Assembly: GCA_001780725.1 (NCBI GenBank)
Contig: MFIM01000009.1
Coordinates: 656-64,655, forward strand
Origin: Candidatus Giovannonibacteria bacterium RIFCSPLOWO2_02_FULL_45_28
Lineage (GTDB): Bacteria > Patescibacteriota > Minisyncoccia > UBA11713 > 2-01-FULL-45-33
DNA length: 64,000 nucleotides
Reading direction: 5' to 3'
Positions 1 through 64,000 of the stretch are shown in pieces. The notes below the pieces were generated by a model. That model was not told the DNA's origin. It did no database searches and was given only the letters and a program-made list of their open reading frames with translations. A program made the position numbers and the translations under genes. Every line of letters starts with the position of its first letter. Positions within the stretch are counted from its first letter, which is position 1.

Positions 1-228
1 TTTCTTGCGTCTGGCATACTCAAATGCGTTGAGCAAAATTTTGTTTTTTAGCAGCCGCTCACTAAAAGTATTGCAATCCTCTTGTTCTGCTTGTGGCACA
101 CTGCAGGTTACGCGTTCAAGAGCGTGTTCCAACAATGCCGCTTGATCTATTGCCGAATCGTGCGACATAACAATTTGTGGAACAAACAAAACTGCTACTA
201 CCGCAATGCCCATAATAGTAAATTTCAC
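1..228 (-). CDS. partial hypothetical secreted protein (C-terminus beyond window edge)
   Basis: Minus-strand reading from GTG at 228 (ATG also at 213), with GGAGA upstream, gives VKFTIMGIAVVAVLFVPQIV.. which is signal-peptide-like. It runs off the window edge. The + ORF 82..264 is its antisense. Confidence 0.3.
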   Translation of the reverse strand, partial: MKFTIMGIAVVAVLFVPQIVMSHDSAIDQAALLEHALERVTCSVPQAEQEDCNTFSERLLKNKILLNAFEYARRKK

Positions 229-280
229 GTCACTCTCCTTGTTTTTGATCTAAAAATAAGCTAGCATATTGTTGTAAAAC

Positions 281-1459
281 ATGTCAAATAGCCTAAAGAA
301 AAAAGTGTTCGTAGCAATGAGCGGGGGAGTGGATTCGTCCGTGGCAGCTTTGTTGCTCAAAGAAAAAGGCTACGACGTGACCGGGGCGCATATGATTTGC
401 TGGGAGGGCTGCGAGAACAATGAAGACAAGCAAGACGCGATGAGGGTGGCGGCAAAACTCGGCATTCCGTTTTTGGTTTGGGATTTTAAAAAAGAATACC
501 GCGAGGATGTTTTTAATTATATGGTGGGCGAATACGCAGCTGGACTCACGCCGAATCCGGATGTGATGTGCAATAAGGAAATTAAGTTCGGGGTATTTTT
601 GAAAAAAGCGCTGAAAGCGGGGGCTGATTTTATCGCGACGGGACATTATGTACGGCTATGGCCCAGCTTACTTTCTCAAACCGATAATTCGTCGGCTCCT
701 GCGGCCGCCGATTATCTGCATTCTCGTCCCGAGAACTTTTGCTTCGCAAAAGACCAAGCTTCTCGGGACTGCGAAAGCTTTTCGAAAGCAAGCGGGACCA
801 TCGCTCTTCTTTCAGCGAAAGATCGCAATAAAGATCAAAGCTATTTCTTGTGGACTTTGACACAGAATCAGCTCCGACATTGTCTGTTTCCCATCGGCGA
901 TTATTTAAAAAGCGAAGTCCGAAAAATTGCGCTGGAAGCCGGATTGCCGGTAGCTGCGAAGCCGGATTCACAGGGGCTTTGTTTTGTCGGCAAAGTTGAT
1001 TTTCAGGAATTTTTGCGCGGGATTTTGCCACAAAAGACGGGAGAGGTTTTTTCTTCCGACGGGCGAGCGCTTGGAGAACACGAAGGCGCGCATTTCTACA
1101 CAATCGGCCAGCGGCACGGTTTTGCTTTGGGCGGACAGCCGGAACCTGTTTATATTGCGGAGAAAAACATTGCGGCTAACACTTTGGTTGTGGCGCGCGG
1201 TGCGGACGATCCTGTTTTGTATAAAAAAGAATTGGTGGTGGAAAATTTTAACTGGGTAGGCGGAATTCCGAAGATGCCTTTTTCGTGCCAAGCGCGCATT
1301 CGTTATCGCCAGCCGCTCCATAAGGCAACTCTCTATAAACTATCAACTACAAATCATAAACTGATTTTCGACGTTCCGCAGCGGGCAGTCGCTCCAGGCC
1401 AGTCAATAGTTTTTTACACAGAGGCTGGCGAGATGTTGGGAGGTGGTATAATAAAATGA
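281..1459 (+). CDS. mnmA: tRNA-specific 2-thiouridylase MnmA
   Basis: PP-loop SGGVDSS near the N-terminus, plus the conserved ATGHY and NKDQSYFL motifs. Carries a roughly 45-aa low-complexity insertion after ATGHYVR. Confidence 0.85.
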   Translation: MSNSLKKKVFVAMSGGVDSSVAALLLKEKGYDVTGAHMICWEGCENNEDKQDAMRVAAKLGIPFLVWDFKKEYREDVFNYMVGEYAAGLTPNPDVMCNKEIKFGVFLKKALKAGADFIATGHYVRLWPSLLSQTDNSSAPAAADYLHSRPENFCFAKDQASRDCESFSKASGTIALLSAKDRNKDQSYFLWTLTQNQLRHCLFPIGDYLKSEVRKIALEAGLPVAAKPDSQGLCFVGKVDFQEFLRGILPQKTGEVFSSDGRALGEHEGAHFYTIGQRHGFALGGQPEPVYIAEKNIAANTLVVARGADDPVLYKKELVVENFNWVGGIPKMPFSCQARIRYRQPLHKATLYKLSTTNHKLIFDVPQRAVAPGQSIVFYTEAGEMLGGGIIK

Positions 1460-3216
1460 TTATGTCGGCGAGCGAACTTAGAGAAAAATTTTTGGATTTT
1501 TTTAAAGAACACGGACACAAAATCGTGCCATCGTCTTCGTTGATACCCGATGACCCGTCAGTGCTTTTGACTACCGCCGGAATGCAGCAGTTTAAGCCTT
1601 ATTTTTTAGGCAAGGCAGATCCGATAAAGGATTTTGGTGGCAAGCGCGCAACTTCTATTCAAAAGTGTTTTAGAACTTCCGACATAGACGAAGTGGGGGA
1701 CGAATCGCACCTGACTTTTTTTGAAATGCTGGGGCACTTTTCGTTCGGTGATTATTTTAAGAAAGAGACCATCGCGTGGACTTATGAATTGCTGACCGAA
1801 ATTTTTAATATCGCGCCGGAACGGATTTCGGCCACGGTTTTTGCTGGTGATGAAAAAATTCCGTTTGACAAAGAATCATATAATGCATGGGCCGAATTTT
1901 TGCCGTCGGAGCGTATTCGCAAGGGTTCGCGCGCGGATAATATGTGGGGACCGGCTGGACCGGAAGGTCCTTGCGGTGCAGCCAATGAGGTTTATGTGGA
2001 CAATCTTGAGGTGGCTACCCTCGTTTTTATGGAATATTTTTGCGCCAAAGATCAAAGCTTAACGCCGCTTCCGCAAAAGGGTGTTGATGTTGGTTGGGGA
2101 TTTGAGCGACTGGCTATGATAGTTCAAGGCACAAAAACTATTTTTGAAACGGATTTGTTTGAGCCGATTGCGCAACTGATAAAGGATAACTCTGGATCAG
2201 AAGATGTAAAAGGGATACGTATAGTTGCTGATCACGTTCGTGCCGCTACTTTTATGATTGCGGATGGGATTAAACCATCAAATACCGATCGAGGATATAT
2301 CTTGAGAAGATTATTACGGCGTGCTCGGTATTATTATAATTCGCTAGGAGCTTACGATAAAGCGTTAGGAGAACTTGTTGATCATGTGGTTCCTATCTAT
2401 AAAGAAACAAATTACGGATTAAATGGGAAAATACCTATCATCGATGAAATTATTACTTCAGAGGAAATGACATTTTCAGCTCATCTTGGATTTGGAAAAA
2501 AACTATTAGAGAAAATTATTAAGAATGATGGCCGTATTTCTGGAGAAAATGCATTTTTGCTTCATTCTACTTACGGTTATCCATTTGAACTCATACTTGA
2601 TATTGCTAAAGAAAACAATATGGAAGTTGATGAAAATGGATTTCAAGAAAAACAGAAAGCCCATCAGGAAATCTCCCGGGCTGGGGTTGAGAAAAAATTC
2701 GGGGGGCACGGGCTTTTGCTGGACAATGGGGAATTGAAAGCCGCAAACGAAGAAGAATTGAAAAAAGTGACAAGGTTGCACACGGCAACGCATCTTTTGC
2801 AGGCGGCTTTAAGAAAAGTTTTGGGGGAAGGAGTAAAACAAGCAGGCAGCGACATCACTGCCGAGCGCACAAGATTTGATTTTACTTTTGAGAGAAAACT
2901 TACCGACGAAGAAATAAAAAAAGTTGAGGATTCTGTAAATTTCGCAATTTCGCAAAAATACGATGTGCAAAAAAAAGAGATGCCGCATGAAGACGCGATA
3001 AAATCGGGCGCCCTGCATTTTTTTAAGGAAAAATACCCCCCCATGGTCAATGTATATTCGGTGGGCAATTTCAAAACCGACCCGCCGGAAATTTTCTCAA
3101 GAGAGCTTTGCGGCGGCCCGCATGTCAAAAACACCTCCGAAATTGGCCGTTTTAAAATATTAAAGCAAGAACCCGTCGGCTCCGGCCTCCGCCGCCTCCG
3201 CGCAACAGTCTATTAA
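1456..3216 (+). CDS. alaS: alanyl-tRNA synthetase, compact form lacking the C-Ala domain
   Basis: N-terminus ELREKFLDFF and the editing-domain HxxxH (HTATHLL) and CGGPHV motifs are present. Only 586 aa. The start may be the ATG at 1462. Confidence 0.85.
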   Translation: MIMSASELREKFLDFFKEHGHKIVPSSSLIPDDPSVLLTTAGMQQFKPYFLGKADPIKDFGGKRATSIQKCFRTSDIDEVGDESHLTFFEMLGHFSFGDYFKKETIAWTYELLTEIFNIAPERISATVFAGDEKIPFDKESYNAWAEFLPSERIRKGSRADNMWGPAGPEGPCGAANEVYVDNLEVATLVFMEYFCAKDQSLTPLPQKGVDVGWGFERLAMIVQGTKTIFETDLFEPIAQLIKDNSGSEDVKGIRIVADHVRAATFMIADGIKPSNTDRGYILRRLLRRARYYYNSLGAYDKALGELVDHVVPIYKETNYGLNGKIPIIDEIITSEEMTFSAHLGFGKKLLEKIIKNDGRISGENAFLLHSTYGYPFELILDIAKENNMEVDENGFQEKQKAHQEISRAGVEKKFGGHGLLLDNGELKAANEEELKKVTRLHTATHLLQAALRKVLGEGVKQAGSDITAERTRFDFTFERKLTDEEIKKVEDSVNFAISQKYDVQKKEMPHEDAIKSGALHFFKEKYPPMVNVYSVGNFKTDPPEIFSRELCGGPHVKNTSEIGRFKILKQEPVGSGLRRLRATVY

Positions 3217-3230
3217 TAAACCGTTGTTTT

Positions 3231-3276
3231 AAATCTTACCGTTTCACAGCCATAGCGGTCAAGTGGTACAATTTTT
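3231..3276 (+). repeat. 46-nt hairpin plus T-run element, copy 1 (terminator-like, downstream of alaS)
   Basis: aaatcttaccgtttcacagccatagcggtcaagtggtacaattttt; 41/46 identical to copy 2 at 3903..3948. The stem is kept through G-T wobbles. Confidence 0.6.
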
Positions 3277-3293
3277 AATTGTTGTTAATTTGC

Positions 3294-3863
3294 TTATGTT
3301 AAGCTGAAATATTGTTTTAGATGCAATTCATTGTCAATTTGATGGGCGAGTATTGTTCGGACATACGGACGCAGATTGAAAAACTCAATTACAAAATCAA
3401 CTTCACTACCGCATTCAAAAGGATGGACAAAAACGCTTTTTTGTAGTCTATAAAAACCCATGTTTTTTAATGCTTTTGCTAAGGCATCCCGCGCTTTTTT
3501 ATGGCGCTCTGGAATGTCAAACAATATTATGCGCCATTTTTTATCCCATTTTTTCATTTCTGGCACCCTGATTGTGTCTATGTTGTAAGTTGTGGCCCTT
3601 TTGCGTCCTTGTTCTGTCAAAACGATGGTCGTAGTATCGTCTTTGTTTTCTTTAATATCAACAAGGCGCGATCTATACAAATTTCTTATTGTGCGTCTGA
3701 GAGTGTGCTGATTGATTTTCTGCCAATCTTTCTTTATTGTTTCTATGGTGCGCCAATATTGTTTTGGTGATCGAGCAAATCCTAAAACAACCCCTCCCAA
3801 CAACAGCAGCAAAACTTTTTGAGCAGTTGGCCCGAGCCTTTTCTCTAAATATTTTTTTCTCAT
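3294..3863 (-). CDS. PaaX-like putative transcriptional regulator (Cas2-fold C-terminal domain) with N-terminal hydrophobic segment
   Basis: WRIILFDIPERHKKARDALAKALKNMGFYRLQKSVFVHP resembles the PaaX/Cas2-like fold. The family assignment is from memory only. Confidence 0.4.
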   Translation of the reverse strand: MRKKYLEKRLGPTAQKVLLLLLGGVVLGFARSPKQYWRTIETIKKDWQKINQHTLRRTIRNLYRSRLVDIKENKDDTTTIVLTEQGRKRATTYNIDTIRVPEMKKWDKKWRIILFDIPERHKKARDALAKALKNMGFYRLQKSVFVHPFECGSEVDFVIEFFNLRPYVRTILAHQIDNELHLKQYFSLT

Positions 3864-3902
3864 TGATTTATATATTCATATTTACTAGTTGCGTGGCTGT
3901 GG

Positions 3903-3948
3903 AAATCTTACCATTTCACAGCTATAGCGGTCAAATGGTAAGATTTTT
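3903..3948 (+). repeat. 46-nt hairpin plus T-run element, copy 2
   Basis: aaatcttaccatttcacagctatagcggtcaaatggtaagattttt. Perfect 10-bp stem cttaccattt/aaatggtaag followed by a T-run. Confidence 0.6.
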
Positions 3949-4014
3949 GGGATGGTAATTTGGACTGGAGATAGTAATTTTGGGAGTTTTTTTGGGTGAA
4001 CTTGAGGATTTGAA

Positions 4015-4060
4015 GGAAAAAAATGAAAGAAAAAAGCCGGGGCTAAAGATTTGCCTCGGC
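4015..4060 (-). terminator. putative intrinsic terminator for the 4093..4398 gene
   Basis: On the minus strand, hairpin AGCCGAGG..CCCCGGCT followed by TTTTTTCTTTCATTTTTTT. Confidence 0.4.
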
Positions 4061-4092
4061 TGAATTGACCTTTTAATCTCAACCTTATCTGG

Positions 4093-4398
4093 CTATCGGA
4101 TTTTCCTTACAAAGATCCCCGGAAAGTCATTGAAAAGCTTACCTAGTCTATTGTGTGGTTTCACTAACTGAGGATCTATCTTAAACACGAAGCGGAGTGT
4201 GAGCATAATTGTTGCCCTTATCACCACCGCAGCAAACAAACCAGCGATTCCTCCCAAGAGAAATGACTCTGTAAGAAACAGCACGGACATTCCAACCAAA
4301 AGTAGGGTTGGTAGCCACGATTCATCCAACAAGAAACGACTGAATTCAGGGATTGGCTTAAGCTTCCTGGGTTCTTCCTTGTGCTGATTTTTGTCCAT
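4093..4398 (-). CDS. small hypothetical membrane protein (2 predicted TM helices)
   Basis: Strong GGAGGAG RBS 2 nt before the ATG. Hydrophobic segments LLLVGMSVLFL and GGIAGLFAAVVI. Terminator immediately downstream. Confidence 0.5.
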   Translation of the reverse strand: MDKNQHKEEPRKLKPIPEFSRFLLDESWLPTLLLVGMSVLFLTESFLLGGIAGLFAAVVIRATIMLTLRFVFKIDPQLVKPHNRLGKLFNDFPGIFVRKIR

Positions 4399-4493
4399 AA
4401 CTCCTCCGTGTGTGGTTTATTTCCAAGCTGCCGTGTAATTCGCTCGGCAACAAAGCGTTATCTCTGTTTTTTAAGCTAGCACACGACAAAAAT

Positions 4494-4511
4494 CTTGTCA
4501 ATAGTGACAAG
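4494..4511. promoter_or_regulatory. perfect inverted repeat CTTGTCA-ATAG-TGACAAG overlapping a putative -35 upstream of the aminotransferase gene
   Basis: 7-bp arms read directly from the sequence. A TGcTATATT extended -10-like box lies at 4526..4534. Confidence 0.3.
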
Positions 4512-4581
4512 TGGCGTGGTTTTGGTGCTATATTGTTGGTAGAATTTGTCCTGTTTCCGAAAGGATCGGAGGAATTTGAAA

Positions 4582-5895
4582 ATGCGATATTTGGGACCGA
4601 GAACGGCGGCTTATTACGAAAGAATGCGAAAAGTGCTTTTTTCTACAACGGTTGAAGATTATAGACCGGTATTGAAGAAAGGTGAGGGTGTGCGTGTTCA
4701 GGATATTGACGGCAACGAATTTCTTGATTTCACATCGCAAGTTGGCAAGACAAGCACTGGCCACAGACCGGAAGAAGTTGTAAGCGCTATTTGCGAACAG
4801 ACTAAGCATTTAATTGGGGTTATCGCCAACGATTTTCAATTTTCTTGCAAGCACAATACAGGAAGCCTTTTGGGAGAAGAAGTTTCTCCGGTGCGTCTCG
4901 CGGAAGAGCTGATTCGCCTGACTCCGGTGCCTCATCCGAAAAAAGTTATTTTTGATGTTTCCGGCGCGACTGCCGTAAACGCGGCCAGCAAGATTTGTGT
5001 GGCCGCAAAACCCAAGCGCGGTTGGTTCGGAGCTTTCAGGCTTGCTTTTCACGGACGGCACGGATTTAGCTTGGACATTTCCAGTTCCAAACAAATCCAC
5101 AAATTTCTGCATCGGGACGGAATTCCGGTTTTGCGTTTTCCATTCCCAGCTCGCGGAATGCCGTTTGAAAGATATAAAACTGAATTTTTAAATACGATAA
5201 ACGGATACAAAGACGCCATTAACGCCATTTTTGTTGAGATTGTGCAGGGCGAGGGGGGAATAAATATTCCGGAAATTAAGTCTTTGAATATGATCAGGCG
5301 TGAAATTAAGAAAATCGGAGCGCTTTTTGTGGCGGATGAAATTCAAACCGGTTTGGGAAGATGCGGGAAAATGTTTGCGTCAGAATATTTAAACGATCCG
5401 CCGGATATGATAATTCTTTCAAAGGCTCTTGGGGCCGGATTGCCGATAGGCGCGGTGGTTTCCAGATGCGATATTTTGCCGAACGGCGATATTCCAAAAA
5501 GCGCGCACTCCGGAACAATGCCAGCAGACCCTTTGGCTGTGGCCGCGGCGTTAGCCAATCTGCATTTAATTGAGGAAAAATGTCTTGTGCGAAATTCGGA
5601 AAAAATGGGGCGCTATCTTACGGAAAGTCTGCATCGGGTTGCTGATGGCAATCCTGTCGTGGTTGATATTGACAACCTTGGCGGGCTGATGGTGAGAGTT
5701 GAGATGGCATCCAGAGAGGCCGCTGAAAAAGTTATTTGCGCCTGCCTTTCCGAAGAACCCGGGCTTCTCCTTATAGAGGCTGGCCAGAAAACTATCCGCT
5801 TTATGCCCCCGCTAATTGTGACTAAAGAAGAAATTGATTTGGCGCTTTCTATTTTTGCAAAAGCTCTAAATTCACTAAAAAGCCCCCTATGGTGA
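4582..5895 (+). CDS. class III PLP-dependent aminotransferase (acetylornithine/GABA aminotransferase family)
   Basis: DEIQTGLGRCGKMFA and the PLP-lysine context ILSKALGAGLPIGAV. GGAGG RBS 8 nt before the ATG at 4582; the ORF track starts it at 4546. Confidence 0.75.
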   Translation: MRYLGPRTAAYYERMRKVLFSTTVEDYRPVLKKGEGVRVQDIDGNEFLDFTSQVGKTSTGHRPEEVVSAICEQTKHLIGVIANDFQFSCKHNTGSLLGEEVSPVRLAEELIRLTPVPHPKKVIFDVSGATAVNAASKICVAAKPKRGWFGAFRLAFHGRHGFSLDISSSKQIHKFLHRDGIPVLRFPFPARGMPFERYKTEFLNTINGYKDAINAIFVEIVQGEGGINIPEIKSLNMIRREIKKIGALFVADEIQTGLGRCGKMFASEYLNDPPDMIILSKALGAGLPIGAVVSRCDILPNGDIPKSAHSGTMPADPLAVAAALANLHLIEEKCLVRNSEKMGRYLTESLHRVADGNPVVVDIDNLGGLMVRVEMASREAAEKVICACLSEEPGLLLIEAGQKTIRFMPPLIVTKEEIDLALSIFAKALNSLKSPLW

Positions 5896-5938
5896 AGTGG
5901 GGGTTTTTGTTATGCCGGAAATTTGTTACAATATAATT

Positions 5939-7084
5939 ATGGCTTTTGGCTTTTTTAAGAAAGAGGGCGGCAAGACGCATATTTTGGCGATAGATTTGGG
6001 CACCGCCTCCATATCGGCAGCTATGGCTGTCAGGCAAGAAGGTAAAAAAACAGAAGTTTTGAAAGTTTTTAGATATCCAATAGATTTATTTGAATATCAA
6101 ATAGCGGGAGGTGCACAGCTGCCGCATATTTTTAAAGAAGGATTTTTAAGGGTTTTTAAGGACGCCCATGTGATTTCTGACCACTTGGACGTTGTAGCAG
6201 TTGGACTTTCCGACCCGTTTTTTTTGGATAAAAAAAAGCAAAGAAAAGTTACGCGTTCCAATCCGGCCGCGGCGATTACCGCCGAAGAGATAAATTCTTT
6301 GGTAAAAACATCGGAAAGCGAAATCGCGGCGCAAAATTTGGCAATTGTACGGCGGAACATTTTAAATACGCAAGTTAACGGTTATGATGTTAGAAACGCA
6401 TCGGGTTATAAAGGGAAGACTTTGGCAATAGAAATGATGTTTACTTCAATAAGCGCGACCTTGAAAGAATATATAGAGGGCGCGAAAGATAAATTTTTCC
6501 CAAAAAGCGCAATTTCTTATTACTCCGATGCCGCGATTTTCCGCGAAGCGCTGAGGGCCGCTGGAAATCTTTCCGAGCCGCGCATTGTAATTGACATAGG
6601 CGGAGAGGTGACAGGCATTTTCTTGGTCGACGATTTGATGTTTCAACACTACGGCGCGGCCGCTTTCGGCATACGCACCTTGGCGCGGAGAATTGCATCA
6701 TCTTTAAAAATAGATGCGGCAGACACAGATTCTTTGCTGAAAAAATATACAGCCGGCACTTTAGACGATGCCGCTCAAGCGAAAATTTCAAGGATTATCG
6801 CTTCGGCTTTGGCTGATTGGTGGTTGTCTTTGAAAAATACGTTTAAACAATTTGCGGAAACGGCCGCAATGAAGAAAGTAATGCTTTCCGGCGGCGGCGT
6901 TGATTTTCCGGCCTTCCCCACGTTTTTAAAAGAGAATTTTAAAAAAGATTTTAACATTGAAGTTGACGTCCTGATTTTGCGCGCCGAAGTCTTTAAGGAT
7001 TTTTTTGAGATAGCTTCTCAAAATTTGCTTTCCGGCGGCGGCGACATTGTTTTGGCTTCATTAGTTCTTCTTGCGCCATGGTGA
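5939..7084 (+). CDS. actin-like ATPase, PilM/FtsA-like
   Basis: MAFGFFKK..ILAIDLGTASI resembles a PilM N-terminus (M.F..KK..GIDIG.S.K). Likely start is the ATG at 5939. Confidence 0.5.
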   Translation: MAFGFFKKEGGKTHILAIDLGTASISAAMAVRQEGKKTEVLKVFRYPIDLFEYQIAGGAQLPHIFKEGFLRVFKDAHVISDHLDVVAVGLSDPFFLDKKKQRKVTRSNPAAAITAEEINSLVKTSESEIAAQNLAIVRRNILNTQVNGYDVRNASGYKGKTLAIEMMFTSISATLKEYIEGAKDKFFPKSAISYYSDAAIFREALRAAGNLSEPRIVIDIGGEVTGIFLVDDLMFQHYGAAAFGIRTLARRIASSLKIDAADTDSLLKKYTAGTLDDAAQAKISRIIASALADWWLSLKNTFKQFAETAAMKKVMLSGGGVDFPAFPTFLKENFKKDFNIEVDVLILRAEVFKDFFEIASQNLLSGGGDIVLASLVLLAPW

Positions 7085-8370
7085 ACAATAAGGAAAATTT
7101 CAATCCAAATATTGTGCCGTCCAGCGGCAAACGGATTATTTCTGATGTAATTGTAACTCCCCAAAAAGAGATTGCTTCACGGTTTTTTCGCGAGCCCAAT
7201 CCGATTATCAAGCCGCGCGCTCCAAAACGGAGAATTGGGCAAAAGAAAGCATTTTTTTCTTTTATGATTTTGCTTGTTTTTTTGCTTGGTTGGGGGACTC
7301 TGGGCGCGAGGATGGAGGTAATTTTATCGCCAAAAATAGTTGCCGCGCCGGTTGATAAGGCTTTGGCTTTAACTAAAATTCAGGGAAACGGCAAGCTTGT
7401 TTTTAGAACTTTGTCTTTGCCGGACGCCAGGAGCGGCGAGTTTAAGGCTACCGAAAAAAAATCGCAGGAAAGCCGCGCGGAAGGAATAGTGGTTATTTTT
7501 AATAAAGCCAAGGAATCGCAGGTTTTAATAGCCTCTACGAGGCTGGAGTCTTCCGATGGGAAAATTTACCGCATCCCGCGTACCATTGTTGTGCCCGCTT
7601 CAAAGCAGGAGGGCGGCAAAACTATTCCGGGCTCTGTAGAAATTACAGTTATGGCGGATAAAACCGGCAATGAATATAATTTGGGACTTTCAGATTTTAC
7701 CCTGCCGGGACTTAAGGGCTCGCCGAAGTACGAGTTGGTTTTCGGAAGATCCAAAACGGAAATGCGGGGAGGCGCATCCGGCGAACAAACGGTTGTGGGG
7801 AAAAGCGATGTAAAAGAAGCCGCCGCTCAATTATTTTTGCAAGCAGGCCGCGAAGCCGCTAATTTGTTATTAAACAAGATCCCGCCCGGCGAGTTTTTGT
7901 TGCCGCCATCGGCAGAGTATGCCGCTTTAAATGAAAACTTAAATCCGGCTGTCGGCGCGATTGCGGAACGTTTTAAATTTACAATGGAAGGCGAAGTAAA
8001 GGGTGCCACTGTATCGCGCGGCGAGCTTGAAAAAGCGCTTTTTAAAGACAGCCCGGTTGTTTCCGGTTTGGATATTTCCAAGTTGCGAATTAAGAATCTT
8101 GATAAGCTGGATATTAAAATAATAGGTTATAAATTTGAAGCTGCTAATTTCAATGCGCTGATTTCGGGGAAGATGGAGATAGAAGGGGTGGTTGAACCAG
8201 ATGCTGTTAAAAGTTTTTTGGAAGAGCGCGCTGTTTTAGACGCAGATTCGGTTTTAAGCGCTTTCCCGGAGCTTGCCAGAGCCGAGTTAAGGCTGCGGCC
8301 TTTTTTGGCAATGCCCTTTTATCGTTGGCTTCGCAGGGTCCCGACCCGTATTGACATTGTTTTAGAGTAA
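7078..8370 (+). CDS. hypothetical bitopic membrane protein (possible pilus-assembly partner of the PilM-like gene)
   Basis: About 60-aa cytoplasmic N-terminus, one TM (FFSFMILLVFLLGWGTLG), large extracytoplasmic domain. Start overlaps the upstream gene. Confidence 0.35.
   Translation: MVNNKENFNPNIVPSSGKRIISDVIVTPQKEIASRFFREPNPIIKPRAPKRRIGQKKAFFSFMILLVFLLGWGTLGARMEVILSPKIVAAPVDKALALTKIQGNGKLVFRTLSLPDARSGEFKATEKKSQESRAEGIVVIFNKAKESQVLIASTRLESSDGKIYRIPRTIVVPASKQEGGKTIPGSVEITVMADKTGNEYNLGLSDFTLPGLKGSPKYELVFGRSKTEMRGGASGEQTVVGKSDVKEAAAQLFLQAGREAANLLLNKIPPGEFLLPPSAEYAALNENLNPAVGAIAERFKFTMEGEVKGATVSRGELEKALFKDSPVVSGLDISKLRIKNLDKLDIKIIGYKFEAANFNALISGKMEIEGVVEPDAVKSFLEERAVLDADSVLSAFPELARAELRLRPFLAMPFYRWLRRVPTRIDIVLE
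8347..8366 (+). repeat. 20-bp direct repeat, copy 1 (3' end of the 7078..8370 gene)
   Basis: cgtattgacattgttttaga, identical at 8860..8879. Encodes the C-terminal RIDIVLE. Confidence 0.7.
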
Positions 8371-8386
8371 GTGCTATTTTGAGTAT

Positions 8387-8602
8387 ATGACCACGTTAAC
8401 CATTCCGCGGCCGATGATAAAAAGCGACGATTTAGTTGTTTTGGGTCGCAAGGATTTTGAGCGGTTGGCGAAAGAAAACAAAGAGTTGCGTTTGGCGGTC
8501 AAAGCAATCGTAGTTGGGGAATTGGAATTGCGCCACGGCAAGACTCGGACTTTTAAGGATTTCCTGAAGACAGAGTTTCCCAAATATGCCAAAAGTTTCT
8601 AG
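8387..8602 (+). CDS. putative antitoxin of a type II TA pair
   Basis: 71 aa. Overlaps the downstream RelE/ParE-like gene by 17 nt. Confidence 0.45.
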   Translation: MTTLTIPRPMIKSDDLVVLGRKDFERLAKENKELRLAVKAIVVGELELRHGKTRTFKDFLKTEFPKYAKSF

Positions 8603-8855
8603 CTCTCATACGACATCGCATTTTGAAGATCAATTTGAGAAATTACCAAAAAGCGTTCAGAGGATCGCGGTTAAAAAAATTCTCTTATTTGAAGAAAACC
8701 AGTTTCATCCAAGTTTAAATACCCATAAACTAAAAGGCCCATTGGCTAATTTCTGGGCTTTTTCTATAAGTAAGGACTATAGAGTTTTATTTAGGTTTCT
8801 AGAAAATAACGCGGTTATTTATTATGATATTGATACTCATGACATCTATAAATAG
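8586..8855 (+). CDS. RelE/ParE-family type II toxin
   Basis: KLKGPLANFWAFSISKDYRVLFRF..VIYYDIDTHDIYK fits the RelE/ParE pattern (L.G.L..W...I..DYR..........V....I..H...Y). Confidence 0.6.
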   Translation: MPKVSSSHTTSHFEDQFEKLPKSVQRIAVKKILLFEENQFHPSLNTHKLKGPLANFWAFSISKDYRVLFRFLENNAVIYYDIDTHDIYK

Positions 8856-8859
8856 CGGT

Positions 8860-8879
8860 CGTATTGACATTGTTTTAGA
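8860..8879 (+). repeat. 20-bp direct repeat, copy 2 (after the TA pair)
   Basis: cgtattgacattgttttaga followed by agggagttaa, which would encode RIDIVLEGS-stop. Confidence 0.7.
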
Positions 8880-8890
8880 AGGGAGTTAAG

Positions 8891-8911
8891 ATGAAAGCTA
8901 TTCACGTTTAA
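8891..8911 (+). CDS. 6-codon uORF (MKAIHV) translationally coupled to infA through a TAATG overlap
   Basis: AAGGGAG RBS, then ATG at 8891, stop TAA 8909..8911 overlapping the infA ATG at 8911. Confidence 0.3.
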
Positions 8912-9132
8912 TGGCTGCCTTGTCTAAAGATGCGCTTATAAAAGAGGGTCAAGTGATTGAGGCGTTGCCTTCGGCAACGTTCCGTGTTTTGTTGGAAGAC
9001 GGCTCTGAAGTTATTGCGCACCTATCCGGCAAAATGCGGGTTAATTACATTAAAGTGCTGGTAGGAGACAGGGTTTTTGTTCAATTCAGCCCATACGACG
9101 CAACAAAAGGGCGGATTATAAAAAGATTATGA
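8911..9132 (+). CDS. infA: translation initiation factor IF-1
   Basis: [59 protein letters not shown]. Confidence 0.9.
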
Positions 9133-9136
9133 ACTT

Positions 9137-9250
9137 ATGAGAGTAAGAGCTTCGGTAAAACCAAGATGCAATAAGTGCAAGGTCGTACGCAGAAGCGGAC
9201 GAGTTTTTATAACTTGTCCGAATCCGAAGCACAAACAGAGGCAAGGGTAA
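9137..9250 (+). CDS. rpmJ: ribosomal protein L36
   Basis: Missing from the ORF track (37 aa): [37 protein letters not shown]. Confidence 0.85.
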
Positions 9251-9251
9251 C

Positions 9252-9638
9252 ATGGTTAGAATCGCAGGAGTAAATATTCCGGATAACAAAAAGATACCAG
9301 TCGCGCTGTCGTATATTTACGGCGTGGGACAGCCTTTGGCTCTGAAAATTTTAATGTCCGCGAAGGTGGATCCGAAAAGGCGCGCCAAAGATTTGTCGTC
9401 CCAAGAAGTCGGGAGGCTCCGCGACATTATTGAAAAAGACCATAAAGTTGAAGGCGAACTTAGGCGCGAAATAATTTTAAATATTAAAAGATTAAAAGAT
9501 ATTAAGTCGTACCGCGGGCTTCGGCATGCGCGCGGTTTGCCAACCAGAGGCCAGCGGACAAAGACCAATTCGCGCACGAGGCGCGGCAATGTCCGCAAAA
9601 CAATGATGTCTGGCAAACGCAAACTGGAGAAAAAATAA
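9252..9638 (+). CDS. rpsM: ribosomal protein S13
   Basis: [26 protein letters not shown].. Confidence 0.9.
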
Positions 9639-9648
9639 AGGAATTGGC

Positions 9649-9663
9649 CCACGCTCGGCGTGG
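9649..9663 (+). other. hairpin CCACGC-TCG-GCGTGG after rpsM
   Basis: 6-bp stem, 3-nt loop. The same motif class recurs after rpsI. Confidence 0.35.
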
Positions 9664-9820
9664 TTGCCAAACCTTTACCCGCCTAAATTTTTTATAACAA
9701 ATGTATTACAATAAACGATGATAAAACAAATAAACAATCAAACGAGATATATAATGCCCAGTAAAAAATTATGGCGGGTGCTCAATTTTATTAACTCGCT
9801 AAAGCTCGTATAAAATTGGC

Positions 9821-10255
9821 ATGGGAAAAAAACGCATAATTCAAAAAGTTGATCTTACAACCGAAGCCGGCCGCGCTTCGGCAGTTAAGCTTACGCAGAC
9901 AAAAAAGAAAATTTCCGAGGGTACTGCGCACATACTGTCAACTTACAATAATACAATTATTTCGGTTGCGGACCCGAGGGGAGATGTTGTTTTGTCGTCC
10001 AGCGCTGGCGCTTTGGGTTTTTCCGGCGCAAAAAAGGGCACGCCCTATGCCGCAACCAAAGTCGCGGAATTTTTAGGTGAAAAAGCCAAAGCGATGGGAT
10101 TAAAGAATTTGAATATTTTAGTAAAGGGTGTTGGCGCGGGCCGCGATGCGGCTTTAAGGTCGTTGATCGCGCAAGGTTTTGATATTCATTCTATCCGCGA
10201 TATCACGCCGATTCCCCATAATGGTCCGCGCCAGCCTAAACCAAGACGAGTATGA
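9821..10255 (+). CDS. rpsK: ribosomal protein S11
   Basis: GTAHILSTYNNTIISVADPRGDVVLSSSAGALGFSGAKKGTPYAA. An unusual 183-bp AT-rich spacer separates it from rpsM. Confidence 0.9.
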   Translation: MGKKRIIQKVDLTTEAGRASAVKLTQTKKKISEGTAHILSTYNNTIISVADPRGDVVLSSSAGALGFSGAKKGTPYAATKVAEFLGEKAKAMGLKNLNILVKGVGAGRDAALRSLIAQGFDIHSIRDITPIPHNGPRQPKPRRV

Positions 10256-10860
10256 GAAGTATTGCAAATTGTAAAACTTGCAGGAGGCTTGGCATGTCCG
10301 TGTGCGGGCGCGAGAAATGCGCGTTTAAACGCAAGCCCTATCCGCCCGGGGTTCACGGTAAGGCATTTAGAAGAGGGCTGTCCGAATTCGGAGCCGAACT
10401 CAAAGACAAGCAGCGCGTTAAGTTTCTTTACGGCCTTCGTGAACGCCAATTTGAAAATTACGTTCTTTCCGCAATTGCGCAAAGCGCTATGCCGACCGAC
10501 GAAGCAATTGTTGCAAAATTAGAAATGCGTCTGGATAATGTTGTTTACCGTTTGGGGTTCGCAAAAACTCGGGCTGCGGCAAGGCAGTTGGTAAATCACG
10601 GCCACATTACAGTTAACGGCAAACGGGTTAATGCGCCATCATACCAAACAAAAATCGGAGATGAGATTCGTGTGAAGCAATCAAGCGCGCAAAAAGCCCT
10701 GTTTGCAGATTTAAGCACGACGTTAAAAAAATATTCTGCGCCGGCTTGGCTGGAATTAAATAAAACAGATTTTAGCGGCAAGGCGGTTGCGAGGCCGCCG
10801 GCGGGAGATTTTATTAAGTCTTATAATTTAAGTTCAATAGTCGAGTATTATTCGCGTTAA
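10252..10860 (+). CDS. rpsD: ribosomal protein S4
   Basis: RRLG..CGREKC..KRKPYPPGVHG and an S4 domain. Confidence 0.9.
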   Translation: MRSIANCKTCRRLGMSVCGREKCAFKRKPYPPGVHGKAFRRGLSEFGAELKDKQRVKFLYGLRERQFENYVLSAIAQSAMPTDEAIVAKLEMRLDNVVYRLGFAKTRAAARQLVNHGHITVNGKRVNAPSYQTKIGDEIRVKQSSAQKALFADLSTTLKKYSAPAWLELNKTDFSGKAVARPPAGDFIKSYNLSSIVEYYSR

Positions 10861-10877
10861 TTTTTTTAGAAATTTTT

Positions 10878-11780
10878 ATGGATTACGAAATTGTTTTGCC
10901 GTCGCACACCCGAGTTGTTTCTGAAGAGGAACAGAAGGGCACTTATGAAATAGACAGCCTTTATCCGGGCTACGGGCACACATTGGGCAATTCTTTGCGC
11001 CGCATTTTACTTTCTTCTTTGCCCGGCGCCGCGGTGACCAAAGTAAAAATAGAAGGGGCTAGCCACGAATTCACCACACTTCCAGGTATTTTGGAAGACG
11101 TGGTGACGATTTTGCTTAATATAAAACAACTGCGTTTTAAGCTTCACGGCGAAGGTCCTGAAACTGCCACACTGGAAGTCAAAGGCGCCAAAGAAGTGAG
11201 GGGTAAGGATATCAAATGCCCGACGCAACTGGAAGTGTTGAATAAAGATTTGCATATTGCGACACTGACAGAGAAAAATTCGCGTCTCTCAATAGAGTTT
11301 ACTGTTGAGCGTGGCATGGGCTTTGTGCCTTCCGAGGAGCTGATGAAAGACAAGGTGTCCGTGGGCGTGCTGGTGCTAGACGCGATATTTACGCCTATAA
11401 GGCGCGTAACTTACGAAATTGAGAACATGCGCGTCGGCGACCGAACCGACTATAACCGATTGAGGCTTTTTATTGAAACCGATGGCACGCTTTCTCCGCG
11501 GGAAGCCTTAAAATGCGCTTTGGCGGTTATGCGGAAACAAATTGAGCAGATTGAAACTTTTGAAGGCGAGATGGCTGCCATCGGTGCGGAGCAAACCGAA
11601 ACAAAAATGAAATTGTCAGCCAGAACAAGTAAGGCTTTGGCTGCCGCCGGCCTTAGCTCGCCGGAGGCGCTCGCCCAAAAATCGGAGGCAGAAATTAAAG
11701 AACTTGAAGGAATAGGCGATAAAGCGGTTTCTGAAATAAGGAAAGCGTTGGCGAAATTGGGATTAGCATTAAAAGAATAA
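10878..11780 (+). CDS. rpoA: DNA-directed RNA polymerase alpha subunit
   Basis: YGHTLGNSLRRILLSSLPGAAVTKVKIEGASHEFTTLPGILEDV. Confidence 0.9.
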   Translation: MDYEIVLPSHTRVVSEEEQKGTYEIDSLYPGYGHTLGNSLRRILLSSLPGAAVTKVKIEGASHEFTTLPGILEDVVTILLNIKQLRFKLHGEGPETATLEVKGAKEVRGKDIKCPTQLEVLNKDLHIATLTEKNSRLSIEFTVERGMGFVPSEELMKDKVSVGVLVLDAIFTPIRRVTYEIENMRVGDRTDYNRLRLFIETDGTLSPREALKCALAVMRKQIEQIETFEGEMAAIGAEQTETKMKLSARTSKALAAAGLSSPEALAQKSEAEIKELEGIGDKAVSEIRKALAKLGLALKE

Positions 11781-11790
11781 GCAACTGACT

Positions 11791-12129
11791 ATGGCGCGCA
11801 AATTCCACCGTGAAAAAAAACAAAGGCGGGCGCTGCTCAAAAGCCTTGCGGTGGCTTTGATAATGAAAGGCAAGATTAGAACTACGCTGGCGCGGGCTAA
11901 AGAACTCCGTAGCACTGTTGAAGGACTGGTGACGCATGTCAAAAGGCATGCTGCTCCTGGCGCAGAATACCGCGAAATCAGAAAATTTTTACCTAAAGCC
12001 GCAGCCGGAAAATTAGTAAAAGAAATAGCGCCTAAACATAAAGACAGGAACGGCGGATACACAAGGATTATTAAATTGCTCCCGCGCTCGGGAGACGCGG
12101 CGAAAATGGCTTTTATAGAGTTCGTATAA
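11791..12129 (+). CDS. rplQ: ribosomal protein L17
   Basis: Position after rpoA; basic, 112 aa, GGYTRIIKL. Confidence 0.9.
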   Translation: MARKFHREKKQRRALLKSLAVALIMKGKIRTTLARAKELRSTVEGLVTHVKRHAAPGAEYREIRKFLPKAAAGKLVKEIAPKHKDRNGGYTRIIKLLPRSGDAAKMAFIEFV

Positions 12130-12136
12130 AAAATTT

Positions 12137-12496
12137 ATGAGCAAAGACATAATGATTGACGCTAAAGGGAAAAGATTGGGAAGGATAGCTTCTGGGACGG
12201 CTTTTGCTTTGCGCGGAAAAACCAAAGCTGATTTTTTGCCGCATAACACTGTTTTGCCCAAAGTGGTTGTAAAAAACGCCGACGCAGTTGATTTTTCCGA
12301 AAAAAAGCTGAAAGAGAAAAAATTTTGGAGATATTCAGGTTATCCCGGCGGAATGAAGCTCAAAAGCGCGCATGAAGTTGCTCAAAAAGACAAACGCGAA
12401 GTTTTGCGCCGCGCCGTTTTGGGGATGTTGCCGCATAACCGCTTGAGAAAAATTATGATTAAAAATTTAATAATTTACCATGGCGAAGACAAATAA
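12137..12496 (+). CDS. rplM: ribosomal protein L13
   Basis: IDAKGKRLGRIAS.., 119 aa. Confidence 0.9.
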   Translation: MSKDIMIDAKGKRLGRIASGTAFALRGKTKADFLPHNTVLPKVVVKNADAVDFSEKKLKEKKFWRYSGYPGGMKLKSAHEVAQKDKREVLRRAVLGMLPHNRLRKIMIKNLIIYHGEDK

Positions 12497-12926
12497 GGAA
12501 AAACCCGCCCAGCCGCCAGCGAGGTATTTTGAAGCGGTCGGCCGCAGGAAAACTTCCGTTGCCCGCGTCAGGCTTTTTTCCGCAAAAGGCGGAAAGGAAA
12601 AAGAGCCAATTGATATCAATGTCAATAACAGGCCTCACACTTCTTATTTCCCGACTCCGACACTCAAAAAAATCGCAGAGGAAGCTTTGCGGGCCGCGCA
12701 CGCCGATGGCAGTTACCGGGTTTCCGCCAAAATTTCGGGCGGGGGAATCCATTCGCAGGCGGAAGCCATGCGCCATGGCATTTCCCGCGCGCTTTTAAAA
12801 ATTGATTCGGAGAACAGAAAAATTTTAAAACCGTTGGGATTCCTAAAACGCGATCCGCGAATGAAAGAACGCCGCAAATTCGGCCTCAAAAAAGCAAGAA
12901 AGGCCCCGCAATGGGCGAAACGCTAA
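12480..12926 (+). CDS. rpsI: ribosomal protein S9
   Basis: GRRKTSVARVRL.. and a C-terminal ..KKARKAPQWAKR. Overlaps rplM by 17 nt. Confidence 0.9.
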   Translation: MAKTNKEKPAQPPARYFEAVGRRKTSVARVRLFSAKGGKEKEPIDINVNNRPHTSYFPTPTLKKIAEEALRAAHADGSYRVSAKISGGGIHSQAEAMRHGISRALLKIDSENRKILKPLGFLKRDPRMKERRKFGLKKARKAPQWAKR

Positions 12927-12954
12927 GCGTTTCGATTGCCACGCTGAGCGTGGC
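12917..12954 (+). other. tandem small hairpins after rpsI (CGAAACGC-TAA-GCGTTTCG and GCCACGC-TGA-GCGTGGC)
   Basis: Read directly. The second matches the CCACGC-N3-GCGTGG motif after rpsM. No T-run follows. Confidence 0.35.
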
Positions 12955-13020
12955 GAAGAGATAGCTCTTGACACGGCAACCTTTAATATGCTATCTCTGA
13001 TTTAGAGGAGGTGAAAAAAT

Positions 13021-13206
13021 ATGTCAAACCCGGTTGATAGAGTCGCGGCGGCAATTTCTAAGGTATGCCGCCAAAAAGAGAAAGAGGCGGAGAGGATGTC
13101 GCAGGCCAACGAACCTGTGAACATTGTGGACGGAAGTTATTTTAAAAAGCTTGAAGCAGAGCTTCAGCTTGCATGCCGCACAGCTCTTGAGCACGAAAAG
13201 GAGTAA
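13021..13206 (+). CDS. hypothetical small protein
   Basis: Strong GAGGAGG RBS; 61 aa. Confidence 0.45.
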   Translation: MSNPVDRVAAAISKVCRQKEKEAERMSQANEPVNIVDGSYFKKLEAELQLACRTALEHEKE

Positions 13207-13208
13207 AA

Positions 13209-13619
13209 ATGGCTGATTGGAGAGATGGAATAACTTTTCCGATGCCAAGAATCTACGTTCCAGACGAAGATTTTATCGGCAAAAAAGTTACATTGCGCAG
13301 ATGTGAATTTCATGATCATTTGGATCCGGCGGAGGGGTACACCAGAGAAGAAGTCAGTTTGACTGGGAATTGCAATTGCGAATTAAAAGGCAAGCCTCTG
13401 ACTATTACTGGAATGAAAGAAACGCTTCGTGCAAACTTTTATCACAGCACTTGCTATACAGTCGCGGAATCTCAAAACTTGGTTCACGAATTTGAATTTT
13501 CTGATGAAGATGAAAAGCCTGAAGTAATTACTGGATATATTATTGAAGGAGAGCCAAACAAATTTCTTACAGCAGGATTTAATTATGCCGAGAAAAAAGA
13601 TGTTGCCGAGGGCTGTTAA
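13209..13619 (+). CDS. hypothetical Cys/His-containing protein
   Basis: AAGGAG RBS and a 3-nt gap to the upstream ORF. CEFHDH..CNCELKG could bind metal. Terminator downstream. Confidence 0.5.
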   Translation: MADWRDGITFPMPRIYVPDEDFIGKKVTLRRCEFHDHLDPAEGYTREEVSLTGNCNCELKGKPLTITGMKETLRANFYHSTCYTVAESQNLVHEFEFSDEDEKPEVITGYIIEGEPNKFLTAGFNYAEKKDVAEGC

Positions 13620-13682
13620 CCTGGGAAGAGCTCCGAGAAAAAATTCTTATAAAGTAAAGCTGTAAAACCCGCCAAAACCAAA

Positions 13683-13710
13683 AGCGCCCGATTAGGGCGC
13701 TGTTTCGTTG
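13683..13710 (+). terminator. intrinsic terminator candidate
   Basis: AGCGCCC-GATT-AGGGCGCT stem followed by GTTTCGTTG. Confidence 0.45.
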
Positions 13711-13716
13711 CTAAAT

Positions 13717-13745
13717 TTGCAATAGAAACCGTTTAGGTGTTTATA
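13717..13745 (+). promoter_or_regulatory. sigma70-like promoter for hrcA (-35 TTGCAA, 17-nt spacer, -10 TTTATA)
   Basis: Boxes read directly. CIRCE starts 4 nt downstream of the -10. Confidence 0.5.
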
Positions 13746-13748
13746 GCG

Positions 13749-13775
13749 TTAGCAGTCTTGTATTGAGAGTGCTAA
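13749..13775 (+). promoter_or_regulatory. CIRCE operator (HrcA binding site)
   Basis: TTAGCAGTC-N9-GAGTGCTAA against the consensus TTAGCACTC-N9-GAGTGCTAA: one mismatch. Confidence 0.8.
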
Positions 13776-13803
13776 TTTGTTAAGATGGATATAATTCAAA
13801 TCA

Positions 13804-14541
13804 ATGCCACTTTTAGACAGCCGAAAAGAGGATATTTTGGGGTTTGTTGTGCGGGATTTTGTCCGGACGGCTTTTCCGGTTTCTTCCAATGCCGTGTTCG
13901 GAGGTTTGAGGCTGGAGGTAAGTCCGGCTACCATCCGTAATATTATGCTGGAGCTGGACGATATGGGATATCTTTACCAGCCGCACACTTCCGCGGGCCG
14001 CGCCCCCACGGAAAAAGGGTATCGCTACTTTACTCTGCATTTAATGTCTGTAAAACAGCCGGAAGTTGAAATGAGGACGCGGCTGGATAAAATTGTTGAG
14101 AATATGGAGCGGGAAACAGACTCGGCTTTTGAGGAGCTTTCGCGCGCGCTGTCCAGCCATCTTAAACTTTTTTCCGGAATTGGCCTTTTGGATGAAGATG
14201 AAAAAATTTTTGGGAAAGGGCTTTCCGAAGTTTTCCGCGCTCCGGAGTTCGCAGAGCCAAACTTGGCCGCGGAATTCGCAGATTTTGCGGAAAACATTGA
14301 AGAAAATTTGCTGGATTTAAACAGGCGCGGAGTAACAGAGCATGATCTTGAGCCGACTTTCCATGTTAGCGGTTTCGGGATGGCAAGCGTGTTTTTTGAC
14401 GATGACGAGTTTGGCAGATGCGCTGTTTTTTCAGCAGGACCCAAAAGGATGAATTACGAAAAATCTGCTTCCGTATTAAAATACACGGCAAAAGATATTA
14501 AGAGTAAAAATAAAAAAAATGCCAGACGAAGAAATAATTGA
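13804..14541 (+). CDS. hrcA: heat-inducible transcriptional repressor HrcA (short, 245 aa)
   Basis: N-terminal wHTH ..SPATIRNIMLELDDMGYLYQPHTSAGRAPTEKGYRYF. Confidence 0.8.
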   Translation: MPLLDSRKEDILGFVVRDFVRTAFPVSSNAVFGGLRLEVSPATIRNIMLELDDMGYLYQPHTSAGRAPTEKGYRYFTLHLMSVKQPEVEMRTRLDKIVENMERETDSAFEELSRALSSHLKLFSGIGLLDEDEKIFGKGLSEVFRAPEFAEPNLAAEFADFAENIEENLLDLNRRGVTEHDLEPTFHVSGFGMASVFFDDDEFGRCAVFSAGPKRMNYEKSASVLKYTAKDIKSKNKKNARRRNN

Positions 14542-15028
14542 AAACGAAGTTGTAGAAGAGGAGGGGCTGGGCGATAAATTAAAAAAGTTGCGCGAAGAAT
14601 TAAAACTTTGCCACAAAGAAAAATCGGAGTATCTAGCGGGCTGGCAGAGGGCGAAGGCGGATTTTATAAACGCAAGAAAAGACGAAGAAAAAGCCAGAGC
14701 AGAATTCGCCAAATTTGCCGCGGAGAAAGTTTTAGGGGAGATGCTGGCTGTAGCTGATTCGCTGCTTGCCCGCCACAGCTTTAGCGAAGGCGGGGAGGAT
14801 CCGATTTACAATCAATTGCTTGATATTTTTAAAAAAGAAGGCGTTGAGCCGATTGAGGCGCTCGGTAAAGGGTTTGATCCGCTTTATCATGAAGCTTTAG
14901 AACAGGTTGAGGTTCCCCAAAAAGAAAAAGACGGGACGGTTTTGGAAGAGATGCAAAAAGGGTACACTATTTATAACAGGGTTCTGCGGCCAGCTAAAGT
15001 AAAAATCGGAATTTATAAAAATATATGA
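14519..15028 (+). CDS. grpE: nucleotide exchange factor GrpE
   Basis: RAKADFINARKD.., VLGEMLAVADSL, and a C-terminal beta domain. Confidence 0.85.
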   Translation: MPDEEIIENEVVEEEGLGDKLKKLREELKLCHKEKSEYLAGWQRAKADFINARKDEEKARAEFAKFAAEKVLGEMLAVADSLLARHSFSEGGEDPIYNQLLDIFKKEGVEPIEALGKGFDPLYHEALEQVEVPQKEKDGTVLEEMQKGYTIYNRVLRPAKVKIGIYKNI

Positions 15029-16095
15029 ATAAAGAGGAAACAACTAAATATATTCCGGAAGAATCAGAATCAAAAATAAATGTTGATTTTGACGCGCTTA
15101 TTGCGGAATGCGACAGATTGCGAAGCGTGCCCAAAATGTCGCCGAAAGAAATTCATTATGTCTTGAAACAATATGAAAAAATCAATTCCGAATCAGTGGA
15201 CACCGCATTTGAAGCGGACAAAAAATTACTTTCTTTAGTGGTGGATAGGATAGCAAAAGAATGCGGAGAGACAGGATCTTTGTCTATTTATGATAACGCA
15301 ATTCAGCTTATAACCAAAAAATCCATTAAGAAGTTTGAAGAAATATTTGCGGAAAGCCCTCTTACGTCTGCAGTGTTTTTCCCTACTATGGGCGCCATTG
15401 GCTTCAGAGGGGCGGATGCCATGCGGTTACACAATCCAGGCTATTTGATTTACTCATTGGCGTCTTTTGGATCAGTCACGCAATTACAAAGTTTGCATCA
15501 CGAGTTTATTCATAGCAAACAAAGTTTTTTGCCCGAAGAAGAGGCGCTAATAGCTTTAAAAAATGACTTAAACGAATCGTGTTGGCATATTGCATATTAT
15601 GTGTCTCGAGCTTTATTGGGCTTAGGCCAAACAAAAGCCCAAAGAGGAATCGGGCGATTGAAAGAAAAGATTGCCGCAAAAGAAGAATTGGCGGAAACAC
15701 ATGCGTATATAGGAACTGCCAGACGAGATAATTTACAACTTTCATTTTCTGATTTTTTGAGAGACATGCAAACCGGCTACAGCTTCGGCGGGGAACCGAA
15801 AGAGATTGACCGGCTCATTTTAGCCAATTTTGAAGTAAAACGCCTTTATGCGCTTGGTCTTTCTGATGAGGAAATCGGCTTGCTGGTTCGCGACGCCAAG
15901 TGGGATTATAAAAAGAGGCGCTACGATATTTTAGATGAAAAAGCCGCGCAGATTATGAAAGAAAAGGATTTGGACGAGGAAGATGTTGACAACTTGGTTT
16001 TGGCAGACGACCTAAGGCGGCAAATTTTTATAAACAAAACGCAACTTATCGCGCAAGATGAATTAAAAAAGGCCGTAAAAAACTTGCAAAAATAA
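15025..16095 (+). CDS. hypothetical HExxH-motif protein (putative zinc metallopeptidase) embedded in the chaperone operon
   Basis: ATGA overlap with the grpE stop. LHHEFIHSKQ is an HExxH motif, with further Glu residues downstream. Confidence 0.5.
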   Translation: MNKEETTKYIPEESESKINVDFDALIAECDRLRSVPKMSPKEIHYVLKQYEKINSESVDTAFEADKKLLSLVVDRIAKECGETGSLSIYDNAIQLITKKSIKKFEEIFAESPLTSAVFFPTMGAIGFRGADAMRLHNPGYLIYSLASFGSVTQLQSLHHEFIHSKQSFLPEEEALIALKNDLNESCWHIAYYVSRALLGLGQTKAQRGIGRLKEKIAAKEELAETHAYIGTARRDNLQLSFSDFLRDMQTGYSFGGEPKEIDRLILANFEVKRLYALGLSDEEIGLLVRDAKWDYKKRRYDILDEKAAQIMKEKDLDEEDVDNLVLADDLRRQIFINKTQLIAQDELKKAVKNLQK

Positions 16096-16131
16096 TTATT
16101 AAATTATTAAAAAATTAATTAAAACAAAACT

Positions 16132-18012
16132 ATGAGTAAAATTTTAGGAATAGACTTGGGGACGACTAACTCGGCGATGGCGATTGTTGAGGGGGGTGTC
16201 CCGAAAATATTGGAAAACGCGGAAGGGGCGCGGACAACGCCTTCAATTGTGGCGTTTTCAAAATCGGGAGAAAGATTGGTCGGGCTTTTGGCGAAAAGGC
16301 AGGCGGTGACCAATCCCAGAAACACTATTTTTTCGGTAAAACGCTTAATCGGAAGGAAAGCGAGCGATGCGGAAGTGAAACGCGACAAAACCTTGCTCCC
16401 TTATGAGATTAAGGAATCCGCTAACGGCGGGGTGGAGGTTAAGATCAATGAAAAGTGGTACCGGCCGGAAGAGGTCTCCGCAATGATTTTGGCTAAATTA
16501 AAAGCGGACGCGGAGGCGAAACTCGGAGAAAAAATTGAAGATGCAATAATTACCGTGCCGGCTTATTTTGACGATTCGCAGAGACAAGCGACTAAGGCGG
16601 CCGGCGAGATTGCCGGGTTTAAAGTAAAAAGAATTTTAAACGAGCCGACCGCGGCTGCGCTGGCTTACGGCCTCAATAAAAAGCGGAACGAAAAAATCGT
16701 GGTTTATGATTTTGGCGGCGGGACTTTTGATCTGTCTGTTTTGGAGATCGGTGACGATACAATAGAAGTCCGCGCAACCGGCGGAGACACTCATTTGGGC
16801 GGGGATGATTTTGACCAAAAAATAATCCAGCATATCGCCGCGGAATTTAAAAAAGAATCGGGCATTGACGTAACTAAAGATGTTTTGGCGCTTCAGAGGC
16901 TGAAAGAGGCCGCGGAAAAAGCCAAGCATGAACTTTCAACCGCAATTGAGACGGAAATAAACATCCCATTTATCACATCCGACGCCTCCGGGCCGGTGCA
17001 TCTTCAGCAGAAAATGGCGAGAGCCAAACTGGAGGATTTGGTGCGCGACTTTTTGGATAAATCTTTTGAGATTACAAAAAATGTCGTTCGGGAAGCGAAA
17101 TTTGAACTAAAAGACATTGATGAAATTGTGTTGGTGGGCGGACAGACAAGGATGCCCGCAATTCAGGAAGGAATTAAAAAACTTTTTGGCAAGGAAGCTA
17201 ACCTTTCCATTAACCCGGACGAAGTTGTTGCTGTTGGAGCGGCGGTTCAGGGTGGAATTTTGCAAGGGGACGTAAAAGACGTTTTGCTTTTGGACGTGAC
17301 CCCTCTTTCTTTGGGAATTGAAACCTTGGGAGGCGTTATGACAAAAATTATTGAAAAAAATACGACGGTGCCGGTTGCGCGTTCGCAGGTTTTTTCAACT
17401 GCGGCTGACAACCAAACCTCGGTTGAAATCCATGTTTTGCAGGGCGAGCGCGAGATGGCTGGCGACAACAAAACTCTGGGACGGTTCATTTTGGACGGAA
17501 TCCCGCCTTCTCCGAGGGGTATGCCGCAAGTTGAGGTATCTTTTGACATTGACGCCAACGGCATTTTATCGGTGAAAGCTAAGGACAAAGCCACAAACAA
17601 AGAGCAGTCCATCCGCATAGAGGCCTCCACGGGGCTTTCTAAAGACGAAATTGAAAAAATGAAGAGAGACGCCGAGGCGCATGCGGACGAAGATCGCCAG
17701 AAAAAAGAGCTGATTGAATCCAAAAATCGCGCGGATGCGCTGGTTTATACAGCGGAGAAATCTTTGCGAGACGCGGGGGACAAAGTTGAACAGGCGATAA
17801 AAGACGAAGTTAATCAAAAAATAGAAGCGCTTAAAAAAGCGAAAGAGGGAAACGATATTTCCGAAATCCGCAACGCCGAAACCGCTTTGGCACAATCCCT
17901 CTCAAAGATAGGAGAAGCGATGTATAAGCAGGGCGGCGCGCAAGGCGAAAAACCCGAAGAAAAAGGCCCGGACATTAAAGATGCCGATTTTAAGGAGGAG
18001 GGCGATAAGTAA
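16132..18012 (+). CDS. dnaK: molecular chaperone DnaK (Hsp70)
   Basis: [25 protein letters not shown], and a C-terminal EEVD-like acidic tail. Confidence 0.95.
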
Positions 18013-18015
18013 ATT

Positions 18016-18588
18016 ATGAAACGAGTTTTTATAGTTCATGGTTGGGATGGCTATCCGGAAGAGGGATGGTTTCCGTGGCTTAAAAAAGAACTTGAGTCGA
18101 AAAACTTTAAGGTTTTTGTTCCGCAACTTCCTGATTCCGCAAATCCGAGGATTGAGAAATGGGTTCCAGCTCTTGCGGGCACCGTTGGTGTTGCGGATGA
18201 GCAGACCTGTTTTGTTGGGCATAGTATTGGTTGCCAAACCATCGCTCGATATCTAGAAACCTTGTCTGAAGGACAAAAAGTTGGGGGCGCGGTGTTTGTT
18301 GCTGGTTTTTTTGAGCGAGTGAATCTTGAAGAAGATTTTAATGTGCAAGAAACTAGCCGCTTATGGCTTAAAGCGCCGCTTGATTTTAGTAAAGTGAAAT
18401 CGCATTTACCAAAAAGTATTGCCATTTTTTCTGATAATGATCCGTATGTTCCGCTCGATAACCAAAATGATTTTCGAGAAAAATTAGGTTCGGAGATTAT
18501 TGTAGAGAAATCAAAGGGTCATTTTAGCGGCCCGAGCGACGGCATTACTAAATTGCCAGTTGTTTTAGAATCTGTTTTGAAATTATGA
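18016..18588 (+). CDS. alpha/beta hydrolase, YdeN/RBBP9-like serine hydrolase
   Basis: GHSIG nucleophile elbow (CFVGHSIGC); 190 aa. Wedged between dnaK and dnaJ with 3-4-nt junctions. Confidence 0.55.
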
Positions 18589-19661
18589 AAGACTATTACG
18601 AAATTTTGGGGGTGGGGAAAAATGCGTCTCAAGACGAGATTAAGCGCGCGTACAGAAAGTTGGCGCATGAGCATCACCCCGATAAAAAAGGGGGGGATGA
18701 GAAAAAGTTTAAGGAGATAAACGAGGCTTATCAGATTTTGGGAGACGAGCAAAAACGCCAGCAGTATGATAGGTTTGGCAAGACTTTTGCCGGAGGCGGC
18801 CAATCCGGCTTTTCCGGATTTGAAGGCTTTGACTTTTCAAATTTTGGAGGTGGGTTTAACGCGGACCTAGGCGATATCTTCGAAGATTTTCTTGGCGGGC
18901 TTGGCGGATTTTCCGCCCGAGGCGGACAAGGGCGCAGGCGCGAACGGGGCAGCGATATTTCTTTGGGTATTGACGCATCGTTTCAGGAATCCGTTTTCGG
19001 CGGGAGACGGAGCGTTGTTATTGAAAAAACTTCAAAATGTGAGATCTGCGGCGGCAACGGCGCAGAACCCGGAACTAATCTGAAAAAGTGTGCGACTTGC
19101 CAAGGCACAGGTACCGTCCGCGAGATGCGGCGTTCGCTTTTCGGAGCGTTTACAGCGCTTTCGGAATGTTCTCATTGCCGCGGCAGGGGAGAATCACCGG
19201 AACGCGCATGCAAACATTGCCGCGGAGCCGGGATTTTAAGAAAATCCCAAGGCGTGGAAATTATGATTCCTCCGGGCATTCGCGACGGAGAAGCAATCAA
19301 ACTTACAGGTTTAGGAGAAGAAGTTCAAAGAGGACAAGCAGGAGATCTTTATGTTAGGATTCACGTTTTACCGCATCATATTTTCAGGCGCGAGGGGTAC
19401 GATATTTTGATGGATTTGCATCTGCCGCTTTCAAAAATGCTTTTGGGCGGAGAAGAAATGATAGAAACACTGGAAGGAAAAATTTCGGTGCGTATTCCGG
19501 AGCTTTCCAAAGTGGGAGATTTTCTGCGTCTTCGCGGAAAGGGGGTTCCAAGGGGCAGGGGAAGAGGGGATTTGTTAATAAGGCTTTTTCCCAAGCTTCC
19601 CAAAAAGCTCACGCCGCGGGCAAAAGAAATACTTTCGGATTTGGAGAAAGAGGGGTTATAA
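18585..19661 (+). CDS. dnaJ: co-chaperone DnaJ
   Basis: J-domain with HPD (HHPDKK), a G/F region, and four CxxCxGxG zinc-finger repeats. Confidence 0.9.
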
Positions 19662-19669
19662 TGTAACTT

Positions 19670-20158
19670 ATGGCATACTTATCTTTATTGAAAAACCCGG
19701 CGTGGGATATGGTGTTTGTTTTTATGCTGGTTGCGGCAGGATTTTTTTGGGGCATTTCCGGCGGCAAGAAAAAAATGGCGATGGGTATTGTTGCGATTTA
19801 CGTTCTTACGGCTCTCTTCCCGTTTGTGTCGGTTGATTACCTTGCTTCCGGGCGCGCGCCAAACGAAGCCTTTATGTTCGGGGCAGGAGCGTTTTTGATT
19901 CTTTTGGTTCTGCTGGCGTTATTTTTGCTGCGCGCTTTCCGCGGCGTTTGGAAAGAAGACGGCGCTTGGTGGGAAATTCTGGTTTTTGCGATTTTGGCAG
20001 CTGGGTTTTTAATGACTTCCCTGATCGGTCTTGCCCAGCCGTCTATCGCAAAAAATAATTTTTTAAACCTTTCTCCATTAACTCTCAAACTCTTCGCCGA
20101 CCCAATCATCGCCAAATGGTGGACAATCCTCCCGATTTTCGGCGTGATGTTTTTGTAG
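19670..20158 (+). CDS. hypothetical polytopic membrane protein
   Basis: 4-5 hydrophobic helices; no recognisable motif. Confidence 0.4.
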   Translation: MAYLSLLKNPAWDMVFVFMLVAAGFFWGISGGKKKMAMGIVAIYVLTALFPFVSVDYLASGRAPNEAFMFGAGAFLILLVLLALFLLRAFRGVWKEDGAWWEILVFAILAAGFLMTSLIGLAQPSIAKNNFLNLSPLTLKLFADPIIAKWWTILPIFGVMFL

Positions 20159-20246
20159 CGCACGAATGTCGGCACTAGCTAGTTTTGCGGCCCAAATAGA
20201 AAATAAAAACAAAATCTGCCGGCTCCGATTCCCGCTGAAGTTCTCT

Positions 20247-20348
20247 TTATTGGCGCTTGTTTTTGGAGATTATGGTAGGCAAAGCCATCAGAACAATGGT
20301 CAAAGCAATGATAGCCCCGATAAGATAAATGATGAGCATGCTATTCAT
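20247..20348 (-). CDS. possible 33-aa hydrophobic peptide (MNSMLIIYLIGAIIALTIVLMALPTIISKNKRQ)
   Basis: Single TM-like peptide. No clear RBS. Confidence 0.2.
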   Translation of the reverse strand: MNSMLIIYLIGAIIALTIVLMALPTIISKNKRQ

Positions 20349-20470
20349 ACTTATATTTTAGCTGATAACCAACCGTGCTTCAGATAATTTTAATCCCATA
20401 GAATTTTATTCTAGCGCCTTGCTAACAACAGTCAAATAAATAGCCTCTCGCGCGTGTGGATAAACCCGTT

Positions 20471-20480
20471 GGGGGGGGGG
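20471..20480 (+). repeat. G10 homopolymer spanning the -35/spacer of the promoter of the 20503 gene
   Basis: gggggggggg read directly. Sits inside TTGGGG(-35-like)..17 nt..TGATACAAT. Confidence 0.85.
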
Positions 20481-20487
20481 CGTTATA

Positions 20488-20496
20488 TGATACAAT
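20488..20496 (+). promoter_or_regulatory. extended -10 (TGATACAAT) 6 nt upstream of the ATG; leaderless transcript likely
   Basis: Read directly. No Shine-Dalgarno sequence before the ATG at 20503. Confidence 0.45.
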
Positions 20497-20502
20497 GAAT
20501 TT

Positions 20503-22869
20503 ATGGTGAATTTTCGGATAAAATTAGCTTTGTTTTTAGTGATTTTCCTCTCTCTCTCTCTCGCACAGGCCAATGCCGCTTTTGACTTTTCTTTTGCCAA
20601 TCTTTCTCAATCCAACTCTCTTGCCTCCGTATGGGAAAATGTAAAAGACGACATACAAGACTCATGGGAAAACATAAAAGAGTGGCTACTTCCCGCTCCG
20701 CCGCCCCCATCAACCCCGCCAGGCGAGCAAAAACCGTCGCCCTCATCAACGCGCGGGAAAACATCCAATGTTGAATCCCCAAAAACATCGGATGTTGAGG
20801 AGCGCGTTTTCCCGGGCAACGATTTCGAAGAAGAAAGCAAGACAATCACATCTGAACAACCTCTCGCAACCGAGCGCGCTCCGGAACGCGTCACAGTTTC
20901 CACTAACGGAATTACAGAAGCTCGTCTTTTGCAGTCGCTCAATGCCTTGCGCGAAGAGCTATTGGATCGCTTCTCGCAGATTATCGTCTCCGCGCCCGCG
21001 CCGCTTACATTTCATGGTCCTGCGGAAACAACGCCTGCTTCCGTCGCTATGCTGGCTTTATCCCAAAGAATCAACAACCTATCCGGCAGTTCCAATTCCC
21101 CGCTTACCATCTCCGGAGCAACTTTCTCCGGCTCCAATACTTTTAGCCTTACGGATGCCGATGTTCCCGACGGCATCACTGCTTCCAGCTATCTCCCGCT
21201 TTCCGGAGGCACGCTCTCGGGCGCGCTTACCGGAACCAATCTTACTCTCTCCGGCAACCTCACCGTTTCCGGAGCTCAAACTCTTTCCGGCGCCATCACT
21301 ATTCCCTATCTCACCGCGACCTCCACCACCCAGCCCTCCACTTTCGCCTACAACGTCGGCATCGGGACGACGAGTCCGTGGGGGTTATTATCAGTACATC
21401 CCGACGGGATTACCGGTCCCGCTTTTGTGGTCGGTTCATCAACTGCAACAAACTTTATCGTAACTAACGGCGGCAACGTCGGGATTGGGACGACGAGTCC
21501 GACGGCGCTATTGCATGTGGCGCATACCACCGATATTAGTAAAACCTTAATTAACGCAACTTATCTCGGTTTCTCCAAATTTAAGTTGAGATACGATGAG
21601 GGTTCTAATTACCACATTTTGGAAATCTTTAACAGCACGCTTGCTGGGTTTGGTATTACTCTTAATGCAACAGATTGGACCAGTCGCACTGTGACAATAC
21701 GGGGACATATTGATGCTTCGATACCGCTGACCGTTCAATCTAATGACAACACTCCATCACTTGACATTTTCCAGGTGCGCAGGAGTGGCACTCTAATAGA
21801 CCTTGTGGTTAATTCAAGCGGCTTTGTAGGCATAGGCACATCCACCCCAAATTGGCTCCTGCAGGCGGCTGGAACGCGTCCGTTTTTTACCCTCTCCGAC
21901 ACCGCGGCGGGAACGGATTTGAAACATTGGTATTTGTCATCTCAAGGCGGCAATCTGTATGTGGGCACCACCACCGATGCCTATGCCACCACCACCAATT
22001 ATCAAGCATTGACTATATTAAATAACGGCAACGTCGGCATCGGGACGACGAGTCCATGGCGCACCTTTTCGGTGGCGGGGACGGTGGGATTCTCTTCTAC
22101 CCTAACTTCTTCTGCAACGGGAGATTACCTTTGCATAAATACCGACACATACGAGGTCTCAAGAGGCGCGGGAAGCATCTGCACCACTTCTTCCGAAAGA
22201 TACAAAGAGAATTTTGAAGAACTCGCCTACGGACTGGATTCCGTACTCAAACTTCACCCAATCTCATTTGAATACAAGCCCGAGCTTAATATCGGCCCAG
22301 GCCGCAGAATCGGTTTCACTGCCGAGGAAGTGATTAATGTCATTCCCGAAGCGGTTGTGCTTGATAAAGAAGGTCTGCCCAGCGGGGTTGAATACGAAAA
22401 ACTAACCGCGGTTTTGGCAAAAGCCATACAGGAGCTTTACCAAAAAATTATCTCGCTTTTTGATAAAGACAAGGAGCAAGATCAGCGCATCGCTGAGCTT
22501 GAAGCGCGTATAAATGCTCTGGAGGGAGGAGCGCCGGCGGCGGATACCTCCGCCTCCGCCGAGGCTTCGGCGGACAAGGAACCCCCGACCATCACCATCA
22601 ACGGCAACAATCCCGCGAGAATAGAAGTCGGCGCGGCATACAGCGACCTTGGCGCAACCGTCACTGATAATGTCAATGACAATCTCGGTATTGAAATGTT
22701 TGTCGGAGAAACGCCCATGGAGCAGGCATATATTGATACGAGCGAACCGAATACTTACCACATCACTTACCGCGCAACCGATCAGGCGGGTAATGTCGGC
22801 GAGGCGGTGCGTACGGTGGAGGTGTATAGCCAAGCGACAACAACTTTATCCGAAATCCCGTCTCCGTAA
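20503..22869 (+). CDS. secreted tail-fibre-like surface protein with peptidase S74 intramolecular-chaperone domain and C-terminal Ig-like (DUF5011-like) domain
   Basis: Signal peptide MVNFRIKLALFLVIFLSLSLAQANA; Pro-rich linker; three-to-four GNVGIGTTSP repeats; SERYKENFEEL..LHPISFEYKP..GFTAEEVINVIPEAV..AIQELYQKI matches the intramolecular-chaperone domain; PPTITINGNNPARIEVGAAYSDLGATVTDNV..HITYRATDQAGN is Ig-like. Confidence 0.7.
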   Translation: MVNFRIKLALFLVIFLSLSLAQANAAFDFSFANLSQSNSLASVWENVKDDIQDSWENIKEWLLPAPPPPSTPPGEQKPSPSSTRGKTSNVESPKTSDVEERVFPGNDFEEESKTITSEQPLATERAPERVTVSTNGITEARLLQSLNALREELLDRFSQIIVSAPAPLTFHGPAETTPASVAMLALSQRINNLSGSSNSPLTISGATFSGSNTFSLTDADVPDGITASSYLPLSGGTLSGALTGTNLTLSGNLTVSGAQTLSGAITIPYLTATSTTQPSTFAYNVGIGTTSPWGLLSVHPDGITGPAFVVGSSTATNFIVTNGGNVGIGTTSPTALLHVAHTTDISKTLINATYLGFSKFKLRYDEGSNYHILEIFNSTLAGFGITLNATDWTSRTVTIRGHIDASIPLTVQSNDNTPSLDIFQVRRSGTLIDLVVNSSGFVGIGTSTPNWLLQAAGTRPFFTLSDTAAGTDLKHWYLSSQGGNLYVGTTTDAYATTTNYQALTILNNGNVGIGTTSPWRTFSVAGTVGFSSTLTSSATGDYLCINTDTYEVSRGAGSICTTSSERYKENFEELAYGLDSVLKLHPISFEYKPELNIGPGRRIGFTAEEVINVIPEAVVLDKEGLPSGVEYEKLTAVLAKAIQELYQKIISLFDKDKEQDQRIAELEARINALEGGAPAADTSASAEASADKEPPTITINGNNPARIEVGAAYSDLGATVTDNVNDNLGIEMFVGETPMEQAYIDTSEPNTYHITYRATDQAGNVGEAVRTVEVYSQATTTLSEIPSP
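20548..20562 (+). repeat. (CT)7 dinucleotide tract inside the signal-peptide coding region (encodes LSLSLS)
   Basis: cctctctctctctctc read directly. Confidence 0.8.
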
Positions 22870-22887
22870 AAAATTATTTTTCTATAA

Positions 22888-22969
22888 TCCGCCCACCAGG
22901 AATCGAACCTGGAACCTTCTCCTTTCCGCCAAAGGACGGATCAGCCTCCGGCTGAAAAAGGGAGCTGCT
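22888..22969 (-). pseudogene. tRNA-Lys-derived 3' fragment (D-stem 3' side to acceptor end) carrying a 31-nt insertion in the anticodon loop
   Basis: T-arm and acceptor identical to the intact copy exactly 100 bp downstream. Shares an identical 57-bp segment (22913..22969) with the 5' fragment at 23343..23399. Confidence 0.6.
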
Positions 22970-22987
22970 TATAGAAACAGCGCTTTC

Positions 22988-23060
22988 TCCGCCCACCAGG
23001 AATCGAACCTGGAACCTTCTCCTTAAAAGGGAGCTGCTCTGCCAATTGAGCTATGGGCGG
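22988..23060 (-). tRNA. tRNA-Lys (anticodon UUU)
   Basis: Folded by hand: 7-bp acceptor CCGCCCA/TGGGCGG, D-arm GCTC..GAGC, anticodon loop CTTTTAA, T-arm CCAGG-TTCGATT-CCTGG, discriminator A. No encoded CCA. Confidence 0.85.
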
Positions 23061-23083
23061 AGGAAGCGCTGTGCTTCCACTAC

Positions 23084-23329
23084 TTAGCTTTTTAATATTT
23101 CATCCAAAAACTTTCTGCCAACGCCGGATTTCAAAAAATTTTCACGCTTTCGAGCATTCGTCTTATCGGCACAACTTTCTTGATACACCAACTCAAACGG
23201 CCCGTTTCTTCTCGTGAATTTATTGGAACCATAGTTGTGTTTCTTTAACCTTTCCCCTGGCAATAAATCTGTGCTTCCTACATAACGCTTACCATTTTTT
23301 AAACTTTTTAATACATATATGTACGACAT
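23084..23329 (-). CDS. GIY-YIG nuclease-domain protein (YazA/YhbQ-like, 81 aa)
   Basis: YIYVLKSLKNGKRYVGSTDLLPGERLKKHN...GPFELVY.E is the GIY-YIG pattern. Confidence 0.7.
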   Translation of the reverse strand: MSYIYVLKSLKNGKRYVGSTDLLPGERLKKHNYGSNKFTRRNGPFELVYQESCADKTNARKRENFLKSGVGRKFLDEILKS

Positions 23330-23342
23330 ATTTTCTTAGCGT

Positions 23343-23434
23343 AACCTTCTCCTTTCCGCCAAAGGACGGATCAGCCTCCGGCTGAAAAAGGGAGCTGCTC
23401 TGCCTCCGCCAGCCGGCGGATGAGCTATGGGCGG
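23343..23434 (-). pseudogene. tRNA-Lys-derived 5' fragment (acceptor to variable loop) with a 17-nt hairpin insertion in the D-loop and a 31-nt insertion in the anticodon loop
   Basis: Reverse complement CCGCCCATAGCTCA[TCCGCCGGCTGGCGGAG]GCAGAGCAGCTCCCTTTT[TCAGCC..GGCGGA]AAGGAGAAGGTT aligns to the intact tRNA-Lys apart from the bracketed inserts. Confidence 0.6.
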
Positions 23435-23535
23435 ATGATTTATTTTAACCCTTTTGGCTAATTTGGGCAAGCTTTGCGTTTTCCGTGCGCACTGGTATAC
23501 GCTTGAGGTAGAGAACCTATTAAAATGAGGTTAAA

Positions 23536-24339
23536 ATGAGCCGAAAAAGGATATTAATGTGCGGACCGCCGGAACATTACGGGGTTAAGTACGAGATCAA
23601 CCCGTGGATGAAAAAGAGCAATCAGCCTGATCGCGCAAGGGTCGAAATGCAGTGGCGATCTTTGAAAGACGCTCTTGAAAGAAGCGGCGTTTGGGTGAGC
23701 CTTGTGGGGCAGCTGCCGAATTTTCCTGACATGGTTTTTTCCGCAAATGCCGGAATTTTTAATCGGAACAAAAACACCGTCCTGCTTAGCCGTTTCCGTT
23801 ATCCGGAACGGCAAGGCGAGACGCCGGCTTTCCGTGACTGGTTTTTGTCGCAAGGTTTTAATTTTAAAACTTTACCTTCGGGGATTTTTTTTGAGGGCGA
23901 GGGCGACGCGCTGGTTTTTAAGGATAAGCTTATCTGCGGATACGGCTTCAGGTCTGATGAAGCCGGCGGCGTGCTCGCCGCGGAATTTATGGAGTTGGAG
24001 CCGATTACTTTGCGGCTTATAGATCCGCATTTTTATCATTTGGATACTTGTTTTTGCCCGATTCCGGAAAAGAATTTGATAATGTATTATCCGCCCGCTT
24101 TTGATAGCGCATCATGTTACATCATTGAAACTCTCGGAAATATTATTCGTGTTTCCCAAAAGGACGCGCTTGGTTTTGTTTGCAATGCCGTTGTGTTGGA
24201 TTCCAAACTGATTGCAACACAGGTGAGCTTAGAACTTAAGATTGAGCTTAAAAAACACGGCGTAGAAACAGAAGGAGTCAATCTTTCCGAATTCATTAAA
24301 GCCGGCGGCGCGGCCAAGTGTTTGACATTATTTATATGA
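23536..24339 (+). CDS. amidinotransferase/DDAH-like guanidino-group-modifying enzyme
   Basis: FYHLDTCFCP and a C-terminal GGAAKCLT (Cys nucleophile) suggest the DDAH/amidinotransferase superfamily. Confidence 0.6.
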   Translation: MSRKRILMCGPPEHYGVKYEINPWMKKSNQPDRARVEMQWRSLKDALERSGVWVSLVGQLPNFPDMVFSANAGIFNRNKNTVLLSRFRYPERQGETPAFRDWFLSQGFNFKTLPSGIFFEGEGDALVFKDKLICGYGFRSDEAGGVLAAEFMELEPITLRLIDPHFYHLDTCFCPIPEKNLIMYYPPAFDSASCYIIETLGNIIRVSQKDALGFVCNAVVLDSKLIATQVSLELKIELKKHGVETEGVNLSEFIKAGGAAKCLTLFI

Positions 24340-24374
24340 TGTGTTAAGTCTAAAGAAGGGGGAGGCGGTTCAAA

Positions 24375-25451
24375 ATGCAGAAAAAAATTTTGCTGACTGG
24401 CGGCACGGGTTTCATAGGAAGTCACATTGCTGCAAGATTGCTGCACAACGGATGCTATGTTTATTTTTTGGCAAGGCACGATGTCAGGTTTTCTGCCGAA
24501 GAACGCGTTTTGCGTTCTATGGCACCACTTTCAGCTATGCAGAGAAATCAATACTCGGTTTTGGAGTGTGACATAACATCTGACATTGCGAATATTAGCC
24601 TACAAGATGTGGACGAAGCATGGCATTGCGCGGCATCATTGTCATTTAAAGACGAAGATCGTATAGAAACACTGGCAACGAATGTCGGTGGAACAAAAAA
24701 CCTTCTTGAGCTTTTGGACAAAGTTGGAGTCAAAAGGTTGCATTTTATCAGCACTGCGTACGCATCCGGTCCAAAGTTTAATAACCCTTACGAAGAAAGC
24801 AAATCATTATCTGAAGAGTTGGTGCGCAAGTGGTCTTCAGATTCAAACAGTCAGTTTACTATCTATAGGCCATCTATAATTGTCGGTGATTCTCAAACTG
24901 GCTTTGCTTCTAAATTTGACGGCTATTATACTTGTGCTCGCAGTTTTCATTTGATAAAAAAATTTTTAGGCACGGATTTGAAAAGAAATCCTCGTAATTA
25001 TGATGAATCAGGCGTGTATTTTGATGGCGACATGCTGCATATGCCGGTTGCGTTTCCAGGGCTTCCGGAAACGCTCGTCAATCTTTTACCGGTCGATGTG
25101 GCTGTAAAAAGCATCATTGCTTGTTCTTCCGAAAGCGGCATGTTTTATATCACCAATAACATATCTATCAAGCTCAAAAAGCTTGTGAAAATGAGTATGG
25201 ATGTGCTTGGGATTTGCGATGTGTATGTTGGCGAGGCTCCGACAAACTCCAGCCCCGCTCTTTTGCGGCTCAATACACAAATTAAGCATGCTTCCAAATA
25301 TTATAGTCCTTATGCTTTTTATGGGGATTGCCCGACGTTCAATTGGTCCTCAACAACGCGAGCGCTGGGTAGGCCGATCCATTTTCCGATAACCGAGAAA
25401 TTCATTAGGACAATCCTCGGTTATGCAATAGAGGTCAATTTCAAGGGTTAG
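24375..25451 (+). CDS. NAD(P)-dependent epimerase/dehydratase or reductase (extended SDR)
   Basis: GGTGFIGSH Rossmann motif; YxxxK (YEESK). Confidence 0.7.
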   Translation: MQKKILLTGGTGFIGSHIAARLLHNGCYVYFLARHDVRFSAEERVLRSMAPLSAMQRNQYSVLECDITSDIANISLQDVDEAWHCAASLSFKDEDRIETLATNVGGTKNLLELLDKVGVKRLHFISTAYASGPKFNNPYEESKSLSEELVRKWSSDSNSQFTIYRPSIIVGDSQTGFASKFDGYYTCARSFHLIKKFLGTDLKRNPRNYDESGVYFDGDMLHMPVAFPGLPETLVNLLPVDVAVKSIIACSSESGMFYITNNISIKLKKLVKMSMDVLGICDVYVGEAPTNSSPALLRLNTQIKHASKYYSPYAFYGDCPTFNWSSTTRALGRPIHFPITEKFIRTILGYAIEVNFKG

Positions 25452-25497
25452 CTATTACAAAAGGCTGCCCTTTTTTGTTAGAATAAGAATAACTTAT

Positions 25498-27081
25498 ATG
25501 AATATTTTTGCGCTTTCAGGGTTGTTGACGGTAATGACTGGTTTGCCCATTGCAGCATTTGTTTATTGGGCTGGCAGCGACAGGGTCTCTGACAGAATTT
25601 GGGCGTTTTTTGTTTTGGCGGTAAGCGGTTTTGGTTTTGCCACTTACAAGATTGCGCTTTTGCAGGATGCAGCGGCGGCGCTTATTTGGTGGCGCATCTC
25701 GATGTTTTTTGTGATTTTGATACCTGTATTTTTTTATCATTACATACAGCATTTTTTAGACGTCAAAAATCGCATAGGTCTGTTTTTTATTTACGCAAGC
25801 GGGTTTTTTTTCTTAATTTTCAACTTCACTGATTATTTCGTGAGAGATATGAAGTTTGTTTTCGGATCGTTTTATTACAATACCAATCCAACGCCTTTGT
25901 ACACGGCTTTTGTGTTGTGGCTTTTGGGTATAGTTTTTTATTCGCATTATCGCTTATGGAAAATTTATGGCCGAAGTTCCGGAGAGAAAAAAAATCAGAT
26001 AGCTTATTTTTTTCTTGCTACCGCTGTTGGCTTCAGTGGAGGCGTTACGAGTTTCCTGCCGATATTCGGCACGAATTTCTACCCGTTTTTGAATCTGACC
26101 GTGCCTTTATACCCGATCATAATGACATATGCCATTTTGCGCCATCATCTTTTCGGAATAAAAGTTTTCGCCACAGGCTTGCTGACAGGCGTTATATTAT
26201 TAGTTTTACTGTTTCAAATATTTTTTTCGCAAACGCTAAGCGAATTTATACTGCGCACGCTTTTCTTTCTGATTATTTTTTGGTTTGGAATTTTGCTCAT
26301 TCGCAGTGTTTTGCTGGAAATCCGCACTAGGGAAGAAATTGAGCGGCTGGCAAAAAATTTGGAAGAGGCTAACGCAGAGCTAAAAAAATTTGATGCCGCC
26401 AAATCGGAATTTATTTCTTTGGCCGGACATCAATTGCGCGCGCCTCTTACTGTAATCAAGGGCTATACGTCAATGCTTCAGGAGGGCTCTTTCGGCGAAT
26501 TGAACAAAAAAGCGGTGGAAGCGTTGAATCGCGTGCTGTTGTCTATAAATAACCTCATTAAATTGGTTTCAGAACTTTTGGACCTTTCCAGAATAGAAGC
26601 CGGACAGCTAAAATATGATTTTAAAAAGATGTTTTTAGATGATGTAATTGATGATGCGATAAAAGAACTTGCGGAAATTTCAAAAGAAAAGCGGATAGAT
26701 GTTCAATTTAAAAACGAAAATAATAAAACCTTCAGCGTGTTCGGTGACCCCGCTAAATTATATGAAGTCGTAATAAATTTGCTGGATAATGCTCTTAAGT
26801 ATTCAAAAATTGGTTCGGTGGTTGTGACCCTGCGGCCGCGATCAAAAAGATTGGCGCTTTCAGTCGCCGATAACGGAATTGGAATTCAAAAAGACGATAT
26901 TTCCAAACTTTTTCAAAAATTCGGCAGAACGGAGATGACCAAAAAAGACCAGCCTGACGGCATGGGTTTGGGGCTTTATTTTGCAAAAAGAATCGTGGAC
27001 GATCACAGCGGCCGCATTTGGGTTGAATCTGAAGGGATTGGCAAAGGCAGTACCTTTTTTGTAGAACTTCCTGTAGCATAG
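25498..27081 (+). CDS. membrane sensor histidine kinase (7 TM N-domain, HisKA, HATPase_c), orphan
   Basis: H-box ISLAGHQLRAPLT, N-box LLDNALKYS, G-boxes DNGIGI and GLGLYFAK. No adjacent response regulator. Confidence 0.8.
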   Translation: MNIFALSGLLTVMTGLPIAAFVYWAGSDRVSDRIWAFFVLAVSGFGFATYKIALLQDAAAALIWWRISMFFVILIPVFFYHYIQHFLDVKNRIGLFFIYASGFFFLIFNFTDYFVRDMKFVFGSFYYNTNPTPLYTAFVLWLLGIVFYSHYRLWKIYGRSSGEKKNQIAYFFLATAVGFSGGVTSFLPIFGTNFYPFLNLTVPLYPIIMTYAILRHHLFGIKVFATGLLTGVILLVLLFQIFFSQTLSEFILRTLFFLIIFWFGILLIRSVLLEIRTREEIERLAKNLEEANAELKKFDAAKSEFISLAGHQLRAPLTVIKGYTSMLQEGSFGELNKKAVEALNRVLLSINNLIKLVSELLDLSRIEAGQLKYDFKKMFLDDVIDDAIKELAEISKEKRIDVQFKNENNKTFSVFGDPAKLYEVVINLLDNALKYSKIGSVVVTLRPRSKRLALSVADNGIGIQKDDISKLFQKFGRTEMTKKDQPDGMGLGLYFAKRIVDDHSGRIWVESEGIGKGSTFFVELPVA

Positions 27082-27085
27082 ATTT

Positions 27086-28492
27086 ATGCGGACTCTTACC
27101 AAAGACACAATAAATAAAATAGGCGAGACCGTCATATTGATGGGCTGGGTTGGCGGAAGGCGCGACCACGGCAAGCTTATTTTCATTGACCTTCGGGACA
27201 GGTGGGGGATGGTGCAGATCGTGTTAAGTCCGAAAAATCAGGAGCTTTTAAAATTGGCAGACAAGTTGCGGTCGGAATGGGTAGTGAAAATAGAGGGCGT
27301 TGTTAAAGAGCGACCGGAGGGGATGAAAAATCCGGAACTTGCCACTGGCAACATTGAAGTTGAAGCAACCGGGCTGGAAATCTTGGCGGAAGCCAAAACG
27401 CCGCCTTTTGATGTTGCAAGCGACGGCCGCGAAATAGGGGAGGATAACCGCCTGAAGTACAGATATTTGGATCTGCGGAGGCCGCGTTTGCTAAAGAATT
27501 TATCAGTGCGCGATAAAATAATTTCTTTTATCCGCGATTATCTGCATAAAAAAGATTTTATAGAGGTGGAAACGCCCATTTTGACTAAATCCACGCCGGA
27601 GGGAGCGCGCGACTATGTTGTGCCTTCTCGGCTCCACGCTGGCAAATTTTATGCTCTTCCCCAAAGCCCGCAGCAATATAAACAGCTTTTAATGGTTGCC
27701 GGGCTTGAGCGCTATTTCCAAATAGCTCGGTGTTTCCGAGACGAGGATACAAGAGGCGATCGCCAGCCGGAGTTCACCCAGCTTGATATTGAGATGAGTT
27801 TCGCTGAAGAAAAGGACATTTTGGATTTGGTGGAAAATTTATTTACGGAATTGGCGCGAACGCTTTTTCCAGAAAAACATATCACCGAAATGCCGTTTCC
27901 ACGTCTGCCGTATAAAGAAGTGATGGAAAAATATGGCACGGACAAGCCGGATTTAAGGAAAAACAAGGAAAACAAGGACGAACTGGCCTTTGCTTTTATT
28001 GTTGATTTCCCGATGTTTGAATGGAAGGAAGAGGAAAAAAGATGGGACGCAGTGCATCATCCTTTTACAAAAATAAGATCTGCCGACTGGCGGACCGAAA
28101 TCAAAAAAGAGAACGCCAAAAACCTTATGGCGCATCAGTACGATTTCGTTTTGAACGGCTATGAGATAGGCGGGGGCTCAATCCGCGAACATAGCCCGGA
28201 AATTTTGGAAAAAGTTTTTGAAATTATTGGAAATAAAAAAGAAGATATCCGGCGGCAATTCGGGCACATTCTGGAGGCGTTTGAATATGGCGTTCCACCG
28301 CACGGAGGCATCGCGCCGGGGATTGACCGGATTTGCATGATTTTGGCAGGGGAGCCGAACATCCGCGAAGTAATCGCTTTTCCCAAAACCGGCGACGGCA
28401 GGGATCTCATGATGGATTCCCCCGCGGAACTCACAAAAGAACAGCTCAAAGAGTTGCACATCAAAGCAGAAAAAGAAAAAAATGTAAATTAA
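27086..28492 (+). CDS. aspS: aspartyl-tRNA synthetase, compact form lacking the GAD insertion
   Basis: Class IIb motifs FRDEDTRGDRQPEFTQLDIEMSF and GGGSIREH; 468 aa. Confidence 0.8.
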   Translation: MRTLTKDTINKIGETVILMGWVGGRRDHGKLIFIDLRDRWGMVQIVLSPKNQELLKLADKLRSEWVVKIEGVVKERPEGMKNPELATGNIEVEATGLEILAEAKTPPFDVASDGREIGEDNRLKYRYLDLRRPRLLKNLSVRDKIISFIRDYLHKKDFIEVETPILTKSTPEGARDYVVPSRLHAGKFYALPQSPQQYKQLLMVAGLERYFQIARCFRDEDTRGDRQPEFTQLDIEMSFAEEKDILDLVENLFTELARTLFPEKHITEMPFPRLPYKEVMEKYGTDKPDLRKNKENKDELAFAFIVDFPMFEWKEEEKRWDAVHHPFTKIRSADWRTEIKKENAKNLMAHQYDFVLNGYEIGGGSIREHSPEILEKVFEIIGNKKEDIRRQFGHILEAFEYGVPPHGGIAPGIDRICMILAGEPNIREVIAFPKTGDGRDLMMDSPAELTKEQLKELHIKAEKEKNVN

Positions 28493-28493
28493 T

Positions 28494-28519
28494 AACCACT
28501 ATGATATATCATAGTGGTT
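28494..28519. terminator. 26-bp perfect palindrome, bidirectional terminator between convergent aspS and tnaA-like genes
   Basis: AACCACTATGATATATCATAGTGGTT followed by TGACACGGCCCATTTTTTTATT. Confidence 0.55.
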
Positions 28520-28566
28520 TGACACGGCCCATTTTTTTATTGCGTTTATTCTATAGCCGTTTTCAC

Positions 28567-29931
28567 TTATGGTGTGGGGGTAAATCTTGAAGAAAAATGG
28601 CGCAACATCGGAGCTTCGTAAGTAAATTTTACTCCGCGGATGCGATTTTTGATTTTAAAAATTTTTTCAAAAATGCTTATTACGTAATCCAAATGTTCTT
28701 GCGAATAAACGCGTCGCGGAACGGCGAGCCGCAGAAGCTCCATCCGCGCTTTTTTATTTTCGTGCGTTTTTTGATCTCGCCCTTCCATCACCGACCCTAT
28801 TTCAACAGAGCGAACTCCTCCCTCAATGTATGCGGCGATTGCCAATGCCTGGCCCGGAAATTTATTCCACGGAATATGCGGCAGTGTTTTACCTGCGTCA
28901 ATGTAAACCGCGTGTCCCCCGACGGGCTTTAAAATCGGTATTCCAATTTTTGATAAATTTTCTCCCAAATATTCAACCTGCGAGATTCTATGCTTCAGGT
29001 AATGTTCATCCGTTCCTTCCCAAAGCCCTTGAGCCAGCGCCTCCATATCGCGCCCAGACATACCGCCGTAATGCAAAAACCCCTCCATCAATATTGCCGA
29101 TGGGGCGAGCGCCGAATAAGTTTCTTTGTTTTTAAGCGCGATGAATCCCCCCATATTTACGATGGCGTCCTTTTTTGCGCTCATTAGAGCGCCGTCCGCA
29201 TAGCTCATCATCTCGCGGACGATTTTTCTGATATTTTGATTTTTGTATTTTTTTTCGCGCGCTTTGATGAAATATGCGTTTTCCGCAAATCTTGCTATGT
29301 CAAAAAAGAGCCCGATTTTATATTTTTTTGCCAAGCGCGAAACGGCTTTGATGTTTTTTATTGATTCCGGCTGCCCGCCCACCGAATTGCAAGTGACCGT
29401 AAGCAAAATATAAGCTACGCGGGATTTATATTTTTTGAGCGTTTTTTCCAGCTTTGCCAAATCAACGTTGCCTTTGAACGGACTGCTGAAATCTGCCCGG
29501 TAAGCTTCGCTCACCGTGCAATCTATCGGCAAGCCGCCGCGATTTTCAATGTGCGCGCGGGTCGTATCAAAATGGGCGTTGCCCGGAACTACCATGCCGT
29601 TTTTTACAAAAACGCTGTTAAAAACCTGTTCCGCGCCTCTGCCTTGGTGTGTCGGGATAATGTAAGGGAAACCTAAAATGCTTTTTACGGCATTTTGCAG
29701 ATTTCTAAAACTTGAAGAGCCGGCGTAGGATTCGTCCCCGCGCATCATTGCCGCCCACTGGTTTTCGGACATCGCTCCGGTGCCGGAATCGGTTAGCAAA
29801 TCAATATATACGTCTTCTGAATTGAGAAAAAATAAATTATAGCCCGCCCGTTTTAATTTTTTGATTCTTTCCGCGCGCGAAACCAGTCCTATTGGCTCTA
29901 CCATTTTTGTTTTATACGGCGGCAGGTTCAT
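28567..29931 (-). CDS. tnaA: tryptophanase/tyrosine phenol-lyase family beta-eliminating lyase
   Basis: SEDVYIDLLTDSGTGAMS..AAMMRGDESYAGS..PTHQGRGAEQ and the PLP site SAKKDAIVNMGG. Confidence 0.8.
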   Translation of the reverse strand: MNLPPYKTKMVEPIGLVSRAERIKKLKRAGYNLFFLNSEDVYIDLLTDSGTGAMSENQWAAMMRGDESYAGSSSFRNLQNAVKSILGFPYIIPTHQGRGAEQVFNSVFVKNGMVVPGNAHFDTTRAHIENRGGLPIDCTVSEAYRADFSSPFKGNVDLAKLEKTLKKYKSRVAYILLTVTCNSVGGQPESIKNIKAVSRLAKKYKIGLFFDIARFAENAYFIKAREKKYKNQNIRKIVREMMSYADGALMSAKKDAIVNMGGFIALKNKETYSALAPSAILMEGFLHYGGMSGRDMEALAQGLWEGTDEHYLKHRISQVEYLGENLSKIGIPILKPVGGHAVYIDAGKTLPHIPWNKFPGQALAIAAYIEGGVRSVEIGSVMEGRDQKTHENKKARMELLRLAVPRRVYSQEHLDYVISIFEKIFKIKNRIRGVKFTYEAPMLRHFSSRFTPTP

Positions 29932-29960
29932 GCGGAGAATTATAACACAAAAATAGCGGC

Positions 29961-30530
29961 TTACGAGCCGCTACTGATTTTCTGTTGCGCTTTAAATTCT
30001 TCAAGCTTTTTTATTTTCAGCTTCAAATACCAATTAAATTCAATGCCGTAGATTTTCGGGATGCGCCCATAAAAACTAATGCCGCTATCTGCGCTTATCA
30101 TTTCGGCGGCGAAACGATCGGCCAGAAATTCATCGCTGCTGTTTGCTAGTTGGTGCCAGATTTCGTGTGCCAGCGCGAACTTCAATTCACTCTCTGTAAA
30201 ATTGTCTATTAGCTTCTTACTTAAATAAATTGATTTATGAAAAGGGAATGTCCATGCTGCAATTTTTTCAATTTTTTCAAAAAAGCTAACCCAAACAACT
30301 ATTGGCCGGATCGTTGCGCACTCTTTTTCGTTATAGCGATGCTTAATTTGAGAACAAATTGAGGCAGTTTCTATTTTGAATTTATTTTCGTAATCCTTTG
30401 TTTGCTGGTAATGAAATGGCAATAGATAAGCGTCCGGCCTCAATCCTAAAATGTAGCTCGCAACATCCGCCGTCAAAATAATATAGACTACCAGTATGCC
30501 CACCAAAAGAACTCTCCAGAAATTTTTCAA
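29961..30530 (-). CDS. membrane-anchored HExxH zinc metallopeptidase-like protein
   Basis: N-terminal TM; ALAHEIWHQL is an HExxH motif. Confidence 0.4.
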   Translation of the reverse strand: MKNFWRVLLVGILVVYIILTADVASYILGLRPDAYLLPFHYQQTKDYENKFKIETASICSQIKHRYNEKECATIRPIVVWVSFFEKIEKIAAWTFPFHKSIYLSKKLIDNFTESELKFALAHEIWHQLANSSDEFLADRFAAEMISADSGISFYGRIPKIYGIEFNWYLKLKIKKLEEFKAQQKISSGS

Positions 30531-30621
30531 ATCAGCCCCCTTATTCTATTTTTAGACTAACATACCGCTTTTTAAAAGTCAAGTTTTTTATCGTGATTCT
30601 TTGTTGTAGAATAACCTAATC

Positions 30622-31332
30622 GTGTATCAAATCACTTTGGAAAAATTTTCGGGGCCGTTGGAGGCGCTCTTAAATTTGGTGGAAGAAGAGAAGCTTTCCA
30701 TAAATGAAATTTCGCTTTCGCGTGTGGCGGAGCAGTACATTGCTTATTTGAAATCTTTAGAAGAGATGCCCAAGGAAGAATTGGCGGCGTTTTTGGTTAT
30801 CGCATCTACTTTGATGCTGATAAAGTCCCGGTCGCTCATACCCGGCATTAAGCTGACGGAAGAAGAAGAACAGGATATTAAAGAATTGGAGCGCCGCCTC
30901 AAAACCTATAAATTTTTTAAAGGGCTCTCTCTGCATCTTAAGGATTTAAACCTGCAACAGAGGCATCTTTTCGGGAGGGAGGCTTACGCCGGAATGTCTG
31001 CAGTATTTTTCCCCCCAGAAAAGCTTACCCCCAAAAAAATAAAAGATATTTTAGATGAAATTTTATTGGCTGTTCCAGTCAAAGAAGCTCTACCCGAAGA
31101 ATCTATGTTAAAGACGGTTTCTTTGGAGGAGAAGATGGCAGAATTAAAAAGGCGGCTGGAAGAATTTATGCAATTTAATTTCGATGAATTCAGGAAACAG
31201 CACAAAGAAAAACTAGAGATTATCATAAGTTTTCTTGCTATGCTGGAGTTAATTAAGCAGGGATTTATGATATTTGAACAAAAGAAATTATTTGGTAGTA
31301 TTGAACTCAAAAAGCATGAACGAGCTTTCTAA
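30622..31332 (+). CDS. scpA: segregation and condensation protein A
   Basis: FSGPLEALLNLVEEEKLSINEISLSRVAEQYIAYL is ScpA N-terminal consensus. Confidence 0.75.
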   Translation: MYQITLEKFSGPLEALLNLVEEEKLSINEISLSRVAEQYIAYLKSLEEMPKEELAAFLVIASTLMLIKSRSLIPGIKLTEEEEQDIKELERRLKTYKFFKGLSLHLKDLNLQQRHLFGREAYAGMSAVFFPPEKLTPKKIKDILDEILLAVPVKEALPEESMLKTVSLEEKMAELKRRLEEFMQFNFDEFRKQHKEKLEIIISFLAMLELIKQGFMIFEQKKLFGSIELKKHERAF

Positions 31333-31870
31333 AAAAATAGAGGCGCTGCTGTTTGTTTCAGGGGATGGGATGATTATTTCCCGGCTTGCTTTCATTTTGA
31401 AAAAGAAAGACGAGGAAATTAAAGAGGGGATCGCGGAATTGGAAAAACACCTTTTGGGGGAGCACTCATTTGAAATCTTGAAAGACCAAGACAAGGTGTC
31501 CTTAGTTACCTCAACCGCCGTTTCAAAACTCGTTGAGGATTTTGCCAAAGAAGAGTTTGCGGGGGAGCTTACCCGCGCGGCCCTAGAAACGCTTACTGTT
31601 GTTTCTTACAGAGGGCCGGTCAAGCGCGCGGAAGTTGATTATATTCGCGGAGTCAATTCGTCTTTTATTATCCGCAATTTACTGATGCGCGGGCTGATTG
31701 AGCGCGTTAGGGATCCGAAAGATTCGCGGGCGTACCTTTACCGGACATCGGCGGATTTTTTGAAATTTTTAGGGCTTGCATCTGTCTCCGATCTGCCGGA
31801 ATACGGTGAATATGCGCAAAAATTAGAAGAATTTATTAAAGAAAGCGGAAAAGAAGAGAAAGAACTCTAA
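31316..31870 (+). CDS. scpB: segregation and condensation protein B
   Basis: IEALLFVSGDG.. and a wHTH. Start taken at the ATG at 31316; the ORF track begins at 31274. Confidence 0.75.
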   Translation: MNELSKKIEALLFVSGDGMIISRLAFILKKKDEEIKEGIAELEKHLLGEHSFEILKDQDKVSLVTSTAVSKLVEDFAKEEFAGELTRAALETLTVVSYRGPVKRAEVDYIRGVNSSFIIRNLLMRGLIERVRDPKDSRAYLYRTSADFLKFLGLASVSDLPEYGEYAQKLEEFIKESGKEEKEL

Positions 31871-32746
31871 ATGCAAAGTTTAAATTTAAAAGCCATCGTT
31901 TTAATTTTAGCGGCGCTTGTAATTGTTTTACTTTTACCGGCGGAGCAGCCAAGCGCGTCAAAAAACGATCCTTCGCAACCATCAAAGCCGCCCTCCCCGC
32001 AAATTGAAGCAAAATCTGCCCTGGCGCAGGATTTTCTGACCGGTGAAATTTTGTTTTCTAAAAATTCTGACGCGATTTTGCCGCTGGCAAGCATTACGAA
32101 AATAATTACCATTCTTGCTGTTTTGGATAAATTAGATTTGGACGAAGAAGTTGAAATCAGCTCAAAAGCAGTTTTGACTACGGAGCCAAGCTCTTTACGG
32201 GTAGGAGAGCATATAAAAGTGCGGGATTTGATAACGATGGCAATAGTTGAATCTTCCAACGACGCAACTTACGCTCTTTTTGAGCGCGCTTATAAGAAAA
32301 GCGGGTTGCCGGATTTTGCCGAAGCATGGTTTTTGGATTTGATGCGCCAAAAAGCGGCGGCGCTCGGCGCCCCAAATACGGTTTTTAATAATTTTATCGG
32401 CCTTGACGTCTCGGAGACGCTGTCCGGAGCTTACGGATCCGCGGCAGATTTACTTAAAATAACGCAAGCATCTCTAGATTCGCCAATCTGGCAGTTCGGA
32501 ACAGTCCGCGAAATAATTTCAAAAGAGAGGATAAGGCACGCGCTCAAGCCGACAAATCAACTGGATTCGGATCTTAACCTTTTGGTTGGCGCAAAAACCG
32601 GCTTTACAGACCTCGCCGGCGGCAACCTTTTGGTAATAGTTGAACATCCCATCGGCAATCCCATAGGAATTGTTGTCTTAGGTTCTTCAGAGAAGGGGAG
32701 ATTTGAAGATGTCAAAAAGATTTTGGAGTGGATTAAAAATCAATAA
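31871..32746 (+). CDS. D-alanyl-D-alanine carboxypeptidase (peptidase S11, PBP5/6-like)
   Basis: Signal/TM; SITK (SxxK), SSND (SxN), KTGFT (KTG). Confidence 0.8.
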   Translation: MQSLNLKAIVLILAALVIVLLLPAEQPSASKNDPSQPSKPPSPQIEAKSALAQDFLTGEILFSKNSDAILPLASITKIITILAVLDKLDLDEEVEISSKAVLTTEPSSLRVGEHIKVRDLITMAIVESSNDATYALFERAYKKSGLPDFAEAWFLDLMRQKAAALGAPNTVFNNFIGLDVSETLSGAYGSAADLLKITQASLDSPIWQFGTVREIISKERIRHALKPTNQLDSDLNLLVGAKTGFTDLAGGNLLVIVEHPIGNPIGIVVLGSSEKGRFEDVKKILEWIKNQ

Positions 32747-32821
32747 GGGAGGAGTTTTTTCATCAACCCCACCCTTTACCCTCCCCCCAACCGGCTGTTT
32801 TTTATTCCGACAAATGTTAAA

Positions 32822-33898
32822 ATGAATCCAATGCAGGATACGATTTTGAATATTTATAAAGTTTTGGGGCTGTGGGGGCTGGCATTTTTTATCGGAGTGG
32901 CGCTTACGCCCATTTTGACGCATTATCTTTATAAATATAAAATGTGGCGCAAGGATGCGCGGACGATGGCGCCCGATGGCAGCTCAACGCCGATTTTTAA
33001 CCAGCTTCACAAAGAGCGCGAAACCAAAGCGCCCCGCATGGGCGGGATTTTAATCTGGGTGACGACTTTGATCGTCGCTTTGATTTTTTGGGCGCTTTCG
33101 CGAATTTTCCCCGATCCGCTTTTTGTGAAGCTCAATTTTTTATCCCGCGGGCAAACATGGGTGCCATTGGGCATTTTATTGGCAGGCGCCGCAGTCGGGC
33201 TTTTAGATGATTTGCTTTTGGTTTTCCAAAATGGAACTTACCGCGGAGGCGGGATGACCTTTACGCGGCGTATTTTATTGGTTACTTTGATCGCCATCGC
33301 CGGAGCTTACTGGTTTTATTTTAAGCTCGGAAAAGATTTTGTTTTTATCCCCAGTTTCGGCGATTTTTATTTAGGCGCGGCTTTTATCCCGTTTTTTGTT
33401 TTAGTAATGTGGGCGGTGTTTAGCGGCGGGGTGATTGACGGCTTGGACGGCCTTGCCGGCGGGGTTTTCGCGTCAATTTTCGGCGCATATGCAGGCATAG
33501 CTTTTTTTCAAAACCAGATTAACCTTGCCGCGTTTTGTTCCGTAATTGTCGGCGCGATTTTAGCTTTTTTATGGTTCAATATCCCGCCGGCGCGATTTTA
33601 TATGTCCGAAACCGGCATTATGGCGCTAACTACCGCTCTTACTGTCGTTGCTTTTTTAACAAATGCGGTTGCGGTTCTGCCGCTCATCGCCTTTCCATTG
33701 GTTTTGGAATCCCTTTCGGTAATTATCCAATTGAGCTCAAAGCGGTTTTTTGGCAAAAAAATATTTTTGGTTGCCCCCTTGCATCATCATTTTGAGGCTT
33801 TAGGCTGGCCGCCGGAAAAAGTAACCATGCGTTTTTGGGTTATATCCGTAGTTTTTGCAGTCATGGGTATGATCGTCCAGCTTACTAGTGTGTTATAA
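32822..33898 (+). CDS. mraY: phospho-N-acetylmuramoyl-pentapeptide transferase
   Basis: DDLLLVF, DGLDGLAGG, PLHHHFEALGW. Confidence 0.9.
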   Translation: MNPMQDTILNIYKVLGLWGLAFFIGVALTPILTHYLYKYKMWRKDARTMAPDGSSTPIFNQLHKERETKAPRMGGILIWVTTLIVALIFWALSRIFPDPLFVKLNFLSRGQTWVPLGILLAGAAVGLLDDLLLVFQNGTYRGGGMTFTRRILLVTLIAIAGAYWFYFKLGKDFVFIPSFGDFYLGAAFIPFFVLVMWAVFSGGVIDGLDGLAGGVFASIFGAYAGIAFFQNQINLAAFCSVIVGAILAFLWFNIPPARFYMSETGIMALTTALTVVAFLTNAVAVLPLIAFPLVLESLSVIIQLSSKRFFGKKIFLVAPLHHHFEALGWPPEKVTMRFWVISVVFAVMGMIVQLTSVL

Positions 33899-35450
33899 TA
33901 AAATTACCGTGGCTTTATCTATTTTAATAAAAAACGGCACAGTTATAGACGGGACCGGCAATGCGCCCAAGAAAACTGATGTGGGGATTTCCGCGAATCG
34001 CATAGACGCGGTCGGTGATTTGGGGAGCGCCGCCGCTGACCAAATTATTGACGCAACAAATCTTTATGTTGCGCCGGGTTTTATTGATTTAACCGCGCAC
34101 TCGGATGTTTACGGAACTCTTTTTTCGGTGCCTTCGCAGGAAAGCTTGTTAAGGCAGGGCGTGACCACGATTCTTGTGGGAAACTGCGGCGAATCTCTTG
34201 CTCCCGTGGTCAAAAAAGAATCATTGATGAATCTTGAACGTTGGACTACTGGATTTTCCGTTCCAATAAACTGGAACTCGGTGTCCGAATATTATAAAAA
34301 TATTGAAAATTTGGGGGTTGGGTTAAATGTAGCTACATTGGTTGGGGAAGAGACTCTGAAAAGAAACGCCGGCAATCTTGAGGAAATGATTTTTTTGCTT
34401 GAAGAAGCCATGAAAGACGGCGCTTGGGGCCTTTCAAGCAATTTTTCATTTGCTGAAACCGACGCCGTTGCCGAACTAACAATACTAAATTTGCTTAAAG
34501 TGGTTAAAAAGCACGACGGACTTTACAAAATTCATCTTCGCGACGAAGGTAAGAGCTTTCTTCCTGCCGTTGCCTCGGCTATCGCTTTGGCAAGGACGAG
34601 CGGCGCGCGGACGGTAATTTCCCATTTTAAAGCAATCGGGCGCGGCGCTTGGGGCGATTTTAACAGAGCCTTACGCATGCTGAAAAAAGCCCAAGAAAGC
34701 GGAGTTGATATAGCTTTTGACTTTTTTCCGTACATGCGCACAGGATCAATGCTGGTTTCGTTGTTGCCTTCTTGGGCACGGTATGGCGACAACGAAACGA
34801 TTTTAAAAAGGCTTTACGATCAAAAAACACATTCCGAAATCATAAACGATCTTAAAGCCGCGACCTTGCACGCAGATAAAATTTTTATAGCATCTGCTTT
34901 CAAAGATAAAACGGTTCTCGGCTTGACTTTGGCGGATCTCGCCGGGCGTGCCGGGCTGGCTCCGGAAGAGCTTATTTTAGAGTTGCTGAAGGTGAATGAT
35001 CTCAATGTTTCTATTTTCGGAAAAACAATACACGGCAAAAATCTTTTGTCGGCTGCGAAAGATCCGTCGTGCGCGGTAGCCAGCGATGGCGCTGGTTATG
35101 ACGCGGCTTTTCAGCGTTTAGGAGATTTGGTCCATCCGCGGTCTTTCGGTGCGTATCCCCGTTTTTTTAATCTAATTGCGCCAAAAGCCGGCATTGATCT
35201 TGGGTGGGCGGTTGCAAAAATGACTTCCCGTCCCGCTGCAATGTTAGGCCTGAAAGACAGGGGAATTTTAAAATCAGGATTCATAGCCGACATCGCAATT
35301 TTTCATCCCGAAGAGTTCAAAGATCAAGCTACTTATAAGAATCCTTATAATTACGCTTCCGGACTTCGTTTTTTAATCATTTCCGGCCGGTACGCAATTG
35401 CCAACGGAATTATGGACAGCAAAAGTTGCGGCGTAGTGCTTAAAAAATAA
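33888..35450 (+). CDS. amidohydrolase-family protein (D-aminoacylase-like)
   Basis: IKNGTVIDGTG and VAPGFIDLTAHSD are metal-dependent amidohydrolase N-terminal signatures. Confidence 0.55.
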   Translation: MCYNKITVALSILIKNGTVIDGTGNAPKKTDVGISANRIDAVGDLGSAAADQIIDATNLYVAPGFIDLTAHSDVYGTLFSVPSQESLLRQGVTTILVGNCGESLAPVVKKESLMNLERWTTGFSVPINWNSVSEYYKNIENLGVGLNVATLVGEETLKRNAGNLEEMIFLLEEAMKDGAWGLSSNFSFAETDAVAELTILNLLKVVKKHDGLYKIHLRDEGKSFLPAVASAIALARTSGARTVISHFKAIGRGAWGDFNRALRMLKKAQESGVDIAFDFFPYMRTGSMLVSLLPSWARYGDNETILKRLYDQKTHSEIINDLKAATLHADKIFIASAFKDKTVLGLTLADLAGRAGLAPEELILELLKVNDLNVSIFGKTIHGKNLLSAAKDPSCAVASDGAGYDAAFQRLGDLVHPRSFGAYPRFFNLIAPKAGIDLGWAVAKMTSRPAAMLGLKDRGILKSGFIADIAIFHPEEFKDQATYKNPYNYASGLRFLIISGRYAIANGIMDSKSCGVVLKK

Positions 35451-35457
35451 ATTTAAT

Positions 35458-36555
35458 ATGAGGAAAAATAGATCTTATGATAAAATTTTTTTTGCGCTTT
35501 TCGCATTGCTTCTGATTTTCGGCCTTTTTATATTGGCCTCTGCTTCATTAGGCTTGTCTCAAACCAAATTTGGTTATCCTTATTACTATCTTTTGCATCA
35601 AATTATTTTCGGCGTATTACCAGGAGCCGTTTTGCTTTATTTTGCTTATCGCATCCCTTACAATTTTTGGCGCCGCCGCGCCCTTCTAATTGTGCTCGGC
35701 GGTATTTTTTTGATGTTTTTGGTTTTTGTGCCTTCTTTGGGAATGTATCATGGTGGGGCCCGCCGCTGGATTTCCATAGGCTCATTTTCTTTTCAGCCAG
35801 CGGAGTTTCTTAAATTCGCTTACGTGGTTTATCTTGCCGCTTGGTTGGAATCAAAATCAAAAGCCGTAGGTTCGTTTAAATTCGGACTTTTGCCGTTTTT
35901 AATAATGAGCGCTTTTATCGCGTCTTTTTTGATTTTACAGCCGGATATAGGAACTTTGGGAGTGCTTTTGGCCTCAATAATGGCTATGTTTTTTTTGAGC
36001 GGCGGAAGCTTCAAGCAGCTCGCTTTGCTTTCTTTTATTGGACTGGTTATTATTGGAATACTTGTTTTTTTGGAGCCGTATCGTATGCAGCGCCTGACAG
36101 TTTTTTTAAACCCCAGCCATGATCCGCAGGGCATCGGCTATCAAATTAATCAAGCGCTGATTGCCGCCGGTTCAGGCGGTTTTTGGGGAAGGGGCTTTGG
36201 GCTGTCCCGCCAAAAATTCAGTTATTTGCCGGAGCCGATCGGAGATTCTATATTTGCGGTTGCGGCGGAAGAGCTAGGATTTGTTGGCAGCGCGGTTCTT
36301 TTGGGAGTATTTTTTTTATTTTTCTTGCGCGGCATTTGGGTGACATGGCGCGCTCCTGATTTTTTCGGGAAACTTTTGGGATCTGGTATTTTATTTTTAA
36401 TTATGTTTCAAATTTTAATTAACGTCTCTGCAATCTTGGCCCTTTTGCCACTTACCGGAATACCGCTTCCTTTTGTCAGTTACGGAGGTTCGGCGTTGGC
36501 TGTTAATATGGCGGAAGTCGGCGTGATACTTAATATTTCCAAAACGAGAATATGA
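35458..36555 (+). CDS. ftsW: SEDS-family peptidoglycan glycosyltransferase FtsW/RodA
   Basis: 10-TM protein between mraY and murG with SEDS motifs. Confidence 0.85.
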   Translation: MRKNRSYDKIFFALFALLLIFGLFILASASLGLSQTKFGYPYYYLLHQIIFGVLPGAVLLYFAYRIPYNFWRRRALLIVLGGIFLMFLVFVPSLGMYHGGARRWISIGSFSFQPAEFLKFAYVVYLAAWLESKSKAVGSFKFGLLPFLIMSAFIASFLILQPDIGTLGVLLASIMAMFFLSGGSFKQLALLSFIGLVIIGILVFLEPYRMQRLTVFLNPSHDPQGIGYQINQALIAAGSGGFWGRGFGLSRQKFSYLPEPIGDSIFAVAAEELGFVGSAVLLGVFFLFFLRGIWVTWRAPDFFGKLLGSGILFLIMFQILINVSAILALLPLTGIPLPFVSYGGSALAVNMAEVGVILNISKTRI

Positions 36556-37673
36556 AAATAGTACTTACCGGCGGGGGAACGGGTGGGCACTTTTATCCGA
36601 TTATTGCCGTAGGGCGCGCCCTTAAAAAGGAAGCCGAGGCTGAAAATATTGCCAGGCTTGAAATCTTTTTTGTGTCAGACGATCCGATGGATCTGGATTT
36701 GCTTTTTCGCGAAAATATTAAATTTATAAAAATTCCAGCAGGAAAGATGCGCAGATATTTTTCATTGCGCTATTTCGGCGATACGATAAAAACAATCATA
36801 GGGCTTATCTCGGCTCTTTGGCGGCTTTATCTTTTAATTCCCGATGTGATTTTTGGGAAAGGGGGCTATGCCAGCTTCCCGGCGCTTTTTGTCGCGCGAA
36901 TACTCCGCATACCGGTGATAATCCACGATTCGGATGCCGTGCCCGGACTTGTGAACCAGTGGGCCGGAAAATGGGCGGATCGAATAGCAGTGTCTTTTCC
37001 CGAATCAGCGCGTTATTTTACCGGTAAAAATGTCGCAGTAACTGGAAATCCGATCAGATCGCAAATTGTTGGCGGAAATCTTGAAGAGGCAATTGAGTAT
37101 TTTAAATTGGAAGAAAATTTGCCAACAATTTTGATACTGGGCGGTTCGCAAGGGTCGGAGCGCATCAACGAAACCGCGCTCGCGATACTTGAAGAGGCGG
37201 TAAAAAAATATCAGATTATTCATCAAACCGGAAAGAATCATTTTGCGGATGTTTCCGGGCGGGCAAGGGTTTTGTTGGAAAAAAGCGAGAGTAAAAATCG
37301 CTATCATCCTTGTGGATTTTTGGATGAGGGAGAGCTACGGAATGCTTCGCGGGCCGCGTCAATTGTGGTGGCGCGCGCATCCTCCGGACTTTTTGAAATC
37401 GCAGCTTGGGGCTTGCCGGCAATTTTGATTCCTCTGCCTACGGCCGCTCAAAACCATCAGCGCGAAAACGCTTATACTTACGCAAGATTCGGAGCTTGCG
37501 AGGTGATTGAGGAAACAAACCTTACGCCGCACATTCTTTTGGCTGAAATTGACAAAATTTTAGAGAATCCGGAGCGTGTTAAAAAAATGAAATTTGCAGC
37601 AGCAGGATTTGCGCGTCTTGACGCCGCCGACAAAATCGCAAAAGAAATAATTAAACTAGGGGTTCATGAGTAA
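36552..37673 (+). CDS. murG: UDP-GlcNAc:lipid I N-acetylglucosaminyltransferase MurG
   Basis: LTGGGTGGHFYP at the N-terminus. Confidence 0.9.
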   Translation: MKIVLTGGGTGGHFYPIIAVGRALKKEAEAENIARLEIFFVSDDPMDLDLLFRENIKFIKIPAGKMRRYFSLRYFGDTIKTIIGLISALWRLYLLIPDVIFGKGGYASFPALFVARILRIPVIIHDSDAVPGLVNQWAGKWADRIAVSFPESARYFTGKNVAVTGNPIRSQIVGGNLEEAIEYFKLEENLPTILILGGSQGSERINETALAILEEAVKKYQIIHQTGKNHFADVSGRARVLLEKSESKNRYHPCGFLDEGELRNASRAASIVVARASSGLFEIAAWGLPAILIPLPTAAQNHQRENAYTYARFGACEVIEETNLTPHILLAEIDKILENPERVKKMKFAAAGFARLDAADKIAKEIIKLGVHE

Positions 37674-39027
37674 TAAAACGCGCACAAGATTTGCCCCAAG
37701 CCCGACGGGATTTTTGCATGTCGGGGGGCTTCGCACTGCGCTTTACAATTATCTTTTTGCAAAGCAAAACGGGGGACAGTTTATTTTGCGGATAGAAGAT
37801 ACCGACCGCGCGCGCCTTGCGGAGGGCGCAGAGAAAAATATTATTGAAACACTGCGGATTTTCGGTTTGGATTTTGACGAAGGGCCGATCAGGCAATCAG
37901 AACGTTTGGAGAGATACAAAGAGCGCACCGAAGAGTTGGTAAAGAAAGGCACGGCTTATCCGGATGCGGGCGCCGTTCGTTTCAAAATGGGAAAAGACGG
38001 CGTAACCGAGTTCACCGATATTATCCGCGGCGAGATTCAAATAGAAAATAAAACGCAGGAAGATTTTGTCATTTTAAAATCAGACGGCTACCCGACTTAT
38101 AATCTCGCGCATTTGGTAGACGACCACGATACGGCAATAACGCACGTAATCAGGGGCGACGAATTTATTTCATCAATGCCGAAATATATCGCGCTGCACA
38201 AGGCGTTTGGCTGGGAACTTCCTCAATACGCGCACCTGCCGTTGATTTTGGATAAAAATCGGGCGAAACTTTCCAAAAGGGAGGGGGAGGTGGCGGTTTA
38301 CGATTTTTTGGATAAAGGTTATCTCAAAGAGGCAGTTTTAAATTTCGTCGCGCTTTTAGGTTGGCACCCAAGCAAATCAGACAAAGAGCTTTTTACTTTG
38401 GAAGAACTGATAAAAGAGTTCAAGCTGGAAGATGTCCAGAAAGCCGGAGCTATTTTTGATATTCAAAAACTGGACTGGATGAACGGAGAGTACATTAGAA
38501 AAAAAACGCCGAAAGAGCTGGTTCGGCTAGCGATGCCGTTTTTGGAAAAGGCAAGATTAACTCTCATCCCAACCCCTCCCCCTTACGAAGGGGGAGGGGA
38601 GAGGGGAGGGGGTGGTTCTTCCTTTTTGGAAAAAATAATCGCTTTGGAACAGCCGCGCCTCAAAAAACTCTCGGAACTTCCTGAAAAAATTGATTATTTC
38701 TTTAAAGAACCGGAATATGATGCGGGCATGCTCAAGTGGAAAAAGATGACGAATAACGAAATCAAAAAATCTTTGGAAACTTCAAAAAATATTTTAGAAT
38801 CTCTCAAAGATAAAGATTTCAACAAAGAAAATCTGGAAAAAGTATTTTTAGAAAAAGCTGGAAACTTGTCCGCCGGAAAGGCGGGAGATAGGGGAGAGCT
38901 GCTTTGGCCATTGCGCGCCGCCCTCACTGGCCGCAAAGCCTCCCCCGGCCCGTTTGAAATAATGGAAATTTTGGGGCAAAAAAAATCTATTACGCGTGTT
39001 CAAATAGCTATTGACAAAATAATTTGA
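37666..39027 (+). CDS. gltX: glutamyl-tRNA synthetase
   Basis: FAPSPTGFLHVGG and KLSKR. Contains an in-frame GC-rich palindrome insert encoding PTPPPYEGGGERGGGGS. Confidence 0.9.
   Translation: MSNKTRTRFAPSPTGFLHVGGLRTALYNYLFAKQNGGQFILRIEDTDRARLAEGAEKNIIETLRIFGLDFDEGPIRQSERLERYKERTEELVKKGTAYPDAGAVRFKMGKDGVTEFTDIIRGEIQIENKTQEDFVILKSDGYPTYNLAHLVDDHDTAITHVIRGDEFISSMPKYIALHKAFGWELPQYAHLPLILDKNRAKLSKREGEVAVYDFLDKGYLKEAVLNFVALLGWHPSKSDKELFTLEELIKEFKLEDVQKAGAIFDIQKLDWMNGEYIRKKTPKELVRLAMPFLEKARLTLIPTPPPYEGGGERGGGGSSFLEKIIALEQPRLKKLSELPEKIDYFFKEPEYDAGMLKWKKMTNNEIKKSLETSKNILESLKDKDFNKENLEKVFLEKAGNLSAGKAGDRGELLWPLRAALTGRKASPGPFEIMEILGQKKSITRVQIAIDKII
38573..38599 (+). repeat. GC-rich palindromic micro-element inside gltX (CCCCTCCCCC-ttacgaa-GGGGGAGGGG)
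   Basis: Read directly. Preceded by AACCCCTCCCCC, a motif shared with 32765..32790 and 62744..62760. Confidence 0.6.
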
Positions 39028-39067
39028 ATGGGTATATAATATAAATCAGATACTTAAAGGAGGAAAA

Positions 39068-39250
39068 ATGAAATTCGTGATTTTAGTTGATCAATTGACC
39101 ACCGGGATTAGTTTGCACGGTCCGTATAATACTGAATTGGAAGCCGAGGAGGGACTCAAAAATAAAGGTTTTAAGGAGTTTCTTAACGGGCAATGGGCTG
39201 CTAGAGATGGTGTTAGGGCTTCTGTGTTACCGCTCTGCGCTGCATTTTAA
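39068..39250 (+). CDS. hypothetical small protein (60 aa)
   Basis: Strong AAGGAGG RBS; terminator downstream. Confidence 0.4.
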   Translation: MKFVILVDQLTTGISLHGPYNTELEAEEGLKNKGFKEFLNGQWAARDGVRASVLPLCAAF

Positions 39251-39273
39251 GAAGAAAACAACACTTAGTGTAA

Positions 39274-39305
39274 AGAGGGGTTTCAAGGGCCCCTCTTATT
39301 TTTTA
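39274..39305 (+). terminator. intrinsic terminator
   Basis: AGAGGGG-tttcaaggg-CCCCTCT followed by TATTTTTTA. Confidence 0.55.
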
Positions 39306-39320
39306 TGTTAAAATAGAGCT

Positions 39321-40562
39321 GTGAAGCCGATACTTAAAATCAGTGCTTTTGCGGCACTTTTCGTGCTTATTTTGTCTTTGCCCGCTAAAGCCGCGCCAGA
39401 AGATTTAAAACAGCAAATTGAAGCGAAAAGCCAGGAGATTCAGAAACTGGAAGAGGAAATCAAACAATATCAGGAAAGCATTGATGAGGCCGAGTTCGCC
39501 GCAAAAACTTTGAGCGGAGAAATTAAAAGATTGGATACGGAGATCAAAAAATTAAACGCCCAAATCTCACTTACTCAAAAGAAAATCGCCAAAAAAGAGT
39601 TGGAAATTAAAGAGCTCGGAGAAAATATCACTGGCACTCAAGGCTCAATCAAAAATCGTCAGGAAATGCTCGCAAAAATTTTAGAGGGATTAAACAAAGC
39701 GGAAAGTGACGGCATGCTGGAAACATTTTTGAAATACAGCGCGTTATCGGATTTTTTTGACGAGCTTGAAAGAATACGCACCCTCAATATCGGGATTCGG
39801 CAAAACCACGAGGAATTAAAGACGCTAAAGGCCAATTTGGAAGACCGGAAACAAAAAGCGGAGGCGGCACGTCGTGATCTTAAAAATCTGCAAGCAGATC
39901 TTTTAGCGCAGCGCGAAATTCAAAAAGACGCGAGAGCGGAAAAAAACAGCTTGCTTTCAGCGACAAAAAATCAGGAAGCGGCTTATCAAAAGTTGCTTAA
40001 AGAACGCGAACAAAAGCGCGCCCAAATTTATGAAGAGATCCGTAAGATTGAGGATGAACTGAAAAAACAAATAGATTTCGGAACTCTGCCCTCCTTCGGC
40101 AAAGGCATTTTGCTTTTACCTATTGATGGGGGAGTGTTAACCCAAGGATTCGGCAACACTTCTTTCGCAAGTTACACCGACGTATATGCGAACGGATTTC
40201 ATAACGGCGTTGATTTCAAGGCCAGCATCGGCACGCCAGTGCGCGCCGCAGATGGTGGGGTCGTTAAAGCAACCGGCAACTCGGATCTTCTTTGTCCGCG
40301 CGGATCTTACGGTAAATGGGTGCTTATTGAACACCCGAACAATCTGGCTACGCTTTACGCGCACTTTTCTTTAATTCGGGTGAGTCCGCGGCAGACTGTC
40401 GGCAGAGGTGATATAATTGGTTATAGTGGCAATACCGGCTATGTAACCGGTCCGCACCTTCATTTTACGGTATACGACGCGCGAACCGTACAATTGCGAC
40501 CAAGCCGTATCTGCGGAGTTTTACCTTATGGAGGGTATCTTAATCCGTTAAACTACTTATAA
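39321..40562 (+). CDS. secreted coiled-coil M23 (LytM-domain) peptidoglycan endopeptidase, EnvC-like
   Basis: Signal peptide and long coiled coil. C-terminal GFHNGVDF..YAHFS..GYSGNTGYVTGPHLHF is the M23 HxxxD/HxH pattern. Confidence 0.8.
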   Translation: MKPILKISAFAALFVLILSLPAKAAPEDLKQQIEAKSQEIQKLEEEIKQYQESIDEAEFAAKTLSGEIKRLDTEIKKLNAQISLTQKKIAKKELEIKELGENITGTQGSIKNRQEMLAKILEGLNKAESDGMLETFLKYSALSDFFDELERIRTLNIGIRQNHEELKTLKANLEDRKQKAEAARRDLKNLQADLLAQREIQKDARAEKNSLLSATKNQEAAYQKLLKEREQKRAQIYEEIRKIEDELKKQIDFGTLPSFGKGILLLPIDGGVLTQGFGNTSFASYTDVYANGFHNGVDFKASIGTPVRAADGGVVKATGNSDLLCPRGSYGKWVLIEHPNNLATLYAHFSLIRVSPRQTVGRGDIIGYSGNTGYVTGPHLHFTVYDARTVQLRPSRICGVLPYGGYLNPLNYL

Positions 40563-40563
40563 A

Positions 40564-40821
40564 ATGCGAAATAAAGGCTTTATACAAATTATAATAATAG
40601 GAGCGCTCTTGGTGATTATTTTGAGCCTTTTGGGTGTATCTTTAAGCTCGCTTTTCTCCAACCCGATTCTTAAAGAAAACTTCGGTTTTTTGGGCAAATG
40701 GCTCGCGAAACTGTGGAATAGCTATTTATCCGCGCCATTCCAGTATCTCTGGAGCATTTGGGTTGATCTTATTTGGGAGCCGTTTTTAGACATCCTCAAA
40801 GGGTTAATAAAGAAGAGGTAA
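40564..40821 (+). CDS. small hypothetical membrane protein
   Basis: One TM; Trp-rich C-terminus. Confidence 0.35.
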   Translation: MRNKGFIQIIIIGALLVIILSLLGVSLSSLFSNPILKENFGFLGKWLAKLWNSYLSAPFQYLWSIWVDLIWEPFLDILKGLIKKR

Positions 40822-40824
40822 ACA

Positions 40825-40858
40825 AAAACGTCGTAAAAGGTATAATGGACGACGTTTT
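40825..40858 (+). terminator. terminator-like hairpin
   Basis: AAAACGTCGT..14-nt loop..ACGACGTTTT. Confidence 0.35.
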
Positions 40859-40958
40859 ATATACGCTCGTTTATTCATGTGCTCTCCCCCTTAAGCCGTT
40901 CCAATGTTAGCACAATAATCCTTTTGCCTAATTATTGAGAAGGATTTATAGTTAGATT

Positions 40959-41777
40959 ATGGAAGAAAAACAGCAACAAGCATTATTGCCCAGCTTTGAA
41001 GATTTCAAGCACGAAAATGGCATTGCTTTTTGGTGGGCAAGCGAATTTATGACAATGCTCGGCTACGATGACTACGATTCTTTTAAGAGTAAAGTTGTTG
41101 GTCGGGCCACACAAGCACTTATATCGCTTGGCGTTGATCACTACTCCCAAATAACTCCAGCAAAACGAAAGGTTGGTAGTAATGATGTTGATGATCTAAA
41201 ATTATCAAGGTTTGCTTGCTACATTGTAGCAATGAATGGCAACCCACAGAAAAAAGAGGTTGCACTTGCGCAAGCATATTTTGCCGCAGAAACCCGCAAA
41301 CTAGAACTTTTTTTAGAAGGAAACGAGGATATAGCTCGCTTAATTTATCGAGAAGAATTTACGGCTGGTCAAAAATCTTTAATGGATACTGCCCAAAAAG
41401 CAGGGGTAGAAAATTATGCAGAATTTAATAACGCCGGCTATATAGGTTTGTATAATAAAACCGCTGAACAACTTAAAAGGCAGCGTAATTTACCACAATC
41501 GGATGCAACACGTATACAGGATTACATGGGGAGAACCGAGCTTGCTGCTAACTTGTTTAGGGTTACCCAGACCGAGGAACGTTTAAAACAAGATGAGGTA
41601 AAAACCCAACAAAACGCAAATAAGACGCACCGTAATATTGGTAGACGCATTAGACAAATGGTGGAAGAAAACACAGGAAAATTACCAGAACAATTACCAG
41701 TCCAAAGAAAACTTCCTGAAGTAAAAAAGGAGCTTAAAAAAGCCAAAAAGGCGCTTGAAAAGATTGATAAAAAATAA
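40959..41777 (+). CDS. dinD: DinD-like DNA-damage-inducible protein
   Basis: Collinear similarity (recalled, not searched) to E. coli DinD: LSRFACYIVAMNGNP, MGRTELAANLFRVTQTEERLKQD, QQNANKTH..GRRIRQ. Confidence 0.65.
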   Translation: MEEKQQQALLPSFEDFKHENGIAFWWASEFMTMLGYDDYDSFKSKVVGRATQALISLGVDHYSQITPAKRKVGSNDVDDLKLSRFACYIVAMNGNPQKKEVALAQAYFAAETRKLELFLEGNEDIARLIYREEFTAGQKSLMDTAQKAGVENYAEFNNAGYIGLYNKTAEQLKRQRNLPQSDATRIQDYMGRTELAANLFRVTQTEERLKQDEVKTQQNANKTHRNIGRRIRQMVEENTGKLPEQLPVQRKLPEVKKELKKAKKALEKIDKK

Positions 41778-41877
41778 ATAGAGGCTTCTTTGCTGCTTGT
41801 AGTTAAAACCCACTTATTAAAAATGGTTTTTAATTTTTAGTTAAAACTTTATGGATAGGTTGGAAATATTTTAAAAT

Positions 41878-42489
41878 ATGGCATGGACTAAGAACAAAAT
41901 AAAAGATGGATTTGATAAGTTTTATCAAGAACATGGCCGATATCCTACTGCACTAGAAATTGATGAGTATGCCGATCTTCCTTCTTCTCGCCAGATTCAG
42001 CGTCGTTTTGGCGGGTTACCAAAGTTACGGCAAGAATTGGGATTAGAAACTCTCGATTTTACAAAAGGCAGCATTCGCTCGCAAAAAGCTCAATATATTG
42101 GAAAACGCGGTCTAGATTTTGAAAAAGAAATCAGGAAAGTTTTATTGGAGAAGTTTGGAGAAGTATTTGTACATGAGCAGAAGCCCTTTAATGATTACGT
42201 TGGCAGACTAGATTTTTTTGTCTACGCAAAAAATAACAAGTTCGGCATAGATGTATTTTTTGCGAGCGACATACACAGTTTAATGGGATGCATCAACTAT
42301 AAACAAAGGTTGTATAAGAATTTTACTGATGGACTTATTTTACTTCAGCTTAATCCAGAGATAGATCAACGAATCATAGATCAATGTCTGTCTAATAAGA
42401 AAAACGCTCTTCCATCTAATATTGCTGTTCTATCTTTGGATAAATTTTTAGAATTCTTAAAAACTATACAACCATTACATGTTTTATAA
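41878..42489 (+). CDS. hypothetical protein (possible PD-(D/E)xK-like nuclease fold)
   Basis: HEQK and GRLDFFVY..GIDVF patterns. Weak inference. Confidence 0.35.
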   Translation: MAWTKNKIKDGFDKFYQEHGRYPTALEIDEYADLPSSRQIQRRFGGLPKLRQELGLETLDFTKGSIRSQKAQYIGKRGLDFEKEIRKVLLEKFGEVFVHEQKPFNDYVGRLDFFVYAKNNKFGIDVFFASDIHSLMGCINYKQRLYKNFTDGLILLQLNPEIDQRIIDQCLSNKKNALPSNIAVLSLDKFLEFLKTIQPLHVL

Positions 42490-42684
42490 CATATTCTGCT
42501 TTGCTTTTAATACAAATTTTTTGCAAGGACAATTCTCATCACACCAGCCACCAATGGGAATATGGTTGCCGTCAGTAAATCTTTTTAATTTTGGATGGTG
42601 GCTACGAAAATGGTTACATTCACATAAATCAGATTGCGACCACTGGCCCTTAGGATGTTCCTGCTCCCCATTTTTATTTTCCAT
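42484..42684 (-). CDS. possible Cys/His-rich small protein
   Basis: CxC..HxxxHH..C..CxC spacing; 66 aa. Overlaps an equally plausible + ORF; weak RBS. Confidence 0.2.
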   Translation of the reverse strand: MENKNGEQEHPKGQWSQSDLCECNHFRSHHPKLKRFTDGNHIPIGGWCDENCPCKKFVLKAKQNML

Positions 42685-42762
42685 GTTTTTCTAGCATGAC
42701 ACATATATGCAACCCATGCAAATCATTGCCTTTTTACACCACCCTGCTAATATGGGGTCAAT

Positions 42763-43035
42763 ATGGCACATACAAAAGCTGGGGGGTCTACGCAGAACCT
42801 CCGCGATTCACAACCGAAATATTTAGGAGTAAAGCTTTATGCCGGCGAGAAAGCCAAGCCGGGTGCTATTTTGGTGCGCCAGCGCGGCACCAAATTTATC
42901 CCCGGGAATGGCGCGCGCATCGGAAAAGACGACACTATTTATGCCGTCCGCGAAGGCGTTGTTAAATTTGAGACAAAAAGAAAAATCCGTTTTGACGGCT
43001 CTAAGAGCTCGCTTCACAAAGTATCTGTAGTGTAA
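42763..43035 (+). CDS. rpmA: ribosomal protein L27
   Basis: [32 protein letters not shown]. Confidence 0.9.
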
Positions 43036-43456
43036 TTTCTTCTGTCCCAAGAACAATCTTTGCTTCGTGTTTGCCTGTTGTTTTAATCGGCGTATCAAAT
43101 TTAACCATATCCTCATTTAAATTGACCGGAAGCGGAAATCCGAGAGTTTTTAGCCCGTCCAGAATATCTTTCGCCGATACCGCTGCATACAATTTTCCGT
43201 TCTTGTACGTTTTTTTCTTAATCACTATCCCCCGTTCCGCGATGGCAGCTTTTAAATTATGGAATTCTTCATGTGCGCGCTCACGCTGCACCTTTTTGCT
43301 CTGCTGTTCGGCTGTGCTTTTTTTAAGATTGGCCTCTGTCGCTGGCGCCGCCAAATTTTGCAAAATCAAAAAATTCCGCGCATAACCATCCGAAACGTCT
43401 TTAACCTCTCCCCTATGTCCGAGCTTGACAACGTCTTTTAATAAAATAATTTTCAT
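43001..43456 (-). CDS. rplI: ribosomal protein L9
   Basis: [31 protein letters not shown]. Convergent 35-nt overlap with rpmA. Confidence 0.85.
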
Positions 43457-44706
43457 TTTAATATCTCAATCGCTTTTTCCATTACCGGATCTCTGCCGGC
43501 TTCTATATCTTCCTTGGTTGGTTTGATTTCAATATCCGGCTCAAGCCCCCCTTCCGAGAGCGCCTGCCCTTTCGGTGTCAGCCATTTTGCAACCGTAACT
43601 TTTATTGAGGTGTCTGCGGTCAGCGGCAAAAATTCCTGCACCGATCCCTTGCCGAAAGTTTTTTCCCCTATTAATTTTGCTTTGCCGTAGTCCCGCAAAG
43701 CTCCGGCCAAAATTTCCGAAGCCGAGGCAGAACCCTGATTTACCAAAATTACGATCGGCGTGTCGCCAAAAACATTGTACCCCTTGCTTCGGTGGAGCAT
43801 ATCGCTTGTTTTTTTGCCAAAATCTTCTTTAACCACAACTTCTCCTTGCGGCAAAAACCAGCTCGCTATATCCACGGCGGCTTCCAGAAATCCGCCCGGG
43901 TTGTTTCTTAAATCAATAATCAGCTTGCTTTTATTTTTTTCAACCATTTCGCGCAGGGCGTTTCTAAAACCATTCGGCGATCCCTCCGAAAAATTATAAA
44001 GCCTGATAACAAAAATATCCCCCAAATCTTTTTCCGTTTTTTTCCCGTCCTTTTCCGACACAATCTGTTTTGTCTCCGTACCAATCACCGGTATTTTGAT
44101 AACTCCGCGTTCTATTTCTAAGACGCGGCTTTCGTCTTCGCCGTTTCGCAAGATTGTGAGTTTTACTTTTGTGCCTTTTTGCCCGCGGATTTTACGCACA
44201 GCCTGCTCAATGGTCATGTCCGACGTTATTTCTTCGTTTATTTTAAGAATTTTGTCCCCGGCCCGAATTCCTGCCAAATCCGCCGGCGTTCCCTTAAGTG
44301 GCGCCACTACGGTCAGTATGTCTTTTCTGATTCCTATTTCCATTCCAACGCCCTCAAATTCACCTTTAATTTCGCTTTGGAAAATCTTGGTTTCCTCCGG
44401 CGGAAAAAATACTGTATAAGGATCGCCAAATGATTTTATCATTCCTGCAATTGCGCCGTAGAGCATATCTTGCCGCTTTACTTTGTCTATATCCACATAT
44501 TTGCCCTCCGCAATATTCCATGCATGCCAAAATTGCGAAAAATCAATTTCCTCGCGGTTAGTGCCGATTTGCGGATTTGCACTTAAAATCCCGGCGATTT
44601 TGCTTTCAGCCGGCGTTTTAATGCCAAGATAAAAGCCTAGGGCGAAAACAACCGCCAGCGCTATTATTGCAGTCAAAAACTCGCCAAGTTTCTTAATTTG
44701 CGCCAT
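43453..44706 (-). CDS. ctpA: carboxyl-terminal processing protease (peptidase S41) with PDZ domain
   Basis: N-terminal TM; PDZ ([12 protein letters not shown]); S41 core ([17 protein letters not shown]). Confidence 0.85.
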
Positions 44707-44750
44707 ATCCGCCTATTATCTCAAATTTTTTTTTGTAGTACAATAGACAA

Positions 44751-46178
44751 ATGACGGTATTGCGCCTTTTCAACTTTCTAACGAGAAAAAAGGAGGTTTT
44801 TAGACCGCTTCGCCGAAATGTCGTGGGGTTTTATGCTTGCGGGCCGACGGTTTATAACTACGCGCACATCGGCAACCTCCGGACTTACATTTTTGAGGAT
44901 GTTTTGCGCCGTACATTGGAATACGCAGGATATAAGGTTAAGCACGTGATGAATATCACGGATGTGGATGACAAAATTATTAAAGGCGCAAACGCGACAG
45001 GCAAAAATATTCATACTTTTTCCGAGCCTTATAAAAAGGCGTTTTTTGAAGACATAAAAAAACTTAATATTTTGCCCGCGTGGAAATATCCGGAAGCCAC
45101 AAAACATATCAAAGAAATGGCCGCGCTGATTCTTAAACTTCTAAAATCCAAGCTGGCTTATAAAGCCGAGGGTTCAGTGTATTTTGATGTCTCAAAATTT
45201 AAAAACTACGGCAAACTCTCCGGATTAAAAAAAAGAGAATTAAAAATCGGTGCGCGGGTTGACGCGGATGAATACGAGAAAAACGCCGGAGAAGATTTTG
45301 TTTTGTGGAAAGCAAAAAAAACTGCGGAGCCAAATTGGCCCGCCCGCTTTGCGGGCGAGGCTCGCCCCCTTTGGGGGCGGCCTGGTTGGCATATTGAATG
45401 CTCGGCAATGTCTATGAAATATCTTGGAGCAAGTTTTGATATTCACGCCGGAGGGGTTGATCTATTATTTCCGCACCACGAAAATGAAATCGCCCAATCA
45501 GAGGGTGCGACAAATAAAAAGTTTGTGAAATATTTTTTGGAGGGAGAGCACCTTTTAGCAGACGGCAAAAGAATGGCAAAATCGGCAGGCATTTTTTTTA
45601 CTTTGCGCGATTTAGAAAAAAAAGGCTTCAGCCCCCTCGCCTTCCGGTATCTTGCGCTATCCGCTCACTACCGTTCACAGCTCAATTTTACCTTGGAGTC
45701 GCTGAAAGCGGCGGGAAATTCGCTGGAGAGGTTATGGGGGTTTGTGAGAATGCTTTCCGGAAGTCAGCAAGTTTTTTCGCGCTTAACCCTCCCTCGAAGC
45801 TCGGGGGGCTCCGACGCGTCTCAAAAACTTACTGACTTCCGTCAGCAATTTAGCTCCGCCATTTTCAACGACCTTAATACTTCAAAAGCGTTGGCTGTGG
45901 TATGGAAAATAGTCAACGAATACAACAAAAAGCCAGAAAAATTTAATGTTGGCGCCGTTTTGAGCCTTCTGTATGATTTTGACAAGGTTTTAGGACTCGG
46001 ATTACGCGAGGTGGTACAGGTAAAACCGACAAAAGAAATTTTAGCGCTTTCCAAAGAGCGCGAAAAAGCAAGAAAAGCCGGAAATTTCGCCGTTGCCGAT
46101 GAAATTCGCCGAAAAATAACGGCTATTGGCTGGCAAATCAAAGATACGCCGTCTGGGCCAGAACTTATTCACGCATAA
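44751..46178 (+). CDS. cysS: cysteinyl-tRNA synthetase
   Basis: CGPTVYNYAHIGN, WHIECSAM and a KMSKS-like RMAKSAG. Contains in-frame GC-hairpin inserts (ARFAGEARPLWGRP). Confidence 0.9.
   Translation: MTVLRLFNFLTRKKEVFRPLRRNVVGFYACGPTVYNYAHIGNLRTYIFEDVLRRTLEYAGYKVKHVMNITDVDDKIIKGANATGKNIHTFSEPYKKAFFEDIKKLNILPAWKYPEATKHIKEMAALILKLLKSKLAYKAEGSVYFDVSKFKNYGKLSGLKKRELKIGARVDADEYEKNAGEDFVLWKAKKTAEPNWPARFAGEARPLWGRPGWHIECSAMSMKYLGASFDIHAGGVDLLFPHHENEIAQSEGATNKKFVKYFLEGEHLLADGKRMAKSAGIFFTLRDLEKKGFSPLAFRYLALSAHYRSQLNFTLESLKAAGNSLERLWGFVRMLSGSQQVFSRLTLPRSSGGSDASQKLTDFRQQFSSAIFNDLNTSKALAVVWKIVNEYNKKPEKFNVGAVLSLLYDFDKVLGLGLREVVQVKPTKEILALSKEREKARKAGNFAVADEIRRKITAIGWQIKDTPSGPELIHA
45340..45377 (+). repeat. 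two GC-rich perfect mini-hairpins inside cysS (CGCCCGC-ttt-GCGGGCG and GCCCCC-ttt-GGGGGC)
   Basis: Read directly. Same class as the gltX and GT39 inserts. Confidence 0.55.
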
Positions 46179-46240
46179 TTCACTTTTGATCCACCGACGC
46201 GCTATTGTGTTTAAACATTTAAATATTTAAACTGTAAGCA

Positions 46241-47596
46241 ATGGCCCAAATGCTTTCCCCTTTTACGGTTTCCAGGATGCCTCCTCAAAATATTGAGGCC
46301 GAAATTTCTCTTTTGGGCTCGGTGCTTTTGGACGGAGGCGTCATTGACCGCGTTGTTGATGTGGTGAACGGAGTTGATTTTTATAAAAAAGAACATCAAG
46401 CAATTTTTGACGCGGCTGTGGCACTTTTTCAAAAACAAAAGCCCATTGATGTGCTTACGGTCGGCGTTCAATTAAAAGAACAGGGAAGATTTGACGAAGT
46501 TGGAGGCTCCGGCTACTTGACTACTTTGGTAAACAGCGTGCCAACCGCGTCTAACGCGGTTTATTACGCCGAAATAATCAGAAAGAAAAAGATTCTGCGG
46601 GATTTGATTTCTGTTTCTCACGAAATTTCCCGGATGGGCTACGAAGAGGGCGAGGATGTGGGAATTTTGATGGACGAAGCAGAGAAAAAAATCTTTTCAA
46701 TCTCGGAGCGTTCGCTTATTAAAGGATTTGAGCCTGTTTCTAGCGCGTTAGAAGAAGCGTGGGAGCGCATTGACCGGCTGCACAAAACCCAGGGCGGGTC
46801 TCTGCGCGGCGTACCTACAGGATTTAAGCCTTTGGATAACAAACTTTCGGGACTTCAAAAATCAGATTTTGTTGTTTTGGCTTCACGACCTTCTATGGGG
46901 AAAACTTCTTTCGCCATGGATATAGCTCGCCATGTATCTTTAAATGAAAATATCCCCGTTGGTATTTTTTCTCTTGAGATGTCACGCGATCAGCTGGTTG
47001 ACAGGCTGATTGCCGCCGAAGCCCATGTGGATATGTGGAAATTGCGCACCGGCCAGCTTTCTCCGGACGGCGACGAATTTGACCGCATTCGCGACGCGAT
47101 GGAAAAATTATCCAAAGCCCCGCTTTTTATTGACGACGAGGCCTCAATAAATATTTTGCAAATGCGCGCCAAAGCCAGAAGATTGCAAGCGGAAAAAGGC
47201 CTTGGGCTAATTATAGTTGATTATCTTCAGCTTATGGTGCCGAGGATTCAGTCGGACAGCATGGTTCAGCAAATAACGGAAATCTCGCGCTCGCTCAAAG
47301 CGTTGGCGCGCGAACTCAATATCCCGGTTCTCGCCTTGTCGCAGCTTAACCGCGCGGTGGAATCGCGCCCAAATAAAAAACCGCAGTTGTCGGATTTGCG
47401 CGAATCGGGAGCGATTGAGCAGGACGCTGATGTGGTTATGTTTATTTACCGCGAAGATTTGGTAAAAGAACATTCCGACCGTAAGAACCAGGCGGACATT
47501 TTGATACAAAAACACAGGAACGGTCCTACTGGCGAGGTGGCTTTATATTTCAATCCTGAAAAAGCGAGTTTCTCTGTTTTGGAGAAGGATTTATGA
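46241..47596 (+). CDS. dnaB: replicative DNA helicase DnaB
   Basis: PPQNIEAEISLLGSVL N-domain; Walker A GKTSFAMD; C-terminal RecA-like domain. Confidence 0.9.
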   Translation: MAQMLSPFTVSRMPPQNIEAEISLLGSVLLDGGVIDRVVDVVNGVDFYKKEHQAIFDAAVALFQKQKPIDVLTVGVQLKEQGRFDEVGGSGYLTTLVNSVPTASNAVYYAEIIRKKKILRDLISVSHEISRMGYEEGEDVGILMDEAEKKIFSISERSLIKGFEPVSSALEEAWERIDRLHKTQGGSLRGVPTGFKPLDNKLSGLQKSDFVVLASRPSMGKTSFAMDIARHVSLNENIPVGIFSLEMSRDQLVDRLIAAEAHVDMWKLRTGQLSPDGDEFDRIRDAMEKLSKAPLFIDDEASINILQMRAKARRLQAEKGLGLIIVDYLQLMVPRIQSDSMVQQITEISRSLKALARELNIPVLALSQLNRAVESRPNKKPQLSDLRESGAIEQDADVVMFIYREDLVKEHSDRKNQADILIQKHRNGPTGEVALYFNPEKASFSVLEKDL

Positions 47597-48243
47597 GCCC
47601 CAACTCCTTCAATGACCTAAAAGAGCTTTTAGAAAAACTGCCTGGGATCGGCCCGCGGCAGGCATCGCGTTTTATCTGGGCGATGCTGGATTTTGAGCCC
47701 AAAGAGCGAGAAAACATGGCTAGTTTGATAAACTCGCTGGATCAGCATTTAAAAAGGTGCGGTGAATGCCTCCGGGCTCACTTGGCGACTAAGTCCCCAA
47801 GTGGAGATTTGGCTACAGTTTGTTCTTTCTGCCAGCCAATCTCAAATCGCGATCACTCCAAAATTATGGTCGTAGAGCGCGACAGCGATCTTTTAAATAT
47901 TGAAAAATCAAAAATTTACGGCGGGCTTTACCATGTTTTAGGCGGGGCGCTGGACCTACTGGAAAAAGACGAAGGCGTGCGCAAGAGCATAAAATTTCTA
48001 AAGGTGCGCGCTGAATCAGGCAAGGTTAAAGAAATTATTTTGGCCCTCTCCCCTGTCAAACTCGGCGAGTTCACGGCCGGTTTTATAGAAAAAGTTTTTG
48101 AGCCGTTTTCAAAACCTGCCAGTCCGGCAGGCGGGTCACAAAAGCTGAAAATTTCCCGGCTCGCCCGCGGCCTCGCCACTGGCACAGATCTGGAATACGC
48201 CGACGAGACCACTCTGAAACAAGCTATTGACAATAGAAAGTAG
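47593..48243 (+). CDS. recR: recombination protein RecR
   Basis: LPGIGPRQASRF HhH, C4 zinc finger, Toprim, SRLARGLATGTDLEYAD. Confidence 0.9.
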   Translation: MSPNSFNDLKELLEKLPGIGPRQASRFIWAMLDFEPKERENMASLINSLDQHLKRCGECLRAHLATKSPSGDLATVCSFCQPISNRDHSKIMVVERDSDLLNIEKSKIYGGLYHVLGGALDLLEKDEGVRKSIKFLKVRAESGKVKEIILALSPVKLGEFTAGFIEKVFEPFSKPASPAGGSQKLKISRLARGLATGTDLEYADETTLKQAIDNRK

Positions 48244-48279
48244 GAGTGCTATGCTGGAAAGCAGAAAGGAGGGTCAAAT

Positions 48280-48498
48280 ATGGCTACATTTTTATGTCGT
48301 CGTCATCCAAGACCCAAGAAAGTACCGAAACGTTTTAAGAAAGCACACGAACGTTTTCATGCCCGGGGCAATAAACCCAAAACGTGTAAACCGCGCTCAG
48401 CGGCAGTGAAAGAAAATCTCCGACTGGCAAGAGCCGTGAGAAAACAAACTGGAAGGTTTGTCACAAAAACACTCTTTGAACAGAGCATGAGGGGTTAG
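48280..48498 (+). CDS. hypothetical highly basic small protein (72 aa)
   Basis: AAGGAGG RBS 6 nt upstream; K/R-rich. Function unknown. Confidence 0.4.
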   Translation: MATFLCRRHPRPKKVPKRFKKAHERFHARGNKPKTCKPRSAAVKENLRLARAVRKQTGRFVTKTLFEQSMRG

Positions 48499-48800
48499 AT
48501 GCCCACGATTTTCACTAGTGCCACAGTTTGTCTGTGGCCTTTCTTTTTGCGGTAGCGGGTCTTGGAGTGGTATTTGAAAGTTGTAACTTTGGGCAAACGT
48601 TTTTCGCCTAAAATTTCCGCGCTGACTTTTTTGCCCGCAAGATACGGGCGGCCGATTTCCACACCTTTTTCATCAGCAACTAAAAGAACCTTATCGAAAT
48701 TCCACTTTCCGCTTCCTGTCTCCAACTTCTCAATTTGTATTTTTTGTCCCCCAGAGACAAGATATTGTTTGCCGCCGGTCTCTATTACAGCTAATTTCAT
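48495..48800 (-). CDS. rplU: ribosomal protein L21
   Basis: MKLAVIETGGKQYLVSGGQKI..; 101 aa. Confidence 0.9.
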   Translation of the reverse strand: MKLAVIETGGKQYLVSGGQKIQIEKLETGSGKWNFDKVLLVADEKGVEIGRPYLAGKKVSAEILGEKRLPKVTTFKYHSKTRYRKKKGHRQTVALVKIVGI

Positions 48801-48811
48801 ATTGCTTCAGT

Positions 48812-49849
48812 TTACTCCATCTCCTCCGGTTTGTCCAGAAGTGCCGGCTCGTATTCGCCGCCTCTGCCGGCTATCCGCAAAACATCCTTGTCTATCTTTT
48901 TAAATTCTTTCTGGGCGCTGTTGTAGGCTCCAACTGTTTGCGAAAGGCCTTTGCCTATTTTATTGACAAAATCATCGTAGCTCAAAAGATGTTTGTGTAA
49001 ATTTTCCACCTGTTTTACGATATCCTGCGTTTGCTCGGAAATTTTTTGGTTTTTGAGGCCCTGCAGAACCGTTTGCAAATAAGCAAGAAATGAAGTTGGA
49101 GATACTACAATGACGCGTTTTTGGCCGGCATAATTTATCAGGTTCCTGGTGTCGTCCGCGACTGCCCCAACTTTATTTATAAGAAGATCATAATACACCG
49201 CTTCGGAAGGAATAAACATAAACGCGAAATCCATGGTGTTTTCTTCCGGCTTCACATATTTGGATGTTTCGTCAATGCGGATTTTGAGGTCGGCGACAAA
49301 TGCCTGCTCGTACCTTTTTTTCTCCATAGCATCGCGCGCCTCCAAAATTCTATTATAATTTTCCAGACTGAATTTGGAGTCAATCGGGATTATGCGCTTA
49401 TCCACAAAAACAACCGCGTCAACAATAACGCCGTCAGAAAAAGCATATTGCATTTGGTAGCTCCCCGGAGGCAGCACGTTTTTAAGCACGGTTTCCAGAT
49501 AATATTCGCCTAAAATCCCCCTTTGTTTTGGGTTCTTTAAAATATCCTGAAGATTTTTAAGCTGGTCGGCGAAATTAACTACCTGCCGATTTGTTTCGTC
49601 CAATTTGGTCAGACGTTCCGTCACATTTCTTATAATTTTCGCCGATTCGCTGAATTGGCTTTGCATTATTTTTGTTGACTCCCCCATTTTTTGGTCCATT
49701 GCCTGCCTGATTTCAGCAAGCTGCTGCTGGAGCATCAAAAGCGACTGGCTTTCCTGCGGCGAACTTTGTTTTTTTGAGAAAAAATAAAAAACAACGATTC
49801 CTGCAATCAAACCAAGCACTGCGGCTAAAATTGAAATTAGCTCACCCAT
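48812..49849 (-). CDS. rmuC: DNA recombination protein RmuC
   Basis: N-terminal TM, coiled coil, RmuC C-terminal domain (..VIVVSPTSFLAYLQTV..). Confidence 0.75.
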   Translation of the reverse strand: MGELISILAAVLGLIAGIVVFYFFSKKQSSPQESQSLLMLQQQLAEIRQAMDQKMGESTKIMQSQFSESAKIIRNVTERLTKLDETNRQVVNFADQLKNLQDILKNPKQRGILGEYYLETVLKNVLPPGSYQMQYAFSDGVIVDAVVFVDKRIIPIDSKFSLENYNRILEARDAMEKKRYEQAFVADLKIRIDETSKYVKPEENTMDFAFMFIPSEAVYYDLLINKVGAVADDTRNLINYAGQKRVIVVSPTSFLAYLQTVLQGLKNQKISEQTQDIVKQVENLHKHLLSYDDFVNKIGKGLSQTVGAYNSAQKEFKKIDKDVLRIAGRGGEYEPALLDKPEEME

Positions 49850-49874
49850 ATCAATTTTATAGCATAAATTTACT

Positions 49875-50918
49875 TTAAGGGACAGTTGGCTGGAAATTTT
49901 CGTTGATTATAACGGTTTTGGGCGCGATTTTTATTATTTGACCGTTTTCAAGCTCAACTTCAAACAGCAATCCGCGCATCGTATCTTCCGAAAAATCCTG
50001 ATCAAAAACAAAATTGCCAAGGCTGTAAGCAATATAACTATTTTTATATTGTTCAACCGGCTGGACGACGTGCGGGTGGCTTCCTATTACCAAATCCGCG
50101 CCCGCATCAATTAAACCGTGCGCGATTTCTTTTTGGCGCACGCTCGGCTCTTTGTGATACTCCTCGCCGAAATGCATTGAAATTATAACCAAATTTGACA
50201 TTTCTTTTGCCGATCTTACAGCCATTTCTGCCTCGGACTTGTCATACAAAAATGGCAAATTCACCATTCCTTTTATATCAGACAACGCTAAAAACGCGAT
50301 TTTTGTACCGCGGAGGTTGAGAATTTTTGGCGAATAATCCATTCCTACGCCAATAATGCCAGCGCTTTCTAGGCGTGCCGTGGTGTCTTTTGCCGCTTCT
50401 TCGCCCCAATCCCCGATGTGATTATTGGCCAAAGACAAGATATTGAAACCGGCGAAAGCAAGGGCACTTGTTGTTTTCGGATCCATGCGGAAAGAGTAAG
50501 ACGAACCTTGATTTTGGCCTTTGTCTGATATCGGTCCTTCAAGGTTTCCGAAAAGAACGTTGTATTGCTTCAAGGTCTCTTGAATTTTTTCAAAAGAAAA
50601 AAGAAAATCGCCTCCCCCGTTTTTTAAAATAGATTCTTTAACCCCTCGGTCAAGCATTATATCGCCGACAAATGCCAACAGGGCGCGCTCTTTTTCCAAA
50701 GAATCAAGGGCGGAGGCTAGATTTTGCTTTCTGTAAAAACGGTCGGTCTGAATTTGGCTCAAGTTTTCACGGGCCGACTCCATGCGCTGGTCATTTTGAG
50801 GATAAGCATGGCCAAAAACAATATTTGAGCCGAACCAAACAAAATAAACAGACAAACTTGCCGCAAGCAACGCCTTAAGCGTAAAGACAAGGCCTGTTCT
50901 GTCTAACGTAAAGTTCAT
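49875..50918 (-). CDS. CapA/PgsA-family metallophosphatase-like protein
   Basis: ALLAFVGDIMLDRG..SLANNH..ISMHFGEEY..GSHPHVVQP. Start moved to the internal Met (MNFTLD) to avoid overlapping the pilin gene. Confidence 0.7.
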   Translation of the reverse strand: MNFTLDRTGLVFTLKALLAASLSVYFVWFGSNIVFGHAYPQNDQRMESARENLSQIQTDRFYRKQNLASALDSLEKERALLAFVGDIMLDRGVKESILKNGGGDFLFSFEKIQETLKQYNVLFGNLEGPISDKGQNQGSSYSFRMDPKTTSALAFAGFNILSLANNHIGDWGEEAAKDTTARLESAGIIGVGMDYSPKILNLRGTKIAFLALSDIKGMVNLPFLYDKSEAEMAVRSAKEMSNLVIISMHFGEEYHKEPSVRQKEIAHGLIDAGADLVIGSHPHVVQPVEQYKNSYIAYSLGNFVFDQDFSEDTMRGLLFEVELENGQIIKIAPKTVIINENFQPTVP

Positions 50919-50922
50919 TGTC

Positions 50923-51441
50923 TTAATGATCCGCGTAGAGATTTGGGCTGTAGTTGAACGGTCCACCACACTGTGCTCCGCACCAAGGATTTTCTCCATC
51001 CGTATGGTATGAATAGCATTTTTTGGCGCAGATGTTGTCGTTAGATGGGTCTTCAAGTTGGGTTACCAAATCGTACTTTTGTGGATTCGTAACCGTATAA
51101 TATCCGTAAGCATATGAATAATTGCCTTCTATCCATGGGTCCGAGGCGTTGTTTCGGGGATCTTCCGGCAGAACTCGCAGATAAGGCTTGAGCGCGTCTC
51201 CGAGCTCGTCCCAAGAAGCGTCTGTGCTATAAACCCAGCCAGAAACTGGTGGGTATTCTTGGTAGTCCGAGTAATAAAGCTCAAGCGCTTTTTTAATTTC
51301 CGCGAAGTTGGAAATTCTCTCGGCATCCCTTGCTCTTTTTCGCGCGGTGTTCGCAGAAGTCAAAACAACCGCAAAAATAAGCCCGGCTATGCCTACCACG
51401 ACCATAAGCTCAATCAAAGTAAATCCCCTTTTGTAGTTCAT
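50923..51441 (-). CDS. type IV pilin/pseudopilin (prepilin N-terminal methylation motif)
   Basis: MNYKRGFTLIELMVVVGIAGLI is the class III signal (G/FTLIE). Confidence 0.75.
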   Translation of the reverse strand: MNYKRGFTLIELMVVVGIAGLIFAVVLTSANTARKRARDAERISNFAEIKKALELYYSDYQEYPPVSGWVYSTDASWDELGDALKPYLRVLPEDPRNNASDPWIEGNYSYAYGYYTVTNPQKYDLVTQLEDPSNDNICAKKCYSYHTDGENPWCGAQCGGPFNYSPNLYADH

Positions 51442-51458
51442 AGTTTAATTATAACACA

Positions 51459-52283
51459 CTATCTTCCATAAACCTCACTCAACTTAGCTCTGGTTAATGG
51501 TCCCGCAATTCCAGTAACTTCAATACCGTATTTTTGCTGGAATCTTTCAACGGCTTTTTTAGTCGGCTCGTCGTAATAGCCGGTAATTAATTGCTCCGGA
51601 TAGATGGCAGGATCTTTCATAAGATATTGCTGCAGCAGTTTTACATGTTCTCCGCTTTGGCCTATGGCATATTTGGAGGTGAGCGGTTGGAGCTGTGCGG
51701 AGGTTTTTTCACTTGGTTTTTCTTGCGGTAAAATATCCGGCGTTTTTTCGGACCAGCCTGCCGGATGAGCAGGTTCAACATCCGATGTTGAGGCGGGTGG
51801 TGTTTTCTTAGACGACGGCGCAATTAAATCAAGTGCGGCATTTTTAACGTCTCGTCCCAAAGAAACAACGTAATCACGCCAGGAAAAAATATTGTTTAAA
51901 AACGGCAATGAAAAAGATATTTTTGGTATTTTGATTTCCGGAAACGAAAATTCGGGTAGTGAAAGAGCCACAAGAGCCTTCGCGTAACTATTATTTATAG
52001 ATTTTTCCGCAGAGACAACGGGTAGTTTAATCAGCGGCCATTGCCAGACAATGACGCCGATCAAAAAAAATACCGTGAAAATCGGCATAAAAAATTTTAG
52101 ACCCGCATTTCTCGGCGCCAATGTTTTCTTCGCATCGTTTTGCGCATAGCCCAAAATCGTTTTATCCCATAAATCCACATTTTCATTATAGAGTTTTTTA
52201 AAAAATAAAAAAAGAAAATTTGGTAAAAAATCTGTGGATAAGTCGCGATTATCCACACCCCATGGATTCCTGCCACTAGACAA
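51459..52283 (-). CDS. membrane-anchored protein with C-terminal peptidoglycan-binding domain
   Basis: C-terminal GQSGEHVKLLQQYL..YDEPTKKAVERFQQKYGIEVTGIAG resembles the PG_binding_1 repeat. Confidence 0.5.
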   Translation of the reverse strand: MSSGRNPWGVDNRDLSTDFLPNFLFLFFKKLYNENVDLWDKTILGYAQNDAKKTLAPRNAGLKFFMPIFTVFFLIGVIVWQWPLIKLPVVSAEKSINNSYAKALVALSLPEFSFPEIKIPKISFSLPFLNNIFSWRDYVVSLGRDVKNAALDLIAPSSKKTPPASTSDVEPAHPAGWSEKTPDILPQEKPSEKTSAQLQPLTSKYAIGQSGEHVKLLQQYLMKDPAIYPEQLITGYYDEPTKKAVERFQQKYGIEVTGIAGPLTRAKLSEVYGR

Positions 52284-52315
52284 GCTTTATGCAAGTTTAT
52301 TAAACTTATGCCTAT

Positions 52316-52534
52316 ATGAGTAAGAAATACTTAACAATTAATCAGGCTGCTAAATTAATAGGCGTTACTCCTTTAACGCTGCGCAATTGGGATAACGCGC
52401 GTAAATTTCAGGCGTTCCGGCACCCGATTAATAATTATCGCGTGTATACCCTTGATCAAATTGAGGGCTTGCTAAAAAAACTCGGCATGCCAAAACCGGC
52501 GAAAAAATTAGTTATTCAGGTGCTGGAGGATTAG
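52316..52534 (+). CDS. small MerR/excisionase-type HTH DNA-binding protein
   Basis: LTINQAAKLIGVTPLTLRNWD..YRVYT. Confidence 0.5.
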   Translation: MSKKYLTINQAAKLIGVTPLTLRNWDNARKFQAFRHPINNYRVYTLDQIEGLLKKLGMPKPAKKLVIQVLED

Positions 52535-52543
52535 TAAATTTCC

Positions 52544-52900
52544 GTGTCCCAAAACGACATTAAAATTTTCATAGATTTTTTCCACGGCGCCTGCTTGAAA
52601 ATCCGCAAAGAAAAACCGGTTTTTCAAAGAGGCAAAGACGGAAAGCTTGTAAAAAACGCGTTGAGGACATTTTCCCGGACGCAGCTTGAGATGCTGGCGG
52701 TTTGGTTTTTGGCAAAAAAACACAAACTTGCTCCCGCCATAGGAACGATGTTTTCCAAAAAACTCCTTGAAGAATTGGAGAAAAAAATAAAAAGCCCGTC
52801 GTTTTGGAAAGAATTGGACGAGATTTTTGAAAAACACTATCCAAGACAAATTTCCTTAATAGAGCTAAAAAACAGCAATGATACTGCAAAAAGAAAATAA
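52544..52900 (+). CDS. hypothetical protein
   Basis: Sits between the HTH gene and def. No motif recognised. Confidence 0.3.
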   Translation: MSQNDIKIFIDFFHGACLKIRKEKPVFQRGKDGKLVKNALRTFSRTQLEMLAVWFLAKKHKLAPAIGTMFSKKLLEELEKKIKSPSFWKELDEIFEKHYPRQISLIELKNSNDTAKRK

Positions 52901-53396
52901 GGATTTGCGCAAAGCCGCTGAAAAAGTCACCGATTTAAAGTCTGCTGAAATAAAACATTTGATAGGGCGGATGGCCGAAGCGATGTTTAAAGAGCCTGAC
53001 GGGGTCGGTATTGCGGCGCCACAGATCGGAGAAAGCCTCCGCGTCTTTTTGGTAGCAAAGGATATTTTTGCTCCGTTGCCGGAAAGAGACGGCAAAGAAA
53101 AAAAAGAAAGGCAAAAAGAATATCTAGCGTTTATTAATCCAGTTATGAAAAAATATTCACAGAAAAAATCCAAGGATATAGAGGGCTGCCTATCGGTGCG
53201 AGGATTTTACGGCGAGGTTCAGAGGCCGGAAAAGATTTTTATTGAATATATTGACGAAAGCGGAAAAAAACATGCCAGAGGGGCAAGTGGGCTTTTTGCG
53301 CGCGTAATTCAGCACGAACTGGACCATTTGGAAGGCGTTTTATTTATTGACAAAGCAAAAAACATAAAACGCCTGGATTTTAAACATGAAAAATAA
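52878..53396 (+). CDS. def: peptide deformylase
   Basis: GIAAPQIG, EGCLS, QHELDHLEG. Confidence 0.9.
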   Translation: MILQKENKDLRKAAEKVTDLKSAEIKHLIGRMAEAMFKEPDGVGIAAPQIGESLRVFLVAKDIFAPLPERDGKEKKERQKEYLAFINPVMKKYSQKKSKDIEGCLSVRGFYGEVQRPEKIFIEYIDESGKKHARGASGLFARVIQHELDHLEGVLFIDKAKNIKRLDFKHEK

Positions 53397-54105
53397 AATC
53401 GTTTTCTTCGGCGGCTTTAAAGGGTTTTCTGAAATATATCTCAATGCTCTCAAGAGCGCCGGTTTTGAAATTGTCCCTCGGGCCGAAGACGCGGATTTTG
53501 GCGTGATCGCTTATTACGGCAAGATTATACCGAAAGCCGTTTTGGAGCTTCCCAAGAAAGGCTTTCTGAACGCTCATCCCTCGCTCTTGCCACGCTGGAG
53601 AGGGCCGTCTCCGGTGCAGGCGGCTATTTTGGCCGGGGACAAAACCACCGGCGTTACTATACACATAGCGATTGAGAAGCCCGACGCTGGGCCAATTTTG
53701 GCCCAAAAAGAAATCCCGATACTGCCGCGGGATACTTGTTTAAGCTTAACCGGCAAACTTGCCGAGGAGGGGGCTTCTCTTTTAGTACAGACTGTTAAAA
53801 AATGGCTTTCTGGCGAAATTGTGCCCAAAGAGCAGGATAGTTCCAAGGCTACTTTTACAAAATTGATTAAAAAAGCGGACGGGGAAATAGACTGGTCAAA
53901 ACCGGCAGAATATATAGAGCGGATGGTGCGGGCTTATGATCCGTGGCCGGGGACGTATACTAAGATGAAAAACGGGAGGATTTTGAAGATAAAAAAAGCA
54001 GAAGTTGTAAACGGTGTTTTAAAACCCATCATTGTCCAGCCGGAAGGAAAAAAAGAAATGTCCTGGGAAGCATTTTTGCGCGGCCACCGCGATTGGAAAA
54101 TGTGA
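53386..54105 (+). CDS. fmt: methionyl-tRNA formyltransferase (short form)
   Basis: NAHPSLLPRWRG and a formyl-transferase N-domain; 239 aa. Confidence 0.8.
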   Translation: MKNKIVFFGGFKGFSEIYLNALKSAGFEIVPRAEDADFGVIAYYGKIIPKAVLELPKKGFLNAHPSLLPRWRGPSPVQAAILAGDKTTGVTIHIAIEKPDAGPILAQKEIPILPRDTCLSLTGKLAEEGASLLVQTVKKWLSGEIVPKEQDSSKATFTKLIKKADGEIDWSKPAEYIERMVRAYDPWPGTYTKMKNGRILKIKKAEVVNGVLKPIIVQPEGKKEMSWEAFLRGHRDWKM

Positions 54106-54106
54106 G

Positions 54107-54778
54107 TTAAAAAAGCATTGCTGCGCCTACGGCCACCGCGTTTTTGCCGAAAACGGACTTTGTGTGCCGCACGCCAAGCGCTTTTGCGAATTTGGCCGTG
54201 AAATTTTTTCTTTTTGACACTCCCCCGCCGACAATAACTCTCCTTATTTTATAAATTTTTACGGTTCTGCTTAATTGCTCCGCCAAAAAGTCTATTAAGG
54301 CGCGGTAGTCGCGCCCATCCCTTATTTTCTGGTATTTTTTTTCCCATTGCTCCGGATATTCAAATTTTCTGATTTTTAAAATTTTTCCGTTTTTGCCGAC
54401 GGCGCGCCCGACGCCCGTCCCCAGAGTCAGGAAGAGCGTCCTTTGCGTGTTTTTGTATTCCGCCTGCGCGAAACATCTTGCGTCGTGATCTATTTTTATC
54501 CTCGCGGCCGGAAAAAGAGGTTTGAAATTCAAATTTTTGATATACGATATGTTCGCTGCCGAAATAAAAACTGCGCCTTTGGCAGGACCGGGCACCGCAA
54601 TGCCTATTTTAGTAAAGCGGGCGGAGTGATTCAAAACCAGATTCCTTAGAGTTTTTTTAAACCCTCCCAAATTCTTCGGCGTTTTTACCTCGCGTGCTTT
54701 TATAACCCGCTTGCCGTTCCACCAAACAACTCTGATTTTCGATCCGCCAATGTCTATGCCTAAAACAGATTTTTTCAT
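54107..54778 (-). CDS. ROK/BadF-type sugar kinase-like ATPase
   Basis: LGIDIGGSKIR; ASKHA-fold glycine motifs. Confidence 0.45.
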   Translation of the reverse strand: MKKSVLGIDIGGSKIRVVWWNGKRVIKAREVKTPKNLGGFKKTLRNLVLNHSARFTKIGIAVPGPAKGAVFISAANISYIKNLNFKPLFPAARIKIDHDARCFAQAEYKNTQRTLFLTLGTGVGRAVGKNGKILKIRKFEYPEQWEKKYQKIRDGRDYRALIDFLAEQLSRTVKIYKIRRVIVGGGVSKRKNFTAKFAKALGVRHTKSVFGKNAVAVGAAMLF

Positions 54779-54780
54779 TG

Positions 54781-54851
54781 CTGGGGGGGAAGGATTCGAA
54801 CCTTCGTACCAAGCTCCAAAGGCTTGTGTCCTACCACTAGACGACCCCCCA
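54781..54851 (-). tRNA. tRNA-Gln (anticodon UUG)
   Basis: Folded by hand: U1-A72 acceptor TGGGGGG/CCCCCCA, anticodon loop CTTTGGA, T-arm GAAGG-TTCGAAT-CCTTC, discriminator G. Confidence 0.85.
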
Positions 54852-54883
54852 ATATTTTATTATTTTACTAACATTTTCATTTT

Positions 54884-54912
54884 TTGGCAATCGGGCGTCT
54901 TGGTGATATAAT
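54884..54912 (+). promoter_or_regulatory. near-consensus promoter (-35 TTGGCA, 17-nt spacer, extended -10 TGATATAAT) giving a leaderless GAF-gene transcript
   Basis: ATG at 54920 lies 7 nt after the -10. No Shine-Dalgarno sequence. Confidence 0.5.
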
Positions 54913-54919
54913 AAACATT

Positions 54920-55411
54920 ATGAAACTGGCGCCGATTCCGGAAAATGAAAAAGAGAGGCTTTTGGCGCTGCGGCGCCTCAAGATTTTAGATACCAAGCCG
55001 GACAAGCGACTTGATCTTTTGACGAAGACCGCAGTCAAAAGGTTTGACGTTCCAATTTCAACAATATCCATTATTGATGAAGAAAGGGAATGGTTTAAAT
55101 CCTGCCAAGGATTGCCGAAAAAAGAAGGCGATAGGGCGATCTCGTTTTGCGGGCATGCAATGCTCGCAAAAAATATTTTTATAGTGGAAGACACATTGAA
55201 AGACGAACGGTTTGCGGACAATCCGTATGTAGTCGGGCCGCCCTATTTACGCTTTTACGCCGGCGTGGCGATTTACGAACACAAAAGCGGTCAGCCAATA
55301 GGAGTATTTTGCATAAAGGATACGGAGCCGCGGACAATGTCTCCGGAAGACATAAGTTTTTTGATAAACTTGGCAGAAAAAGCAGAAGATATACTAAACG
55401 GCGAAGCTTGA
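54920..55411 (+). CDS. stand-alone GAF-domain protein
   Basis: DERFADNPYVVGPPYLRFYAGVAIYEHKSGQPIGVFCIKDTEPR. Confidence 0.6.
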   Translation: MKLAPIPENEKERLLALRRLKILDTKPDKRLDLLTKTAVKRFDVPISTISIIDEEREWFKSCQGLPKKEGDRAISFCGHAMLAKNIFIVEDTLKDERFADNPYVVGPPYLRFYAGVAIYEHKSGQPIGVFCIKDTEPRTMSPEDISFLINLAEKAEDILNGEA

Positions 55412-55486
55412 CTTTTTGACGCATGGGTGTTAGTATATACCCACAACATGATACCGCCAAATAAGGCGGTTTTGTGTTGAAAACAC

Positions 55487-55852
55487 ATGAATTACCTTGT
55501 TTTAGCAGTAATTACGGCGCTTGTTGCGTTTCCGCAACAAGCGCACGAACAGGCTCTGCCGGAAGCGCCTGCAGGAATTGCGCAAAGCGCTGCGCCTGAA
55601 ATTTTGGAGAAAATCGCCTTTTGCGAGTCGCAAGGCAGACATTTTGACGAAAACGGTAAAGTGCTCATCGGCGGAATTAACAAACATGACATCGGCAAGT
55701 ATCAGATCAACTCTCTTTACTGGCGCGAACTTGCAGAACGGCTTGGGTACGACATTGAAGCAGAAGAAGGCAACGAGGCGATGGCAATAGAACTTTACAG
55801 AAGATACGGGACTGCGCCGTGGAAGTGGTCAAAGAAATGCTGGAGCGCGTAA
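55487..55852 (+). CDS. small secreted transglycosylase-like (Rpf-type) protein
   Basis: Signal peptide; IAFCESQGRHFDENG..DIGKYQIN..YW resembles the Rpf/lytic transglycosylase core. Confidence 0.5.
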   Translation: MNYLVLAVITALVAFPQQAHEQALPEAPAGIAQSAAPEILEKIAFCESQGRHFDENGKVLIGGINKHDIGKYQINSLYWRELAERLGYDIEAEEGNEAMAIELYRRYGTAPWKWSKKCWSA

Positions 55853-55858
55853 AACAGC

Positions 55859-56902
55859 CTATTTGTAAGTCGCAATCTTAATCAGTGCGAGCTCAAGCGG
55901 CAAATGCGCCGCCGCATCGTCCATTGGTGTGGTAAGCGCTTCTAAAATTTGGCGCAAGGCGTGCTCTGCTACCGGCGATGTGATTTTTTTTCCGTCAATG
56001 AGGGAGGAGAAAGAAGCAATTTCCTCTGCCGCAAATTCGTGTTCCAAAATGTGTTTTGTTTTGGGGTCTAATGCCAAAAAAAGTATCGCCCGAAAGTTGC
56101 GCAGCATCAATTTTCCCAAAAGCGTCGGATCAGTCCCCTGCTCCAAAACCTTGTCCAGCGCGGCAAGCGTTTCCGCGACGTTTTTCCCAAAAGCCGCGCC
56201 CACGATGCGCTCCACACTTTCTTCTTCGGGCGCGCCTAAAATCACGCGCACATCTTTTTCCTCAATCTTTTTTAATCCGCCGCCAACGACTTGAAATAAA
56301 ATATTTTCCGCGTCTCTTAGCGAGCCATCAGCAAAAAAAGCGATAATTTTGAGCGCATCGTCGCTCGCGGAAAACTCCTCCTTGGAGGATATTTTTTTGA
56401 GTTCCCCGACTATTTCCGGAATGGCTATTTTATGGAACGGAAAATGCTGCGTGCGCGATATGATGGTGTCCGGGACTTTTATGAGTTCCGTCGTGGCTAA
56501 GATAAATATCGCGTGCTCCGGCGGTTCTTCCAGTGTCTTTAAAAGCGCGTTAAATGCCTCTTTTGTAAGCATGTGTACTTCGTCAATTATGTAAACTTTG
56601 AAATCGGAACGGAAAGGAACAATGCGCACGGCTTCCCTTAGCGCTCTTGCTTCATCTATTCCGCGCGAAGACGCCGCGTCTATCTCTATAATGTCTTCAT
56701 CGGCGCACCCGGCCTCGCGCGCCAAAATTCTGGCGACGGTGGTTTTCCCGGTGCCGCGCGGACCGGAGAAAAGATATGCATGCGCGATCCGTTTTTGCGA
56801 AACGGCATTTTTTAAAATTTGAATCGTGCTGTTTTGTCCTACTACCTCCTCAAATTTCTGCGGCCTGTATTTGCGATAAAAAACTAGATTATTTTGCGGC
56901 AT
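55859..56902 (-). CDS. dnaX: DNA polymerase III gamma/tau subunit (short, 347 aa)
   Basis: YRKYRPQKFEEVVGQ..HAYLFSGPRGTGKTT and the box VII/sensor motifs. Confidence 0.85.
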   Translation of the reverse strand: MPQNNLVFYRKYRPQKFEEVVGQNSTIQILKNAVSQKRIAHAYLFSGPRGTGKTTVARILAREAGCADEDIIEIDAASSRGIDEARALREAVRIVPFRSDFKVYIIDEVHMLTKEAFNALLKTLEEPPEHAIFILATTELIKVPDTIISRTQHFPFHKIAIPEIVGELKKISSKEEFSASDDALKIIAFFADGSLRDAENILFQVVGGGLKKIEEKDVRVILGAPEEESVERIVGAAFGKNVAETLAALDKVLEQGTDPTLLGKLMLRNFRAILFLALDPKTKHILEHEFAAEEIASFSSLIDGKKITSPVAEHALRQILEALTTPMDDAAAHLPLELALIKIATYK

Positions 56903-57545
56903 ATTTTCTAAACACTATAAATTTAAATCCGGTAAAATTCCAGATTATTACTAAAATTGAAGCAAGAACCTTTGCCAGGTTAAGCCATCTTCCCGGAGTA
57001 AAATAGGCCGGCGCCGGAATATAAGTCGTAATAATTATTATGGAAACTGTGTTTAAAATAAGCCCGCCGACGGTGATGGCGAGGAATTTTGGGAAGTCGG
57101 AGAAAAGCCCGTTAGAGGCCCTCGCTGCAAGCGAGGCAGTCCCGCCTGCAGCTGGACTTGCCTTTAACGTGGTAAACACCCACAGCTTGTTCCACAAATA
57201 CCCGTTAAAAACCGCGATTATAAACCCAGGCATGTTTACCCACCCGACAACAATTCCAGCCGTGATGCCAGTTAAGTTGCTTACAACATTGAGGGTTGTA
57301 AAATCAATCAAAGTGGAGAGAAAGCCGGCGGTAACATATTTTCCGAATTGTTCAAAAAACGGGTAGTAACGCCCCAAAAATCCTCCAAGCCATACTCCAA
57401 ATGCAAAAAAGACCGGAACGCCGACCAAAAAAGCAGCCTCTTTATAAGGAAACGAAATCTCCAAATAAAAAGCCATAACCAGCGCCAAAAGCCCCGTAAA
57501 AAACCCAACCACAGCCCCAATCCAATAATCTTTTTTTGTGATCAT
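56889..57545 (-). CDS. GtrA-like polytopic membrane protein
   Basis: Duplicated 2x GtrA-like halves (..N..WNKLWVF.., ..KFIVFRK). Confidence 0.55.
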   Translation of the reverse strand: MITKKDYWIGAVVGFFTGLLALVMAFYLEISFPYKEAAFLVGVPVFFAFGVWLGGFLGRYYPFFEQFGKYVTAGFLSTLIDFTTLNVVSNLTGITAGIVVGWVNMPGFIIAVFNGYLWNKLWVFTTLKASPAAGGTASLAARASNGLFSDFPKFLAITVGGLILNTVSIIIITTYIPAPAYFTPGRWLNLAKVLASILVIIWNFTGFKFIVFRKYAAK

Positions 57546-59965
57546 AACACCTGATGCCTTTTTCTAATTTCCTCCTCTACTTCTTCGCGGGGGCGGGAAT
57601 ATTTGGAACGCGAGAGCTCTTTTATGCGTTCCGCCGTTTGCGTATTGTCCGCCGTCGCTTGTCTGTAAGGTGGCGTTTTTATGTTGAACGGCTTTGATGT
57701 CTGCCCGTCTATTAAAAGCTTAAGGTAAGCGTTGAAGTTATCAATATTCAGCAAATCCTGCGCGGAAAATACCGGTTGAAACTGCTTTTCCATATATTCC
57801 GCGTCGTCCGAGCCGATGCGGAAAGACAAAATTGATCCGACGTTTCCAAAAACCGCCTTTTTTATCTCTTCTTCCAATTGCCCGATAAATTGGTGCGCAA
57901 TTATAAGATTGAGTTTGTATTTTCTTGCCTCCGAAAGGATGGTGGCAATTGATTTTGTCGTAACGTTTTGAAATTCGTCTATATAAAGATAAAAAGCTCC
58001 GCGTTCCGTTTGCGGCTTGTCCGTGCGGGACAGCGCCGCCATCAAAATTTTCCCTACCATAATAAGGCCCAAAAGGCTGGAATTTAACTCGCCCAATTTG
58101 CCTTTAGAAAGGTTTAAAAGCAAAATCTTCTTTCCGTCCATCACGTCGCGGATGTTAAACGCCGAATGCTCCTGCGCTATAATCGGGCGCATAATTTCAT
58201 TTGCCAAAAAAGTGTCAAATTTGCTTACGATGTAGGGTACCATATTTGCCAATGATTGCTCGCCGCCGGCTTTCTCCGCGATTTGCCGCCAGAAAGTTTC
58301 CACCACGATGTTTTTGGAGCGCGAGAGTTTATGGTCGCGGAAAGATTTGTCGGTCAGAACTCTTTCAATATCCAAAAGAGTGTTGCCGCTTTCCGGATCT
58401 TCCATTACAAGCATCGCGGCGTTCCTGAAATATTGTTCAAACATCGGGCCTCCGGCAATGGACATATTGAAGAGTTTATTAAAAATTTCCAAAAGTTCGT
58501 TGACTATAAGACTGCGCTGTTCCGGAAATCTGGGGTCAAATTCCAGCATATTGAGTCCAATTGGATGCCCCGCGTCCCCGGGATCAAAATAAATGACGTC
58601 CTCCGCGCGCTCTTCGGGTATAAGAGGCAGCACCGACCCGATAAGATCTCCGTGCGGATCAACCACAGCAACCCCATTTCCCTGCTGAATATCCTGAATG
58701 ATCATATTGTGCATAAGGCTGGATTTGCCTGTGCCTGTCTGCCCGATTATATAAAAATGGCGTTCCCTGTCCTCTTTTTTAATATGAACCGGCCGCTCCT
58801 CGCCCCTAAAAGAACTTACACCGAGCATTATGCCTTCTTTGGGTAAATTTATCGGTGCTGCGGCCTCTCTGGCTTTTAGGGTGCGCACCGCAGGCGCAGC
58901 TCTTTTGGAATAAGGCAAATGGTAAACGCTGGCGATTTCTTCAACATTCAGATTTAAAACATGGTTTTCGTCAAATAGCCTGAATGAAAAACGCTCAACC
59001 AGTTTTCGCAGCGCTTTCCCGCCAAGCTCTTTTATTTTAAATTCGCTGCCTTCGGGATTTGTAAACTGGAAAAAACTTGCTCCTAAATTTTTAAGCAAAG
59101 CGTCGGCCCGTTCCGTGGAAGCGGCGGACGCAAGAATGCGAACGTTGCATTCAAACGTTGTTTTGCCGGCTTTCTCTTCAAAAAGCTTGGCCAGCTCCTC
59201 GTCGTATGCGGTTCTTTGGTCTTTGGATTTTTTCTTGCCGGAAAAAATATCCCAAAACACGCTCCAAAATCCGGTTTTACCCAAAACTTCTTTTCGGGAA
59301 ATCCCCTCTTTTAATTTTTGCGCTGCGCTGTGTGCGTGTTTTTTTGTGTTCTCGCTGCCGAATCTTAAAACTATCTGCAAGGCCGCTCCCTCGCCATATT
59401 CTTTAATTTTAGAAAAGGCGGAAGTTATTGTTTCCAAAGGGTCGGCCGCAAGCTTCTGGTAAGTTTTTATCGGTAAAATTTCGGATCCGGAATGCAAAAC
59501 CAAAGCGCCTGCGGTAGCGCCCTCAACGTTAAAAATATTGTAATCCGACACCCTTTCTATTTTGGCCTCCGGAAAGGAGCCGTGAAGCTGGTTTTGGAGC
59601 AGAGATTCATAAATTTTCGGGAACGCAATGTAGAAAAAAATTTCACTCCCGCGGTTGTGAGAAGCGATTTCCATGGCAAAAGACGGATTGCCCCAGAGTT
59701 TGCCTGCAACGCCTTTCTTTTTCGTTTGAACAAGCCCGTTTAAAAGTTGTTCCATTTGCATTATGAAGTTTTTCAACGCTTCCCTTTCATCTACTTTTTG
59801 GGTTCCAACAGCGGTTTCCGGAGCGCTGATTAAATAAAGCGCAAGGCCCAAGCCGGAGCTGACATTGCGGAATTTTTTCGCGCGCCGATAGAAAAAAACG
59901 GAAAACAGCCAAAGCAAAATTGCCAGCAAGATAAAAAATATAATATAAATGGTTGCGGCGTTCAC
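57542..59965 (-). CDS. membrane-anchored VirD4/TraG/TraD-like type IV coupling protein family ATPase
   Basis: N-terminal TM; Walker A YIIGQTGTGKSS; Walker B LYIDEFQN; 807 aa. Confidence 0.5.
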   Translation of the reverse strand: MNAATIYIIFFILLAILLWLFSVFFYRRAKKFRNVSSGLGLALYLISAPETAVGTQKVDEREALKNFIMQMEQLLNGLVQTKKKGVAGKLWGNPSFAMEIASHNRGSEIFFYIAFPKIYESLLQNQLHGSFPEAKIERVSDYNIFNVEGATAGALVLHSGSEILPIKTYQKLAADPLETITSAFSKIKEYGEGAALQIVLRFGSENTKKHAHSAAQKLKEGISRKEVLGKTGFWSVFWDIFSGKKKSKDQRTAYDEELAKLFEEKAGKTTFECNVRILASAASTERADALLKNLGASFFQFTNPEGSEFKIKELGGKALRKLVERFSFRLFDENHVLNLNVEEIASVYHLPYSKRAAPAVRTLKAREAAAPINLPKEGIMLGVSSFRGEERPVHIKKEDRERHFYIIGQTGTGKSSLMHNMIIQDIQQGNGVAVVDPHGDLIGSVLPLIPEERAEDVIYFDPGDAGHPIGLNMLEFDPRFPEQRSLIVNELLEIFNKLFNMSIAGGPMFEQYFRNAAMLVMEDPESGNTLLDIERVLTDKSFRDHKLSRSKNIVVETFWRQIAEKAGGEQSLANMVPYIVSKFDTFLANEIMRPIIAQEHSAFNIRDVMDGKKILLLNLSKGKLGELNSSLLGLIMVGKILMAALSRTDKPQTERGAFYLYIDEFQNVTTKSIATILSEARKYKLNLIIAHQFIGQLEEEIKKAVFGNVGSILSFRIGSDDAEYMEKQFQPVFSAQDLLNIDNFNAYLKLLIDGQTSKPFNIKTPPYRQATADNTQTAERIKELSRSKYSRPREEVEEEIRKRHQVL

Positions 59966-60351
59966 TTGATTTTTCTGGCTTGAAGTAGCTTTTCGTAATA
60001 TTTGTCCGTCAAAGTGTCGTGGAATTCGTCTAGAAGGTGCGGGTTTTTAAGAGAGTTGACGACTTTAAGCGCGGATACAATTCCCTTTGTTAGTGCCAGC
60101 GAAACGAGCTCTTCAATAATGTGCGCGTGTTCCTGCTCCTTAAGGTCGTAGGCGGCTTTTTGGGCGGCGTCATCCGAAATGGAAGGCGTCGGCGGCGGTC
60201 CGCCGGTTGGCGGATGCGCGGCTTCACGTATCGCTTCGCGCACAATCTCTTTTTCGTGCTTTGCCTCGCCGCGTCCGGCAAGCTCCTTTTTTCTGGCCTC
60301 CAGCTGTTCTTCCAGCCATTTTATTTCCTCATGTACGGATTCCTGGGGCAT
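59962..60351 (-). CDS. hypothetical protein translationally coupled to the coupling-protein-like gene
   Basis: 4-nt overlap with the downstream gene start; Pro/Gly-rich middle region. Confidence 0.4.
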   Translation of the reverse strand: MPQESVHEEIKWLEEQLEARKKELAGRGEAKHEKEIVREAIREAAHPPTGGPPPTPSISDDAAQKAAYDLKEQEHAHIIEELVSLALTKGIVSALKVVNSLKNPHLLDEFHDTLTDKYYEKLLQARKIK

Positions 60352-60374
60352 ATTCCTTATGATACAATAAATAT

Positions 60375-62063
60375 ATGCGAGGAGCTACTTTGTGGCTTGT
60401 TATTATTTTACTTATAGCGGTTTTTTTCCGTTTTTACGATTTAAAAAATGTGCCGCCAGGGCTGTGGGCGGACGAAGCAATAAACGGGAATAATGCGGTG
60501 GAGGCGAACTGGAAAGTTTTTTACCCGGAGAATTTTGGCAGAGAAGGCCTTTTTATAAATATTCAATCGTTGTTTGTCACCGCCTTCGGCAACGAGCCGT
60601 GGGTATTGCGCTTGCCTTCGGCGATTTTCGGCGCATTGACCGTGCTGGGGCTTTATTTAATGACACGCGAACTATTTAGCGGAAAGGTTGCGTTGTTCGC
60701 TTCTTTTTTTCTGGCAACTTCTTTTTGGCATATTAATTTTTCCCGCATCGGATTCCGCGCGATTATGGCGCCGTTTTTTTTGGTCTGGAGTTTCTATTTT
60801 TTATTTTTAGGAATGAGAAAAACTGCGACCTTCTCAACACTCGGTGTTGAATCACCAAAAACACAGAGTGTTTTCCCAGTCGCAGTTTTTGCTTTGGCTG
60901 GATTACTTTTTGGCCTCGGCTTTCACTCCTATATTGCTTACCGAATTGCGCCCGTAATCGCACTTTTGCCGCTTTGGAAATTTTATAAATTGCGGTTGAT
61001 TGAAGTCCGACTTCAATCAGTTTCTGATGGAAGTCGGACTTCAATCATTTCTCGCGCTTGCACGCCGTGCCTAATTGGCCTTTTTATTTTCATGGCTTTC
61101 GTTGCCGCTCTTCCTTTGCTTTGGTATTATGCGCAGAATCCGGCGGATTTTTTGGGAAGAACTTCGGCAATATCAATTTTCCGATCACCGAACCCGCTCG
61201 CTCAATTTTCAGAAAATTTTGTAAAAACTCTGGGGATGTTCAATGTTGTAGGCGATTTTAACTGGCGGCACAATCTTGCCGGCTCTCCCCAGCTTTGGTG
61301 GTCAGTAGGAATTTTATTTCTTTTTGGTCTTTTGGTCGCATTGCGCTCCTCAACACTCGGTGTTAAATCCCAAAAAACACCGAGTGTTTTCCCGCGCAAT
61401 GCGTATAATTTTGTTCTGCTTTGGTTTGCAATCATGCTATTGCCAGTCGCTCTTTCCAACGAATCTTTGCCGCATGCCCTTCGCGCCATTGTTTTGATAC
61501 CGCCTGCGATGATTTTTGCCGCTTTGGGGCTGGAACGGATTATTGAAAAATTTAAAACGTGGCTAGAAAAGCAAAAAAACAATTGGCCGAGCAAGCTAAA
61601 CCAGCTTCTTCGCATACAGCGCGAGCTTATTTTATTGCTTTTTGTATTTTTTGCCGCCAATATTGCCCATGCTTATAACGCATACTTTCTTCGCTGGGCT
61701 CCAAATTTTAACGTTTACCAAGCATTTCAGGTCGACATTACGGAAAAGGCTCATTGGCTTAATCAACAGCCAGAAAACATTAAAAAATATGTTATTACTG
61801 ACGCCGTTGATCGTATAGATATAAGCGGCTCTCCAATGTCGCTTCAACCGGTTATTTTTATCACAAATACTTTTTTTGAAAAAGTTCAGAAAGAAAAAAA
61901 TATTTATTATTTTGGCGCAAACAATCTGAGCGGCGTTGATTGCTCCGGCAAATGCGTTATTATCCCGGTTGAATCAAAACCCACAATTTATAAAACCCTG
62001 AAACAAAAAATCCCAGGTTTGCGCTTGGATGCTTCCCCTGGGTTTGTGATTTTTAGAAAATGA
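60375..62063 (+). CDS. GT-C fold glycosyltransferase family 39 (PMT/ArnT-like)
   Basis: N-terminal DE motif (WADEAINGNNA), about 12 TM. Carries three in-frame palindromic inserts. Confidence 0.7.
   Translation: MRGATLWLVIILLIAVFFRFYDLKNVPPGLWADEAINGNNAVEANWKVFYPENFGREGLFINIQSLFVTAFGNEPWVLRLPSAIFGALTVLGLYLMTRELFSGKVALFASFFLATSFWHINFSRIGFRAIMAPFFLVWSFYFLFLGMRKTATFSTLGVESPKTQSVFPVAVFALAGLLFGLGFHSYIAYRIAPVIALLPLWKFYKLRLIEVRLQSVSDGSRTSIISRACTPCLIGLFIFMAFVAALPLLWYYAQNPADFLGRTSAISIFRSPNPLAQFSENFVKTLGMFNVVGDFNWRHNLAGSPQLWWSVGILFLFGLLVALRSSTLGVKSQKTPSVFPRNAYNFVLLWFAIMLLPVALSNESLPHALRAIVLIPPAMIFAALGLERIIEKFKTWLEKQKNNWPSKLNQLLRIQRELILLLFVFFAANIAHAYNAYFLRWAPNFNVYQAFQVDITEKAHWLNQQPENIKKYVITDAVDRIDISGSPMSLQPVIFITNTFFEKVQKEKNIYYFGANNLSGVDCSGKCVIIPVESKPTIYKTLKQKIPGLRLDASPGFVIFRK
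60821..60877 (+). repeat. 57-bp in-frame palindromic element, copy 1, inside the GT39 gene
   Basis: aactgcgacc..CAACACTCGGTGTTgaatcaccaaaaaCACAGAGTGTT..gtcgcagtt: nested inverted repeats. About 90% identical core to 61338..61402. Confidence 0.7.
60997..61047 (+). repeat. tandem 23-nt palindromes (tgattgaagtccgacttcaatca / tgatggaagtcggacttcaatca) inside the GT39 gene
   Basis: Read directly. In-frame, encoding LIEVRLQSVSDGSRTSII. Confidence 0.65.
61338..61402 (+). repeat. 65-bp in-frame palindromic element, copy 2, inside the GT39 gene
   Basis: gcattgcgc..CAACACTCGGTGTTaaatcccaaaaaaCACCGAGTGTT..gcgcaatgc. Confidence 0.7.
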
Positions 62064-63787
62064 ATAAATACGCGAATTATTTAGCAATTTTGATGCTCGC
62101 GATAATGTTTGCGCTGATGTTTGGGTCAAGCATAAATGATTCGGCGATTTTTGATGAGGTGGCGCATATCGGGGCGGGATACACATATTTGAAGTATCAA
62201 GACGGAAGGCTGAATCCGGAGCACCCACCGCTTTTGAAAAGTTTGGCCGCGTTGCCACTTGTGTTTCTGAATTTGAAATTTGACCAAGGACAGCAATTTT
62301 GGACAATAGAAAATGTGAACGATCGGCAATGGCTTGCCGGCAATCACCTTCTATATGAAGCTGGCAACGATGCAGATCAAATTCTTTTTTGGTCGCGATT
62401 GCCAATGATTTTGCTAACTATTCTTTTTGGGTGGATTTTGTTTTGGTGGGTAAAAAGGCGCTATGGAGCGAGAGTGGGATTGCTTACTTTATTTTTCTTT
62501 TCCGTCTCTCCTACTTTTTTAGCGCACGGAAGATATGTTACAACCGATGTCGGAGCCGCATTCGGATTTTTTCTTGGAATCATTTTTTTTCTAAAGTTTT
62601 TGGAAAGGTGGGATTTAAAATCAGCAATTTGGCTAGGTATAGTACTGGGGTTTGCCCTGCTTCTTAAATTTTCGCTTGTTTTATTGCTGCCGGTTTATTT
62701 GATTTTGGGAGTTTTTCGGATATTTCTCGGTCGCAGAAAAGATAACCCCTCCCCCCAACCCACTCCCCTAGGGGGAGTGGGGAATTGGGTGGGGTTCCTC
62801 TCATTATTGGGGACACTTGCTTTCTCCAGCCTCATTGCTTTAGCCATCGTTTGTATCGCTTATATCTCCCAAATCTGGAATTATCCTCATGACCAGCAGA
62901 TAAAAGATTCGCGCTACATTCTTGCGGGCTACCAATATCAATCTTTGGCAAAACTTGATTTTTGGCTTACAGAACACAAGCTAACGCGGCCGCTAGGGCT
63001 TTACTCGCAGGGCTTTTTGATGGTTGCGCGGCGCACTGCCGGTGGAAATACGGCTTACTTTATGGGCGAGGTTTCTTCAAAAGGATGGTGGTCATATTTT
63101 CCGACTCTGGCAATCACAAAAGAACAGCTTGGGTTTTATATTTTAGCGGCGGTGGCGATTTTTTGGGCAATAAAAAAACGAGCAAAGCCGGATTTTGTAA
63201 GTTTATCTGCAATTGTTTTTATAATCTTTTATTGGATTTCTTCAATTTTAAATCCGTTAAACATCGGTGTGAGGCACGTGCTCCCGACTTTTCCGTTTTT
63301 ATATTTTTTAGTGGCGAAAGAATTATCTGAAATAAAACTGAATTTGTTAACCGTAGTTATAATGCTATGGATGATTGTGGAAATAATTCTAGCTTTTCCC
63401 TACTATCTTTCTTATTACAACGCGCTGGGAGGCGGTTTGCAAAACGGCTACAAAATCGCAACTGATTCCAACCATGACTGGGGGCAGGACTTAAAACGCC
63501 TCCGCGATTATGTGGAAAAAAGTAATATTTCAAAAATAAATCTTGATTATTTCGGAGGCGGTTCACCAAAATATTATCTAGGAGAAAAATATGAAGGCTG
63601 GTGGTCATCGCGCGGCGCTCCTCCTGCCGGCTCTTATTTTGCCGTATCGCTTAATTCTTTGACCGGCAACCAAGCCAAACCGATCGGCGATGTGCAGATC
63701 AAGCCGGAAGACACCTATTCTTGGCTCAAAAACAAAACCCCGATTGCTCGGGGTGGAATATCTATTTTGATATTTAAGATAGATTAA
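62060..63787 (+). CDS. second GT-C glycosyltransferase family 39 (ArnT/PMT-like) paralogue
   Basis: DEVAH..GY..HPPLLK N-terminal motif, multi-TM. In-frame GC palindrome insert at 62744..62800. Confidence 0.7.
   Translation: MNKYANYLAILMLAIMFALMFGSSINDSAIFDEVAHIGAGYTYLKYQDGRLNPEHPPLLKSLAALPLVFLNLKFDQGQQFWTIENVNDRQWLAGNHLLYEAGNDADQILFWSRLPMILLTILFGWILFWWVKRRYGARVGLLTLFFFSVSPTFLAHGRYVTTDVGAAFGFFLGIIFFLKFLERWDLKSAIWLGIVLGFALLLKFSLVLLLPVYLILGVFRIFLGRRKDNPSPQPTPLGGVGNWVGFLSLLGTLAFSSLIALAIVCIAYISQIWNYPHDQQIKDSRYILAGYQYQSLAKLDFWLTEHKLTRPLGLYSQGFLMVARRTAGGNTAYFMGEVSSKGWWSYFPTLAITKEQLGFYILAAVAIFWAIKKRAKPDFVSLSAIVFIIFYWISSILNPLNIGVRHVLPTFPFLYFLVAKELSEIKLNLLTVVIMLWMIVEIILAFPYYLSYYNALGGGLQNGYKIATDSNHDWGQDLKRLRDYVEKSNISKINLDYFGGGSPKYYLGEKYEGWWSSRGAPPAGSYFAVSLNSLTGNQAKPIGDVQIKPEDTYSWLKNKTPIARGGISILIFKID
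62759..62781 (+). repeat. GC-rich palindrome CCCACTCCCC-ta-GGGGAGTGGG inside the second GT39 gene, preceded by AACCCCTCCCCCCAACC
   Basis: Read directly. Encodes DNPSPQPTPLGGVGNW. Confidence 0.6.
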
Positions 63788-63790
63788 TAA

Positions 63791-64000
63791 TTAATCATCC
63801 CATCCACGCTCTTTCCATTCATACTCATCAATGCCAATGTTATTGAGGACTTTTGTTTTTAATTCATTGCGTTTGTTCTTCGGGATAAAGCCTCTTTTGC
63901 CTCCTTTCTTACGCCAATATTTCATTATCCGTGAGTCTACATGCTTATATATTTGCTCCACGTAAGTATTAAAGTAGTCACTATAAGCAGTTTCCTTTGC
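63791..64000 (-). CDS. partial hypothetical protein (N-terminus beyond window)
   Basis: Minus-strand frame reads ..YVEQIYKHVDSRIMKYWRKKGGKRGFIPKNKRNELKTKVLNNIGIDEYEWKERGWDD-stop. Confidence 0.3.
   Translation of the reverse strand, partial: AKETAYSDYFNTYVEQIYKHVDSRIMKYWRKKGGKRGFIPKNKRNELKTKVLNNIGIDEYEWKERGWDD

Follow-up and report, generated by a model that had tools for sequence, protein, structure and literature searches.

REP/REPIN elements are short imperfect palindromes that occur in many copies per genome, carry a conserved short motif at the foot of the hairpin and form a longer hairpin as an inverted doublet with spacer; they go along with RAYT (Y1/HUH) transposases and are extragenic by definition. 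Mobile hairpins are also known from mitochondria, where the GC clusters of yeast are joined by the repetitive hairpin-forming elements of sponges and the double-hairpin elements of Allomyces. AG target nucleotides mark the ends of the yeast cluster GC42 (PMC4478555). In Nematomorpha, palindromes of mitochondrial genes are unique, measure up to 284 bp and have conserved coding sequence (PMC6649704). In-frame insertion into unrelated genes together with a conserved peptide is described for the Rickettsia palindromic elements (RPEs; PMC10969869), which were first reported with a length of ~150 bp (PMC10969869, on Ogata et al. 2000) and which are said to lose repeat identity over time (PMC6649704, discussion). 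Searchable papers yielded nothing on palindromic in-frame elements of CPR bacteria, nor on the literal sequences or the peptide described below.

Palindromic inserts in a GT39-like gene

The window, i.e. the whole stretch of 64,000 nucleotides that was analysed, contains at 60375-62063 (+) a gene for a PMT_2/glycosyltransferase family 39-like (GT39) membrane protein of 562 aa, which carries three in-frame palindromic inserts. The protein matches Pfam PMT_2 with E=1.3e-8 and 35.6 bits (gathering cut-off 26.1), the match stopping at residue 152, where insert 1 starts, and its homologues carry the names GT39 and Candidatus Giovannonibacteria. An AlphaFold model (pTM 0.85) is an all-helical membrane fold, and by this prediction the host protein is of the multi-helix GT-C-like kind. 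The initial annotation had raised the question of whether the inserts fall into loops. Indeed, three stretches with pLDDT<50 (residues 159-164, 222-227 and 328-337) coincide with the inserts and lie between predicted membrane helices.

The same annotation had described two copies of an element of about 57/65 bp with cores of roughly 90% identity and complementary flanks, a tandem pair of 23-nt palindromes, and peptides added without a break of the frame. All of these features were recovered. The ORF is single and intact across the three inserts, without stop or frameshift, and the peptides are encoded as quoted. Copy 1 (60818-60890, +) is of the AACAC type, lies in sense orientation and encodes residues about 148-172 (TATFSTLGVESPKTQSVFPVAV). 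Its layout is AAAAACTGCGAC / CTTCTC / AACACTCGGTGTT / GAATCACCAAA / AACACAGAGTGTT / TTCCCA / GTCGCAGTTTTT, i.e. an outer stem (60818-60829 with 60879-60890), an internal loop (CTTCTC at 60830-60835 versus TTCCCA at 60873-60878), two arms with 2 mismatches (60836-60848 with 60860-60872) and a loop (60849-60859). Copy 2 (61337-61403, +; site 3), likewise AACAC-type and sense, encodes ALRSSTLGVKSQKTPSVFPRNA and reads CGCATTGCGC / TCCTC / AACACTCGGTGTT / AAATCCCAAAA / AACACCGAGTGTT / TTCCC / GCGCAATGCG; here the outer stem comprises 61337-61346 and 61394-61403, TCCTC and TTCCC occupy 61347-61351 and 61389-61393, and the arms (61352-61364 with 61376-61388) enclose the loop at 61365-61375. The 48-nt cores of the two copies are 90% identical, whereas their outer flanks are unlike each other and self-complementary within each copy. 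The tandem 23-nt palindromes at 60997-61047 (+; site 2) represent a second palindromic family, TGATTGAAGTCCGACTTCAATCA-GTTTC-TGATGGAAGTCGGACTTCAATCA, with the 13-mer GAAGTCCGACTTC as building unit; the 24-nt arms are 96% complementary, and the double palindrome encodes LIEVRLQSVSDGSRTSII.

The predicted hairpins at the three sites of the GT39 gene were very stable. As RNA they reached -30.2, -36.9 and -35.7 kcal/mol (z = -6.9, -10.8 and -9.5), with 0/200 shuffles equally stable, and as DNA z = -7.6, -9.6 and -10.6. Covariance model R1 scored copy 1 at 77.3 bits and copy 2 at 86.9 bits, and it detected a third core-family member in the window, on the minus strand at 20743-20813 (57.7 bits, E=1e-14). 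This diverged member spans 20731-20825 (-) and is nested on three levels, reading AAACCGTCGCCC TCATC AACGCGC GGGAA AACATCCAATGTT GAATCCCCAAA AACATCGGATGTT GAGGA GCGCGTT TTCCC GGGCAACGATTT. It lies in frame within the surface-protein ORF 20503-22869 (+; Pfam matches Bact_surface_Ig-like and Peptidase_S74), to which its innermost element is antisense. Across the window, the arm motif was matched 5 times versus 0.24 expected. A palindrome of a separate kind, built on two levels from a C-run and a G-run, is found in frame at 62744-62796 (+) in the adjacent PMT_2 gene 62060-63787 (NPSPQPTPLGGVGNWVG); its hairpin stands out far less from shuffles (z = -2.5), owing to its composition. The inverted repeat at 22977-23072 was rejected as a further element, as it corresponds to a tRNA-Lys.

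Dispersal of the core and its codon phase

While both copies are real, the conserved unit is not a fixed 57/65-bp element: it is a core of 47-48 nt plus a variable outer stem. The core consists, in this order, of a pyrimidine half-loop (C-TCCTC), a 13-nt arm, a loop of 8, 11 or 14 nt (typically GAATCCCCAAA), the complementary arm and TTCCC-G. The outer stem is GC-rich, site-specific and 5-16 bp long, which gives a whole hairpin of 57-79 nt. Four arm subfamilies were distinguished, AACACTCGGTGTT, GAAACCTGGTTTT, GAAGTCCGACTTC and AACATCGGGTGTT; the GAAGTCCGACTTC arm, known from site 2, is also found within the TCCTC...TTCCC architecture (L020, L064, L069). Translation of the core gives SSTLGV-x-TPSVFP in sense and GKTLGV-x-TPSVEE in antisense orientation. 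Peptides to be expected from translated elements would include TPSVFPR, SSTLGVESPK, STLGVESPK and TLGVFGDSTPSVEER.

The initial annotation had named uniqueness of the elements in the genome as an observation that would speak against it. A search with the perfect-arm pattern in one genome per species (185,579 species) detected 47 loci in about 25 MAGs, all of them Patescibacteria (CPR), with about 9 loci apiece in two Giovannonibacteria MAGs. Viral contigs scanned with both arm patterns gave 0 matches and no hint that phages carry the elements. The host genes have no relation to one another and represent 103 Pfam families, among them LeuRS, LepA, UvrA/B, MurE and other Mur ligases, GatB and PheS. 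Relative to these genes, copies may lie in either orientation, and identical cores of 37-47 nt, including the unpaired bases of loop and internal loop, recur in >40 unrelated genes of several genera.

Most copies appear to be translated: 45/48 distinct copies reside within open frames of at least 150 codons, and 42 of these 45 share one codon phase (29 sense, 13 antisense). All long-frame copies have loops of 8, 11 or 14 nt. The four copies with loops of 9, 10 or 13 nt are off-phase or located at an ORF edge, and two of them sit in open frames of <75 codons. Stop codons were considered as the reason for the single phase and rejected, as a second phase is open in both orientations. Judged from the sequence, the near-exclusive phase goes beyond what stop codons alone explain.

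Upkeep of the hairpin and history of the insertion sites

Pairing is far better preserved than expected by chance. Paired cells amount to 92.8% in the copies versus 71.7% in shuffles; within the inner helix pairing reaches 99.6%, with double changes at 10/13 pairs. Since changes are mostly two-sided (214 cells, versus only about 17 with one-sided changes), there are almost no G-U pairs. Such Watson-Crick-only compensation is typical of inverted repeats at the DNA level and not of selected RNA. Covariation of a structured RNA was also rejected as the explanation for the outer stems, given that both orientations occur and that G-U pairs are nearly absent.

The outer arms pair with their own partner over 8.5 bp on average, versus 2.4 bp after random exchange of the right arms among copies. 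In the LepA copy L133 (ATT CCG CCG CCC / core / G GGC GGC GGA), the codons of the conserved IPPP make up the left arm, and their exact reverse complement makes up the right one. However, a purely host-derived flank is only partly right: outer arms are 76% GC versus 43% for the loci and follow a degenerate consensus, CGCC(G/T)C(G/C)C, so they are not simply random host flank, and an insertion in UvrA seems to supply both of its arms. The complementary flanks consist, at least in part, of host sequence and an inverted copy of it, and are no fixed part of the element.

Orthologues also differ in the orientation of the interior. Flipped states were seen in LepA (L003 versus L008), in UvrB (L012 versus L040) and in LeuRS (L001, L034 with flipped loop, L037 with flipped core), and the site-2 element occurs in a flipped state in LepA of another Giovannonibacterium (L134/P0144: LIEVGLQSVADGSPTSIS). 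Direct translation demonstrates that inverting the 47-nt interior changes SSTLGVESPKTPSVFP into GKTLGVFGDSTPSVEE while the frame is unchanged. Nested or cassette-like interiors are present in L002, L043, L052 site 1, MurE of L012 and the window element 20731-20825. Moreover, some loops are hot spots, in which different palindrome families occupy one position; small, apparently unique palindromes share the same loops (DLDVGRPSGRPTSF and NLEAGLPSGSPASF in LepA, EAAKPPLGGLAAK in GT39).

Lineage-specificity of the inserts, likewise raised at the outset, is borne out by the GT39 orthologues. In most of them all three sites are empty, and some have other palindromic inserts there. Empty orthologues have a conserved short loop, S-F/I-K-K-I/F-K/R-W-P-E/N-S/N-F. 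At site 1, L052 shares outer stem and internal loop with copy 1 and has a different, two-level interior. The site-2 element is also present in the GT39 orthologues P0005 and P0011. Copy 2 has orthologous copies with compensatory changes in L052, L065/L048 and L018, and a remnant with a 33-nt in-frame deletion in L055. The palindrome at 62744-62796 is shared with L052, remains as half in L055 and is absent from L049, L018, L050 and L054. From the orthologue alignment, the inserts were estimated by hand to add a net 14, 17 and 20 codons. The GT39 loops are too variable for exact insertion boundaries; LepA and UvrA are clearer in this respect. In LepA, empty alleles read IPxP followed by 6-8 aa and RALIFD, and filled alleles carry at least five different palindromic inserts at one site. 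A filled/empty pair of UvrA with 78% aa identity (GD|SPRSSTLGVESPKTPSVFPRGE|ESKFEG versus GD-G-EKFEG) displays no obvious direct duplication, only a GCGAGG/CGAGG stutter, few filled/empty pairs being close enough for this comparison. P0014 and P0016 were rejected as close empty alleles and left out of this evidence; both are probably chimeric or recombinant, with a change of partner at the inserts or close to them.

Site 3 is common to genes as distant as 57% aa identity. Between genes whose remaining sequence is 72.8% and 63.0% identical, its copy reaches 95.5% and 90.5%, and third codon positions agree to 91% and 90% in the copy versus 53% and 43% in the rest of the genes. An old neutral insertion should decay; this conservation needs recent arrival, lateral exchange, homogenisation or selection on DNA or RNA. 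In addition, the copy is patchily distributed on the GT39 gene tree, which is explained neither by simple vertical descent nor by a single gain.

Relation to known systems and origin of the elements

Like RPEs, the elements are dispersed palindromes, in frame in many unrelated and often essential genes, with a conserved peptide at permissive positions; they too comprise several families, and neither is known to have a transposase. The characterization as RPE-like in the initial annotation therefore holds for the behaviour and is to be taken as analogy, not membership; the elements are putatively 'selfish'. The cores measure 47-48 nt, and 57-79 nt with outer stem, a third to half of the RPE size; the hosts are Patescibacteria (47/47 exact-pattern loci) instead of Alphaproteobacteria; and the architecture differs in its two-level hairpin, whose pyrimidine internal loop is fixed at 5x5, in an outer stem that is specific to each site and partly consists of host codons, and in flipped states, nesting and pairing that is actively kept. 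Size, phylum and architecture set the two apart, and the elements are probably unrelated to RPEs in sequence.

Mitochondrial mobile hairpins such as the yeast GC clusters (GC42, PMC4478555) resemble the elements in their ~40-50 nt class, in stems more conserved than loops, in the proposed merging or shuffling of palindromic units, in the uncertain mechanism and in some locations in coding or rRNA regions. In contrast to GC42, no AG-type direct repeat was seen at the elements described here, and mitochondrial mobile hairpins belong to organelle genomes, are mostly intergenic and offer no evidence of common descent with them. The Nematomorpha palindromes (PMC6649704) are inverted repeats in translated genes as well, with both arms coding and perfect or near-perfect, gained and lost dynamically and biased in codon phase; the state of their arms suggests active conversion, and template switching is proposed. 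They are without a common mobile core, whereas here one core recurs across genes and host-like sequence is confined to the outer stem. With REP/REPIN the elements share short palindromes, a longer hairpin with spacer, a foot motif and many copies per genome; unlike these, they are intragenic and translated. Template-switch mutation makes one perfect arm from the other in one step and yields apparently 'compensatory' double changes without G-U intermediates; it is a process and not an element family, however, and leaves the shared unpaired core unexplained. A scan of 14 ORFs of the window detected no transposase, and, with few filled/empty pairs close enough for comparison, neither a target-site duplication nor a terminal inverted repeat of the classical MITE type was found, the flanks being inverted and not direct repeats. 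Because of this, we infer mobility from the distribution only.

Several other origins have to be weighed. The hairpins could be under selection for a benefit to the host, as a ribosome-slowing mRNA stem, DNA cruciform or protein-binding site, i.e. as recruited regulatory modules. Pairing that survives many compensatory changes, the conservation of the site-3 copy far above the surrounding gene, third codon positions included, internal-loop and loop motifs kept across several CPR lineages, and inserts at helix or domain boundaries would fit such a role. Yet both orientations exist and loops or cores are flipped among orthologues, so that no single RNA or asymmetric motif is conserved; compensation is Watson-Crick-only with hardly any G-U pairs, most orthologues lack the insert, some copies have decayed, and unrelated families substitute for one another at one loop. 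We regard a host benefit as unlikely. Purely local origin, in which repeated template switching creates palindromes in permissive loops and mutational bias or convergence makes them alike, agrees with the inverted host codons in LepA L133, with the many small, apparently unique palindromes in LepA and GT39 loops, and with perfect hairpins reported to arise by template switching (bioRxiv 10.1101/2023.04.19.537475; PMC6649704). It is nonetheless very unlikely, because local templated mutation cannot give the same unpaired sequence everywhere, as found in the cores of 37-47 nt in >40 unrelated genes of several genera, and the conserved loops contradict a similarity that stems from pairing constraint alone.

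Removal of the segments before or during translation, by a mini-intron, BHB-like processing or translational bypass, would leave the protein unaffected. The great stability of the hairpins and the ribosome-bypassed palindromic 'byp' elements of a yeast mitochondrion (PMC6649704) lend themselves to this idea. However, copies in long ORFs keep the frame, have no stops, use only loops of 8, 11 or 14 nt and adopt one phase in 42/45 cases, and the deletion derivative L055 is short by a multiple of three bases; since neither constraint would bind a removed segment, both count against removal, which we rate as even less probable than a local origin. An Rfam 15 scan of 60300-63900 with E up to 10 returned only chance miRNA-like matches (E>=0.077) far below gathering scores, none of them an intron or ribozyme, and a ribozyme or intron reading was dropped. 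Least probable of all is that the GT39 segments are ancestral and were lost in other lineages. Site 3 does extend to genes down to 57% aa identity, but the short loop of empty orthologues is not derivable by deleting the element, the same core exists in unrelated genes, compared with the GT39 gene, the element is of much more recent date or much better preserved, and its distribution on the gene tree is patchy; ancestral segments are already contradicted by the present data.

Taken together, it is quite likely that families of very short palindromic elements reached genes of Patescibacteria by spreading or copying and now form a translated part of the host protein, and RPE-like translated palindromic insertions, by analogy, are the best reading. 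Only permissive loops, at the surface or between helices, would retain copies, and essentially only in one codon phase. After or during insertion, the hairpin may be kept and extended outward via intra-strand template switching or arm-to-arm conversion, which would make the flank on one side reverse-complementary to that on the other. If the inverted arms recombine, the interior could flip in situ, so that the frame is kept. New copies might be made by template switching from locus to locus, guided by microhomology, or by a single-strand DNA enzyme of the HUH/Y1 type that acts on the hairpin. The elements would be selfish or neutral, and not useful to the host. Host-codon outer stems, Watson-Crick-only compensation and flipped orthologous states all point to single-strand hairpin chemistry. 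More tentatively, and with considerable doubt, the elements might form a new bacterial class of mobile hairpins: a foldable cassette of ~47 nt, copied between genes through hairpin or template-switch steps, possibly with an HUH-type nickase, that writes its own outer stem as an inverted copy of the host flank ('inverted target duplication'), swaps or nests interiors at the conserved TCCTC/TTCCC junctions and flips in place in a way that would resemble parvoviral flip/flop termini.

In-frame palindromic 'selfish' DNA has so far been tied mainly to Rickettsia and organelles; here it concerns the Patescibacteria, a vast radiation of bacteria with very small genomes, most of them uncultured, in which elements of only ~50 nt occupy aminoacyl-tRNA synthetases, LepA, Uvr proteins and enzymes of the cell wall. 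They account for some of the unusual insertions at which domain models of CPR proteins are interrupted, as the Pfam match that halts at the insert illustrates, may act as break points in metagenome assemblies (two database proteins look chimeric at or near inserts), and lend themselves as natural markers of the history of strains. By what means such elements move and why their hairpins stay perfect, a long-standing question, becomes testable. If they are indeed mobile hairpins of this new class, they would be a continuing source of loop-peptide variation in streamlined CPR proteomes.

The palindromic inserts of the GT39 gene

The ORF at 60375-62063 (+) encodes a PMT_2/glycosyltransferase-39-like membrane protein of 562 aa (Pfam match with E=1.3e-8, stopping at residue 152). 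Its nearest named homologues come from Candidatus Giovannonibacteria, which therefore places the organism in the Patescibacteria/CPR. Three palindromic segments are located inside this ORF. Copy 1 (60818-60890) consists of the outer stem AAAAACTGCGAC/GTCGCAGTTTTT, the internal loop CTTCTC/TTCCCA and the 13-nt arms AACACTCGGTGTT/AACACAGAGTGTT, which enclose the loop GAATCACCAAA. Copy 2 (61337-61403) is organised in the same way: its outer stem is CGCATTGCGC/GCGCAATGCG, its internal loop TCCTC/TTCCC, and its arms, here perfect, flank the loop AAATCCCAAAA; the two copies are 90% identical over their 48-nt cores and their outer stems are mutually unrelated. The third segment (60997-61047) comprises two 23-nt palindromes built on the 13-mer GAAGTCCGACTTC. 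Folding as RNA or DNA yielded z-scores of -6.9 to -10.8 relative to shuffled sequences, with none of 200 shuffles being as stable, and the reading frame is intact across all inserts. Since the hairpins far exceed shuffles in stability and the frame is unbroken, the observation of the initial annotation, i.e. a two-copy element and tandem 23-nt palindromes residing in frame in a GT39 gene, is confirmed.

Alignment of 24 homologues and codon alignments of 21 syntenic orthologues recovered with DNA revealed that the inserts are lineage-specific. Most orthologues are empty at all three insert positions (sites 1-3) and possess short conserved loops instead (site 1, e.g. ...RKQKEWIF...; site 3, e.g. 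...SFKKIKWPESF...), while a minority carries inserts at exactly these sites, often of other types. In an AlphaFold model of the protein (pTM 0.85), long helices are separated by non-helical loops at 156-165 and 326-342, which hold inserts 1 and 3; insert 2 is modelled across the short break (219-220) that separates helix 187-218 from helix 221-254. Stretches with pLDDT<50 (159-164, 222-227, 328-337) are contained in the three inserts, which cover residues about 148-172, 208-225 and 321-343. By this model, the inserts fall in predicted inter-helix loops. The net gain at the GT39 sites and at sites in LepA amounts to 13-20 codons, which falls short of a core plus two full arms, as would be expected if loop residues were overwritten or replaced.

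The site-3 element was compared between the window and two related loci, L052 and L065. Nucleotide identity with L052 is 95.5% in the element versus 72.8% in the rest of the gene (third positions: 91% versus 53%), and the corresponding values for L065 are 90.5% versus 63.0% (90% versus 43%). Differences within the stems are compensatory pairs; in addition, L052 has a change in the loop and L065 one at the edge of the outer stem. The bearers of this element (window and L052, L065, a remnant in L055, and L018) are scattered over the gene tree and have a site-specific stem and loop variant in common. Possible histories are that the element was acquired recently or more than once at a preferred site, that co-occurring lineages exchanged it laterally, that conversion took place, or that selection acted on the DNA. 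Two database proteins, P0014 and P0016, match the window protein exactly until they reach a palindromic insert or its vicinity (insert 1 in P0016, ~35 residues past insert 2 in P0014), and from there continue with the sequence of another lineage, which is compatible with either natural recombinants or assembly chimeras.

A dispersed family with paired arms

The pattern AACACTCGGTGTT-N8-14-AACACNGAGTGTT was searched for in 185,579 species, each represented by a single genome. All 47 matching loci reside in Patescibacteria MAGs (Giovannoni-, Niyogi-, Kaiser-, Vogel- and Sungii-bacteria, Paceibacterota, unclassified members and bins labelled Saccharibacteria), with ~9 loci in each of two Giovannonibacteria MAGs; viral contigs gave no match. 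With a covariance model derived from 42 copies, three members were detected in the window, the third of which (20731-20825) is diverged, nested at three levels and located in ORF 20503-22869 encoding a predicted surface protein with Ig-like and S74 chaperone domains. In this genome the family thus extends beyond the GT39 gene. Hence, the elements are not unique but dispersed repeats restricted to the CPR.

In aligned copies, the two sides of a GC-rich outer stem (5-16 bp) enclose, in this order, C TCCTC, one 13-nt arm, the loop, the arm complementary to the first, and TTCCC G. The loop measures 8, 11 or 14 nt, GAATCCCCAAA being commonest. Subfamilies keep internal loop and loop, and have the arm replaced with full compensation, the arm types found being AACACTCGGTGTT, GAAACCTGGTTTT, GAAGTCCGACTTC, AACATCGGGTGTT and AACACCCGGTGTT. 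Through its GAAGTCCGACTTC arm, the third segment of the window is tied to this super-family. It recurs as a unit in another Giovannonibacterium, within LepA (L134: LIEVGLQSVADGSPTSIS; central C and G of the two 23-mers exchanged relative to the window copy), and also in the GT39 orthologues P0005 and P0011.

Among the 42 copies, 92.8% of the cells are paired as compared to 71.7% after shuffling, and the inner helix is paired to 99.6%. Changes on both sides occurred in 10/13 inner-helix and 11/12 outer-helix pairs, with 214 cells changed on both sides versus about 17 on one side only. Because G-U pairs are nearly absent and both orientations are in use, the data indicate an inverted repeat at the level of DNA and not an RNA whose structure is selected.

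Translation, arm origin and flipping

Of the 48 distinct copies, 45 reside in open frames that span 150 codons or more. The hosts are unrelated housekeeping genes (LeuRS, LepA, UvrB, Mur ligases, GatB, PheS, helicases; 103 Pfam families), and UvrA was recognised from the sequence of L010/L006. In 42 of these 45 copies a codon boundary falls on the first base of the 47-nt interior, giving the peptide SSTLGVESPKTPSVFP in 29 sense and GKTLGVFGDSTPSVEE in 13 antisense copies. Only loops of 8, 11 or 14 nt are present in long open frames; the four copies with loops of 9, 10 or 13 nt are all read off-phase or at an ORF edge, two of them in open frames <75 codons. The decayed orthologous copy in L055 has lost exactly 33 nt. 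As these constraints would otherwise be absent, the elements are predicted to be translated as part of the host protein rather than spliced out or bypassed.

A second phase (QHSVLNPQKHRVFS) is open in both orientations and essentially unused. As worked out from the sequence, third codon positions of opposite arms pair together in the used phase, which minimises conflict between pairing and coding; a study on coding palindromes likewise describes a favoured-phase effect (PMC6649704). Such pairing may account in part for the single-phase use, with peptide-level selection or a target preference as alternatives.

Each left arm pairs with its own right arm over 8.5 bp on average, compared to 2.4 bp after permuting right arms, and the outer arms have 76% GC (43% for the loci) and the degenerate consensus CGCC(G/T)C(G/C)C. 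Empty LepA alleles read IP-x-P, 6-8 residues and RALIFD. In the filled allele L133 (ATT CCG CCG CCC, core, G GGC GGC GGA) the left arm represents the conserved host Ile-Pro-Pro-Pro codons and the right arm their exact 10-nt reverse complement; L008 and L003 follow the same principle, and the stem is thus at least partly written from host flank. The UvrA pair L010 (filled) and L006 (empty), 78% identical, displays a clean 60-66-nt insertion with consensus-like arms CCTCGC/GCGAGG, and farther out GAATC mirrors host GATTC. We infer that the element would arrive carrying short GC-rich arms, possibly via microhomology with the host, and that the palindrome would then be lengthened and kept perfect through arm-to-arm templated copying. 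Such template switching is the mechanism discussed for other coding palindromes (PMC6649704).

Orientation differs between orthologous sites: LepA carries a sense element in L008 and an antisense one in L003, UvrB a sense element in L040, an antisense one in L012 and a GAAGTC-type element in L020, and relative to LeuRS of L001 the loop alone is flipped in L034 and the entire core in L037. Direct translation demonstrates that in-place inversion of the 47-nt interior converts the sense into the antisense peptide and keeps the frame, so it suffices as explanation that the inverted arms recombine with each other, or that template switching occurs between them, by which the interior may flip. Nested elements are present in L002, L043, MurE of L012, the window (20731-20825) and site 1 of L052, where the window outer stem and TCCTC/TTCCC loop surround a 73-nt two-level interior of another subfamily, replacing the window's 37-nt hairpin. 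A single LepA loop accommodates at least five palindromic insert types and each GT39 loop several kinds among orthologues. Hot-spot loops were noted at LepA, UvrB and MurE loci (L003, L008, L012, L016, L020, L040, L131-L134); at one shared site, three closely related UvrB genes differ from each other in the type or orientation of their element.

Other palindromes and relation to known elements

Perfect hairpins (stem >=9 bp, loop 3-15 nt) number 12 in the window versus about 4 in triplet shuffles. Two further perfect hairpins with 12-bp stems are located inside ORFs, at 38573-38599 (ORF 37666-39027; CCCCTCCCCCTT acg AAGGGGGAGGGG) and 55517-55544 (ORF 55487-55852; GCGCTTGTTGCG tttc CGCAACAAGCGC). 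A C-run/G-run two-level palindrome (62744-62796; AACCCCTCCCCCCAACCCACTCCCC tag GGGGAGTGGGGAATTGGGTGGGGTT) is in frame in a second PMT_2 gene, ORF 62060-63787; L052, the sister lineage, shares it, L055 has half of it deleted, and four other orthologues lack it. The nested hairpin at 45758-45841 (19-nt arms, 95% complementary; peptide LSGSQQVFSRLTLPRSSGGSDASQKLTDFRQQ) interrupts cysteinyl-tRNA synthetase (ORF 44751-46178) in frame, between its catalytic domain and its DALR domain, and probably represents a further palindromic insertion, from a different family. A near-perfect, spacerless 44-nt palindrome (3903-3946) occupies the intergenic gap by the PaaX_M/Cas2-like ORF 3294-3863, and the strong inverted repeat at 22977-23072 was rejected as an element, being the tRNA-Lys(ttt) gene 22987-23061 (-). 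Recurrent in-frame peptide modules at various sites of GT39 and LepA orthologues (AQILQDLAQRDGASRAI..., LPAGKAG, GPPAGG, NPKQYPNPNDQN...FGILNFGNWNLFGISDL; e.g. P0009, P0011, P0015, P0020, L069, L070) look like additional repeat families. An RmuC-family gene is located at 48812-49849; RmuC reportedly limits inversions at short inverted repeats in E. coli, and its presence in a genome so rich in flipping palindromes may matter or may be coincidental.

REPINs are characterized by a doublet-of-palindromes geometry, which the CPR elements resemble. In location they depart from the REP definition. In the few sufficiently close filled/empty pairs and the 14 scanned ORFs of the window, no classical MITE hallmark (direct target duplication, parent IS) was found, and the elements are absent from Rfam and the searchable literature. 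Mitochondrial GC clusters and other organelle hairpin elements are alike in size and 'merger and shuffling' (PMC4478555), and Nematomorpha coding palindromes in arm maintenance (PMC6649704). Nearest in behaviour are Rickettsia palindromic elements (RPEs), which have no known transposase and share in-frame insertion, a conserved peptide and unrelated host genes (PMC10969869). The RPE-like interpretation initially put forward is supported as an analogy, the CPR elements departing from the RPE definition in size and taxon. We infer the mechanism of their spread and maintenance, and file them as translated palindromic insertion elements of Patescibacteria; that they are dispersed, translated and loop-restricted, with actively maintained hairpins, is well supported.
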